A stretch of DNA of 64,000 nt from Erysipelotrichales bacterium (lineage in GTDB: Bacteria > Bacillota_I > Bacilli_A > Acholeplasmatales > WRBM01), in assembly GCA_009784525.1 (NCBI GenBank), contig WRBM01000007.1, positions 2,616-66,615 of the forward strand. The letters are read 5' to 3'. Numbering within the stretch: position 1 is the first letter of the stretch; every line of letters begins with the position of its first letter. A program made the translations under genes and the position numbers. Shown here piece by piece: positions 1 to 64,000 of the stretch. The notes beneath the pieces were generated by a model. That model saw only the letters and a list, made by a program, of their open reading frames with translations, was not told where the DNA came from and did no database searches.

Positions 1-352
1 TATGGAAATGATTCTTAACAACGGAAAATTTAAAAATCAAACTTATTTCAGTAAACCAGTAATTGATTTACTATTCACTTCGCAAATAGAAGAGCCTAAT
101 CACTTAAGTAAAAGAACTTCTAAACGTGGTTTGGGGTGGATTTTACAGGGAAGGTATTCACCTAGTGGTGATCTTGCAAGTGCGAATACGATTATGCATA
201 CTGGCTTTACTGGTACACATCTTTTTATCGATAAAGACAATCAAATAGCTTTTTGCCTTTTAAGTAATAGAGTGCATCCAAGCAGAGATAATAATAAAAT
301 TATTGCCTGGCGGGCAAAGGTTGGGAATTATATAATTGGTCAAATGGCATAA
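1..352 (+). CDS. Serine hydrolase / beta-lactamase family, C-terminal part (5' truncated by window)
   Basis: GLGW...HTGFTGT...LLSNRVHP is the typical C-terminus of class C-like serine hydrolases. Confidence 0.8.
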   Translation, partial: MEMILNNGKFKNQTYFSKPVIDLLFTSQIEEPNHLSKRTSKRGLGWILQGRYSPSGDLASANTIMHTGFTGTHLFIDKDNQIAFCLLSNRVHPSRDNNKIIAWRAKVGNYIIGQMA

Positions 353-374
353 TCATTAATTTAAGGAGTATGGC

Positions 375-899
375 ATGAGAAAAAAAGATATATTAGGTAA
401 ACTTGCTAAAAATCCTGAAATGATTTTTACGCATTCTATAAAGAAATTAAATAACGATGAATATTCCGCTTTTATTCACTTTTTGACAAATTCTAAAGCT
501 ATGTTTGTTGAATCGATGGGAAAACAAGTTCAATGGGCAGGCGCTGAATATAAAATTTTGACTTACTTGTCGATAAAAGAGAAGTGGAGTTTATCGACAT
601 ATTATGCGCCTGATAATGAAATACTATTTTGGTATTTCGATATAAGCAAAAAGAATTTCGTTGATGAACAAGGAATGCCTTGTATTGATGATATTTATTT
701 AGACTTAGCAGTGCTTCCTAATGGGCAAATCATTACTCTGGACGCTGATGAATTAAAAGAGGCCTTAGATAATGGCACTGTTTCAAAAAAAGACTTCAAT
801 AATGCTTATATTACGCATGATCTTATTATCAATAGTAAATTGGTAGAAGTGAAATTTCTAAAAGAATTAAGTTCCAAAATGCGTCTTAACTATGAATAA
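375..899 (+). CDS. DUF402 family protein
   Basis: WYFDI...DIYLDL..LPNG...LDADEL motif; RBS aaggag. Confidence 0.8.
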   Translation: MRKKDILGKLAKNPEMIFTHSIKKLNNDEYSAFIHFLTNSKAMFVESMGKQVQWAGAEYKILTYLSIKEKWSLSTYYAPDNEILFWYFDISKKNFVDEQGMPCIDDIYLDLAVLPNGQIITLDADELKEALDNGTVSKKDFNNAYITHDLIINSKLVEVKFLKELSSKMRLNYE

Positions 900-966
900 T
901 TTCCAATATAAAAGAATAGGTGAGCCATCTTAAATAAGGGCTTACCTATTCTATTTTCTAGATATT

Positions 967-1866
967 TTATTTATTTAGATATTCCATAAGCTTTTTAATA
1001 GCTACTGCGCCTTCAACTTGTCCTTCATCATATAGCTCAAGTAGTTTATCTATGTTTCTTGTTGTCCGATCAACGCTTAATGGTTTTAAAGGTCTTATTA
1101 TTAAGGCCTTATTTTCGCGTTCAAGATTTTCACATAAAGCTAATTGTCTATTGTATATATCGTGTCTTTTTATAATAGCCTCAACTAAAGCCGGATATTT
1201 TCTATACATTAGTTTGATCAATCTTTTTTGCTTGAAAGCAGTTTTAATATAACCCTGATTTTGAGTTAAGACAATTACATGAAAAGTATTGCCGTCAGCA
1301 ATTGATTTTTCAATCGGAATCGGATCACTAATGCCTCCATCAAGTAACTTCAAGCCATTATACTCCACAATTCTTGCGACAATGGGAACAGAACAAGACG
1401 CTCTTGTGGCTTGAAAATTATCACCAAGTTCATCTTTTTCAAACCAGACTGTTGAACCTGTCTGACAATTAATCGCGCCAGTCAGTAGTTTTATATCAGT
1501 TTCTTCAAAAACTTCCTGATCCCAAAAAAGATGTTTTTTAGGAACTGTTTTAAAAATAAAATCATAACCAAATAAGGAACGATGCTTTATTAAGTTTCTT
1601 TTACTGACGTAGCGATGATTGCCAACATAATGCTCAACAATCGTCCGGTTTCTGCCCTTTTGACCAGAAACATACGAAAGAGCGTTGGCAGTACCTGCAG
1701 AAACACCTATAATATAAGGAAACATGATGCCTTCTTCCATAAAGGCATCAAGAACTCCAGAACTATAAAAGCCACGAGTTCCACCACCTTCTAAAATTAA
1801 GGCAGTACCTTTTGGTAACATTTTAGTGTGTTTTGTGCCTTTAACTATTGGCTGTGAGAATTTCAT
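967..1866 (-). CDS. Patatin-like phospholipase
   Basis: EGGGTRG, GVSAG, DGG motifs; start moved to ATG 1866 after RBS aaggagg. Confidence 0.9.
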   Translation of the reverse strand: MKFSQPIVKGTKHTKMLPKGTALILEGGGTRGFYSSGVLDAFMEEGIMFPYIIGVSAGTANALSYVSGQKGRNRTIVEHYVGNHRYVSKRNLIKHRSLFGYDFIFKTVPKKHLFWDQEVFEETDIKLLTGAINCQTGSTVWFEKDELGDNFQATRASCSVPIVARIVEYNGLKLLDGGISDPIPIEKSIADGNTFHVIVLTQNQGYIKTAFKQKRLIKLMYRKYPALVEAIIKRHDIYNRQLALCENLERENKALIIRPLKPLSVDRTTRNIDKLLELYDEGQVEGAVAIKKLMEYLNK

Positions 1867-2166
1867 CAATGTTTCCTCCTTTGAAATTTTCAGATTAAAA
1901 TAATTATACCGCAGCTGACTTGAAAAAGCAAGCATTGTAATTTAAATCTATAAATATAATTTCTGACAGTAAATTAAAGAATGAAGAAGTATTAATGGTT
2001 ATTCAATTAAGTTAAAGTTGATTTTTTGAAAAAATAGTTTATTTCAATAAGAACACATTTATTCCTTAGGAAAAAGTGTAATTTATCTTTACAAGCATGA
2101 CAAAGCAAAAAGTCTAGACGTTTTTCCAAAAAAATACTGAGTCTTTTTGAAAGCTCAGTATTTGTA

Positions 2167-2370
2167 TTAATTATTCTTTTCTTCAAATGATGTCTTTTTT
2201 CTTTTTTTAACACACTCTGATAAAAGATATTCAATCTGACCATTAATTGATCGAAAATCAGCCTCAGCCCAGGCTACTAAATCCGACCAAAGTGTTTCTG
2301 AAAGTCTAAGAAGAAGTTGCTTTTTGTTATTGTTGTTTTCTGGAATCGGAAGTTTCTTATCCAGTGCCAT
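2167..2370 (-). CDS. Arc/ribbon-helix-helix small DNA-binding protein
   Basis: KKQLLLRL...WAEADFRSINGQIEYLL, the usual partner downstream of SPFH genes. Confidence 0.8.
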   Translation of the reverse strand: MALDKKLPIPENNNNKKQLLLRLSETLWSDLVAWAEADFRSINGQIEYLLSECVKKRKKTSFEEKNN

Positions 2371-2372
2371 AA

Positions 2373-3374
2373 TTAATAAAGTGTACCGCTATTAACTACA
2401 GGCTGAGCATCTTTATTTCCGCAAAGTACAACTAATAGATTACTGACCATTTGCGCTTTACGTTCTTCATCTAGTTGAACAAAACCGCCTTCTTTTAGCT
2501 TAGATATAGCCATTTCCACCATTCCAACAGCACCTTCAACAATCATTTGCTTAGCATCAATTATCGCTGAAGCTTGTTGTCTCTGAAGCATTACTGCAGC
2601 TATTTCCTGAGCATAAGATAGGTGAGTAATTTTAGCTTCAAGGATTTCTAAGCCAGCAACTTCAACTTTAGCTTGAATCTCTTCTTTTAAGCGGTCCGCA
2701 ACTTCTTGACTTGAGCCTCTTAATGATTTTTCGTTATCATCACTGCTAGAAGTATCGTATGGGTATAATCTCACAACATTTCTTAAAGCTGAGTCGCACT
2801 GAGTAGAAAGATACTCTTTAAAGTTATCGACATTAAAGACAGCTTTTGCAGTATCAACGATTTGCCAAATAACAACGATTCCGATTATAATTGGATTTCC
2901 TAACTGATCATTGATTTTTTGTCTGTCATTACTTAAAGTCATGGCTTTAAGTGAAAGCCTTTTGTTCGTTAACATTGAAGAAGCAACACTTGCAATAGAT
3001 GGTGCTTGATTCGCATCAGGATTAAGAATCGAAGGAGTTTCTTGAAGTACAGTATTAACAGGTCTTGCGAAAGGGTTTACGAAAAAGAAACCATTGCCTT
3101 GTAAAGTTCCATGATAATTACCGAAAAGTGTTAAAACTAATGCTTCATTGGGTTTTAAGATTCTAAGGCCTGCTGATAGAAAGCAACTAATAATAAACGA
3201 AAGTAAGCATGCGCCAAATAGAACTCCAGCAAGTACAAATGACTCTTCAACTATAAACCAAATGCCGAAACCGATTGCGGCAAGTGAGGCTATAAATAAA
3301 ATAATTGTGATAATAAGCATTATCATTCCGCTCATTGGCTTTAAAATTTTTTCTTTAGTAATATAATTTGTCAT
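2373..3374 (-). CDS. SPFH (band 7) membrane protein
   Basis: Two N-terminal TM helices, LFGNYHGT, HLSYAQEIAAVMLQRQQA, MVSNLLVVLC. Confidence 0.9.
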   Translation of the reverse strand: MTNYITKEKILKPMSGMIMLIITIILFIASLAAIGFGIWFIVEESFVLAGVLFGACLLSFIISCFLSAGLRILKPNEALVLTLFGNYHGTLQGNGFFFVNPFARPVNTVLQETPSILNPDANQAPSIASVASSMLTNKRLSLKAMTLSNDRQKINDQLGNPIIIGIVVIWQIVDTAKAVFNVDNFKEYLSTQCDSALRNVVRLYPYDTSSSDDNEKSLRGSSQEVADRLKEEIQAKVEVAGLEILEAKITHLSYAQEIAAVMLQRQQASAIIDAKQMIVEGAVGMVEMAISKLKEGGFVQLDEERKAQMVSNLLVVLCGNKDAQPVVNSGTLY

Positions 3375-3392
3375 TTTTATTTTCTCCGTTTC

Positions 3393-3445
3393 TGATATTG
3401 TTTTGATATCATTAATATATTACCACAATATCAAAAATGTGTCAA
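3393..3445 (-). promoter_or_regulatory. Sigma-A promoter of SPFH-RHH operon with TGATAT boxes
   Basis: TTGACA (3440-3445)-17-TAATAT (3417-3422) on minus strand; TGATATTG/CAATATCA inverted pair plus TGATATCA palindrome. Confidence 0.55.
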
Positions 3446-3513
3446 TAAGAAAATGTTAAAATTGTTTTTATTAACAAAAAATGATATAATATTCATAATA
3501 AGGAAAATGATAT

Positions 3514-4356
3514 ATGGAAACACTTGTATTAATTGATGGGCATAATTTGCTTTTCAAAATGTTCTTTGGTATGCCTTCGACGATTAAGAATCAAAATGGG
3601 AAATGCATTCATGCTGTATTAGGTTTTACTTCGGCAGTTCTAAAAATAATTCGGGCTTTAGAAGCAAATTATATTTTAATTGTTTTTGATTCAGAAGAAA
3701 GCTCAGATCGCAATTTAATTAATCCGGCATATAAACAAAACAGAGTTGATTATAGTTTGGTCTGTGAAGATGAAAACCCTTTTTCTCAGTATCCAGAAAT
3801 AATTTCGGTTTTAAAATATTTAAAACTACCTTTTTTTGAAGCAAGAGGTGTAGAGGCTGATGATGTTATCTGTGATTATACAGGAATAAAAAATCTAAAA
3901 AAGATAATTGTTTCTAATGATTCTGATTTTTTACAGTTAGTAAATGCAGATACAGTTCTATATAAGTATAACGGCGATGCTTCCATGTTTTTTAATGAAG
4001 AAAAAGTAAAAGAAAAATATTTGATTTCGCCTTGCTTTTTTGCGGATTTTAAAGCTTTGTGTGGCGATGCTTCAGATAATGTCAAAGGTGTTCCGAAAGT
4101 TGGCAAAGTGACGGCCGCAAAATTAATTAATGAATTTGGTGGAGTAATGGATATTATCAAAAATGCTGATAATATAAAAAGTCAAACACTTAAAGAAGCT
4201 ATCAAGGAACATCAGGAACTAATCTTGAATAATTTAAAGGTAGTTCGATTAGAAGCAAAAGATGCAAGACCTTTTTTGGTTGAAGAATTAGCATTTAATC
4301 CAATCATTAAAGGATTAAGAGCGACAGATATCTTAAAGACTTTAAAAATATTTTAG
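3514..4356 (+). CDS. Stand-alone 5'-3' exonuclease / flap endonuclease
   Basis: LIDGHNLL, YKQNR, EADD, SNDSDFLQL, GDASDNVKGVPKVG helix-hairpin-helix. Confidence 0.9.
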   Translation: METLVLIDGHNLLFKMFFGMPSTIKNQNGKCIHAVLGFTSAVLKIIRALEANYILIVFDSEESSDRNLINPAYKQNRVDYSLVCEDENPFSQYPEIISVLKYLKLPFFEARGVEADDVICDYTGIKNLKKIIVSNDSDFLQLVNADTVLYKYNGDASMFFNEEKVKEKYLISPCFFADFKALCGDASDNVKGVPKVGKVTAAKLINEFGGVMDIIKNADNIKSQTLKEAIKEHQELILNNLKVVRLEAKDARPFLVEELAFNPIIKGLRATDILKTLKIF

Positions 4357-4367
4357 GAAGTGACATT

Positions 4368-5252
4368 TTGAAGAATAAGTTTGTTAGAAAATATGTTAAC
4401 ATCGTTTTTGGTGTTTTCTTAGTAGCGTTGGGTTTTACAATTTTTCTAGTTCCGCATAATTTGGTGATTGGCGGTGTCAGTGGCCTAGGAATTATACTTG
4501 GTAATTTTTGGGACTTTAATTTAGCTTTGATTCTATTAGCGGTAAATATACTACTTTTATTTATAGCACTGATCTTTATGGGAAAGAAGTTTTTTCTAAA
4601 TACCATTTTAGGTGCACTTTTGTTTCCTTGTTTTACTTTTTTGATTAACTTATCGGAAATAGTTTATCATCTGCAGGTCGAAGATTTACTATTAAGCATT
4701 ATTTCAAGTTCTGTTATAATGGGTATTGGTTTAGGGTTAGCTTTAAAAGAAGGGGCAAACACTGGTGGAACAGACGTTTTACAAGCAGTTATTTTTAAAT
4801 ATTTTCACATTCCTTTTTCCAAAAGCCTTTATTTGATTGATGGAATAGTAATTGTTCTTGGTGTAATAGTTTTCAATGATTTTCAAATTGGTCTTTATGC
4901 GATTATCTTTTTGATTATTTGTGGCAAAGTAATTGATGCGGTTGTTTTCGGTGGCTTTAATAAAAGAGCAACTTATATTATCAGCGAAGCTAAAGATGAA
5001 ATAAAAACGCAAATCTTTCGAGTGCTTAGTCGTGGTGTAAGTGAAATGCCTATTAAGGGTGGCTACCAACAAGAAAGTCGGACGATGCTTTTATGTGTTT
5101 TATCAACGCGCGAGTATTTTGTTTTAAGGAGCATTGTCGAAAAAATTGATCCAAAAGCTTTTTTATTTGTGACAAAAGCAACAGAAGTTCGTGGTCTAGG
5201 ATTTAGTTTTGACGAGCAGATCCTGCCGATCATTGAAAACAACAAGCCGTAA
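4368..5252 (+). CDS. YitT family membrane protein
   Basis: GGVSGLG, GANTGGTD, C-terminal IDPKAF..V.GxGF. Confidence 0.9.
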   Translation: MKNKFVRKYVNIVFGVFLVALGFTIFLVPHNLVIGGVSGLGIILGNFWDFNLALILLAVNILLLFIALIFMGKKFFLNTILGALLFPCFTFLINLSEIVYHLQVEDLLLSIISSSVIMGIGLGLALKEGANTGGTDVLQAVIFKYFHIPFSKSLYLIDGIVIVLGVIVFNDFQIGLYAIIFLIICGKVIDAVVFGGFNKRATYIISEAKDEIKTQIFRVLSRGVSEMPIKGGYQQESRTMLLCVLSTREYFVLRSIVEKIDPKAFLFVTKATEVRGLGFSFDEQILPIIENNKP

Positions 5253-5302
5253 TTTGGCTCTGATAAAAGCTAAAACAAAATTTATTAGTAAGGAGAATAG
5301 AA

Positions 5303-5716
5303 ATGTCTGGCAACATAAAAATTAAACAATATGACGACAACAGAGATGATAAAGCAGTGTTTGCCCTAATGCGTTTAGAAGCAGACTGGGGAGGTTATTG
5401 CGACTCTGTTAATGTTGAAAACTATAAGATTGCTTTAAAAGAAAGTCTAACATATGTTCTTTATAATGACAATATTCTTTGTGGATTTATTAGAGTTCGT
5501 GATGATTTTGGTTTTGCGGTTTATATTCATGATTTGCTTGTCGGAAAAATGTATCGCGGTAATAGTTATGGTAAAATGCTAATTGAGCATGTTGCGGACA
5601 ACTTCTTAAATAGTACTGTTTATGTTATGTCTGATGTTGATGATTATTATCATAAACAAGGTTATAAAACGATCGAAGGGCGCATAATTATCGTAAGAGA
5701 GAAATCATCATGCTAA
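5303..5716 (+). CDS. GNAT family acetyltransferase
   Basis: YRGNSYGKMLI acetyl-CoA motif, YYHKQGY. Confidence 0.8.
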   Translation: MSGNIKIKQYDDNRDDKAVFALMRLEADWGGYCDSVNVENYKIALKESLTYVLYNDNILCGFIRVRDDFGFAVYIHDLLVGKMYRGNSYGKMLIEHVADNFLNSTVYVMSDVDDYYHKQGYKTIEGRIIIVREKSSC

Positions 5717-6111
5717 AAGAATACAGTTTAAAGACGGATAAAGAAGGACTCTATGATATTACCTCTAAAGTTTTTGAGGCAGTAAAAGAAAGTGATATTA
5801 AACAAGGCATTGTTGTTTGTTATAATGTTCATACGACTGCTGGGATAACTGTTAACGAAAACTGTGACGATGATGTTAAAGGAGATATCCTTTTAGGACT
5901 TTCTAAAGCTTTTCCAGATAGATTAGAATTTAAACATGGCGAAGGCAATTCTTGTGCTCATCTGAAAGCTAGTTGTGTTGGGGCGAGTCAGACATTTATA
6001 ATTGCAAATGGAAAAATACTGCTTGGAACCTGGCAGGGAATTTATTTTTGTGAGTTTGATGGTCCAAGACAAAGACGTTTTTATGTTAAAGTTATAGCTG
6101 ATAAAAATTAA
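5710..6111 (+). CDS. yjbQ: YjbQ/UPF0047 family protein
   Basis: HTTAGITVNEN, H.EGNS.AHLKAS, LGTWQGIYFCEFDGPR. Confidence 0.9.
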   Translation: MLKEYSLKTDKEGLYDITSKVFEAVKESDIKQGIVVCYNVHTTAGITVNENCDDDVKGDILLGLSKAFPDRLEFKHGEGNSCAHLKASCVGASQTFIIANGKILLGTWQGIYFCEFDGPRQRRFYVKVIADKN

Positions 6112-6115
6112 CCAT

Positions 6116-6144
6116 GTCCGCAGGTAAAAGCCTGTGGACTTTTT
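6116..6144 (+). terminator. Intrinsic terminator
   Basis: gtccgcagg/cctgtggac hairpin followed by T tract. Confidence 0.7.
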
Positions 6145-6227
6145 AAGCTCTTTAGACGAAGTTAATGTCGTCATCCTGAGCCTTTAAGCGGAAATATCGA
6201 AATTTGTCGAAAAAGCTCAATATCTTA

Positions 6228-6257
6228 TTGACAAATCGGAGAAACGTATGTTATAAT
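6228..6257 (+). promoter_or_regulatory. Sigma-A promoter with extended -10
   Basis: TTGACA-18-TATAAT preceded by TGn. Confidence 0.7.
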
Positions 6258-6349
6258 GATAGCGTTTCCATTGATTTATGCATATATTATATTTTGGAGG
6301 AATAATTTTGCATAAACAATGCTCGAATCAAATAAGAAAGGAAGAGAAG

Positions 6350-9300
6350 ATGAAAAAGTGTAAAATCGGAATGCTGATCGTTTCAGTTATTCTAAGTGTG
6401 GCCGTGCTGATTGGTTGTCAAGGCGGCACAACAACAAAGGAGCCAATACCAAATGAATATACAATAACCTATGTTTTAAATGGTGGAACAAATCATGAAA
6501 ATAATCCGACAACATTTACAGAAAGTAATTTGCCACTTACAATTCAGGCGGCATCGAGAGACGGCTATGAATTTAAAGGTTGGTTTACAAATGCTAATTT
6601 CACTGGGGGTATTGTTACACAGATAACACAAGTTGGTAATGTAAGGCTGTATGCCCAGTGGCAACCGTTAGTAAAAACTTATACGATTAGCTATAGTTTA
6701 AATGGTGGGACAAACCATGCGGCTAACCCAACAACTTTTACAGAAAGCGCATTGCCATTAACTCTTAATCCCGCAACAAAAGCAGGTCATAACTTTTTAG
6801 GGTGGTTTACAAATGCTAACTTTACTGGAGCAGCGATTACTCAAATTACAGAAACTGGTAATATTACCTTATATGCTCAATTTGAAGCAATCGAGTACAC
6901 AATTTCTTATGAGTTAAATGGTGGAATAAATCATGAAAATAATCCTAGCTCATTTGTTATAACTGCTTTACCAGTTCAATTATATCCTGCTTCAAAGACT
7001 GGATACACTTTTATGGGCTGGTTTCTTAATCCAGAATTAGAAGGAACTCCTATAACTGAATTAAGAGATATTGCCAGAGACGTCAAATTATATGCTAGCT
7101 TTGAAATGCCGATAGCGATAACTTATCACCTTGATGGTGGAACTAATCATGCGGATAATCCAGAGGTTTTATACCAATCGCAATTACCGTTTACGCTTTT
7201 AAATCCTACTAGAAATGGCTATGAATTCCTTGGTTGGTTTAGAACAGCTGACTTCCAAGATGAAGCAGTAACAGTATTAAGAGCAGATGATAAAGGTTTT
7301 GAGCTATTTGCTCAATGGGCAGAGATTGTTGATTATACTATAACTTATCACCTTGATGGTGGAATAAATCATGCTAAGAATCCAGAGATTTATAATAGGA
7401 CAATGTTACCTTTAGTTTTAGAAATGCCAACAAAAGAAGGTTATATTTTCCTTGGTTGGTTCAATAATCCAGAATTTACAGGTGAATTAATTCAATCTTT
7501 ACAAAAAGGACAAACTGGGGATCTTAATCTTTATGCAAAATGGGAAGCAGAACCAACTTTTGATGTGAATTTTGAACTTAATGGCGGAGTTTTCGGTTTT
7601 TTAAGTCCAGAGGATTTATTTACAGAGTTCTTAACTGATCTTCATGGATTTTTAACTAATCGTAACTTTCCAGGATTAACACCAGACCTTAAAACCTTTA
7701 TGCATGGCGAAGGTAATACTTCTGGTTTCTTAGGAACTTTTACAAATGGCACTAATCAAGTATTAGGACCTGTTATGCAAGTATTGTTTGTCACTGGTAA
7801 CCGTGATTTTAATCCTAGTTTAGGAAATGCAGAAGCTTTCTTCATCTATCATCCTACGTATCGGGAAAGATGGTTGCCATTTTTTGATCAGCTTGATTTA
7901 TATATGCGAGCGGTAAATGCAACACAGTCTTTGTGGACTGACTCGTTTGCAGCACCAATTAGAATTATGGACTGGATTTTAAATATTAGAGCAGCGCATC
8001 CAAACACTAATTTCATGCCAGCAGGACCTGAGATTCCAGAAACATTCAGAACAAAACATTTTCCTTTTACGATTCCGGTTCCTAGAAGACTAGGTTATGA
8101 ATTTGACGGATGGTTTACAAGTTCTGACTTTAGCGGTGAAGCTGTTACGATATTAACAGAAGCTAAAGATATAAGTCTTTATGCAAAGTGGGTGCCTATT
8201 CCTGACGTTTACACGATTACTTATGTATTAAACGGTGGAACAAATCATGCTAATAATCCATATATTCTGCACGCAAATGATTTGCCTATTAAGATTTATC
8301 CAGCTGAAAAAGTAGGATATCTCTTCATTGGTTGGTTTGATAATCCAGATTTTACAGGAGCAGCAATTGAAGAAATAACAGAAAGAGGCAGCCTCATCCT
8401 TTATGCTAATTTCGAATCACAAGCGCTTCATACAATTACTTATGAGCTAAATGGTGGGATAAATCACGCCAATAATCCAAGTACTTTCTTTGGTAGTGAT
8501 TTACCGATTCAATTACAACCAGCAACTAAAGTTGGTTATACATTCCTTGGTTGGTTTGATAACCCGGATTTTACGGGAGTAGCAATTAAAGAAATAACTC
8601 AGGCAGGCGATATTACGTTATATGCTAGTTTTGAAATAGAGAGAGAATATCAAATAACTTATGTTTTAAATGATGGCCAAAACAGTAGTAATAACCCAAA
8701 TACTTTTGTTGGCAGTAAATTGCCGATTCAATTGTATCCGGCAGAAAAAGCGGGTTATATTTTCTTAGGTTGGTTCACAACCTCTGATTTTAGTGGCGAA
8801 GCTATAAATTCCATAACAGCAACAGGAGATATCACGTTATATGCTTCGTTTAAAGTAATTCCTTCTGATCATATTACTTATGTTTTAAATGGTGGAACGT
8901 GGAATCATCATACAATGAACCAATTAATGACGGATTTCTTGACAGACCTCCACACTTTTATGAGAGCGAATGGCCATACGGTTATTGCTGATTTACAAAT
9001 CTTTATTCATGGTGCGGCAGAAGCTAACGAATTTAGAGGCACATGGCAGACAGGCGGCTTAACAGGTGTAATTGGTGGATTACATGCAGATGTTGCGAAT
9101 GCCTTATGGATTGGTGCACTAAGAGACGGTACTGATCAAACAAGATTCTTCTATAATGATGAAATGCGGGCTAAATGGTTAGGTTTTGGTGATAAATTAG
9201 AAGCATTCACGCGTGCTGTTAACTCAGATCAAGGATTTTGGGGGAATGCTTGGCTTGCGGGAGTCAGATTTCCACAATTTGTAGTCAATCATTTTAAAAC

Positions 9301-9517
9301 TCAGTGGCAAGCGGTTGATAGTTATAATTTTTTTCCAGAAATGAGTAATTTAAATCCAATTGTTCTTGAAGGGGGCGTTACCTCTTTACAAACTCCATGG
9401 CATAAAGAATATACTTTTATCGGTTGGTATACGACAGCTGACTTCCAAGAAGGAACAAAAATGACATCAATTCCAGCTGGATCAACAAATGTAACTTTAT
9501 TTGCTAGATGGGCTTAA
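6350..9517 (+). CDS. InlB B-repeat (Listeria-Bacteroides repeat) surface lipoprotein, 10 repeats
   Basis: Signal peptide with lipobox LIGC; ten ITYxLNGG...GYxFxGWF...LYAxW/F repeats; start moved to 6350 after RBS. Confidence 0.9.
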   Translation: MKKCKIGMLIVSVILSVAVLIGCQGGTTTKEPIPNEYTITYVLNGGTNHENNPTTFTESNLPLTIQAASRDGYEFKGWFTNANFTGGIVTQITQVGNVRLYAQWQPLVKTYTISYSLNGGTNHAANPTTFTESALPLTLNPATKAGHNFLGWFTNANFTGAAITQITETGNITLYAQFEAIEYTISYELNGGINHENNPSSFVITALPVQLYPASKTGYTFMGWFLNPELEGTPITELRDIARDVKLYASFEMPIAITYHLDGGTNHADNPEVLYQSQLPFTLLNPTRNGYEFLGWFRTADFQDEAVTVLRADDKGFELFAQWAEIVDYTITYHLDGGINHAKNPEIYNRTMLPLVLEMPTKEGYIFLGWFNNPEFTGELIQSLQKGQTGDLNLYAKWEAEPTFDVNFELNGGVFGFLSPEDLFTEFLTDLHGFLTNRNFPGLTPDLKTFMHGEGNTSGFLGTFTNGTNQVLGPVMQVLFVTGNRDFNPSLGNAEAFFIYHPTYRERWLPFFDQLDLYMRAVNATQSLWTDSFAAPIRIMDWILNIRAAHPNTNFMPAGPEIPETFRTKHFPFTIPVPRRLGYEFDGWFTSSDFSGEAVTILTEAKDISLYAKWVPIPDVYTITYVLNGGTNHANNPYILHANDLPIKIYPAEKVGYLFIGWFDNPDFTGAAIEEITERGSLILYANFESQALHTITYELNGGINHANNPSTFFGSDLPIQLQPATKVGYTFLGWFDNPDFTGVAIKEITQAGDITLYASFEIEREYQITYVLNDGQNSSNNPNTFVGSKLPIQLYPAEKAGYIFLGWFTTSDFSGEAINSITATGDITLYASFKVIPSDHITYVLNGGTWNHHTMNQLMTDFLTDLHTFMRANGHTVIADLQIFIHGAAEANEFRGTWQTGGLTGVIGGLHADVANALWIGALRDGTDQTRFFYNDEMRAKWLGFGDKLEAFTRAVNSDQGFWGNAWLAGVRFPQFVVNHFKTQWQAVDSYNFFPEMSNLNPIVLEGGVTSLQTPWHKEYTFIGWYTTADFQEGTKMTSIPAGSTNVTLFARWA

Positions 9518-9636
9518 AATACTAATAAATCGAAAGAGCAAGGCTCCAAAGTGGAAGTCCTGCTTTTTTCTTTGTTGGCGCCACTTGAAAAAAAGTTTAA
9601 AATATTATATAATTTATTAGATGAGGTTTTAATAGT

Positions 9637-11070
9637 ATGCAAGATAAAAAATATAGATTTAGATATGCGCCAAGCCCAACAGGGTCACTTCACATAGGTG
9701 GCGCCAGAACAGCGATATTTAATTGGCTTTATGCAAGAAGCATAAATGGCGAATTTATTATCAGAGTTGAAGATACAGACGTAGAAAGAAATGTCAAAGG
9801 CGGCGAAGCATCACAATTAAATGGCCTTAAGTGGTTAGGACTTGATTATGATGAATCACCGGAAAACCCTGGAAAATATGGCCCGTATCGGCAGTTAGAA
9901 AGATTGGATATTTATAAAAAATATGCCGATATTTTAATTGAAAAGGGATTAGCCTATAAATGCTTTTGTACAAGCGATGAACTGGAAAAAGAAAGAGAAG
10001 CGCAAAAAACTTCTGGTATTGATAATATTCATTACTCGCGCAAATGTCTTGATAAACAAAATCAAGATAAGCCTTTTGCGATCCGATTTAAAGTTCCTGC
10101 TAAAGAAGCGTATGAGTTTAATGATTTGGTCAGAGGTGAATTATCATTTCAATCAGCCGATATTGGTGATTGGGTAATAATTAAAAACAATGGTATTCCT
10201 ACTTATAACTTTGCGGTTGTTATTGATGATCATCTAATGGAAATAACGCATGTTTTAAGAGGTGAAGAGCACTTACCTAATACACCAAGACAAATTATGG
10301 TTTATAGAGCCTTAAACTGGGAAACGCCGCTTTTTGGTCATATGACTTTAATTGTTAACGAAGAGAAAAAGAAGTTAAGTAAGCGAGATCCTTCAATTGT
10401 CCAGTTTATCCAACAGTATCTGGAATTAGGTTATTTGCCGGAAGCTTTATTTAATTTCATTGCCCTTTTAGGATGGAGCCCAAAAAATAATGAAGAAATA
10501 ATGACTATTGAAAGCTTTGTTAAAGAATTTGATCCAAAAAGATTGTCAAAAGCGCCTGCTTTCTTTGATACAGATAAATTACTTTATATAAATAAAGAAT
10601 ATATCAAGAAATTAGACTTAGATGATTTTACAGAACTATGTATGCCGCATTTAGTTGAAGCGGGAATCGATATCACAGATTTTGAGCATGTTAAGATGCT
10701 TTGTTCGTTATTTCAGGAAAGAACAGCTTATGGCAAACAGATAGTTTCTTTCGTGGAAGAGTTTTTTAATGATAATCGAAAACTTGATTCGGAATGTTTG
10801 GAAATTTTGCAAGAAGAAAGTAGCAAATCAGTGCTTTTAAAGTTCTCTGAAGAATTAAGTAATCTGAAAAAAATAGATGAAAGTAATGTCAGAGAAATTA
10901 TTAAAAATGTTCAATTAGAAACAAACGTTAAAGGTAAGGCTTTATTTATGCCAATTAGGGTCGCAACTACTTTTATGTTGCATGGACCAGACCTGAATAA
11001 GTCTTTAGAAATTCTTGGCAAAAAGAAAGTTCAGGCTCGTCTGAAAAAAATAATTAAAGAATTTTCATAA
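9637..11070 (+). CDS. gltX: Glutamate--tRNA ligase
   Basis: RYAPSPTGSLHIGG, KLSKR; upstream TTGAAA-17-TATAAT at 9585-9613. Confidence 0.97.
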   Translation: MQDKKYRFRYAPSPTGSLHIGGARTAIFNWLYARSINGEFIIRVEDTDVERNVKGGEASQLNGLKWLGLDYDESPENPGKYGPYRQLERLDIYKKYADILIEKGLAYKCFCTSDELEKEREAQKTSGIDNIHYSRKCLDKQNQDKPFAIRFKVPAKEAYEFNDLVRGELSFQSADIGDWVIIKNNGIPTYNFAVVIDDHLMEITHVLRGEEHLPNTPRQIMVYRALNWETPLFGHMTLIVNEEKKKLSKRDPSIVQFIQQYLELGYLPEALFNFIALLGWSPKNNEEIMTIESFVKEFDPKRLSKAPAFFDTDKLLYINKEYIKKLDLDDFTELCMPHLVEAGIDITDFEHVKMLCSLFQERTAYGKQIVSFVEEFFNDNRKLDSECLEILQEESSKSVLLKFSEELSNLKKIDESNVREIIKNVQLETNVKGKALFMPIRVATTFMLHGPDLNKSLEILGKKKVQARLKKIIKEFS

Positions 11071-11141
11071 TAAGAAAAAAGCCTTTTTGTGTAAATTAGG
11101 CTTTTATTTTACGAAAAAACAGCCACAATATTTTATGAGGC

Positions 11142-12602
11142 TTGATATTTATGAGCAAACTATGTGTCAAAGCAATTTTATTCCTTAGTGTTTATCTAAT
11201 AATTCTTTTAGTTTTTATTTTTTTCTTTCAAGTCAGATTTATATATATTTATATTGCCTCGAATCTTTTTTATATGCAATGGGGCTCACACGCAATTTTA
11301 AATAATAAAAGTTATCTTATTCCTTTTATGTCTTTTATCGTGCCACTACCTTTTTTAGGTTTTTTGGTTTTTATCCTGATTAAGCGGACGACGTTTGTTA
11401 CTAATTATCATCATTATTCAATATTAGAACCAGAGATATTTATTTATAATCAAGATATAAAAGAAGACGAAATATTTAGAAGATTACACATGATATCGGG
11501 AAAAAGTGTTAGAAAAAATGAAACAGATATAGAAGTTCTTCGTAATGGTGATGCTTTCTTTCCAAGATTATTTTCGCTAGTTGAACAAGCAGAAAAATAT
11601 ATCTTTTTAGAATTTGCGATTATTAAAACAGATAAAACAGGCAGAAGATTACTTGAATTATTGAATGAAAAAGCAAGAACTGGTGTTAAAGTTAAGATTA
11701 TTCTTGATGGAATGATAACAAGAAAAAAATTTCGCAATCAAAAATATTTAGATTCCTTGAAATTTTTAAAAATCAATATTTTTAATAAATTAAATAATGA
11801 TTATCTAAAGACGGGTGCAAATTTTAGACTTCACCGCAAACTTTGTATCGTCGATGGTAAGTTTGGTCTGGTCTGTGGCTTCAATATCGCTGATGAATAT
11901 TTATATCCTAGCCAAAAATTTCATTATTGTCGTGATAATGGAGTTTTGGTCAAAGGTATAATAATTAGCGAATTACTGGAGATATTTAAAAAAGACTGGT
12001 ATTTTATTTCAAAAGAAAAAGTTAGTGTAGAAACAGAGATTGACGAAGTTGATGGTCAAAATACTTGTATATTTTTAGAATCAGGTCCTGATGGGAATAA
12101 AAAGAAAATTAAGCACTGCTATTTAGAAATGATTAATTTTGCAAAGCGGGAAATCAGGATAGCTACACCTTATTTAGTGCCTGATGATTCTTTGATGAGG
12201 GCGCTCTTTATTGCGGTAGAGCGAGGCTGTCGAGTTAAAATACTTGTTCCTGGCAAAGCTGATAAAATCTTAGTCAATCAAGTTACTAAAGCCTATTATC
12301 CAACACTTTTAAAAGCTGGTATCGAGATTTTTGAATATAACAACGTTTTTGTCCACAGCAAAACATTAATTATTGACGACATAGTTGTTTCTGTAGGAAG
12401 TGCTAATTTTGATATGCGTAGCATGGACACAAATTTTGAATCAACTTTAGTATTTAGTGGTCCTAAAGTTAGGGAATTTTATCTTGATTTTGAGAACGAT
12501 TTATTATTATCTGACCAGATTGAATTATCGGAATATAATAAAAGTTCATTTGTTCTTAAACAGTTGCGCAGTTTTTTACGGGCTTTTTCATCTTTTTGCT
12601 GA
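11142..12602 (+). CDS. cls: Cardiolipin synthase-like phospholipase D
   Basis: Two HKD motifs (HRKLCIVD, HSKTLIID), GSANFDMRS, N-terminal TM helices. Confidence 0.85.
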   Translation: MIFMSKLCVKAILFLSVYLIILLVFIFFFQVRFIYIYIASNLFYMQWGSHAILNNKSYLIPFMSFIVPLPFLGFLVFILIKRTTFVTNYHHYSILEPEIFIYNQDIKEDEIFRRLHMISGKSVRKNETDIEVLRNGDAFFPRLFSLVEQAEKYIFLEFAIIKTDKTGRRLLELLNEKARTGVKVKIILDGMITRKKFRNQKYLDSLKFLKINIFNKLNNDYLKTGANFRLHRKLCIVDGKFGLVCGFNIADEYLYPSQKFHYCRDNGVLVKGIIISELLEIFKKDWYFISKEKVSVETEIDEVDGQNTCIFLESGPDGNKKKIKHCYLEMINFAKREIRIATPYLVPDDSLMRALFIAVERGCRVKILVPGKADKILVNQVTKAYYPTLLKAGIEIFEYNNVFVHSKTLIIDDIVVSVGSANFDMRSMDTNFESTLVFSGPKVREFYLDFENDLLLSDQIELSEYNKSSFVLKQLRSFLRAFSSFC

Positions 12603-12665
12603 TTTTTCCTTGAAAATAAGCCGAAAATGCGGTATAATATTAGAACATTGTTAGGAGAGTGTTTT

Positions 12666-14309
12666 ATGGTAAATAAACTAAAAATTCTTTTTGGAGTTTT
12701 TATAATAGTTTTTGCTTTAGCTGCTTGCCGGTCCACAGCAGAAGTAAGTGTCAGAATTGATGAGGCTAGAACCTCAGTAACGAGAAATACAATTAATTTA
12801 CGGATAGTTGTAAATGATCCACAAGCAAGAAATGACAATGTCAGTGCTATTTTAAGAGCACATTTGTTTTATGAAGACGATCGTGGCAGAGAAAGAGAAC
12901 ATTCTTCAAGAAGTCTTAATCGTACAATTATGGATCTTAGCTTTGAAGGTTTAGAACCTGATAAGGAATATAGAATGGTGATTAAAAGGACTAGTGGTGA
13001 ACACGCTGATCTGTTAGAAGAAACTTTTAGAACTATTGATCTTGGCACAGAAGAAAATCCTTTTGAAATTAGAACAATCTCTGAACTATTAGCGATTGAA
13101 GATGATCTTACTGGACATTTTCGTCTAATGAACGATTTGGATTTTAATTATCATGTTAACTTTGACCAAACAAAGATTCCTTTTAGAGCAATTGGAACAG
13201 TAAGCAGAAGATTTGCCGGAACGCTGGATGGACAAGGCTACACAATTAGAAATATTGAAAATTTTGATCTTTCTACAGCTAATGTTAGTTTAGGAATATT
13301 CGCCTCTGTCGCAACAGATGGGGTTGTAAAAAATTTAAACTTTGAGAATATAAACTTTGATACAAGAAATGACGCAGGCACGATTGTTAATCGCTCAATT
13401 GAGAACTTTGGGGTTGTTGCTGGGATAAATTTAGGGACAATCGAAAACGTTCATGTTAAAAATTTAACAGTTAATATTGGCTCAACGCGTACAAATATTT
13501 TTCTTGGTGGAATTGCCGGAAACAATGATTTTAGAATTTTAGATTCAAGCGTTGTTGATTCCACGTTTCATGTTACTAATAATCGTAATATTTTTCTAGG
13601 TAGCATTGTTGGTTTAATGACCAGAGAAGATGCAGATGGCATAAATAGACTAGGCGAAATCAACCGTGTTTTTGCGGAAAATATCAACATCAATGTTACT
13701 TCGCAAAGTGGTGAGATTTTTGTCGGAGGAATCGCAGGAGAAACTAGAGCAGATATTAGAAATTCCTTTTTTGCTGGTACAATTTGGACATTTCATACAA
13801 ATACTTCCGCTTCAAATATTACTAGTTCAATTACAGTCGGTGGAATTGTTGGTCGTTTTGGAAACGGAGCTATCGAAAATGTTTATAGTGCTGCGGATAT
13901 AAGAGCAACTGTCCGAGAAATTAGGCATGTTTATCTTGGGGGATTAGTTGGATCTTTTACTGGAGTTTTTTGTAGATTAATTGATTCTTATAGTTTAAGT
14001 AACATGGAAATAATTTTTGAAACAACTGAACAGGAAGTCGCAACTGACTATCGGATTGGAGCTATTTATGGAGCGCCTAGATTTGTTAATGAAGTAGCAG
14101 TGCAAGTACCAATTATTGGAATAGTAGAGGCATTTGAAAATGTTAATTTATTTGTTTGGGTCGGCGATACGCCAATACCAGTAACATCCGCTTCTCCAAC
14201 TGTATCTCTTAATCAATTAAATGACGTAACATTTTATACAAGTCTCCGTTTTAGTAGCGAGATTTGGAATTTAACAAATTTAAACAATGGCAGAATACGT
14301 CTAAGATAA
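12666..14309 (+). CDS. Lipoprotein with FN3-like domain and GLUG-type beta-helix repeats
   Basis: Lipobox LAAC; GTEENPFEI, FAGTLDGQGYTIRN, repeated VGGIxG; promoter TTGAAA-17-TATAAT 12610-12638. Confidence 0.75.
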   Translation: MVNKLKILFGVFIIVFALAACRSTAEVSVRIDEARTSVTRNTINLRIVVNDPQARNDNVSAILRAHLFYEDDRGREREHSSRSLNRTIMDLSFEGLEPDKEYRMVIKRTSGEHADLLEETFRTIDLGTEENPFEIRTISELLAIEDDLTGHFRLMNDLDFNYHVNFDQTKIPFRAIGTVSRRFAGTLDGQGYTIRNIENFDLSTANVSLGIFASVATDGVVKNLNFENINFDTRNDAGTIVNRSIENFGVVAGINLGTIENVHVKNLTVNIGSTRTNIFLGGIAGNNDFRILDSSVVDSTFHVTNNRNIFLGSIVGLMTREDADGINRLGEINRVFAENININVTSQSGEIFVGGIAGETRADIRNSFFAGTIWTFHTNTSASNITSSITVGGIVGRFGNGAIENVYSAADIRATVREIRHVYLGGLVGSFTGVFCRLIDSYSLSNMEIIFETTEQEVATDYRIGAIYGAPRFVNEVAVQVPIIGIVEAFENVNLFVWVGDTPIPVTSASPTVSLNQLNDVTFYTSLRFSSEIWNLTNLNNGRIRLR

Positions 14310-14371
14310 AAAATTGTTAAGGAGTTTAAGAGACTCCTTTTAATTTAATCAAAGATAAGGAGAGAATAAAA

Positions 14372-16213
14372 GTGATTTCTAAGACACGATTCATCAATTA
14401 TAGCCGCTGTCGTCGTTATTGTGCTCTTGATGAAATACACAAGAAAAAGCTTTTGGCCACTATATCTTATGAAGATTTGTTAGAAGAGGAAGCGGAAGCA
14501 AAAAAAAATGAGCTTTACATGTCGATGTATGATGAGGAAGATGAAGATCTAATCTTTAAAGCTAATGAGCAGCTAGAGGCGATGATGCCATATTATCGGA
14601 AAATTGAAATACTTGCTGGTTCAGTAATTTCTAGAAAATTTGGCAAGGATGTTATATTTAGTTTAAATACATATGATCAGAAGAAATTCGAGGCTTTTTA
14701 TGAAGATTATCGCTTTTACTGCTTTCTTGATGGCTTTTTGAAAAATGGCGATTCTTTCTCGGTCTTTGAGACTAAAGCAACGACATCAAAAAAATTCCTT
14801 AATCTTGGACCAAATATCAAGAAAGTTAAAGAGTCGATTTTTACTACAAAAATTGATGATCCACAAGTATTAGTATTAAAGGAACATTATCAGCCAGATT
14901 TACTTAATGATCAGAAATATTTTACTTTCCGACAAAAACTTTTTGATAAATTTAATGATTGCGGACAATATGTTTTTGACTTAGCGTATCAGCGTTTTGT
15001 AATTGAGCATTCTGAGAATAAGGAAAAATTTGCTTTTAAAAAAGCTAAATATTATCTTGTTGTTTTAAATAGTGAATATATTCATGATGGCAGAGTCGAT
15101 GAAGAAGGAGAACCTATTTATCAGGACGACATTGTAAGTTTCATCGATCTCACCTCTATTACAGAAGAATATCAAAGCCTGATTGTTAATGATTTTCAGG
15201 TAGTTGAAGAAAATTTAAATATCATGGATGCTTCAAGGTGTTCAGTTAGTATTGCTTGTCAGCGCAAAAAAATTAAAGAATGTCCTTTTCTTAGTATTTG
15301 TTTTGATAAATTACCAAAAGAAAACTCTATCTTTGCTTATATGGGGAGCCATCATGGTTTTGGTGCAGAAAAGTTGAGTGCCTTGGAATTATATAATCAA
15401 GGATATTATCAGGCAACGGATATTCCTCACGAGTGGTTAGCTCGCAGAAATAATATTATTCAGCGCGATTGCATAGATAATAATATTGCTTTCTTCCATC
15501 ACCAAAAAATTAAAGCAGGAATAGAAGCAATAAGATATCCGATTTATCATCTGGACTTTGAAACATTCCCTTGTCCTTTGCCTCGCTTTAAAGGTGAAAA
15601 ATGTTACTCCCAAAGCCTTTTTCAGTTTTCTTTGCATGTGGAGCATGCTCCTGGAAACTGTGATAAAGAAAAAGATCATTATAGTTTTTTAGCTAACAAT
15701 CATGAAGATTGCCGGGAAAAACTAATGAACCAACTTTGTGATTTTATTAAAGATGATAAAGGCTCTGTTCTAGTTTATAATCAAGCCTTTGAAAAAACCA
15801 GACTAAAAGAAATGGCTGAACTTTATCCGGATTTAAGAGATAAAATCCTTTCGATACGCGAACGTATTTTTGACTTGCTGGATATTGTTAAAGGCAATGC
15901 TAAGCTTTTTCAAGCTTTAGGTTTTACAGAGGATATCGCTAAAGAGATTAATTTTTATCACAATCGTTTAGACGGGTCATTTTCGATAAAAAAGGTTTTA
16001 CCAATTTTCAGTGATCTTTCTTATAAAGAACTAGTTGTGGCTAATGGTATGGATGCAGTTGCGACGTATGCTCGCTTTCCCAAGATTGAAAAAGCAGAAT
16101 TTGATAAGCTTTATCAGGCTTTAGTTGAATATTGTAAACAGGATACCTGGGCAATGGTGGAAATTTTGCAAAAATTAAAAAACATCATTGATTATTCCAA
16201 AGATTTTGTGTAA
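14372..16213 (+). CDS. DUF2779 domain protein (predicted nuclease)
   Basis: YHLDFET, FQFSLH, VYNQAFEK, SFSIKKVLP, YCKQDTWAM. Confidence 0.8.
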   Translation: MISKTRFINYSRCRRYCALDEIHKKKLLATISYEDLLEEEAEAKKNELYMSMYDEEDEDLIFKANEQLEAMMPYYRKIEILAGSVISRKFGKDVIFSLNTYDQKKFEAFYEDYRFYCFLDGFLKNGDSFSVFETKATTSKKFLNLGPNIKKVKESIFTTKIDDPQVLVLKEHYQPDLLNDQKYFTFRQKLFDKFNDCGQYVFDLAYQRFVIEHSENKEKFAFKKAKYYLVVLNSEYIHDGRVDEEGEPIYQDDIVSFIDLTSITEEYQSLIVNDFQVVEENLNIMDASRCSVSIACQRKKIKECPFLSICFDKLPKENSIFAYMGSHHGFGAEKLSALELYNQGYYQATDIPHEWLARRNNIIQRDCIDNNIAFFHHQKIKAGIEAIRYPIYHLDFETFPCPLPRFKGEKCYSQSLFQFSLHVEHAPGNCDKEKDHYSFLANNHEDCREKLMNQLCDFIKDDKGSVLVYNQAFEKTRLKEMAELYPDLRDKILSIRERIFDLLDIVKGNAKLFQALGFTEDIAKEINFYHNRLDGSFSIKKVLPIFSDLSYKELVVANGMDAVATYARFPKIEKAEFDKLYQALVEYCKQDTWAMVEILQKLKNIIDYSKDFV

Positions 16214-16308
16214 TTTTAATGAATTTGAAAGTTACTTTTGTGTATTAATAGTGTTTTTATATACAATATAAAAGATATAGTAACAAAATCTCAAGGGGGA
16301 GAAAAACT

Positions 16309-17631
16309 ATGCATATTTATAATTCCCTGACTAACCGAAAAGAAAAATTTATCGTTTTCGATCAAAAGGTTTCGATGTATGTTTGTGGGCCTACAGTTTG
16401 GAACTACATTCATATTGGTAATGCTCGTCCGGTGATTTTTTTTGATTTTGTCAGAAACTATTTTCAGTATAAAAATATTGAAGTTATATGTGCTTCAAAT
16501 ATAACGGATATTGACGATAAAATAATTAAGCGGGCTAAAGAAGAGGGCGTTAGCGAAAAAGAAATTGCAGTTAAGTACGCTAATGAATTTCTTAATGATA
16601 TTAAAGGTGTAGCTTGTAAACCATATGAATTTGTGCCTTACGCAACTGATTATCTTGCGGAAATAAGTGATATTATTTCTGAACTAATTAAAAAGGGATA
16701 TGCTTATAATGTCAATGGCGATGTTTATTTTGAAGTAAATAAGTCAACTTCCTATGGCACCTTGAGTAATCAAATTCAAGATCAGCTTAAAGAAAATGTC
16801 AGAATTAATGAAAATCCTGATAAAAAAGCACAAGAAGATTTTACGCTTTGGAAAAAAACCGAAGAAGGCATTAAATATCAAAGTCCTTTCGGTTTAGGAA
16901 GACCTGGCTGGCATACAGAATGCGTTGCGATGATCAACAAATTATTCAAGCATCAGGAAATTGATATTCATGGTGGTGGCGCTGATTTAGTTTTTCCGCA
17001 TCACGAAAATGAAATAGCACAAAGTCAAGCTTTGCATGGTCATAATATTTCTCGCTTTTTTGTTCATGTTGGCAGGCTTGATATCAATAACGAAAAAATG
17101 AGTAAATCCTTAAACAATGTTGTTTTGCTGAGAGATTTACTTAAAAGTTATCCGGCTGCCGTGATTAGGATTTTTATTTTGAACTCGCCATATCGGGCAA
17201 ATATTAATTTTAGTTATGAACTACTTGATCAGTCAGCTTTACTTCTTTCCAAAATCGACCAGGCTTATCGAAGTGCTTATCTTAAGTTAGCACTTTTAAA
17301 AGATAATGAAGTTATTTATGATAATGAGGCTATGGAAAAAATTGAAAAGCATATTGAAGATGATTTTAATCTTCCTAATGTTTTTACGGAGATTTTTGTT
17401 TTAGTCAAAAAAATAAATAATGCCTTGCGGGCAGAAGACATAAAAGCAATGAAAATGAATTATCATACATTAAAACTTGTTTTGGATATCTTAGGCATAA
17501 TAATTGAAATTCCAGAACTTAACGAAGAAGCTTTAGCAATTTATCAAGAATGGGAAAATTTGCGGAAAGCGAAAAAATTTAATGAGGCAGACCAATTAAG
17601 GACAAAACTTCAGGAAATGAAGATTCTCTGA
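16309..17631 (+). CDS. cysS: Cysteine--tRNA ligase
   Basis: YVCGPTVWNYIHIGNAR, GRPGWH, FPHHENE, KMSKS. Confidence 0.97.
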   Translation: MHIYNSLTNRKEKFIVFDQKVSMYVCGPTVWNYIHIGNARPVIFFDFVRNYFQYKNIEVICASNITDIDDKIIKRAKEEGVSEKEIAVKYANEFLNDIKGVACKPYEFVPYATDYLAEISDIISELIKKGYAYNVNGDVYFEVNKSTSYGTLSNQIQDQLKENVRINENPDKKAQEDFTLWKKTEEGIKYQSPFGLGRPGWHTECVAMINKLFKHQEIDIHGGGADLVFPHHENEIAQSQALHGHNISRFFVHVGRLDINNEKMSKSLNNVVLLRDLLKSYPAAVIRIFILNSPYRANINFSYELLDQSALLLSKIDQAYRSAYLKLALLKDNEVIYDNEAMEKIEKHIEDDFNLPNVFTEIFVLVKKINNALRAEDIKAMKMNYHTLKLVLDILGIIIEIPELNEEALAIYQEWENLRKAKKFNEADQLRTKLQEMKIL

Positions 17632-18026
17632 TGAATGCAAGGGATTTAAATGGACTAGCTTTGGCTTATATTGGTGATGCATATTATGAATTGCTGATTA
17701 GAGAGTTTTTAATTGGCCAAGGAATAACAAAAGTTAAGGAACTTCATACTAAAGCTACGCTCTTAGCTCGAAGTGATAATCAAGTCAAGTTTATAAATTA
17801 TTTTTTGACAAATAATATTCTTGAATCGATAGAAGTTGATGTTTTCAAAAAGGGACGTAATGCTAAGCCAGGTAATAATAGAAAGAAGTTGCCAAAGGAA
17901 ATACAACATAAAGCAACAGGTTTTGAAGCTTTGATTGGACACTTATATCTGGAAAACAAAAAAGAAAGAATCATGGAATTATTTACTTTAATTATTAAAT
18001 TTTTAGATTGTGAGGGAGAAGTGTGA
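17631..18026 (+). CDS. mrnC: Mini-ribonuclease III
   Basis: LAYIGDAYYEL, KKGRN, ATGFEALIG; directly follows cysS. Confidence 0.92.
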   Translation: MNARDLNGLALAYIGDAYYELLIREFLIGQGITKVKELHTKATLLARSDNQVKFINYFLTNNILESIEVDVFKKGRNAKPGNNRKKLPKEIQHKATGFEALIGHLYLENKKERIMELFTLIIKFLDCEGEV

Positions 18027-20641
18027 AAAAAGAGAATAGTACTGAACCAAAGACTAATTCACCTCGAAAAAGAAAAGCAGACGCAAAAGTTGAGCCAGTA
18101 GAAGAAAAAGCTTTTGTATCAGAAGCTGAAACGTTTGAACTTGTTAGGGATATGGAAGAATGGCCAAAAAAGGCACCTAAGGAAGTTAAAGAAAAACTAA
18201 AAGTTGTCAGAAGGGTGCCAAACATCGAAGAAGGCTTATCAACGGAAGAAGTTGAAGCGAGAATTGAAAGTGGTATGGGTAATGCCATTAAACAAGGAAG
18301 CAGTAAAACTATTTCTGGAATTATTATAGGTAATACTTTTACATTTTTCAATTTACTTAATTTTTCGATTGGCGCTTGGCTTTTAAGTGTTGGTGCATAT
18401 TTAGATATGGTCTTTTTATTGATTGTTACCTCCAATCTGATTATCGGTATTTTTCAGGAAATTAAAGCCAAAAAGACAATTGATTCGCTTTCTTTGATTT
18501 CCGCTCCCGTTGCGGTTGTTATTCGGGATAAAGAAGTTCAGGAAATTCCGATTTCTGATTTAGTATTAGACGATATCTTATTATTATCTTCTGGTAAACA
18601 GATTTGTAGTGATGCGATTGTTTTGGAAAATATTATCGAAGTAGATGAATCTTTACTGACAGGCGAATCTGATCCAGTAATTAAAAAGCCCGGTGATAAT
18701 TTATTTTCCGGAAGTTTTGTAATTTCTGGGACTTGTAAAGCGATTGTTGATAAAGTTGGTGCAGATGCATATATTCAAAAGCTTACTAGTCAAGCTAAAA
18801 AATATGTTAAGCCAAAATCAGATTTATTAAAATCGTTGAAGTTAATTATTCGGATTGTAGCGATTATAATTATTCCGATGGGTATGGCTTTATATTTCCT
18901 TCAGAATAATAATAGTTTTTTAGAACCAGCAACCCGCGAAACAATTATTAAAACTTCTGGTGCAATGATTGGTATGATTCCATCCGGATTATTTCTATTA
19001 ACAAGCATTACTTTGGCAGTTGGTTTAGTCCGACTTGGTAAAATCAATACCCTTGTTCAGGAATTGTATTGTATTGAAATGTTAGCACGCGTTAATGTTT
19101 TATGTTTAGATAAAACCGGCACTATTACAGATGGTACAATGACGGTAAACGGCCTTGTGGAATACCCAAATGAAGCAGGAATGAAGTCCGCAACAATCAT
19201 TTCAACGATGATTACAGTATTAGATGATCAAAACTTGACAAGTGTAGCACTTGAACAAAAGTTTGGAAAAAGCCGGAAAGTTAAGGCACTCAAAACCCTA
19301 TCATTTTCATCCGCACGTAAATTCAGTGCGATAGAGCTAGAGAAATACGGGGTATTTCTGATGGGAGCTCCGGAAATTATTCTAAAAGATAATTTTCATC
19401 TAGTAGAAAAAGACGTTGATAAATATGCGGCTGAAGGATTAAGAGTATTATTGCTTGCCTATTCAAAAGGTAAAATTAATAAAGATGATGTTTCGGGAGA
19501 AATATTACCAGTATCTTTAATTTTAATTGAAGATACAATTCGTAAAGAAGCGATTACGACGATAAATTATTTTAATACCCACGGTGTTAAAGTACGGGTT
19601 ATCTCTGGAGATAATCCAATGACGGTTGCTAAAGTTGCGGAAAGAGCTGGCGTTATTGATGCGGATAAATTTATTAACTTAGATGGAATGACCGATAAAG
19701 AGGTCATTAAAGCTGTTGATAAATATGCTGTTTTTGGCCGTGTTACGCCAAATCAAAAGAAATTGATTATTCAGACACTAAAGAAAAACAAGAACACGGT
19801 TGCGATGACCGGAGACGGTGTTAATGATATTTTAGCCTTAAAGGAAGCTGATTGCAGCATTGCGATGGCCTCTGGATCGGAAGCCGCTAGAAATGTCAGC
19901 CATCTGGTTTTACTAGATTCAAACTTTGCTTCATTACCTCGGGTTGTTAACGAAGGAAGACGAGTTATAAATAATGTTCAGCGCGTTTCTACTTTATTTT
20001 TGACCAAAACAATTTTCTCATTTTTGTTGGCTTTAATTGCTTTAAGCAATAATGGACGTTATCCGATATCGCCATCACAATTAATTTTAATTGACCTTTT
20101 GGTTATTGGTATACCTTCACTAGTTTTAGCTATTGAGCCAAACAACAGACAAGTTAAAGGTAAGTTTTTATTAAATGTCTTGAAGAATGCACTGCCTGGA
20201 GCTTTAACAATAGTTGTTCTGACTTTAATTATATATGCTTTAAAAGAACAGTTAGGGCTCTTTATTGTTGTTGAAGATTTAGCAGGAGGCGAAACAGTAA
20301 TTATTGATAAAACACCAACCTTAATTGTTATCTGTGCAACATTTACTTGTATGATGGTTTTAAAGAAAGTGTGTTCGCCGTTTAATATTGTCAGAAAAAT
20401 GTTATTTGGAATTATGTTTTTACTTTTTATCGTTTGTGCTTTATTTTTAGGAATGTTTTTCGACTTTCATCCATTTTGGGAAACCAACCTTAATCCACGT
20501 GAACCACTCGATTTAAAACAAATTATTTTCTTGATATGTTTAGTTCAAGCTTCGAGTTTATTGATTAAGCTTTTAAGTAATGTTGTTCCTTGGTGCCGTA
20601 AGCAGATTAATTTCTTGCTTAACAGTATAACGCAAATATGA
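18023..20641 (+). CDS. P-type ATPase (CtpE-like)
   Basis: LTGES, DKTGT, SGDNP, GDGVND; TM4 reads MIPSGL. Confidence 0.9.
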   Translation: MKKENSTEPKTNSPRKRKADAKVEPVEEKAFVSEAETFELVRDMEEWPKKAPKEVKEKLKVVRRVPNIEEGLSTEEVEARIESGMGNAIKQGSSKTISGIIIGNTFTFFNLLNFSIGAWLLSVGAYLDMVFLLIVTSNLIIGIFQEIKAKKTIDSLSLISAPVAVVIRDKEVQEIPISDLVLDDILLLSSGKQICSDAIVLENIIEVDESLLTGESDPVIKKPGDNLFSGSFVISGTCKAIVDKVGADAYIQKLTSQAKKYVKPKSDLLKSLKLIIRIVAIIIIPMGMALYFLQNNNSFLEPATRETIIKTSGAMIGMIPSGLFLLTSITLAVGLVRLGKINTLVQELYCIEMLARVNVLCLDKTGTITDGTMTVNGLVEYPNEAGMKSATIISTMITVLDDQNLTSVALEQKFGKSRKVKALKTLSFSSARKFSAIELEKYGVFLMGAPEIILKDNFHLVEKDVDKYAAEGLRVLLLAYSKGKINKDDVSGEILPVSLILIEDTIRKEAITTINYFNTHGVKVRVISGDNPMTVAKVAERAGVIDADKFINLDGMTDKEVIKAVDKYAVFGRVTPNQKKLIIQTLKKNKNTVAMTGDGVNDILALKEADCSIAMASGSEAARNVSHLVLLDSNFASLPRVVNEGRRVINNVQRVSTLFLTKTIFSFLLALIALSNNGRYPISPSQLILIDLLVIGIPSLVLAIEPNNRQVKGKFLLNVLKNALPGALTIVVLTLIIYALKEQLGLFIVVEDLAGGETVIIDKTPTLIVICATFTCMMVLKKVCSPFNIVRKMLFGIMFLLFIVCALFLGMFFDFHPFWETNLNPREPLDLKQIIFLICLVQASSLLIKLLSNVVPWCRKQINFLLNSITQI

Positions 20642-21351
20642 TTAAGATCTTTGGGAGAAATGTCGTTAAGGAGGCCGTTAGAGCCAACCGAAAAATTACA
20701 GAAATAGACATTCTTGAAACTGTAAAAACTACTGATTCATCTTTTTTAAAACTCTGTGCTGATAAGAAAATTAAAGTTAATGTTTTGTCCAGAAATGAAA
20801 TGGATAAGCGCTATTTAGGACTTCATCAGGGATATGGTGCTTTAGCTGAGGATTATAAGTATTATGAACTTGAAGAAGTCATTGACCAAAGTAAAGCGCA
20901 AGTTTTTATTATTTTGGACGGATTAGAAGATCCGGTAAATCTAGGTGCTATTATTAGGACAGCGGAAGCCGCTGGTATAGCTGGAATCATAATTCCCAAA
21001 AATCGCTCAGTATCTTTAAATGCGACGGTTGCTAAAGTTGCGGCAGGAGCTTTAGAGTATGTGAAAATAATTTCCGTTAATAATCTTAACCGCACAATTG
21101 AGATACTTAAAAAGCATGGTTTTTGGATTGTCGGTACCGATATGTCAGGTGAGAAGACGATTTATGATTTAGATTTGACAGGATCTTTAGGTATTGTTAT
21201 TGGCAGTGAGGGTAGCGGTATTAGAAGGCTAGTCCAGCAAAACTGTGATTTTGTAGTAAAAATTCCGATGTATGGAAAAATCAACTCATTAAATGCGAGC
21301 GTGAGTTGTGGTATTTTGATGTATGAAATAGTAAGGAGAAATAGGGGATAA
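20638..21351 (+). CDS. rlmB: 23S rRNA (G2251-2'-O)-methyltransferase
   Basis: DPVNLGAIIRTA, GSEGSG, IPMYGKINSLNAS. Confidence 0.93.
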   Translation: MIKIFGRNVVKEAVRANRKITEIDILETVKTTDSSFLKLCADKKIKVNVLSRNEMDKRYLGLHQGYGALAEDYKYYELEEVIDQSKAQVFIILDGLEDPVNLGAIIRTAEAAGIAGIIIPKNRSVSLNATVAKVAAGALEYVKIISVNNLNRTIEILKKHGFWIVGTDMSGEKTIYDLDLTGSLGIVIGSEGSGIRRLVQQNCDFVVKIPMYGKINSLNASVSCGILMYEIVRRNRG

Positions 21352-21352
21352 A

Positions 21353-21886
21353 ATGATTTTCAAATATTACAATGACTATGAGCTATTGTACATGATTAAA
21401 CATGAACAAAGTGAAGAGGCATTGAATATTATGTTTGAAAAGTATAAGAATTTTATCGGCTTAAAAATTAACTCATTTAGAATTTATAAGATTCAAAGAG
21501 ATGATTATTTCCAGGAAGGATTAATTATCCTTCATAAAGCAATCTATCGTTATGATGATGGATATGGTAAAACTTTTCTGCGTTTTTTTGAAATGTGTTT
21601 AGAAAGGCATTTTATTATGCTTGGAAAAAAAAGAGATTCGGAAAATAGATTAGTAGGTCTTTATCAGGAGAATCTAGGCTTAGATGTTGAAGAAGCTTCT
21701 GAACAGATTCAGGAAAGTCTGACGAAATATCGGCAAGTTAAATTTAAGAGTCAAAGGGAACAGACTATTTATGAAGAGTATTTTTTACAAAACAAAAAAA
21801 TCAATGAAATAGTTAAAATGACAGGTTATAATGCTAAAAGCGTTTATAATACTATTCTTCGGATCAGAAAAAAGTTAAAAGACTAA
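21353..21886 (+). CDS. sigH: SigH-like RNA polymerase sigma factor
   Basis: NDYELL, DYFQEGLI.L.KAI..YD, C-terminal KSVYNTI.RIRKKL; position after rlmB as in Bacilli. Confidence 0.7.
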   Translation: MIFKYYNDYELLYMIKHEQSEEALNIMFEKYKNFIGLKINSFRIYKIQRDDYFQEGLIILHKAIYRYDDGYGKTFLRFFEMCLERHFIMLGKKRDSENRLVGLYQENLGLDVEEASEQIQESLTKYRQVKFKSQREQTIYEEYFLQNKKINEIVKMTGYNAKSVYNTILRIRKKLKD

Positions 21887-21901
21887 GATTGAGGTATACA
21901 G

Positions 21902-23251
21902 ATGAACAAATATGCAATAATTCTTTCGGCAGGTAAAGGCACAAGAATGAAAACGGAACTGCCAAAATGCGCTTATCCGCTTTATGGAAAACCAATGATT
22001 AATTATATTCTGGAAAACTTACGTGCATCAGGTATAAATGATATTTGGACAATTGTCGGCCACAAAAAAGAAGTCTTTGAAGAAATGCTTAAAGATACCG
22101 TAAACTACGCTGTTCAAAATGAACAGTTAGGCACAGGACATGCGGTTAAAATGGCTGCTTTAGCAATGAAAGACCTTAAAGGCATTACGATAATCTTAGC
22201 TGGCGATACGCCACTTATTGATTCAAAAACCATAAGTGATGCGATTGATTATCATAATAAGCAGAAACATACTATGACAATAGTTTCTACCGATATGGAT
22301 AATCCTTTTTCTTATGGTAGAATTGTTAGAAATAAAGCTGGTAATGTTATTGCGATAAGAGAAGAAAAAGACTGTTCTGAACAAGAAAAACTTATCAAAG
22401 AAATTAATAGCGGACTTTATGTAATTGACAATCAAAAACTCTTTTGGGCTTTAGAGCGAATCACTAATAATAATGTTAAAAATGAATATTACCTTACAGA
22501 CATTGTTGGTTTATTGCAAGAAAAAGAAAAAATCGGGACATATAAGATTGCGGATGCGGATATTTTGATTGGCATTAATGACTTAGTAACTTTAAGTGAA
22601 GTAGAGCAAATTATTAAGAATCGGATTGATCTTGATTTGATGCAAAAAGGCATCAACCTGATTAATCGAGCATCGATTTTTATTGGGCCTGATGTTAAAA
22701 TTGAAGAGGGAGTTACAATTTATCCTAATACAATCCTTAGTGGTCCAACAATTATTGGTAAAGAGGCAATTATCGGGCCTAATTCAGAGATTCATAATAG
22801 CATGATCGGTAGCCAAACTAAAATAACCCATTCTGTTATTTATAACTCTAAGGTAGGAAATGGTAATTATATTGGTCCGTATGCTCATATCAGAGATAAT
22901 AGTGTTTTAGCAAGCAACAATCGAATTGGTAATTTTGTAGAAGTTAAAAGTGCAGCAATTAAAGATAATGTTATGGCTTGCCATTTAGCCTATCTGGGTG
23001 ATGCGGAAATTGGTAGTAGAGCTAATATTGGCTGTGGAGCAGTTACTGTTAATTTTGATGGTAAAAACAAGCATAAAACAGTCATTGGTAAAGATGCATT
23101 TATCGGTTGTAATGTTAATTTGATTGCGCCTTTGACAATTGGTGATAATGCTTTTATTGCTTGTGGCACGACGCTTGGCGAAAATTTAGATAACAATACA
23201 TTTGCGATTTCCAGACCTGAGCTAAAGAAAAAACCTAATAAATTTAAATAA
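21902..23251 (+). CDS. glmU: Bifunctional UDP-GlcNAc pyrophosphorylase / GlcN-1-P acetyltransferase
   Basis: LSAGKGTRMK, QLGTGHAV, EYYLTD, hexapeptide repeats, GNFVEVK. Confidence 0.95.
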   Translation: MNKYAIILSAGKGTRMKTELPKCAYPLYGKPMINYILENLRASGINDIWTIVGHKKEVFEEMLKDTVNYAVQNEQLGTGHAVKMAALAMKDLKGITIILAGDTPLIDSKTISDAIDYHNKQKHTMTIVSTDMDNPFSYGRIVRNKAGNVIAIREEKDCSEQEKLIKEINSGLYVIDNQKLFWALERITNNNVKNEYYLTDIVGLLQEKEKIGTYKIADADILIGINDLVTLSEVEQIIKNRIDLDLMQKGINLINRASIFIGPDVKIEEGVTIYPNTILSGPTIIGKEAIIGPNSEIHNSMIGSQTKITHSVIYNSKVGNGNYIGPYAHIRDNSVLASNNRIGNFVEVKSAAIKDNVMACHLAYLGDAEIGSRANIGCGAVTVNFDGKNKHKTVIGKDAFIGCNVNLIAPLTIGDNAFIACGTTLGENLDNNTFAISRPELKKKPNKFK

Positions 23252-23256
23252 TTATG

Positions 23257-23315
23257 AAGAAGTTGTAATCATTTAGTGTTTTAAAGACTCTAAAGATATT
23301 ACAACTTCTTTTTTT
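23257..23315 (+). terminator. Intrinsic terminator after glmU
   Basis: 13-bp stem aagaagttgtaat/attacaacttctt plus T tract. Confidence 0.75.
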
Positions 23316-23433
23316 ATAGCTAATTTTTTTCATTTTTTTAAATGAACATGTTCCAAAAAAAGTCTCAAAAGCATAATATATGTAGTATGCCTATAAATTT
23401 TTATAGTGCAACTATAGATAAAGGAGTATAAAA

Positions 23434-23589
23434 ATGAGATGGAATACAACCAATACAGCTTTAGCCAATAGAATCAACAACGGCAATACTTTCCAAGAAA
23501 CTGATACAGTTACTGAAGGAACTTTAAACGCAATAATTCAGGAATTGTTTAATATCGAAACCTTAGTGGGCGTACTCAGAAGACTTTAA
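23434..23589 (+). CDS. 51-aa protein not in the ORF track, paralogue of the N-terminus of the next gene
   Basis: RBS aaggag; MRWNTTNTALANRINNGNTFQETDTVTEGTLNAIIQELFNIETLVGVLRRL; 17/20 identical to the start of 23657..24157. Confidence 0.85.
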   Translation: MRWNTTNTALANRINNGNTFQETDTVTEGTLNAIIQELFNIETLVGVLRRL

Positions 23590-23656
23590 TACAAGGAGTG
23601 ATTATAGTGCAAAAATGCATTTCAAATAAAAAAGTTAAAATAGAGGGGGCTATCTA

Positions 23657-24157
23657 ATGCGGTGGCAGACAACAAATACCCAACTTGCTAATCGGATAAA
23701 TAGTGGGAATACATTTATTAACGGCGAAGTTTTAACCGCCGATGCCTTAAACGGAATTACCCAGGAAATGTTCGTAAATTCCGATTTGCTGCGCATATTT
23801 TTTGGTCCAACACTAATCGAAGCTTTATTAAATGGCCATACAATTAACTGGACAAGAGTAAGGGGTCAGCCCAGATCAACAACATTTAGAATCACTTTCG
23901 CCAGCCAACCAATTTTTGTCCGAGTTACTGTTCCTGCTAATCTAAACCATCTGTTTACCGCAAGTGTAAATCCTATTAATAATGGTATTGATATAACTGT
24001 CAATGAAACACCAGCATTAAATAATCAAAATATAAACGGAACTGATATTTTCCATTTGAATTTTGATTTTTATTCAGATGCTGGTCGTTCTAATTTAATT
24101 ATGCGACGCAATATCAGAATCAATTATATAGTTCCGCCAGGACAAGGTATAGATTAA
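23657..24157 (+). CDS. Hypothetical protein: shared N-terminal module plus beta-rich C-terminal domain
   Basis: RBS gagggg; F.NGEVLTADALN motif. Confidence 0.8.
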   Translation: MRWQTTNTQLANRINSGNTFINGEVLTADALNGITQEMFVNSDLLRIFFGPTLIEALLNGHTINWTRVRGQPRSTTFRITFASQPIFVRVTVPANLNHLFTASVNPINNGIDITVNETPALNNQNINGTDIFHLNFDFYSDAGRSNLIMRRNIRINYIVPPGQGID

Positions 24158-24171
24158 GAAAGAGGTAAGGT

Positions 24172-25550
24172 ATGAAATTATCAGAATTAAAACAAAAGCT
24201 AATCAGCACGCTTCCCAAAAATATGATGCCAATTGGCATCAATGTTGATAATCTTGAACAAGGTGGTATTTTACCTTATTCATCACAAACTCCGTTTAAC
24301 ATTGATAGCGTCAAAGTTATTGGTGTTGTTGGTAGTCGCGGCAAAACAACCACTTGTTTTATTATTCATGAATTTTTAAAGGCTTCAGGAAAGAAGTCTA
24401 TGCTCTATTCAAGTGCCAAAATTGATTCACCTGCTGGATTTTCTAATCCAGAGGAAGGAGCCGAGACACCTTTAAGATCAGAAACTATTCTTTTACAATT
24501 ATTACTGGAAGCAGAGAGCTATCAACCGGAATTTATCGTTTTGGAGGTAAATGAATCTGCTATTACAAAAGGTTTTGTCAAAGATATTCCTTTTACAGCA
24601 CGGGTTCTTACTAATATTTTTTCTAATCATCATCTTGATATTGAGCCTGAAGATCAGTATGTTAATACAATTAAATCATTCTTTAAAGACGTTAATCCTT
24701 CTGAATCCGCAAGATCGATAAATATCTTTGGATTAACAGGCAATCTGACAAGAGAGGGTTTAAATGAGCTTTTAAATTTAAATCTTAGTAAAAGCTATCT
24801 TTTTGGCTCAAAGCATATCGCTGAGGTGAGAAATACTAATTCCGCAAGCTTTGACTCATTATTACTAAATTGTTTACATGACATCAAAGGAATGGAAATA
24901 GAAGTTAGTTTAAAGCATGAAATCTATAAGTTCAATACCAAGATGATTATGCCTTATAATGCCTTAAATATCACTTGTGCATTGACTGTTTTACAGGCTC
25001 TGCTGAAACCTTTCAAAAAATTATATCTGATTTATCGGTTCCCGGAAGAGAAGAGGTCTTTGCTTTTCAAGACTTTAAAGTAATCAGTGGTTTATTTTTA
25101 TTTCCAATTTTAGAGATACTGGCTGAATATCGTGATAAAGGCGAAATCAATCAGATTCGCTTAATAACAGGCGCTTCCGGAACGGGATTTAATGGTTGGG
25201 AACCTGAGGTATCATCACATTTTTATGTTAGTCAAAGATCAATTATCAGAAGAGAAGCTATTGGTTATGCAAAAAAATTTGCGAATCATATTTATTTAAC
25301 AGAATCTGATTCAGCCGCAGAAGATGCAGAGAATATTTGTCAGGAACTTCAAAGATATATCGGCAATACCATCACTTCGGAAATAATTGTTAATCGTGAA
25401 GAAGCAATTAAAAAGGCGATTAAAGATGCAGAATCTGGTGATGTTGTGGTAATAACTGGTAGAGGCAACAGAAATGCGTTGGTTATTAGTAGGACAGAAG
25501 CTATCCTTTTTAAGGATTCCAATATCATTAAGTCATTGATGGGGGAATAG
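24172..25550 (+). pseudogene. MurE-like amino-acid ligase split by a frameshift near 24995-25020
   Basis: ORF1 has P-loop GSRGKTTT, LEVN, TNI..HHLD, YNALN; the -1 frame continues VPGREE...NREEAIKKAI...GDVVVITGRG. Confidence 0.75.
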
Positions 25551-25553
25551 TTT

Positions 25554-28500
25554 ATGCAAGAGCACATCGGTCATACCAAACTAAATTATCAAATCAAAAA
25601 TGCGTTTGTTTCTGTTAATGTTAGAACAGGTAGGGTATTAGCAGAAATACCAGCGCTTGATGTTGGTAATAAAAATAATCCTCTTAGAATCAGCCATATC
25701 TATAATCCAACAGTTTGGCCTAGTTTATTTCTTAACAGTTTAGCGGGACAATGGAAACTGAATGTTGAGCAGAGATTAATTCAAAGACCAAATCCAGGTG
25801 GTAATCCGTCATTTGATTATATAGATGAAGCTGGGACAATCCATGTTTTTCGTTATGCTGGAAATATTGGTAATGTTTTTACCTATCACGATACCTCTGG
25901 CCTTAATCTTATTCTAACAACAACCGGTCAGTCAGTGATAACTGAACGAGTAATCACAGACGAAAATCAAAACAGACTGGAATTTAATGCAAGCGGACAA
26001 CTAGTAGCTAGCGTTTCAGGGGAAAATGCCTCAATCCGGATGAATTATGTCTATAGTGGGAGCCTTCTTTCGGAGGTTTTTCATAGTAATCGTCAGATGA
26101 GAAGAGTACGCTTTATTTATCGCAATCAACGTTTGGAAGAAATGAGATATGTTACAACTAACCCAGAAACAGTACATCAGACATATCACTATGACTATGA
26201 TCGAAATAATAATTTAAGAACAATTACCAGACGTTCAAGAAGAAATTCTTCAAGAAAAACGGAACACAAAACTCATATTTTCTATGTCCCAAATACGACA
26301 AGAATTGCGGGATTATATGATACAAGAGATAGTGAAGCCATCAGGATTACTTATAATTCCGTTCAACATGAGGGGATTAACAAAGTAAACAGAATCGAAA
26401 CAGGAATTGCTAATACTTTGAAGGCAAACGAAGGGGTACTCAGAGCGAGGGGAACTTTGGATATTCCGTTTTTTGGCGAAATAACAGGACTGGAAAATCA
26501 TGCATTTAAAACAATAATTTCTAACACGCAGTTTATCTATGGAGCTATTCATACGCAAGTTGATGTAATAAATGAAAAAAACGTAAGACTCAGATATTTC
26601 TTTAATGGAAGAGGGCTTTTAAGTTCTATATTTGAGCTTGACGGCGCAAATCTAAGAGAGTTAGAAAAAAGGCCGGGAGTTGATATGCTAAGTCCTGGAG
26701 CCTCTGACGCAGAAATGATTAACGGCATATTTAGTAGAACAGTTGTTCTTTCGGGAAGTGGAGAGCCAACGGAAAATCTTTTTGTTAATACTATTAGGAA
26801 CATAACCCAAGCAAGGAATCATAGGTATCGACATTTTAATAACTTTGTTATTGGATTCTGGTTAAGATTAACAGAAACGATGGCTAATAACAGATTAATT
26901 ATCAATATAGCATCAATTTCTCCTAATGTTAATACCGAAAATGCGGTCTTTTTTGATAATACAGCTATTAATGTTTGGCAATATGTAGAAGTGAGTGTTC
27001 GAATACCGGGAGAAGTTTTATATACGGTTAGATTAAATTTTCCTGGAGGCGCGGGAAGAACAATTAGGCTTGCGGGGATGAAATTCTTTTATGGTGATAG
27101 AACAAAAATGTTTTTATCTTTTAATGGACCAACCAGCCATAGAGATATATTAGAAAATATAAGATCTATTGGTTTCGTTGATACCTTTAGACCTAACGAA
27201 AGCGCGCTAGCAATAAATAGCAGTTTCTTTATTACAGAAAATGATATCTTATCAACTTACGATAGTTTTATGAAAAGGACTGGAGAACACTTTATGTTAT
27301 CAACTTGTGACTTAACAAGAAAATATCTTGTAAGGTCAGCAAGGTTTGTTTTTCAAAATCAAAATAGCTGGAATGTTAGGCTACAAACCGGCACTGATTT
27401 CTGTGATTTTTTTATTGAAACAAGATCAGCTAATGACAAATTAGTGACAGAAACACTACTAAGAAGGATAATAAACCATCCAATCGTTCAAAATGTAAGT
27501 TGTATTGGCATACATCAAAGAGCTAGATATGAAAATGGCCCTCCAACAACAACCGATCTCTGGTTTGATTTTCAAGGGCGAGTACGTTTAGAAGAAGACG
27601 AATACCGGGTAGAAAGTATTTATTCTTATGATAATTGGGGTAGTGTCACTAAGAGAACGACGCAACCTAATAACCAACAGCTAGCTCAACATCTTCGAGA
27701 AACCTTTATTCAAACGAATAATAATTCGATATATGCAAGAAATGTAGCTAACAGTATAATTTCCAGATCAAATTTGTTTGTTGATCCTTTCGGACAATTA
27801 TCAAGTACAACTATGGAGGCAAGATCTCCATTTGGTGTACCGACTAATCCTAATTTGCGATATCAGTTAAGCTATACTTATGATGATTTTTTTGATAAAA
27901 TTATTTCGGTCTCTGATAATGTTCGGGGTTCAAATAGTATGGGCAATAATCAAGTTGCTAGAAATGTTTTAGAATATGATGATGTCGAAAGATTGAAAGA
28001 ATTTAAAGACCAAGGAAGTAACTATGGCTTTTCATTTGATTATAACGATATCGGCGATTTATCAAACAGTTATATTCAACTCGATAACGATAAAAGAAGA
28101 GTTTCAAATATGACGATTAGTAGAAATATTAATAATGATATTATGAGCTATAGACGATTTCGTAATGATGGGACTAATCCAACAGATACAACAATCGTAA
28201 CTTCAGACCGATTCGGCTCTATAGTAAGTTTTAATGAGAATAACAATAATGTAGTGTTTACTAGGCAAAATCTTGTTGAAAGTCAAAGTGTCGCAGAAAT
28301 TATAGAATACAGAGACCCATTTGATAATAACAGACTTTATTCATTCAACTATAGCGATGGTAATGAAGTAACAGAATATGATGTTGAAGGTAAATTAAAT
28401 GTTAAAGCGACTGGAGAAGGAATAGTTTATACAATTTTAGGAATTGGCACAACTCATAGAAGTGCAAAGACAACTTTGACATTTGATGAAAACATTAATA

Positions 28501-30518
28501 TAAATCCAAGAATCACAAAAACGCAAGAAATAATCGGCGGAAGCATGGAATTTGGCGACCGACTTACTATCGATTATCATTATGATCATTTTGGCAGACC
28601 TTCAGGAAGAACGATGGAAGAACGTACTTTTCGAGGACTTGCAAGATCTCAAAGTATAAAAAAAGTAATAGAGGATTATAGATATATTCCAACGACCGGG
28701 ATTTTAATGGATATAATAGTCAGAGATACGGATATACCTGGTTCTCACAATATTATTTATGACATGAGAAATGATATTGACATAATGGGTGGTCATATTG
28801 ATGAAAGAACTACTAGTATCAGAATTCATGATTCAAGTAGTCAAGCGCTCCAAAATTCTCGCAATCATATAGTTAATTATCAATATAGTTATGACGCATC
28901 CAGAAGATTAATTACAGAAATTTGGGGTCAGGACTTTGATCGAAGAGAAGGTAATAGATTCACTTATAATACTGATGGTTCGATAAATTCAGTGGAGTAT
29001 TCGGGGCTAGTTCGAACAAATGGTATAATCAGTGGAACTATAAGCAATTATAACTATCAGAATGGTCGACTTAGAAGCATTGTGTCAAATACTGAAAGCG
29101 CAAATTTTGATTACGATTTCCTAGGAAATTGCACGCATTATAATAGTAATACAGTAAATATGATTTGGGATAGAGGCAATCTTTTAACAGAATATCGATC
29201 AGGTTCTAATAATAATCAAACTGTTAGATATCGCTATAATAACCAAGGTTTGCGTATTAGAAAAGAATTTCCCAACAATCATTTCATTGAATATATATAT
29301 GATGGTAACAAACTTATCGCAGAAAGAGAAAGTGATACTAGATATATAAGATATATATATGACCTTAATGGAATGATTGGCTTTGTGATGAGAGGATTTA
29401 CAAGACCAATATTACCTCATGATTCACCAGATGTATTAGAGTATGCTTATTATTTTATTAAAGATACTATCGGTAATATTGTTGGTTTAAGAAGTGACAA
29501 TCACTTTGAGATGATTATAACATACGATTATGATGCATTTGGCAGACATAAGGTTATGTTAAGAGATAGAGGGAACGTCACAGAGATTACTGATCCAGAC
29601 CATATTGGCCGTAGAAATCCTTACAGGTGGAAGAGTCAGTACTATGATTCAGAAAGTCAGCTTTATTATTTAGAAGGCAGATACTATTCGCCATTGATGA
29701 GACAATATATCAGTCCGGAAGCACCTTACGAGGTGGCTGAACGGGCAATTTTACCAAATAGTTTGAATTCTTATCTTTTAACAGTTGTGAATCCGGTTAG
29801 TTTGGTGTATAATAATAGCAGTATTCTCTCGAGCATTCCATTATATTTTGACGTACCTGAAATAGTGAACAGACGAGGATGGCGCTGGTGGCAACACGTT
29901 GCCTTTTGGGGTGGAGTAATTGCCTTAACGATTGTGACTAAGGGAGCAGCATTAAAACTTTGGAAAGTGGCTAAGGGTGCTAAAGCTGCGAAAGTTGGGC
30001 TTGGTGTTGGGCAAGGTTTCACGGTTGCGGGTAGTTCAAGTATCATGAGTCAAGGTTTTACGGGCATGAATAATGGCTATGGATTCTTTGGTGGCATTAG
30101 CTGGAGCCAGTTTGGTTTTGACGCTACGATTGGCGGATTATCTGGTGGAATCGGGGGAGCTTTTACTTCTCGATGGATAGCGGCAGTGGCTGGATTTAGC
30201 ACAAGTTTTGTGGGGGTTGCAGCACCTCAAGTAATTGATGGTGGCTTAAGCAATGTCAGTTGGTGGAATGCCACTGCGCAAGGTTTAATGGGTGCAGGAA
30301 TTGCGTTTGGGACTTCTACAATGACTTCCGCTGCAAATAAGGCAGTAGGAGGATGGGCAGCAAAAACCCCCATTGCCATAACGGTTGGGGCTAATCCTGG
30401 CGTTATGTTATCTAGCGTCACAGTAACAACAGCGCAAAAATCATTTTTTTGGATTTCAGTTGGATCACAACTATCAGGTATGGGAGCATCTAGATTTGGC
30501 GGTTGGCTTTTAGAATAG
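25554..30518 (+). CDS. Rhs/YD-repeat protein with hydrophobic Gly/Ala-rich C-terminal domain
   Basis: N-terminal VNVRTG...ISHIYN...GQWKLN, YD repeats, core NPYRWKSQYYDSESQLYYLEGRYYSP. Confidence 0.9.
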   Translation: MQEHIGHTKLNYQIKNAFVSVNVRTGRVLAEIPALDVGNKNNPLRISHIYNPTVWPSLFLNSLAGQWKLNVEQRLIQRPNPGGNPSFDYIDEAGTIHVFRYAGNIGNVFTYHDTSGLNLILTTTGQSVITERVITDENQNRLEFNASGQLVASVSGENASIRMNYVYSGSLLSEVFHSNRQMRRVRFIYRNQRLEEMRYVTTNPETVHQTYHYDYDRNNNLRTITRRSRRNSSRKTEHKTHIFYVPNTTRIAGLYDTRDSEAIRITYNSVQHEGINKVNRIETGIANTLKANEGVLRARGTLDIPFFGEITGLENHAFKTIISNTQFIYGAIHTQVDVINEKNVRLRYFFNGRGLLSSIFELDGANLRELEKRPGVDMLSPGASDAEMINGIFSRTVVLSGSGEPTENLFVNTIRNITQARNHRYRHFNNFVIGFWLRLTETMANNRLIINIASISPNVNTENAVFFDNTAINVWQYVEVSVRIPGEVLYTVRLNFPGGAGRTIRLAGMKFFYGDRTKMFLSFNGPTSHRDILENIRSIGFVDTFRPNESALAINSSFFITENDILSTYDSFMKRTGEHFMLSTCDLTRKYLVRSARFVFQNQNSWNVRLQTGTDFCDFFIETRSANDKLVTETLLRRIINHPIVQNVSCIGIHQRARYENGPPTTTDLWFDFQGRVRLEEDEYRVESIYSYDNWGSVTKRTTQPNNQQLAQHLRETFIQTNNNSIYARNVANSIISRSNLFVDPFGQLSSTTMEARSPFGVPTNPNLRYQLSYTYDDFFDKIISVSDNVRGSNSMGNNQVARNVLEYDDVERLKEFKDQGSNYGFSFDYNDIGDLSNSYIQLDNDKRRVSNMTISRNINNDIMSYRRFRNDGTNPTDTTIVTSDRFGSIVSFNENNNNVVFTRQNLVESQSVAEIIEYRDPFDNNRLYSFNYSDGNEVTEYDVEGKLNVKATGEGIVYTILGIGTTHRSAKTTLTFDENININPRITKTQEIIGGSMEFGDRLTIDYHYDHFGRPSGRTMEERTFRGLARSQSIKKVIEDYRYIPTTGILMDIIVRDTDIPGSHNIIYDMRNDIDIMGGHIDERTTSIRIHDSSSQALQNSRNHIVNYQYSYDASRRLITEIWGQDFDRREGNRFTYNTDGSINSVEYSGLVRTNGIISGTISNYNYQNGRLRSIVSNTESANFDYDFLGNCTHYNSNTVNMIWDRGNLLTEYRSGSNNNQTVRYRYNNQGLRIRKEFPNNHFIEYIYDGNKLIAERESDTRYIRYIYDLNGMIGFVMRGFTRPILPHDSPDVLEYAYYFIKDTIGNIVGLRSDNHFEMIITYDYDAFGRHKVMLRDRGNVTEITDPDHIGRRNPYRWKSQYYDSESQLYYLEGRYYSPLMRQYISPEAPYEVAERAILPNSLNSYLLTVVNPVSLVYNNSSILSSIPLYFDVPEIVNRRGWRWWQHVAFWGGVIALTIVTKGAALKLWKVAKGAKAAKVGLGVGQGFTVAGSSSIMSQGFTGMNNGYGFFGGISWSQFGFDATIGGLSGGIGGAFTSRWIAAVAGFSTSFVGVAAPQVIDGGLSNVSWWNATAQGLMGAGIAFGTSTMTSAANKAVGGWAAKTPIAITVGANPGVMLSSVTVTTAQKSFFWISVGSQLSGMGASRFGGWLLE
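29785..29813 (+). promoter_or_regulatory. Internal sigma-A-type promoter in the Rhs gene, probably for the immunity gene
   Basis: TTGTGA-17-TATAAT; recopied as TTGCGA-17-TATAAT at 31301-31329. Confidence 0.55.
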
Positions 30519-30531
30519 GAGATATTATGTT

Positions 30532-39980: not shown

Positions 39981-41927
39981 ATGATTAAATTGGGAAAAAT
40001 GAAATTTAAAACAGAAACTAAGCGTTTGCTTGACTTAATGATTAATTCAATTTATACGAATAAAGAAATATTTCTAAGAGAATTAATCTCTAATGCTAGT
40101 GATGCGATTGATAAGTATCACTTTTTATCTTTGACTAACAATGAATTAATACAAACAGATTATGAAATTAATATTTCAATTGATGAAAAGAACAGAACAT
40201 TAACGATTAAAGATAATGGGATTGGTATGACTTATGAAGAGTTAAATGCAAATCTAGGAACAATCGCTAAAAGTGGTTCCGCTGATTTTATGAAAGCTAT
40301 GGATGATAAAGCAAATGCTGATAAAATTGATATAATTGGTCAGTTTGGTGTTGGCTTTTATTCAGCTTTTATGGTTAGTGATAGAATTGTTGTTTTAACT
40401 AAATCGCCATTTTCAGATACAGGTTATAAATTTGTGTCTAAAGGCGAAGATTCTTATGAAGTTAATGAATATGTTAAAGCTGATCATGGAACAGAGATAG
40501 TCCTTCATTTAAGGAAAAATCTTGGTTCGGAAGAAAACCTAGAAAACTCAGTAGACGATTTTAATGAATTTTTAGAAGAATATACCATTAAATCACTCGT
40601 TAAGAAATATTCTGATTATGTGCGTTATCCAATTACGATGTTAATCTCTAAACAGGTTCCGGTTATCAATGAACTTGGTGAAGAGGATAAGGAAAAAACT
40701 GAAACTAAAATGGAATTAGAAACTTTAAACTCAATGATTCCAATTTGGAAAAAGCTGAAGAGTGAAGTTACAGAAGAAGATATAAATAGTTTTTATAAAT
40801 CGAAATTCTATGACTATCAAGATCCATTTTCTTATTTGCATCTTAATGTTGAAGGAAATATAACCTATAATTCTTTAGTTTTTATTCCACAAAAGCCACC
40901 TCATGATCTTTATTCAGAAAAGTTTGAGAAAGGTCTTCAGCTTTATGTTAAAGGTGTCTTTATTATGGATAAATGTAAAGATTTACTTCCGGATTATCTT
41001 CGTTTTGTTAAAGGTTTAGTTGATTCAGCGGATTTGTCGCTTAACATTAGCCGTGAAATTCTTCAGCAAAACCATCAACTAGAAAAAATTAGTATCAATA
41101 TTGAAAAGAAGATTGTCAGTGAATTAGAAAAAATGCTTAAAAATGATCGGGAAAAATATCTTGATTTTTTTAAGAATTATGGTGTAAATCTTAAGTATGG
41201 TGTCTATGACAAATACGGTGAAAAGAAAGAAATGCTACAAGATCTTTTAGTCTATGAAACAGTTAATGGTGATTCCTACATTACCTTAAAAGAGTATGTA
41301 GAAAAAATGTTAGAAAATCAAGATGTTATTTATTATGCATCTGGTAAAACAAAAGAAGCAATCCTAGCAATGCCGCAAATGGATTTAGTTAAGAAACAAG
41401 GTTTTGATGTTTTAATTCTTAAAGATGAAATTGATGAATTTGTCTTTAATATTATTAGTTCTTACCAGGATAAAAAGTTAAAATCAGTTAATCAAGGCAA
41501 TCTTGACCTTTTATCTAAAGAAGAAAAAGATAAAATTGAAGAATTAAAAAAAGAAAAGCAGTCGCTTTTGGAAAAATTAAAAGAATTACTTAAAGATGAT
41601 GTCAGCGATGTTATTTTATCTAATCGTCTTACAGATTCACCTGTTTGTTTAGTAAGTGGTGAAGGTGTAAGCTTTGAAATGGAAAAAATCTTAAGTCAAA
41701 TGCCAAATGGTAAAGATAATGTAAAAGCCAGCAAAGTCTTAGAAATTAATCCGAATCATCAGTTATTTAATGTTTTTGAAAGCCTATATGAAAATAATGA
41801 TGAAGCGTTAGCGGATTATGCAACATTGCTTTATGATCAAGCTTTATTAATGGAAGGATTTGCGATTAAAGATCCGGTTTCTTTTTCCAAAAAGATGTGC
41901 GAATTAATGATTAAAAGCAATAAATAA
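39981..41927 (+). CDS. htpG: Chaperone HtpG (Hsp90)
   Basis: NKEIFLRELISNASDA, NLGTIAKSG, IGQFGVGFYSAF, LNISRE. Confidence 0.97.
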   Translation: MIKLGKMKFKTETKRLLDLMINSIYTNKEIFLRELISNASDAIDKYHFLSLTNNELIQTDYEINISIDEKNRTLTIKDNGIGMTYEELNANLGTIAKSGSADFMKAMDDKANADKIDIIGQFGVGFYSAFMVSDRIVVLTKSPFSDTGYKFVSKGEDSYEVNEYVKADHGTEIVLHLRKNLGSEENLENSVDDFNEFLEEYTIKSLVKKYSDYVRYPITMLISKQVPVINELGEEDKEKTETKMELETLNSMIPIWKKLKSEVTEEDINSFYKSKFYDYQDPFSYLHLNVEGNITYNSLVFIPQKPPHDLYSEKFEKGLQLYVKGVFIMDKCKDLLPDYLRFVKGLVDSADLSLNISREILQQNHQLEKISINIEKKIVSELEKMLKNDREKYLDFFKNYGVNLKYGVYDKYGEKKEMLQDLLVYETVNGDSYITLKEYVEKMLENQDVIYYASGKTKEAILAMPQMDLVKKQGFDVLILKDEIDEFVFNIISSYQDKKLKSVNQGNLDLLSKEEKDKIEELKKEKQSLLEKLKELLKDDVSDVILSNRLTDSPVCLVSGEGVSFEMEKILSQMPNGKDNVKASKVLEINPNHQLFNVFESLYENNDEALADYATLLYDQALLMEGFAIKDPVSFSKKMCELMIKSNK

Positions 41928-41932
41928 ATCTT

Positions 41933-41957
41933 AAAAGGATCTCTGCGGATCCTTTTT
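41933..41957 (+). terminator. Intrinsic terminator after htpG
   Basis: aaaaggatc/gatcctttt stem plus T tract. Confidence 0.75.
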
Positions 41958-41966
41958 CTTTTTTAT

Positions 41967-41985
41967 TCATTAGGAATTTCTTTTT
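41967..41985 (+). mobile_element. Short left-end remnant of the tnpB-derived mini-element (copy D)
   Basis: tttat|tcattaggaatttc, same junction as 46707 and 55181. Confidence 0.45.
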
Positions 41986-42081
41986 ATTGTTTACTTTAGA
42001 AATATCATATCAATTAAAGGTGTCCTTTTATCTTATTATGATGTATAAAGCCCAACTGCTTAATTACGATTTAATAATACA

Positions 42082-43350
42082 TTAATCTTTTAAACATCCA
42101 ATTGGAATAACGTAAATACCATCAACTCTTTTATAAGCTGCTTTGCCTCCAGTAATGATAACTTTACATGTTGGTTTTCGCATATTATTATCTTTAATTA
42201 AGCCTTCCAATTTAATTAAATTTTTGGCAGCCTCTTCAATTTTATTTTCGCCAAGTTTAACCTCAAACAAGCCATAATTGCCATTGTCTAAATGAATCAC
42301 ACAATCACATTCTAGTCCGTAACGATCGCGATAATACTTGACGTGACCGCCTTTAGATTGTGTATAAACTAGCAAATCTCTTGTGACAAGGTTTTCAAAT
42401 AATAAGCCGAATGTTTCAAAATCATATAACAACTGTTCTGGAGATAAGTCAAGAGCAGCAGTAGCCAATGAAGGATCTATAAATGATTTTTTTTTCGAAG
42501 ATCGGATAGCTGTTGCGCTTCTAAAATTTAGATTCCACGCAGGAATTTCATCAATAATAAAAAGTCTTTCTAACAAACTCAAATAATTATTAATAGTTTT
42601 ATCGGTTACACTACCGAAATTAGATTGCACATCCGCATATAAAGCGCTATTACTACCTGATGAGGAAATTAATCTAGAATAAGATTGCATTATATGTCTT
42701 GCTAGTAATGGATTTTTAGTTTCACCTAATTCTGATATATCATTTTCGATTGTTGCTTTTAAATATTGCTTAGATACCATTAGTGCAGCTTTTTCACTAA
42801 TATTTAAAGCAGAAGGCCAACCGCCACGGCATAAAGAAAAAGCCAATTGTTTGAGGGAGAGATCAGATTCATACAACCCATCTTTCCATATATCATTCAT
42901 TAAATCATTTAAACTAATTTCTCCAGTAGACTCATTACTTTCAAATAAACTCATAGTTCGCATATCTAACTTAGAAATCCGTCCTGTTCCAGGATGTAAG
43001 CCTTCGGTATTCTTTATCAATGTTGAGCCTGTTATAATAAATTGTCCGCGCAATCCCCTGTTATCAATTGTTGTTCTTATTGCGTTCCAAATTTTAGGTA
43101 CTATTTGCCATTCATCAATTAATTTTGGAGTTTTCCCTTCCAATAAAACTGAAGGATCTGTTTGAGCTAAGGAGATGTAGCTATCTCCTTTGGCTGTATC
43201 TTGAAAGTTAATATAGCTTTTGGCATGGTTAAACGCTGTTGTTGTTTTTCCACACCATTTGGGACCTCTGATGAATACGGCTCCCATTGCTTCTAAATGT
43301 AAATCTAGTTCATCATCAATAATTCTTGGATAATAGTTTTTAACTTTCAT
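42082..43350 (-). CDS. AAA+ ATPase with DUF4143 and C-terminal PD-(D/E)XK-like domain
   Basis: GPKWCGKTT, IDEWQ, TGS, GGWP, LFENLV, ECD...EVK; start moved to 43350. Confidence 0.85.
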   Translation of the reverse strand: MKVKNYYPRIIDDELDLHLEAMGAVFIRGPKWCGKTTTAFNHAKSYINFQDTAKGDSYISLAQTDPSVLLEGKTPKLIDEWQIVPKIWNAIRTTIDNRGLRGQFIITGSTLIKNTEGLHPGTGRISKLDMRTMSLFESNESTGEISLNDLMNDIWKDGLYESDLSLKQLAFSLCRGGWPSALNISEKAALMVSKQYLKATIENDISELGETKNPLLARHIMQSYSRLISSSGSNSALYADVQSNFGSVTDKTINNYLSLLERLFIIDEIPAWNLNFRSATAIRSSKKKSFIDPSLATAALDLSPEQLLYDFETFGLLFENLVTRDLLVYTQSKGGHVKYYRDRYGLECDCVIHLDNGNYGLFEVKLGENKIEEAAKNLIKLEGLIKDNNMRKPTCKVIITGGKAAYKRVDGIYVIPIGCLKD

Positions 43351-43542
43351 AAAAATCACCTGTAAATATAATAACACAATTAATAAGGAAAGTAAATGTT
43401 GTTTCTGCTTTTTGTGCTTTTTTACTTCCGTATTTTGTGCTTTTGTGTTTCCATATTTTGTGGTAAAAAATAAACATTAATATGAATTGGTCATAAGAAG
43501 TAGAAGTACGCTAATATTATTTTAGCTAATAAGTATAGTCCT

Positions 43543-44751
43543 TTATAACCCCGCCGCTAATCCTGCGACAGCGGTAAATATTCTGGATATCCGATACCAA
43601 GTCGCAAAGTTTATTACACCAGTTTGCGGTAAATCAAAGACCCTTTGAAAAGTTTCAACTGCTCTACGTGTACTTTCGTTATACATGCCATCTGCTGGCG
43701 AGATAACAGGGATTGCTGGAAAATTACCTCTAATCCGATTTAATTCAATCTGAATTTTTTGAACATATTCCCCGCAATTGCCAACACTTAGATTATAGCC
43801 AGGAAAAGAAGAAGGAAGACCAACTACTTCATCCGCAACATGTAAATCAAGATTATTTGTATAGAAATGTCTTAGAATTTGAATAGCGGTAAAACCTTGG
43901 GCTGCCATATCTCTTGAACCCCACTGACTTAACCAGTTAGGATTATTAGTCCGTCTTCCATCATTATATTGTGCAAGAAATGGCTGAACCATGCCATTTA
44001 ACCGAATATAATAACGAAAATATTCATCTACGACATCAGAAATGCTTTTATAGATTGTACGATTATGAATATACTTTTGATCTAGTTGCGTTGTAGAAGT
44101 TATTGTGAAATTAAATCCTTGGCCTCTGTACCATTCTGTAAATATTCTGTTAAGGGTAAAAGATACAATCGCATGCACATTTGCTTTTAAGGATTCGCGC
44201 GGCCATGTACTATAAATTTCTGAACAAGCAACATTCTTGATATAATCAGTAAAAGAAACAATGTGATTAGGCGCATTGACATTAGATGGCGCTCCATCAT
44301 GGACAATTATAAATTCAGGAATAAGTACCATTGGTAACACAAAGGCCATAAAAGGCACATCTTCTTTGACTGGTTCTTCTGGAATTTTAGGCTCATCTGG
44401 TTCCCAAAGAATGTGATCAGGAAAATCAATAATTTCTGTAACTTTTTCGTGCAGAAAAACATTTTGGAAGGCAGTTTCACCCGCAAATATTTCTAAATTT
44501 AAGATTAATCCAGTTTTTAAGCCAGCTTTTGTTATTTCTAAATCATAGGTTGAATAAGGTCTTATTTCTTCTTGAAATGTCTGTGAAAGATCTGACTCTG
44601 GAGCCTCGAGTTCGATCATTGCTGTTTTTCCGCTTTCATCGGTAGTTAATACTTTTTCAAAATTTGCTCCAGTTATTTTCACAGAAGCGTTCTCTACTGG
44701 TGTACCTAAATCGTCAAAAAAGACATTTACGATTAAAAAACCTTTTGGCAT
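43543..44751 (-). CDS. SleC-like spore cortex-lytic enzyme with peptidoglycan-binding domain
   Basis: IPEFIIVHDG.P, DYIKNVACSEIYSTWP, LNRIFTEWY, WLSQWGS, FQRVFDLPQTG...ATWY; start 44751 after RBS gaggag. Confidence 0.85.
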   Translation of the reverse strand: MPKGFLIVNVFFDDLGTPVENASVKITGANFEKVLTTDESGKTAMIELEAPESDLSQTFQEEIRPYSTYDLEITKAGLKTGLILNLEIFAGETAFQNVFLHEKVTEIIDFPDHILWEPDEPKIPEEPVKEDVPFMAFVLPMVLIPEFIIVHDGAPSNVNAPNHIVSFTDYIKNVACSEIYSTWPRESLKANVHAIVSFTLNRIFTEWYRGQGFNFTITSTTQLDQKYIHNRTIYKSISDVVDEYFRYYIRLNGMVQPFLAQYNDGRRTNNPNWLSQWGSRDMAAQGFTAIQILRHFYTNNLDLHVADEVVGLPSSFPGYNLSVGNCGEYVQKIQIELNRIRGNFPAIPVISPADGMYNESTRRAVETFQRVFDLPQTGVINFATWYRISRIFTAVAGLAAGL

Positions 44752-44862
44752 ATTTTTACTCTCCTCACAAATTAGTATATTCAATCCAATTTAATGTGTA
44801 ACTTTTTTCTTAGGCGAAAATATAATATAATAGACAATCAAAAAGTGAAAAGAGGGATTTTG

Positions 44863-46635
44863 ATGAATTGTCAAGATGACAAAGAATGTCCTCTGAAAAT
44901 TCTTAAAAATAATTATGAAGAATATTTAAGAAGTGATATAAGAGAGGATTTAATTGAGTCTATATTATCAAAAAACAGTAGAAACCTTTCAGATACACCA
45001 GTTGGTCAAAGACCGACCCTAAGACAAGGTGATTCGGGACCATGGGTATCAGAACTACAAAAAGAGTTGAAACAGCTAACCTTTTATGATGGACCAATTA
45101 GTGGTACTTTTGGACCACAAACCGCAGCATCTGTCCGAGCTTTCCAACAAAATAACCGTCTTCAGGCTGATGGCGTAGTTGGTCGTAATACCTGGAATGC
45201 TTTAATTTTTTTGTATTCACCTTTAACTACATGTCCAGGCAATAATAAAATGGGCATGCCTTTAGTCGGAATTGTTATAGATGCCGGTCATGGAGGGCCT
45301 AATGATCCTGGAGCAGTTGGTAATGGAATCATCGAGAAAAACATGAATTTGGATATTTCTTTATATATGCAAGAAAGATTTAATGAATTAAACATTCCAA
45401 ATGCAATGACAAGAACAACTGATGAAGCGATTACGCCAGCAAACAGAGTTGCCCGGATGCGTAATGCTTTTGGTGCTCAAAGAGGGGTTATTCTAATCTC
45501 AAATCATATTAACGCTGGCGGCGGTAATGGCGCAGAAGTAATTTTTCCGTTACGCGATCAACCTACTTATTCGCAGATGATATTAGATGAAATCCGTAAA
45601 ACTGGACATCCGGTACGAAGAGTATTCCAAAAACCTTCAACTACAAATCCTAATTTAGATTTTTTCTTTATGCTTCGTGATACAGCTCCGATGCAAGCTG
45701 TTTTGATGGAATATGGGTTTTTAGATAATCCAGCAGATGCTCAGAGACTGAAAGATAACTGGAAAACTTTAGCCGAAGCGGTTATTATCGCAACCTGTGA
45801 ATTTACTGGCTGTCCATATAGTCCGCCTTATAGCGATGATTCGATTTATGTTGTGCAATCAGGAGATACTTTATGGAGCATTGCTCAAAGATTTAATACT
45901 ACTGTAGCTGATTTAATGCAAATTAATAATCTGCAATCACAATCTTTAAGAGTTGGTCAAATTCTAAAGATTCCTAATGCTGGCGGACCACCACCCCAAC
46001 AAACTTTTACTTATACAGTTGTGGCGGGAGACTCGTTATGGGCGATTGCTAATCGTTTTAATACATCGGTAGCGGTAATAAGAAGTTTAAATAATTTAAC
46101 GAGTGATGTTGTGTTTATTGGTCAAAGATTAAATATTCCAGGTAGTGAGCAAACACCAAAACCGCCAACCCAAGAAACATTTACCTATACGGTTGTAGCG
46201 GGAGATTCATTATGGTCAATTGCGAATAGATTTAATACAACTGTTGCGATTATCAGAAGTCTAAATAATTTGACAAATGATAATTTATTCGTCGGTCAAA
46301 GATTAACGATTCCAGGAAGCGAACAGACACCTCCGCCATCATTTACCTATACAGTTGTGGCAGGAGATTCATTGTGGTCGATAGCCAATAGGTTTAACAC
46401 GACTGTTGCGGAAATCAGGAGGATAAATAATTTAACAAATGACAACTTATTCTTAGGACAAAAATTAATTATTCCTGGTAATCAATCGGGGTATAGGATG
46501 TATACAGTTGTGGCAGGAGATTCATTGTGGTCAATAGCCAATCGTTTTAATAAAACTGTTGCGGAAATCCGAACTTTGAATAACTTGATGACAGATGCTT
46601 TGACTATTGGTCAGCAGCTAAAAATACCTCTTTAA
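44863..46635 (+). CDS. N-acetylmuramoyl-L-alanine amidase (PG-binding_1 + Amidase_3 + 5 LysM)
   Basis: LRQGDSG...DGVVGRNTW; IDAGHGG, SNHINAGG, EYGFLDN; five YxVxxGDxLWxIA repeats. Confidence 0.9.
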   Translation: MNCQDDKECPLKILKNNYEEYLRSDIREDLIESILSKNSRNLSDTPVGQRPTLRQGDSGPWVSELQKELKQLTFYDGPISGTFGPQTAASVRAFQQNNRLQADGVVGRNTWNALIFLYSPLTTCPGNNKMGMPLVGIVIDAGHGGPNDPGAVGNGIIEKNMNLDISLYMQERFNELNIPNAMTRTTDEAITPANRVARMRNAFGAQRGVILISNHINAGGGNGAEVIFPLRDQPTYSQMILDEIRKTGHPVRRVFQKPSTTNPNLDFFFMLRDTAPMQAVLMEYGFLDNPADAQRLKDNWKTLAEAVIIATCEFTGCPYSPPYSDDSIYVVQSGDTLWSIAQRFNTTVADLMQINNLQSQSLRVGQILKIPNAGGPPPQQTFTYTVVAGDSLWAIANRFNTSVAVIRSLNNLTSDVVFIGQRLNIPGSEQTPKPPTQETFTYTVVAGDSLWSIANRFNTTVAIIRSLNNLTNDNLFVGQRLTIPGSEQTPPPSFTYTVVAGDSLWSIANRFNTTVAEIRRINNLTNDNLFLGQKLIIPGNQSGYRMYTVVAGDSLWSIANRFNKTVAEIRTLNNLMTDALTIGQQLKIPL

Positions 46636-46706
46636 TGATTTAGGATTAAGAATTGTATTTTAAAATAAATAGTTTCTTGCTTGTGGCAAGAAACTTTTTC
46701 TTTTAT

Positions 46707-47167
46707 TCATTAGGGATTTATATTTTCATCTTATAACAATATTTATACTTAATATTATTTATACTACACACGCGCATATCCGTGAATTTTTCTCAAATTT
46801 ACCCTAAAACCATTGCTTTATTTGCTTTATCTAGAACATTTTTTTTAAGCTAAAAAAAATTAAAAATAATTCTTGTTTTTACTAGATTTTAGTGTTATAA
46901 TAACCTCATATACTTAGCAAGAAACGAGGTGAAAAATGAGCATCTTGGTAATAGAAATAATCGCTTGTTCCAGACTAAGACAGGAAAGATTGATTCAGAT
47001 ATAAATGCCAGTTTAAATATATGGCAAAAAGTAAACCCAAAGACGATGAAGTAATTCAGAGTTTGAGGAATAGCGGTCTAACAACACCCATAAGATTACA
47101 AGTAACACTGTAATTTCTTATAAAGATAGGCATCAGCCCCGTAACGAAAATTTTTTTCGTTTTGTTC
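46707..47167 (+). mobile_element. Non-autonomous tnpB-derived mini-element, copy A (IS200/IS605- or IS607-like)
   Basis: Aligns end to end with 57904-58370; decayed TnpB tail (LFQTKTG..DSDINASLNI..TPIRLQVTL); internal TTGTTT-17-TATAAT; terminal hairpin acgaaaa/ttttcgt. Confidence 0.8.
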
Positions 47168-47187
47168 ATTAAGGCTGATTTGCAGTA
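46908..47187 (+). ncRNA. Predicted omega-RNA-like transcript (scaffold plus flanking guide)
   Basis: Promoter 46873-46901; hairpin 47090-47121 covaries with copy B; boundaries inferred. Confidence 0.45.
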
Positions 47188-47212
47188 TAATATTATAAAT
47201 GGAGTGATTGAA

Positions 47213-48316
47213 ATGCAGGAAATACTTTCTAATTTTAATATCAAAGGTAAATTTATCTCTTGTGTTAATTTTGGTTTAGGGGATATTAATCTTTCTTATG
47301 AAGTTATTTTTAATGAAAACGGAACTCCTAAAAAATATTTATTACAAAGAATAAATCACAAGGTTTTTCGAAATATCGAGGGACTAATCAATAATATTTC
47401 CCTGGTCACAGAATATCTTAAAAATAAAATTCTTGAAGAAGGCGGAAACCCAACACGAGAAACTTTAACTTTAATCAAAACTAAAAATGGCCAGAACTTT
47501 TATTATGACGAAGAAGTAAAAAAATACTTTCGACTTTATCTTTTTATTGAAGAGGCGATTACTTTTGAAAAGACTGATGATTTAGCAGTCTTAAAAGAAG
47601 CTGGTCGGGCTATTAGTCATTTTGTAGAACAGTTAGCGGATTTTGACAATTCTCAGTTAATAAGCGTCATTCCAAACTTGCATAACTCAGTCAGGCATTA
47701 TGAAAATTTATTTGACTCTTTAAAGAAAGATAATTTTTATCGCAGTAAATTAATTGAACAGGAAGTAGCCTTTGTAAAAGAACGAGAAAGCGAACTTCAT
47801 GTTATTAAGAATCTAATTGCAAATCAAAAAATTCCTTTAAGAGTAACCCATAATGATACTAAACTTAATAACATTCTTTTTGAGTCAAAAAATAAAAAAG
47901 CAATTTGCATAATTGATTTAGATACTATTATGCCAGGAACAGTACTTTTTGATTATGGTGATGCAATTCGTTATGCAGCTTCGACTAGCTTAGAAGACGA
48001 AAAAGATTTATCTAAAGTTAAGTTAGATATCAAAAAATTTGAAGCTTTTACCGAAGGTTATTTAACTGCTGGACCACTTGTTTTAAATCAAACAGAATTA
48101 GACTATTTAGTATTTGCGGCTAAAATTGTGACATTAGAATGTGGAATTCGTTTTCTGACCGATTTTTTAAATGGTGATGTATATTTTAAAACTTCTAGGG
48201 CCCAACAGAATCTAGACCGGGCACGCACACAATTTAAATTAGTTGAAGAAATGGAAAAACATTATGAAACTTTATTGACAATTGTCCAAAAAATAAGAAT
48301 AGGAAAAGGTAAATAA
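47213..48316 (+). CDS. Aminoglycoside-phosphotransferase-fold kinase, N-acetylhexosamine 1-kinase-like
   Basis: YLLQRINH.VF, HNDTKLNN, IDLDTIMPG, DYGDAIR, GIRFLTDFLNGDVYF; start 47213 after ggag. Confidence 0.8.
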   Translation: MQEILSNFNIKGKFISCVNFGLGDINLSYEVIFNENGTPKKYLLQRINHKVFRNIEGLINNISLVTEYLKNKILEEGGNPTRETLTLIKTKNGQNFYYDEEVKKYFRLYLFIEEAITFEKTDDLAVLKEAGRAISHFVEQLADFDNSQLISVIPNLHNSVRHYENLFDSLKKDNFYRSKLIEQEVAFVKERESELHVIKNLIANQKIPLRVTHNDTKLNNILFESKNKKAICIIDLDTIMPGTVLFDYGDAIRYAASTSLEDEKDLSKVKLDIKKFEAFTEGYLTAGPLVLNQTELDYLVFAAKIVTLECGIRFLTDFLNGDVYFKTSRAQQNLDRARTQFKLVEEMEKHYETLLTIVQKIRIGKGK

Positions 48317-49801
48317 ATGGATACAAATTATCTGCTAAATGAATTGTTAAATTATGGAATTGATAATCTTGGTTTGGATAATTATGAAGTTTATTTTCGT
48401 ATAAATGAACTAAGGCGTTTGTTTAAACTAAACGAATTAAAATTTAGCCGAATCAAAAATAAAGAAGAATTACCAGATCTGTTATTGGAAAACATAACAA
48501 AAAGAGCGCTCGATTTAAAGATAGAAATGATTTCAGAAGCTCATTTTAAAGATCAACTTATGGGAATTGTTACACCATCACATGAAGCAGTTGTTCAAAA
48601 ATTCTTTACGTATTCTGATCCAAAGGAAGCGACTAACTATTTATATAACTTAGGAGTAAAAAATTATTATATTCAGAAAACGGCTATTGACCGCAATATT
48701 TTTTTTGGTAACGATAAAGTTGAATTCATAATTAATCTTAGCCGTCCGGAAAAAGATAACAAACAAACTGCTAAACTCTTAGAAACCAAAAAAATTGATT
48801 TTCCGGCTTGTATGTTATGTTTAGAGAATCTAGGATATGAAGGCAGAGATAATTATCCAGCTCGTTATTCAATTAGAATAATACCCTTAACTTTGGGTAA
48901 TGAACGTTGGTTTATGCAGTTTTCGCCTTATTCTTATTTTCCGGAACATGCAATTTTAATTAATGAAAAACATCAAAATATGGTTGTCAATGAGCAAACA
49001 TTTAGTAAGATGCTGGATTTTGTTAAAGTTCTTCCGCATTATTTTGTTGGCTCAAATGCTTCGTTACCAATTATCGGTGGCAGCATTTTAAATCACGAGC
49101 ATTATCAAGCGGGAAGCTATCACACACCGCTTCGCAAGAGTACCGAGAAAAGATTGCTTTTAAAAACCAATGAGGTTTTTCTTTATGAAATTGACTGGTT
49201 TTTAAGAAGCATCCGTCTTAAATCGGAAAATCCGGAAAAACTAAGAGCAATAGTAACAAAAGTTAATGATTTTTGGGAAAATTATAGCGATGAGACTGCA
49301 GGTATTAAAGCTAAAACTGGCACTACTCAGCATAGCGCTTTAACTCCTTTTTGTTATAAGGAAGGAAATTATTATGTCTTTGATTTAATATTCCGTAATA
49401 ACTATACTAATAAAAAATATCCCGATGGTGTTTTTCATGTTGCGCCAGAATATCAAAATATCAAGAAAGAAGCAATTGGTCTTTTGGAAGCCAGTGGTTA
49501 CTTTGTTTTACCAGGACGTTTAAAAGCAGAAATTGAAAGAATTGCTAAAGTATTAGTTGCTAATGAAGCAAAAATTAGTGCCGATGAAAGTCCTCTGAAC
49601 AAACATTATCGCTTAATTCAAGATGTTATAGATAAATTCGGTATTCCTGAAAATTTAGATGAAGCTGAAGAAAATATAAAAAATACTATTCTTGATACAT
49701 GCGCAAAAATTTTAGCAAGTGCCAGCTGTTTTAAAGCTACTATAGCTGGAGACAAAGCATTTGAAAAACTTATTAAAACTTTAGAAGGAGTATTGTTATA
49801 A
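48317..49801 (+). CDS. galT: UDP-glucose--hexose-1-phosphate uridylyltransferase (type 2)
   Basis: INLSRPEK, CMLCLEN.GY, QFSPY, GSNASLPIIGGSILNHEHYQ. Confidence 0.9.
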   Translation: MDTNYLLNELLNYGIDNLGLDNYEVYFRINELRRLFKLNELKFSRIKNKEELPDLLLENITKRALDLKIEMISEAHFKDQLMGIVTPSHEAVVQKFFTYSDPKEATNYLYNLGVKNYYIQKTAIDRNIFFGNDKVEFIINLSRPEKDNKQTAKLLETKKIDFPACMLCLENLGYEGRDNYPARYSIRIIPLTLGNERWFMQFSPYSYFPEHAILINEKHQNMVVNEQTFSKMLDFVKVLPHYFVGSNASLPIIGGSILNHEHYQAGSYHTPLRKSTEKRLLLKTNEVFLYEIDWFLRSIRLKSENPEKLRAIVTKVNDFWENYSDETAGIKAKTGTTQHSALTPFCYKEGNYYVFDLIFRNNYTNKKYPDGVFHVAPEYQNIKKEAIGLLEASGYFVLPGRLKAEIERIAKVLVANEAKISADESPLNKHYRLIQDVIDKFGIPENLDEAEENIKNTILDTCAKILASASCFKATIAGDKAFEKLIKTLEGVLL

Positions 49802-50818
49802 ATGAAGATATTAGTAACTGGTGGAGCTGGGTTTATAGGATCCCATACATGTGTAGAATTACTTAAAGATAAAGGTACAGAAATAGTTATTATTGATAAT
49901 TTAAGAAATTCTAAAAAAGAGGCAATTAATAGAATTGAGAAAATTAGTAGTCGCAAGGTTAAATTTTATCAAAATGATTTATTAGATAAAACGAGTCTAG
50001 AGTCAATATTCAGTACAGAAAATATTGACGCTGTCATCCATTTTGCGGCACTTAAAGCTGTTGGAGAATCAGTAAGTATGCCTTTAGAATATTACGAAAA
50101 CAATTTAAACAGCACAATCAATCTTTTAAATTGTATGAAGAAGTTTAATGTGAAAAAAATTGTTTTTTCTTCATCTGCGACTGTCTATGGTAATCCTGAA
50201 AGCAATCCGATTTCAGAAACTGCCAAACTTAATTGCACTAATCCTTATGGAAGAACAAAACTATTTAATGAGGAAATCCTTAAAGACTTTGCGACTGCGA
50301 ATAATGCTTTTGGGATAGTGCTTTTACGCTATTTTAATCCGATTGGAGCCCATGCTTCTGGACTAATCGGTGAAGATCCACAAGGCATTCCGAATAATTT
50401 AGTACCTTATATTAGTCAGGTGGCTTCAGGCAAACTAGAAACGTTAAAAGTTTTCGGTAACGATTATAACACAAAGGATGGTACAGGTGTTCGCGATTAT
50501 ATTCATGTTGTTGATTTAGCTCATGGTCATGTATTAGCCTTAAAAAAACTAGAAAGCTCTAAAGGTGTCTTAACTTATAATCTTGGGACAGGCAGAGGCT
50601 ATTCAGTCCTTGAAGTTCTAAAGGCTTTTGAAAATACTTTAGGAAAGCCAATTCCGCATGTCTTTTTTGAGAGACGACCAGGAGATATTGCTGTTTGTTA
50701 TGCTAATCCGGAAAAGGCAGAAAAAGAATTAGGCTTTAAGGCCGCATACGATTTAAATGTGATGGTTAAAGATGCCTGGAATTGGCAGAAGAACAATCCA
50801 GAAGGGTATAAAAACTAA
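49802..50818 (+). CDS. galE: UDP-glucose 4-epimerase
   Basis: GGAGFIGSH, KAVGES, YGRTK, LRYFNP. Confidence 0.96.
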   Translation: MKILVTGGAGFIGSHTCVELLKDKGTEIVIIDNLRNSKKEAINRIEKISSRKVKFYQNDLLDKTSLESIFSTENIDAVIHFAALKAVGESVSMPLEYYENNLNSTINLLNCMKKFNVKKIVFSSSATVYGNPESNPISETAKLNCTNPYGRTKLFNEEILKDFATANNAFGIVLLRYFNPIGAHASGLIGEDPQGIPNNLVPYISQVASGKLETLKVFGNDYNTKDGTGVRDYIHVVDLAHGHVLALKKLESSKGVLTYNLGTGRGYSVLEVLKAFENTLGKPIPHVFFERRPGDIAVCYANPEKAEKELGFKAAYDLNVMVKDAWNWQKNNPEGYKN

Positions 50819-50832
50819 AGGAGTTATAGATT

Positions 50833-53118
50833 ATGCTGCAATTAAAAGGAATCAAAAAGAATTATAAAGTTGGCGATAGTTATGTTAAAGCTCTTAAGGG
50901 TGTAGATATTGAATTCAGAAAAAATGAATTTGTTTCAATCTTAGGACCTTCTGGCTGTGGTAAAACAACAATGCTTAACTTAATTGGTGGGTTAGACAAA
51001 TATACGGAAGGCGATTTATTAGTTAATGGTAAATCAACAAGAATGTTTAAAGATAAAGAATGGGACTATTATCGTAATAGTACAATTGGTTTCGTCTTTC
51101 AAAGCTATAATTTAATCTCTCACCAAACAGTCTTAGATAATGTCAGTATTGCGATGACTTTATCAGGGGTTGGCATTGAAGAAAGAAAACAAAGAGCTAC
51201 AGAAGCTTTGAATAAAGTTGGTCTACATGATCAATTACATAAAAAGCCTAATCAGCTTTCTGGGGGTCAGATGCAAAGAGTTGCAATCGCCAGAGCTTTA
51301 GTGAATGGGCCAAAAATTTTATTAGCTGATGAGCCTACTGGAGCCCTTGATAGTTCTACTAGTCTTCAGGTAATGAATATATTAAAAGAAATCAGTAAAG
51401 AAATGCTGGTTATTATGGTTACACACAATAATGACCTAGCAGAAAGATATAGCGATCGTATCGTTAGAATCTTAGATGGTGAAATTATTGATGATACTAA
51501 ACCTGTCTTTAATGAAGCTATCAAAGATGAAGGTGAAAAATTAGTTAACAGAAAAACTTCAATGTCTTATCTGACAGCTTTAAAACTCAGTTTCAAGAAC
51601 TTAATGACAAAAATGAAAAGAACGATTATTACGGCTTTAGCAGGAAGTATCGGAATAATCGGGATTGCTTTGGTTTTAGCGATTAGAAGTGGGATGACAG
51701 ATTTTGTCACGGATATGCAAAGTGACTCTTTAGCTGGCTTTCCAATCACAATTGACCGAACGCCTATCTCAATCCAAAGACCAGCACAAGGAAATTGGAC
51801 AGCCTTTCCAACGAGGGAAGAGCTTTATTTCATGATGAATCCGACTCCGCGTACAAATATCTTCAGCGATGAACTTTTTGCGCATATTGAAAATATGAAT
51901 TCAGATTGGTATAATGCGATTAGTTTTACCCAAGGAATTAATATGAATGTAACGGCCAGAGGCCATGATGGAGTATTCCGCCGAATTTCTACAGCTACTG
52001 GAAGCGGGTTCTCAAATGCTTTGTTTCAGGAAATGCCTAATAATAACGATTTTATTCTCAATCAATATGATATATTAAACGGGCGTTTGCCAGAAGAAGC
52101 CAATGAAATGGTTTTGATTGTCGACCGCTACAATCGTATAGAAGAAAGACTTTTAACGGCACTTGGTTTTGATCGTCAAGATCAAACAACTTTTTCGTTT
52201 AATGATTTTATGGGTCATTCGATAAGAGTAATACATAATGATGATTTCTATGCTCCAAATGGCGATTTATTCAATTCGAGTAATGTCTTTAATCAAGCAA
52301 TGTGGGATAGTTCAAGAAGTCATGAAATTACCGTTGTAGGTATTATCAGAGTAAAAGAATCCGCATCTTCCGAAATGCTTTCCAGAGGTTTTGGCTTTAC
52401 TAGAGCCTTAACAGAAAAAGTGTTAGCTGAGGCAAAAACCTCTCAAATTGTTGAAGCGCAACTAACACGACCAACTGTTGATATTTTTACAGGCAATCCT
52501 TTGCCGGCTGCCAGTTTTCAAAATCGCATGCAACAACTTGGTGGTGATCATACACCAATTGGCATCCAGATTTTTCCGCGCTCATTTGAAGCTAAAGAAG
52601 AAATTAAGCTTCATTTAGATGCTTTTAATGAAATGCAAACTTTTGAAGAGCTTCGAATTGTTTATACCGATTTAGCCGAAATGATTACTAATATGGTCTC
52701 GACTTTAATTGATACAATTGCCATTGTTTTAAGTGCTTTTGCTTTATTATCTTTAGTTGTATCTTCAATTATGATTGGAATCATTACTTATGTTTCGGTT
52801 ATCGAAAGGACAAAAGAAATAGGAATACTAAGAGCAATTGGGGCTCGTAAGAAAGACATTTCGCGAGTCTTTAATGCCGAAACAATAATAATTGGTTTTG
52901 TGGCAGGCTCTTTAGGAATAGCGATTGCTTTAATTCTTTCCATTCCGATTAATATCATTGTACATAGTTTATCAGGGGTCAGAAATATTTCTTCATTACC
53001 AATCTGGCAAGCGATTGTTCTGGTTTTAGTAAGCATGACTCTAACATTCTCATCAGGCTTAATTCCATCAAGAATTGCAGCAAAAAAAGATCCGGTTGTA
53101 GCATTAAGAACCGAATAA
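50833..53118 (+). CDS. MacB-type fused ABC ATPase/permease
   Basis: GPSGCGKT, LSGGQ, DEPTG, FtsX-type ERTKEIGILRAIGA. Confidence 0.9.
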   Translation: MLQLKGIKKNYKVGDSYVKALKGVDIEFRKNEFVSILGPSGCGKTTMLNLIGGLDKYTEGDLLVNGKSTRMFKDKEWDYYRNSTIGFVFQSYNLISHQTVLDNVSIAMTLSGVGIEERKQRATEALNKVGLHDQLHKKPNQLSGGQMQRVAIARALVNGPKILLADEPTGALDSSTSLQVMNILKEISKEMLVIMVTHNNDLAERYSDRIVRILDGEIIDDTKPVFNEAIKDEGEKLVNRKTSMSYLTALKLSFKNLMTKMKRTIITALAGSIGIIGIALVLAIRSGMTDFVTDMQSDSLAGFPITIDRTPISIQRPAQGNWTAFPTREELYFMMNPTPRTNIFSDELFAHIENMNSDWYNAISFTQGINMNVTARGHDGVFRRISTATGSGFSNALFQEMPNNNDFILNQYDILNGRLPEEANEMVLIVDRYNRIEERLLTALGFDRQDQTTFSFNDFMGHSIRVIHNDDFYAPNGDLFNSSNVFNQAMWDSSRSHEITVVGIIRVKESASSEMLSRGFGFTRALTEKVLAEAKTSQIVEAQLTRPTVDIFTGNPLPAASFQNRMQQLGGDHTPIGIQIFPRSFEAKEEIKLHLDAFNEMQTFEELRIVYTDLAEMITNMVSTLIDTIAIVLSAFALLSLVVSSIMIGIITYVSVIERTKEIGILRAIGARKKDISRVFNAETIIIGFVAGSLGIAIALILSIPINIIVHSLSGVRNISSLPIWQAIVLVLVSMTLTFSSGLIPSRIAAKKDPVVALRTE

Positions 53119-53284
53119 TATAATTATGGCATGTCTCAAACCTGAGATGTGCTTTTATTAAGGATAATAAATAAAGGCCAAAATCAAATTAAAAAAAGTA
53201 AGCACAGAATATAATTTTATTCAAGATTAATTACTTAAACAAAAGGCATTCCAAAAAAGGATGCCTTTTGTTATATTAGTTGGC

Positions 53285-54583
53285 TTAAATACAAAAAGTT
53301 GCATATAATGGAATTGATTTAATATTATTCTCAAAGCCAAAATTTTTCAAAGAAATTCTTATGGAATAACTTGGATGATATTTATCAATAAATATTTTCA
53401 GACTTCTTGATTTTGTTCTTATTCCTGCTTTTACTTCGACAGCAATAATTTCATTGCCTTTTTGCAATACAAAATCTATTTCTGCTAAAGCATCGCTAGT
53501 CCAGTAGAAAAGGCCATACTGCTTAGCCGCAAAAGTTTGTGCAACAAAATTTTCAGCTAATGCACCAAGGAAAATATTGTCAATTTCTCCAGCAGAAAGA
53601 ATTACTTGTGAAGATATTCCGCTTTTCATAGTTAAAAGGCCCACATCGCCCATGTATAGTTTAAAGTTTGACAAATCCCTGTAAACAGAAATAGGCATGG
53701 AGCCAGTTTCTATACGTTCGCACTTTAATACGATATTCGCAAAACGTAACCAATCAATAGAAGAACCAAAAATATTAGCTGTGCCACCTTTTTGTGCAAG
53801 TTTATATTGGAACTTTCTATTATCTTTCGCAAGTTGTACAGGAATGGAATCATAAGCTGAAAGAATTTTAACACTTTCGCTTTTAGTGGCATACTTTGAC
53901 ATATCCGCAATATAATCGTTAACAATATTTCTTTGCGCTTCTGGCACAAGTACGAAGCTCTTAGTATCGACATACTCGAGAACAGCTTTAGGCATACCTC
54001 CAATAATTAAATATATTTTATATAAGTCGAGGGCATGCAAGTGAAGGGCTTCTGGAAGAGGCTTATTTGTATGATAAGAGTGTTCTATTTCCTCACAAAG
54101 TTTCTCTTCATTTAATGCCCACAAAAATTCCTCAAAATCAATAGGAAAAAGTGTCATTGACTTTACTTTTCCGACTGGAAAAGAATATTTTTCTCTATTT
54201 ATTGCAACGCCTAATAAACTTCCAGCGCAAGCAATGTGATATTCTGGGATGTTTTCATTAAAATACTTGAGCGAAGTTAATGCTCTTTCACAACTTTGAA
54301 TTTCATCAAAAATCACAAGTGTATCTCCTGGAAGAATTCTTTCATTACTAAGTGTCTCTAAGTAGCGGATAAGACGTATAGGATCAATATTTTCGGTAAA
54401 GTAAGAACTAATATTTTTATTGATTTCGAAATTTATATAAACTACATTTTTATAATATTTTTTTCCGAATTCCCTTAAAATGTAAGTTTTTCCGACTTGT
54501 CTTGCGCCATATAATAATAACGGCATTCGATTCAAACTTTGTTCTTTCCAGGCAACAAGTTTATCTGTAATCCTGCGTCTCAT
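53285..54583 (-). CDS. AAA+ ATPase (AAA_14 + DUF4143)
   Basis: GARQVGKT, FDEIQ, GGMP, ENFVAQ, EIDF...VEVKAG. Confidence 0.88.
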   Translation of the reverse strand: MRRRITDKLVAWKEQSLNRMPLLLYGARQVGKTYILREFGKKYYKNVVYINFEINKNISSYFTENIDPIRLIRYLETLSNERILPGDTLVIFDEIQSCERALTSLKYFNENIPEYHIACAGSLLGVAINREKYSFPVGKVKSMTLFPIDFEEFLWALNEEKLCEEIEHSYHTNKPLPEALHLHALDLYKIYLIIGGMPKAVLEYVDTKSFVLVPEAQRNIVNDYIADMSKYATKSESVKILSAYDSIPVQLAKDNRKFQYKLAQKGGTANIFGSSIDWLRFANIVLKCERIETGSMPISVYRDLSNFKLYMGDVGLLTMKSGISSQVILSAGEIDNIFLGALAENFVAQTFAAKQYGLFYWTSDALAEIDFVLQKGNEIIAVEVKAGIRTKSRSLKIFIDKYHPSYSIRISLKNFGFENNIKSIPLYATFCI

Positions 54584-54631
54584 AAAATCACCCTATTAAT
54601 TTATCGATTATTTATAAATAAATTATATTTT

Positions 54632-54695
54632 ATTTTAACACTTAGTAACAATTAAGTCAATAAAAATCAGAATATTTTGATTTTTATTGACTTAA
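54632..54695 (-). promoter_or_regulatory. Sigma-A promoter whose -35 lies in a 44-bp palindrome
   Basis: TTGACT-17-TAAAAT with TGn (minus); 18-bp perfect arms 54652-54669 / 54678-54695. Confidence 0.65.
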
Positions 54696-54752
54696 ATTTC
54701 AAAATTATGCCTTTTTATTGAAAAAAGAGCTAACTGAAAATCATAATAAAAT

Positions 54753-55041
54753 TTAAGATTTCAATAGCTTTTTAAGGACATTTATTTGTTTTATCGCATT
54801 GTGAGAAGTAAGAGGTGCATTATCCATTATTAAAAGATATTTAGAGTTGTAATCTTTTATAGCATTTATATGGGCCAGCTTAAGTTTCAAGGTTTTTCCA
54901 TCAGCATCTATAATAGTGGAAGAAACCTGAAAGTATTCGTCTCCTTCATTACTTATTGCGATAAATTAAGCTTCGTTTTTTTCAATTTTGCTAACCTCTG
55001 CGTAAAAGTTCCAGAAAAACAATGTTTTCAAGAATATGAGG
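54753..55041 (-). pseudogene. C-terminal remnant of a third DUF4143 ATPase
   Basis: HILENIVFLELLRRG...YFQVS...IKQINVL with frameshifts. Confidence 0.7.
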
Positions 55042-55181
55042 TTGTAGTAAAAACAAGGATTAATTTAAACTTTTTATTTGTTAAGAAAACATTCTAGATA
55101 AAGCAAATAAAACTATCGTTTTAAAGTTAAATTTGAGCAAAATTCTTGCATACGCTGGATGAAAATAGAAATCCCTAATGA
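55030..55181 (-). mobile_element. Left-end part of the mini-element (copy C), truncated
   Basis: Reverse complement tttat|tcattagggatttctattttcatc...tttatttgctttatctagaa...cttgtttttacta..cctcatattctt. Confidence 0.75.
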
Positions 55182-55227
55182 ATAAAAAATGATATCCCCT
55201 TAGTTTTAGAGAATATCATTTTATAAT

Positions 55228-57864
55228 TTAATTACATTCGATTTTGTTTCTTGTAAAAAACTTTTGAATTTCAACTGTTATTAGTTGTAGAGAAGCTAAA
55301 CCAATAATAATTAACCAATGCCAGATGCTTAAATTAACAACACTAAATACATTAGCAATCGGTGGAATTAAGGCTACCGCAAGTGTGATTAGTATTGAGA
55401 ATAAAGCACTATAGAAAATTGCTTTATTTGATAAGAAGCCAATTTTAAAGATTGATTTCTGGCTTCTGATATTAAAGATATTTATAACGGAAGCCCATGA
55501 TAAAACAATAAATGCCATTGATATTCCGACTTCACGGCTTGGCTCAATGCTTTGAACAATCTCAAATTTATAACCGATAAAGAAAGCCAGTAGCGTTAGT
55601 ATTGAAAAAGTTAGTGAACGTTGAAATATTTTAAAACCTAAACCATTAGCGAAAATACTGGTATTTTTAGGTAGAGGCTTACATTTCATAATTCCTTCTT
55701 CAGGTTTTTCAAAACTAATAAAGAATCCTGGAATTCCATCTGAAACAACATTAATAAGTAGAATTTGCACCGCAAGAATCGGAGCGCCCCAACCAAGGAT
55801 AACTCCAGTTAACATTATAAAAATCTGCGCAAAGTTAACACTTAACAAAAAGTAAACAGTTTTTCGGATATTAGCATAAGAAGTACGACCTTCCGCAATT
55901 GCATCAACGATTGTCGCAAAGTTATCATCAGTTATAATCATATCCGCTGCGTTTTTTGTAACTTCGGTACCAGTTATACCCATCGCTACACCAACATCAG
56001 CTGCTTTTAAGGCTGGAGCATCGTTGACTCCGTCGCCTGTCATGGCGATAACTTCACCATGTTTTTCCCAGGCTTTTACGATATTTATCTTATCTTCTGG
56101 GCTAACCCGTGCATAAACGGATATTTCACGAACTTGCTCGAATAATTCAGTTTCAGTCATATTACTTAAATCAGAACCAGTAAGAGCCCGATCGCCATCT
56201 TGAAAAATACCAATTTCTTTAGCTATCGCTTTTGCAGTAACAACATGATCACCTGTAATCATTACCGTTCTGATGCCGGCTTCTTTAGCTAACTGAACAG
56301 CCATTTTACTTTCTGGCCGCGGAGGATCAATCATTCCGACTAAACCCATGAAAATTAAATCTTTTTCTAAAGCTTCAACACTTAAATCAGTTGGAAGAGT
56401 ATCATATTTTTTATATCCGATGGAAATAACACGTAAAGCCTGTTCACCAAATGAATCGTGAATTTCTGTTGCTTTTTTTCTTAAATCAGCTGTCCAGCTA
56501 ACGGGAATGCGATCAAAGGCACCTTTAGTAACTACAAGATAACCATCATCTACATGATGAACAGTTGTCATTCTTTTACGAGTTGAATCGAATGGTAACT
56601 CATGAACTCTTGGATATTGACGTTCTGCATCAACTCTTGTTAAGCCTTTATCATGGAGCAAGCGAATAATTGCCAGTTCAGTAGGATCACCAACAACTTT
56701 TTCTTCATCACCATTAATTTCGATTGTGGCATTACTACAAGATGCAAGAAGTTCAATTAAATGAATTTCTTTAACATCAAATTCTTCAGAGGCAGCTTTT
56801 GGATTCATGTCAACATGCCAAATTTGCTGGATACGCATGATGTTTTGTGTCAATGTACCAGTCTTGTCAGAACAGATTACAGAAGTATTACCAACAGTTT
56901 CTACAGCAGGAATTTTTCTGATAATCGTATTTTTCTTAACCATCTTATGAACACCATGAGATAAGATCATTGTTACGATAATCGGCAATGTCTCAGGAAC
57001 GGCCGCAACACCTAAGGAAACGCCTACTAATAACATTTCTGGTATTGAACCATCATGAACTAGCGTTCCGATTAAGAAAATTATGAAACCGGCCACTAAT
57101 GCTACAATGCTGAGTCTTTTCGCTAATTGACTTAGCCGGATTTGTAATGGTGTTTTAATTTTGCTAGTACTGTTAAGAAGTCCAGCAATTTTACCCATTT
57201 CTGTATTCATAGCAGTTTCCACAACAATAGCTTTAGCCCGGCCACCAGTGACTAGACAACCAGAATAAATCATATTAATCCTATCGCCTAATGTCACGTT
57301 TTCAGCTATCTCAGCATTTGGATCTTTTTCAATTGGCGCACTTTCGCCAGTTAAACTCGATTCAACAACCTGTAAGCTGCTTGCTTCAATTAGTCTGGCA
57401 TCGGCACTAATCATATCACCAGCATTAACTTCAATAATATCGCCTGGAACTAATTGATTGGCATCAATTTTTTGTTTTGTTCCGTCGCGAAGAACTGTCG
57501 TTTGGCTAGAATTTAGCTTTTTTAAAGCATCAAGTGCTTTTTCTGCTTTATTTTCCTGATAAATCCCTAAAATTATATTTATAACAACAATTGACAAAAT
57601 AACAAAAACTTTAGGCCAACCTTCACCTGTAGTTATTGCCATATAAGCGGCAATTGAGGCAGCTATTATTAAAATTATAGCAGTTATTTCCATTAAATGA
57701 TGTAAAATCTTTTGGAAAATATTTTCCTTTTTGGCTTCCTCAAATTCATTTAATCCGTATTTTTTTATTCTGTTTTCAACGTCGGTTTTACTGAGTCCTT
57801 TTTCGGCGTTACTTTCTAGTTTTTCTAGAACTTCCTCTTTAGTTTCTTTTACCCACAACATCAA
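55228..57864 (-). CDS. P2A-type cation (Ca2+-like) P-type ATPase
   Basis: LTGES, AVPETLP, CSDKTGTLT, GDPTE, TGDH, GDGVND, QILLIN..SDG. Confidence 0.92.
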   Translation of the reverse strand: MMLWVKETKEEVLEKLESNAEKGLSKTDVENRIKKYGLNEFEEAKKENIFQKILHHLMEITAIILIIAASIAAYMAITTGEGWPKVFVILSIVVINIILGIYQENKAEKALDALKKLNSSQTTVLRDGTKQKIDANQLVPGDIIEVNAGDMISADARLIEASSLQVVESSLTGESAPIEKDPNAEIAENVTLGDRINMIYSGCLVTGGRAKAIVVETAMNTEMGKIAGLLNSTSKIKTPLQIRLSQLAKRLSIVALVAGFIIFLIGTLVHDGSIPEMLLVGVSLGVAAVPETLPIIVTMILSHGVHKMVKKNTIIRKIPAVETVGNTSVICSDKTGTLTQNIMRIQQIWHVDMNPKAASEEFDVKEIHLIELLASCSNATIEINGDEEKVVGDPTELAIIRLLHDKGLTRVDAERQYPRVHELPFDSTRKRMTTVHHVDDGYLVVTKGAFDRIPVSWTADLRKKATEIHDSFGEQALRVISIGYKKYDTLPTDLSVEALEKDLIFMGLVGMIDPPRPESKMAVQLAKEAGIRTVMITGDHVVTAKAIAKEIGIFQDGDRALTGSDLSNMTETELFEQVREISVYARVSPEDKINIVKAWEKHGEVIAMTGDGVNDAPALKAADVGVAMGITGTEVTKNAADMIITDDNFATIVDAIAEGRTSYANIRKTVYFLLSVNFAQIFIMLTGVILGWGAPILAVQILLINVVSDGIPGFFISFEKPEEGIMKCKPLPKNTSIFANGLGFKIFQRSLTFSILTLLAFFIGYKFEIVQSIEPSREVGISMAFIVLSWASVINIFNIRSQKSIFKIGFLSNKAIFYSALFSILITLAVALIPPIANVFSVVNLSIWHWLIIIGLASLQLITVEIQKFFTRNKIECN

Positions 57865-57903
57865 ATTCAGCTCCTTTCTTTAGTTTACTAAAATTTTTTT
57901 TAA

Positions 57904-58370
57904 TCATTAGGATTTTCTATTTTCATCTTATAACAAATTTATACTTTAATATTATCTATGTTATACACGCGTATATATGAGAGAATTTTTTTCTCAAATT
58001 TAACCCTAAAACCATAGTTTTATTTGCTTTATCTATAACATTTTTTCAAGCTGAAAAAAATTAAAAATAATTCTTGTTTTTACCAGACTTTAGTGTTATA
58101 ATAAGCTCATATTCTTAACAAGAATCGAGGTGAAAGATGAGCATCTTGGTAAGAGGAATAATCGCTTATTCCAGACTAAGACAGGAAACTTATTAATTCA
58201 GATATTAATGCCAGTTTAAATATAATGGTAAAAAGTAAACCCAAAGACGATGAAGTAATTCAAAGTTTGAGGAATAGCGGTCTAACAACACCCATAAGAT
58301 TATAGGTAACACCGTAATTTCTTATAAAGATAGGCATTAGCCCGTAACGAAATTTATTTTCGTTTTGTTC
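57904..58370 (+). mobile_element. Non-autonomous tnpB-derived mini-element, copy B
   Basis: HLGKRNNRLFQTKTG/KLINSDINASLNIMVKSKPKDDEVIQSLRNSGLTTPIRL*; promoter TTGTTT 58074-17-TATAAT 58097. Confidence 0.82.
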
Positions 58371-58390
58371 CTTGCTAAAAAACCATAACA

Positions 58391-58419
58391 ATTATACCAT
58401 TTGATAATTAAAATGTAAA
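58391..58419 (-). promoter_or_regulatory. Probable native promoter of the P2A ATPase, displaced by element B
   Basis: TTTACA-17-TATAAT with TGn on minus strand. Confidence 0.65.
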
Positions 58420-58519
58420 TAAAAACCATCAGAAAGCGACTGGCATAATCTGATATTTATTTTCCGCATTACCAAAGAAAAAGAGGAAATATTGAGATTC
58501 TACAGAAAAAAATCTTCGA

Positions 58520-64000: not shown

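Follow-up and report, generated by a model that had tools for sequence, protein, structure and literature searches.

What remains of a tnpB element once its nuclease gene is gone, and does the remnant still serve a purpose? The question is raised by two copies of one gene-less element of about 465 bp in the 64,000-nucleotide stretch of DNA analysed here (the window), copy A at 46707-47167 and copy B at 57904-58370. Both lie on the forward strand, as do all window features given with coordinates below. An earlier note on the window had described them as a mini tnpB derivative, and our comparison bears this out: the nuclease reading frame is gone, and the promoter, a module made of the tnpB 3' end and the right end, and both element ends are present. 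Its positions were also right, with TCATTAGG opening the copies at 46707 and 57904. They share a closing sequence (…TTTTCGTTTTGTTC) and end on the right at 47167 and 58370 (…CGTTTTGTTC), beyond which they diverge completely; the two copies are 89% identical over 470 nt. Sequence comparison identifies copy A (46707-47167) as a PATE/MITE-like deletion derivative of a tnpB-only insertion sequence (IS), hereafter a mini.

The window corresponds to contig C7 of a 1.96-Mb assembly of 83 contigs that is rated 81% complete. Searched with copy A, this assembly gave 46 matches in the genome search and 65 HSPs by BLAST. The same junction between left end and 3' end was present at at least 13 loci with differing flanks. 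Nine of these 13 minis are complete from end to end (two on C7 and one each on C10, C4, C20, C2, C48, C35, and C26) and are 87-91% identical to copy A; three are cut by a contig end (C15, C21, and C47), and the one on C34 has suffered a further loss within its left end. Aligned with 60-nt flanks, the nine complete minis break off sharply on the right (…TTTTGTTC), and their left junction is T-rich. The ends are asymmetric, the start of the left end being unrelated to the end of the right end, and the flanks carry no target duplication. Subterminal hairpins in the right end and a T-rich motif 5' of the left end match the end layout of IS200/IS605-type elements, the exact cleavage point being placed no more closely than about 5 nt. 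The elements are thus PATE/MITE-like in being short, lacking an intact ORF, keeping both parental ends, and occupying 13 loci at unrelated sites.

No copy was found among 40 related genomes; matches of 34-60 nt (E 1e-5 to 1e-3) in seven of them were considered as element copies and set aside as AT-rich chance similarity. An Rfam scan of window positions 44000-60000 returned no family at E up to 1, and viral contigs gave no match for the scaffold core. A pattern scan of metagenomes recovered 17 loci; almost all of them come from this population or one nearly identical to it, and L063 alone is usefully diverged. The flanks, along with many variant copies of the element, are represented in contigs from four DNA runs that carry the label termite gut metagenome. 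None of the RNA runs searched contained the locus. In two metagenome runs, the summed depth over 46714-47157 was 90-1300 vs about 10-20 on the flanks, a figure that is not a copy number.

Many of the BLAST matches, located at contig ends, are restricted to the left ~240 nt of the query or to its right ~190-230 nt; these we take as the termini of full-length elements at which the assembly broke. C25 carries the left end and then an open tnpB start of 318 codons that extends as far as the contig does. C18 and C72 carry open tnpB ends of 191 and 150 codons, each followed by a right end. Analysis by tblastn placed intact tnpB starts, 98-100% identical to one another, at four contig ends (C16, C25, C32, and C33), together with several tnpB gene ends and decayed tnpB copies on C35, C5, and C20. 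The genome-wide search for an intact tnpA/tnpB parent, which the earlier note had proposed, thus yielded one half of the pair: an intact-looking cognate tnpB is present in several copies, split over contig ends, but no TnpA was found in this 81%-complete assembly.

Comparison with these full-length copies reveals how the mini arose. In the full-length element, the sequence at the start codon is …AAAATGAGTTTCC and that ~55 codons ahead of the stop is …GCTGATGAGTATCTTGG, so that ATGAGT occurs both at the tnpB start (C25) and within GATGAGTAT of the tnpB 3' part (C18). At the corresponding point the minis read …AAAATGAG(T/C)ATCTTGG. Since ATGAGT lies at both edges of the missing segment and the mini junction is their fusion, a single deletion between the two 6-nt microhomologies removed nearly all of tnpB and generated the mini. 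What was kept is the left end, the tnpB promoter, and some 230 nt with homology to the 3' end of tnpB plus the right end. Metagenome contigs with a full-length tnpB branch from the mini sequence exactly at 46936, the start codon in copy A. The anatomy of the minis and their single origin with later spread are established with high confidence.

The junction region of copy A (46926-46941) holds the tnpB ribosome-binding site GAGGTG (46926-46931), the ATG (46936, and 58137 in copy B), and the microhomology junction ATGAG(C/T). It had been suggested that the ribosome-binding site is joined to the last ~55 decayed TnpB codons. GAGGTG and the decayed codons are indeed there, but the two are not joined in frame: the ATG that remains is in another frame than the codons of the TnpB C-terminus, and 3 of 10 minis have lost it. 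The tnpB remnant itself is decayed, as had been noted; in either window copy, tblastn follows it only by using two frames, and a stop interrupts copy B as well. The out-of-frame ATG and its loss in three minis, the frameshifts in both window copies, and the stop in copy B lead us to regard the mini as non-coding, and no SDINASLNI peptide would be made from the retained ATG.

Other derivatives of the same family arose by deletions with different junctions (C31:1-503, C3:76412-76672, C34:18505-18855, and C44:5500-5756). On C31 and C34, the right-end module survives through to the right end, starting at query position 257 or 158; on C3 it survives only from query position 321, inside the helix called S1 below. 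The C44 derivative is made up of pieces from the left end and the middle of the element and stops short of the right end.

We then compared the parts of the element with one another. The first part of the left end (46707-46786) is variable and contains short palindromes, read by eye, that differ between copies; among the nine complete minis, the mean pairwise difference was 0.255 over the first ~95 nt (46707-46800). A conserved left-end block follows at 46787-46872, with differences of 0.03-0.09 over 46787-46845. This stretch of the block is conserved to the same degree as the promoter. The tnpB-derived promoter (46873-46901) shows the lowest mean difference, 0.049, and consists of a -35 TTGTTT, a 17-nt spacer, and a TG-extended -10 TGTTATAAT. 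The corresponding region of the full-length copy on C25 reads TGCTATAAT. In copy A, the -35 lies at 46873-46878 and TG-n-TATAAT at 46893-46901; the copy B equivalents are at 58074-58079 and 58094-58102, within a promoter spanning 58074-58102. The TGn-extended promoter that the earlier note had seen is thus present in both copies, and TTGTTT-17-TGTTATAAT is invariant in all nine complete minis. A consensus promoter scanner did not call it, since its -35 fits at only three of six positions. The 3' part had likewise been called well conserved, and differences of 0.079 in the scaffold core vs 0.255 at the start of the left end agree with this; the values were also 0.079 in helix S4 and 0.107 in the right end. 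In this descriptive comparison, the uneven conservation, highest in promoter and core, fits the pattern that selection for scaffold expression would leave.

In ISDra2-type systems, the TnpB omega-RNA has a scaffold that overlaps the tnpB 3' end and the right end, its guide is the flank of the element, and the target motif is the TAM. The mini carries a module with this placement at 46941-47167. It comprises the last ~55 decayed tnpB codons and the right end, is about 90% identical to the 3' end and right end of the full-length copies on C18 and C72, and stops at the sharp boundary next to the candidate guide. No sequence or Rfam similarity links it to the ISDra2-type omega-RNA, and the helices of the mini are specific to this family.

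To this module the earlier note had assigned a hairpin at 47090-47121 (58294-58325 in copy B) with one compensatory A-U to G-C change between two copies. We gathered 28 distinct versions of the module from genome and metagenome loci and aligned the 22 that reach the right end with MAFFT (alignment A2); an ungapped alignment of the core (A4) has 117 columns and 22 sequences. Helices S1 to S4 were named from single-sequence folds. Across S1-S4, 97.7% of cells form standard pairs vs 94.8% in shuffled alignments (0 of 500 shuffles reach this value), in a test whose structure came from the same sequences, all of them from one genome and closely related metagenome contigs, that is, one population. 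Six pairs are changed on both sides (reached by 5 of 500 shuffles), as are 15 cells (0 of 500). The covariation score was 0.141 vs 0.091 in shuffles (0 of 500), and controls with slid partners gave at most 0.067.

The individual helices contribute unequally. S1 (GCCA/UGGC, 47007-47025) has one C-G to U-A double change and one G-U pair, with unpaired cells in three rows. S2 (CC..AGAC..UGAA / UUCA..GUUU..GG, 47037-47068) covaries in A4: pair 37-59 is GU in 13 sequences, GC in 6, and AU in 2, and pair 39-57 has one double change and four broken pairs. Overall, broken pairs occur in four rows in S2 and three in S1. S3 (GGU/ACC, 47075-47088) is paired in 100% of cells (UA 19, UG 1, CG 1). The nested hairpin S4 (47090-47121) lies over the parental tnpB stop codon; 3 of its 12 pairs are changed on both sides and 98% of its cells are paired. 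S4 is the hairpin that had been proposed, and the change reported for it recurs in the larger set, where pair 97-105 is AU in 14 sequences, GU in 5, and GC in 2. The strongest double changes, at pairs 86-117 and 89-114 (A-U to U-A and A-U to C-G), are in the outer stem of S4; each probably reflects a single event, since the double changes are common to one subfamily. The many G-U pairs in the core helices fit a structure that would act as RNA rather than DNA.

Increasing the number of copies from 2 to 22 therefore supported the core helices S1-S4, within one population and by few independent events, but gave no significant covariation in the terminal hairpins of the right end. These subterminal hairpins, S5 (GGC-AUCA-GCC) and S6 (ACGAAAA-…-UUUUCGU), were placed at 47129-47160 by folding. 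Among 18 mini-type ends, their covariation was not above that of shuffles (122 of 500), and S5 has only 3 bp in 8 of 16 distinct mini-type ends. Full-length copies have other stems in the same places (GAAGCG/UGCUUC and AAGCG/CGCUU). S5 and S6 probably double as DNA hairpins recognised by the transposase.

Fold z-scores of the window copies are modest (-2.86 and -1.66). RNAalifold on A2 returned 33 pairs, 4 of them with double changes, and missed helices where MAFFT gaps were misplaced. It also predicted a long-range pairing of GGCAAAAAGUAAA with the tip of the right end, which the data neither support nor refute because every column involved is invariant. Among 185,579 species genomes, the nearest relatives of the parent TnpB are only 25-36% identical, a distance that rules out alignment of their scaffold at the DNA level. 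In two of them, L071 (a Tissierella MAG, 35% identical) and L073 (Oceanobacillus manasiensis, 29%), a nested hairpin likewise runs across the stop codon and is followed by a terminal hairpin (z -3.4 and -4.1). This is independent support for the structure and suggests a scaffold plan kept across the clade. The terminal hairpin CCCACUU…AAGUGG is common to L071:1046-1146 and L073:3436-3530.

Do these features mean that the minis are still in use? They could instead be inert relics that spread once and are now decaying, with the conservation left by uneven mutation or by gene conversion from full-length copies. The minis differ by about 10% among themselves vs 98-100% identity among the full-length gene starts, so they may be old and no longer active. 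Decay is also visible in the frameshifts, the ATG missing from 3 of 10 minis, the S1 and S2 pairs broken in several minis, and the shortened S5 in half of the distinct ends (8 of 16). Moreover, no empty-site joint across copy A occurs among the termite gut metagenome contigs placed on it. Against this reading, conservation is strongly uneven and peaks exactly at promoter and scaffold; helix cells remain 97.7% paired, with compensatory and G-U changes; and several independent deletion derivatives (C31, C3, and C34) retain the core proximal to the right end. We regard inert relics as an unlikely explanation, though one that retains appreciable weight.

Attention then falls on the sequences that flank the element. 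Copy A abuts a segment (46671-46706) in which a terminator caller placed the intrinsic terminator of the upstream host gene (stem 46671-46695), followed by a T-rich tract (…CTTTTTCTTTTAT) directly next to the left end. A TTTTT(A/G/C)T motif precedes the left end at 20 of 20 junctions, with the cut resolved no better than ~5 nt, and this T-rich tract is the probable TAM or target motif. The elements lie directly 3' of terminator-like hairpins and T tracts. In a comparison of folding with 3000 random genomic 40-mers, the 40 nt upstream rank within the lowest 5% at 11 of the 20 left junctions (Mann-Whitney p 0.0008).

On the right, the sharp boundary defines candidate guide flanks of 20 nt at 47168-47187 for copy A (ATTAAGGCTGATTTGCAGTA) and 58371-58390 for copy B (CTTGCTAAAAAACCATAACA), the same two guides that had been put forward before. 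Their use as guides is inferred, following what the available text of PMC10055086 says of TnpB systems. The assembly contains 42 right ends whose flank extends for 20 nt or more (24 of mini type, 13 of full-length type, and 5 others). For none of these 42 did the 16-nt guide have an exact second site in the assembly; there were 19 sites with one mismatch, none preceded by a T-rich motif. Each guide thus matches its own flank only, as a homing model expects.

A different use of the element would be as a mobile promoter or regulatory cassette, in which transcription from the strong retained promoter would leave the element at its right end and enter the neighbouring host gene, and selection would act on the expression of that gene. 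The promoter is the best-conserved part, and copy A ends 47 nt ahead of the start codon of a co-oriented ORF (47214-48316). No intrinsic terminator was called inside the element or between copy A and the ORF start at 47214. The copy A promoter reads toward this ORF, and read-through is possible. However, among ten copies with a scorable neighbour, the orientation relative to the downstream gene is the same in six and opposite in four, which disfavours a general role as promoter donor; copy B faces a convergent gene, and a folded scaffold core would be unnecessary for such a role. We consider this explanation improbable.

The earlier note had left open whether the partner in trans would be a TnpB or a dead TnpB. 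The two open pieces of the parent TnpB (L035:907-1860 on C25 and L036:1114-1689 on C18) match the Pfam families OrfB_IS605 (PF01385, 70.5 bits) and Cas12f1-like_TNB (PF07282, 32.7 bits). A profile of six sequences, the two parent pieces and four distant relatives, matches solved Cas12f/TnpB chains in the PDB with a best E of 2e-10; phmmer against the PDB with the C-terminal piece alone gave no match. In the profile alignment, AIDLG provides the RuvC-I Asp and NSDIN the RuvC-III Asp. Where Cas12f has the canonical RuvC-II Glu (MEDL), the parent TnpB has a Gly (IGYN), and a downstream Glu, in NEAYTS, is conserved in all five sequences that cover it. The C4 zinc ribbon region contains a single Cys, hence no C4 zinc finger.

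This combination has been described before. The portions of PMC10691335 available to us report large TnpB clades with Gly in place of the RuvC-II Glu, whose role presumably passes to another Glu, as well as branches that lost the C4 zinc finger; TnpBs with such a rearranged RuvC-II are presumed there to be active. By alignment only, the parent shows the features that those portions give for RIIr-type TnpB, namely Gly at RuvC-II, an alternative Glu, and an NADXN-like RuvC-III. Judged by these residues, the parent TnpB is probably an active nuclease of the rearranged type. The option of a dead TnpB is not supported, as the RuvC-I and RuvC-III Asp are kept and the RuvC-II Gly with a downstream Glu is the rearranged-type pattern. 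That the minis are guides for a nuclease-dead, TldR-like TnpB repressing host genes at second sites is very improbable: dead relatives acting as regulators do appear in the accessible part of PMC10691335, but the sole tnpB family found next to these ends keeps both catalytic Asp residues and the alternative Glu, 0 of 42 guides have an exact second site, and the 19 one-mismatch sites lack a T-rich motif before them.

The source of transposition was sought in the same assembly. The Y1 (HUH) transposase family PF01797 had no match in it, an assembly 81% complete in which repeats are broken at contig ends. Six matches to the resolvase domain were found, five of them in proteins of 258-639 aa; the sole small one (188 aa, C52) was considered as an IS607 TnpA and rejected, as its catalytic domain is N-terminal and the adjoining ORFs are not tnpB-like by eye. 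A third repeat family is represented only by stubs of 82 nt, all 100% identical, at the ends of five contigs (C1, C19, C26, C43, and C44). Its last ~46 nt are in common with the mini-type right end, and the sequence upstream differs. No extension beyond the 82-nt stubs was found in the assembly or in the searched contigs, viral ones included, the latter giving no match at all. This family may be the autonomous, transposase-bearing partner.

Taken together, we favour, with a probability of roughly 0.6, the reading that the minis are non-autonomous, protein-less, PATE/MITE-like derivatives of a tnpB-only IS200/IS605-type IS, whose omega-RNA is used in trans. A transposase provided in trans would have spread the deletion product to at least 13 sites. 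The retained promoter would transcribe the scaffold directly and on for ~20 nt into the right flank, giving a guide particular to each insertion site. TnpB from full-length copies would bind the mini RNA in trans. When a mini is excised, this TnpB would cut the rejoined empty site, recognised by TAM and guide, and recombinational repair off the sister chromosome would restore the mini. Transcription, TnpB loading, and cleavage or homing of the minis are steps that we infer. That the mini RNA functions in trans appears somewhat more probable than the contrary on the sequence evidence.

Gene-less elements of this kind have precedents among palindrome-associated transposable elements (PATEs). Meers et al. 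(2023; PMC10055086), in the text available, describe PATE-like elements without genes, including in Geobacillus stearothermophilus, and already state the concept that TnpB uses PATE omega-RNA in trans. Those PATEs, of the IS1341 type or IS200/IS605, are short and protein-less like the minis. Unlike the PATEs in that text, the minis keep the whole tnpB promoter and 5' UTR, fused straight to the scaffold by the microhomology deletion; their parent TnpB is of the type with Gly at RuvC-II and a single Cys, without a C4 zinc finger; and their host is an uncultured lineage, with no copies among the 40 related genomes. The PATE of Halanaerobium hydrogeniformans, as presented in the part of PMC7290912 available, has nearly the same anatomy, with part of the left end (28 nt), the last 58 nt of tnpB, and the entire right end. 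It is a single copy of 271 nt whose 28 nt of left end include no promoter, vs at least 13 copies of ~465 nt here with ~235 nt of left end including the promoter. In Halobacterium salinarum, according to the available text of PMC4615843, PATE-derived RNA is expressed, VNG_R0052 and the sotRNAs being RNA from a fused left end-right end element at the 3' end of an IS1341-type tnpB. That system is archaeal and its expression was measured, whereas the mini RNA is predicted from sequence. The idea of a guide-only mini is therefore sound but already published for PATEs, as far as the text of PMC10055086 at hand goes. Particular to the minis are the defined microhomology deletion, the retention of the whole promoter, the copy number, and the unusual TnpB clade.

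A further reading can be formulated, in which the minis are not relics but selected, guide-only hyperparasites: some 13 or more cassettes would each make their own site-specific omega-RNA from the captured tnpB promoter, borrow TnpA and the zinc-finger-less, RuvC-II-rearranged TnpB from other elements, and compete with the full-length copies for the nuclease. We put this forward tentatively and think it doubtful. If true, it would provide a natural, dispersed, promoter-driven set of guides served by one trans-acting TnpB.

Because the principle is already in the literature, the minis are of value for annotation and for testing and bring no new concept. They are a clean natural case of TnpB modularity, in which promoter, scaffold, and ends outlast the nuclease. 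For an unstudied TnpB clade that has Gly at RuvC-II and lacks a C4 zinc finger, they delimit the likely scaffold (at most ~230 nt) and a probable T-rich TAM. If the mini RNA is made and used in trans, the minis would be elements that carry only a guide and exploit their parents' homing apparatus.
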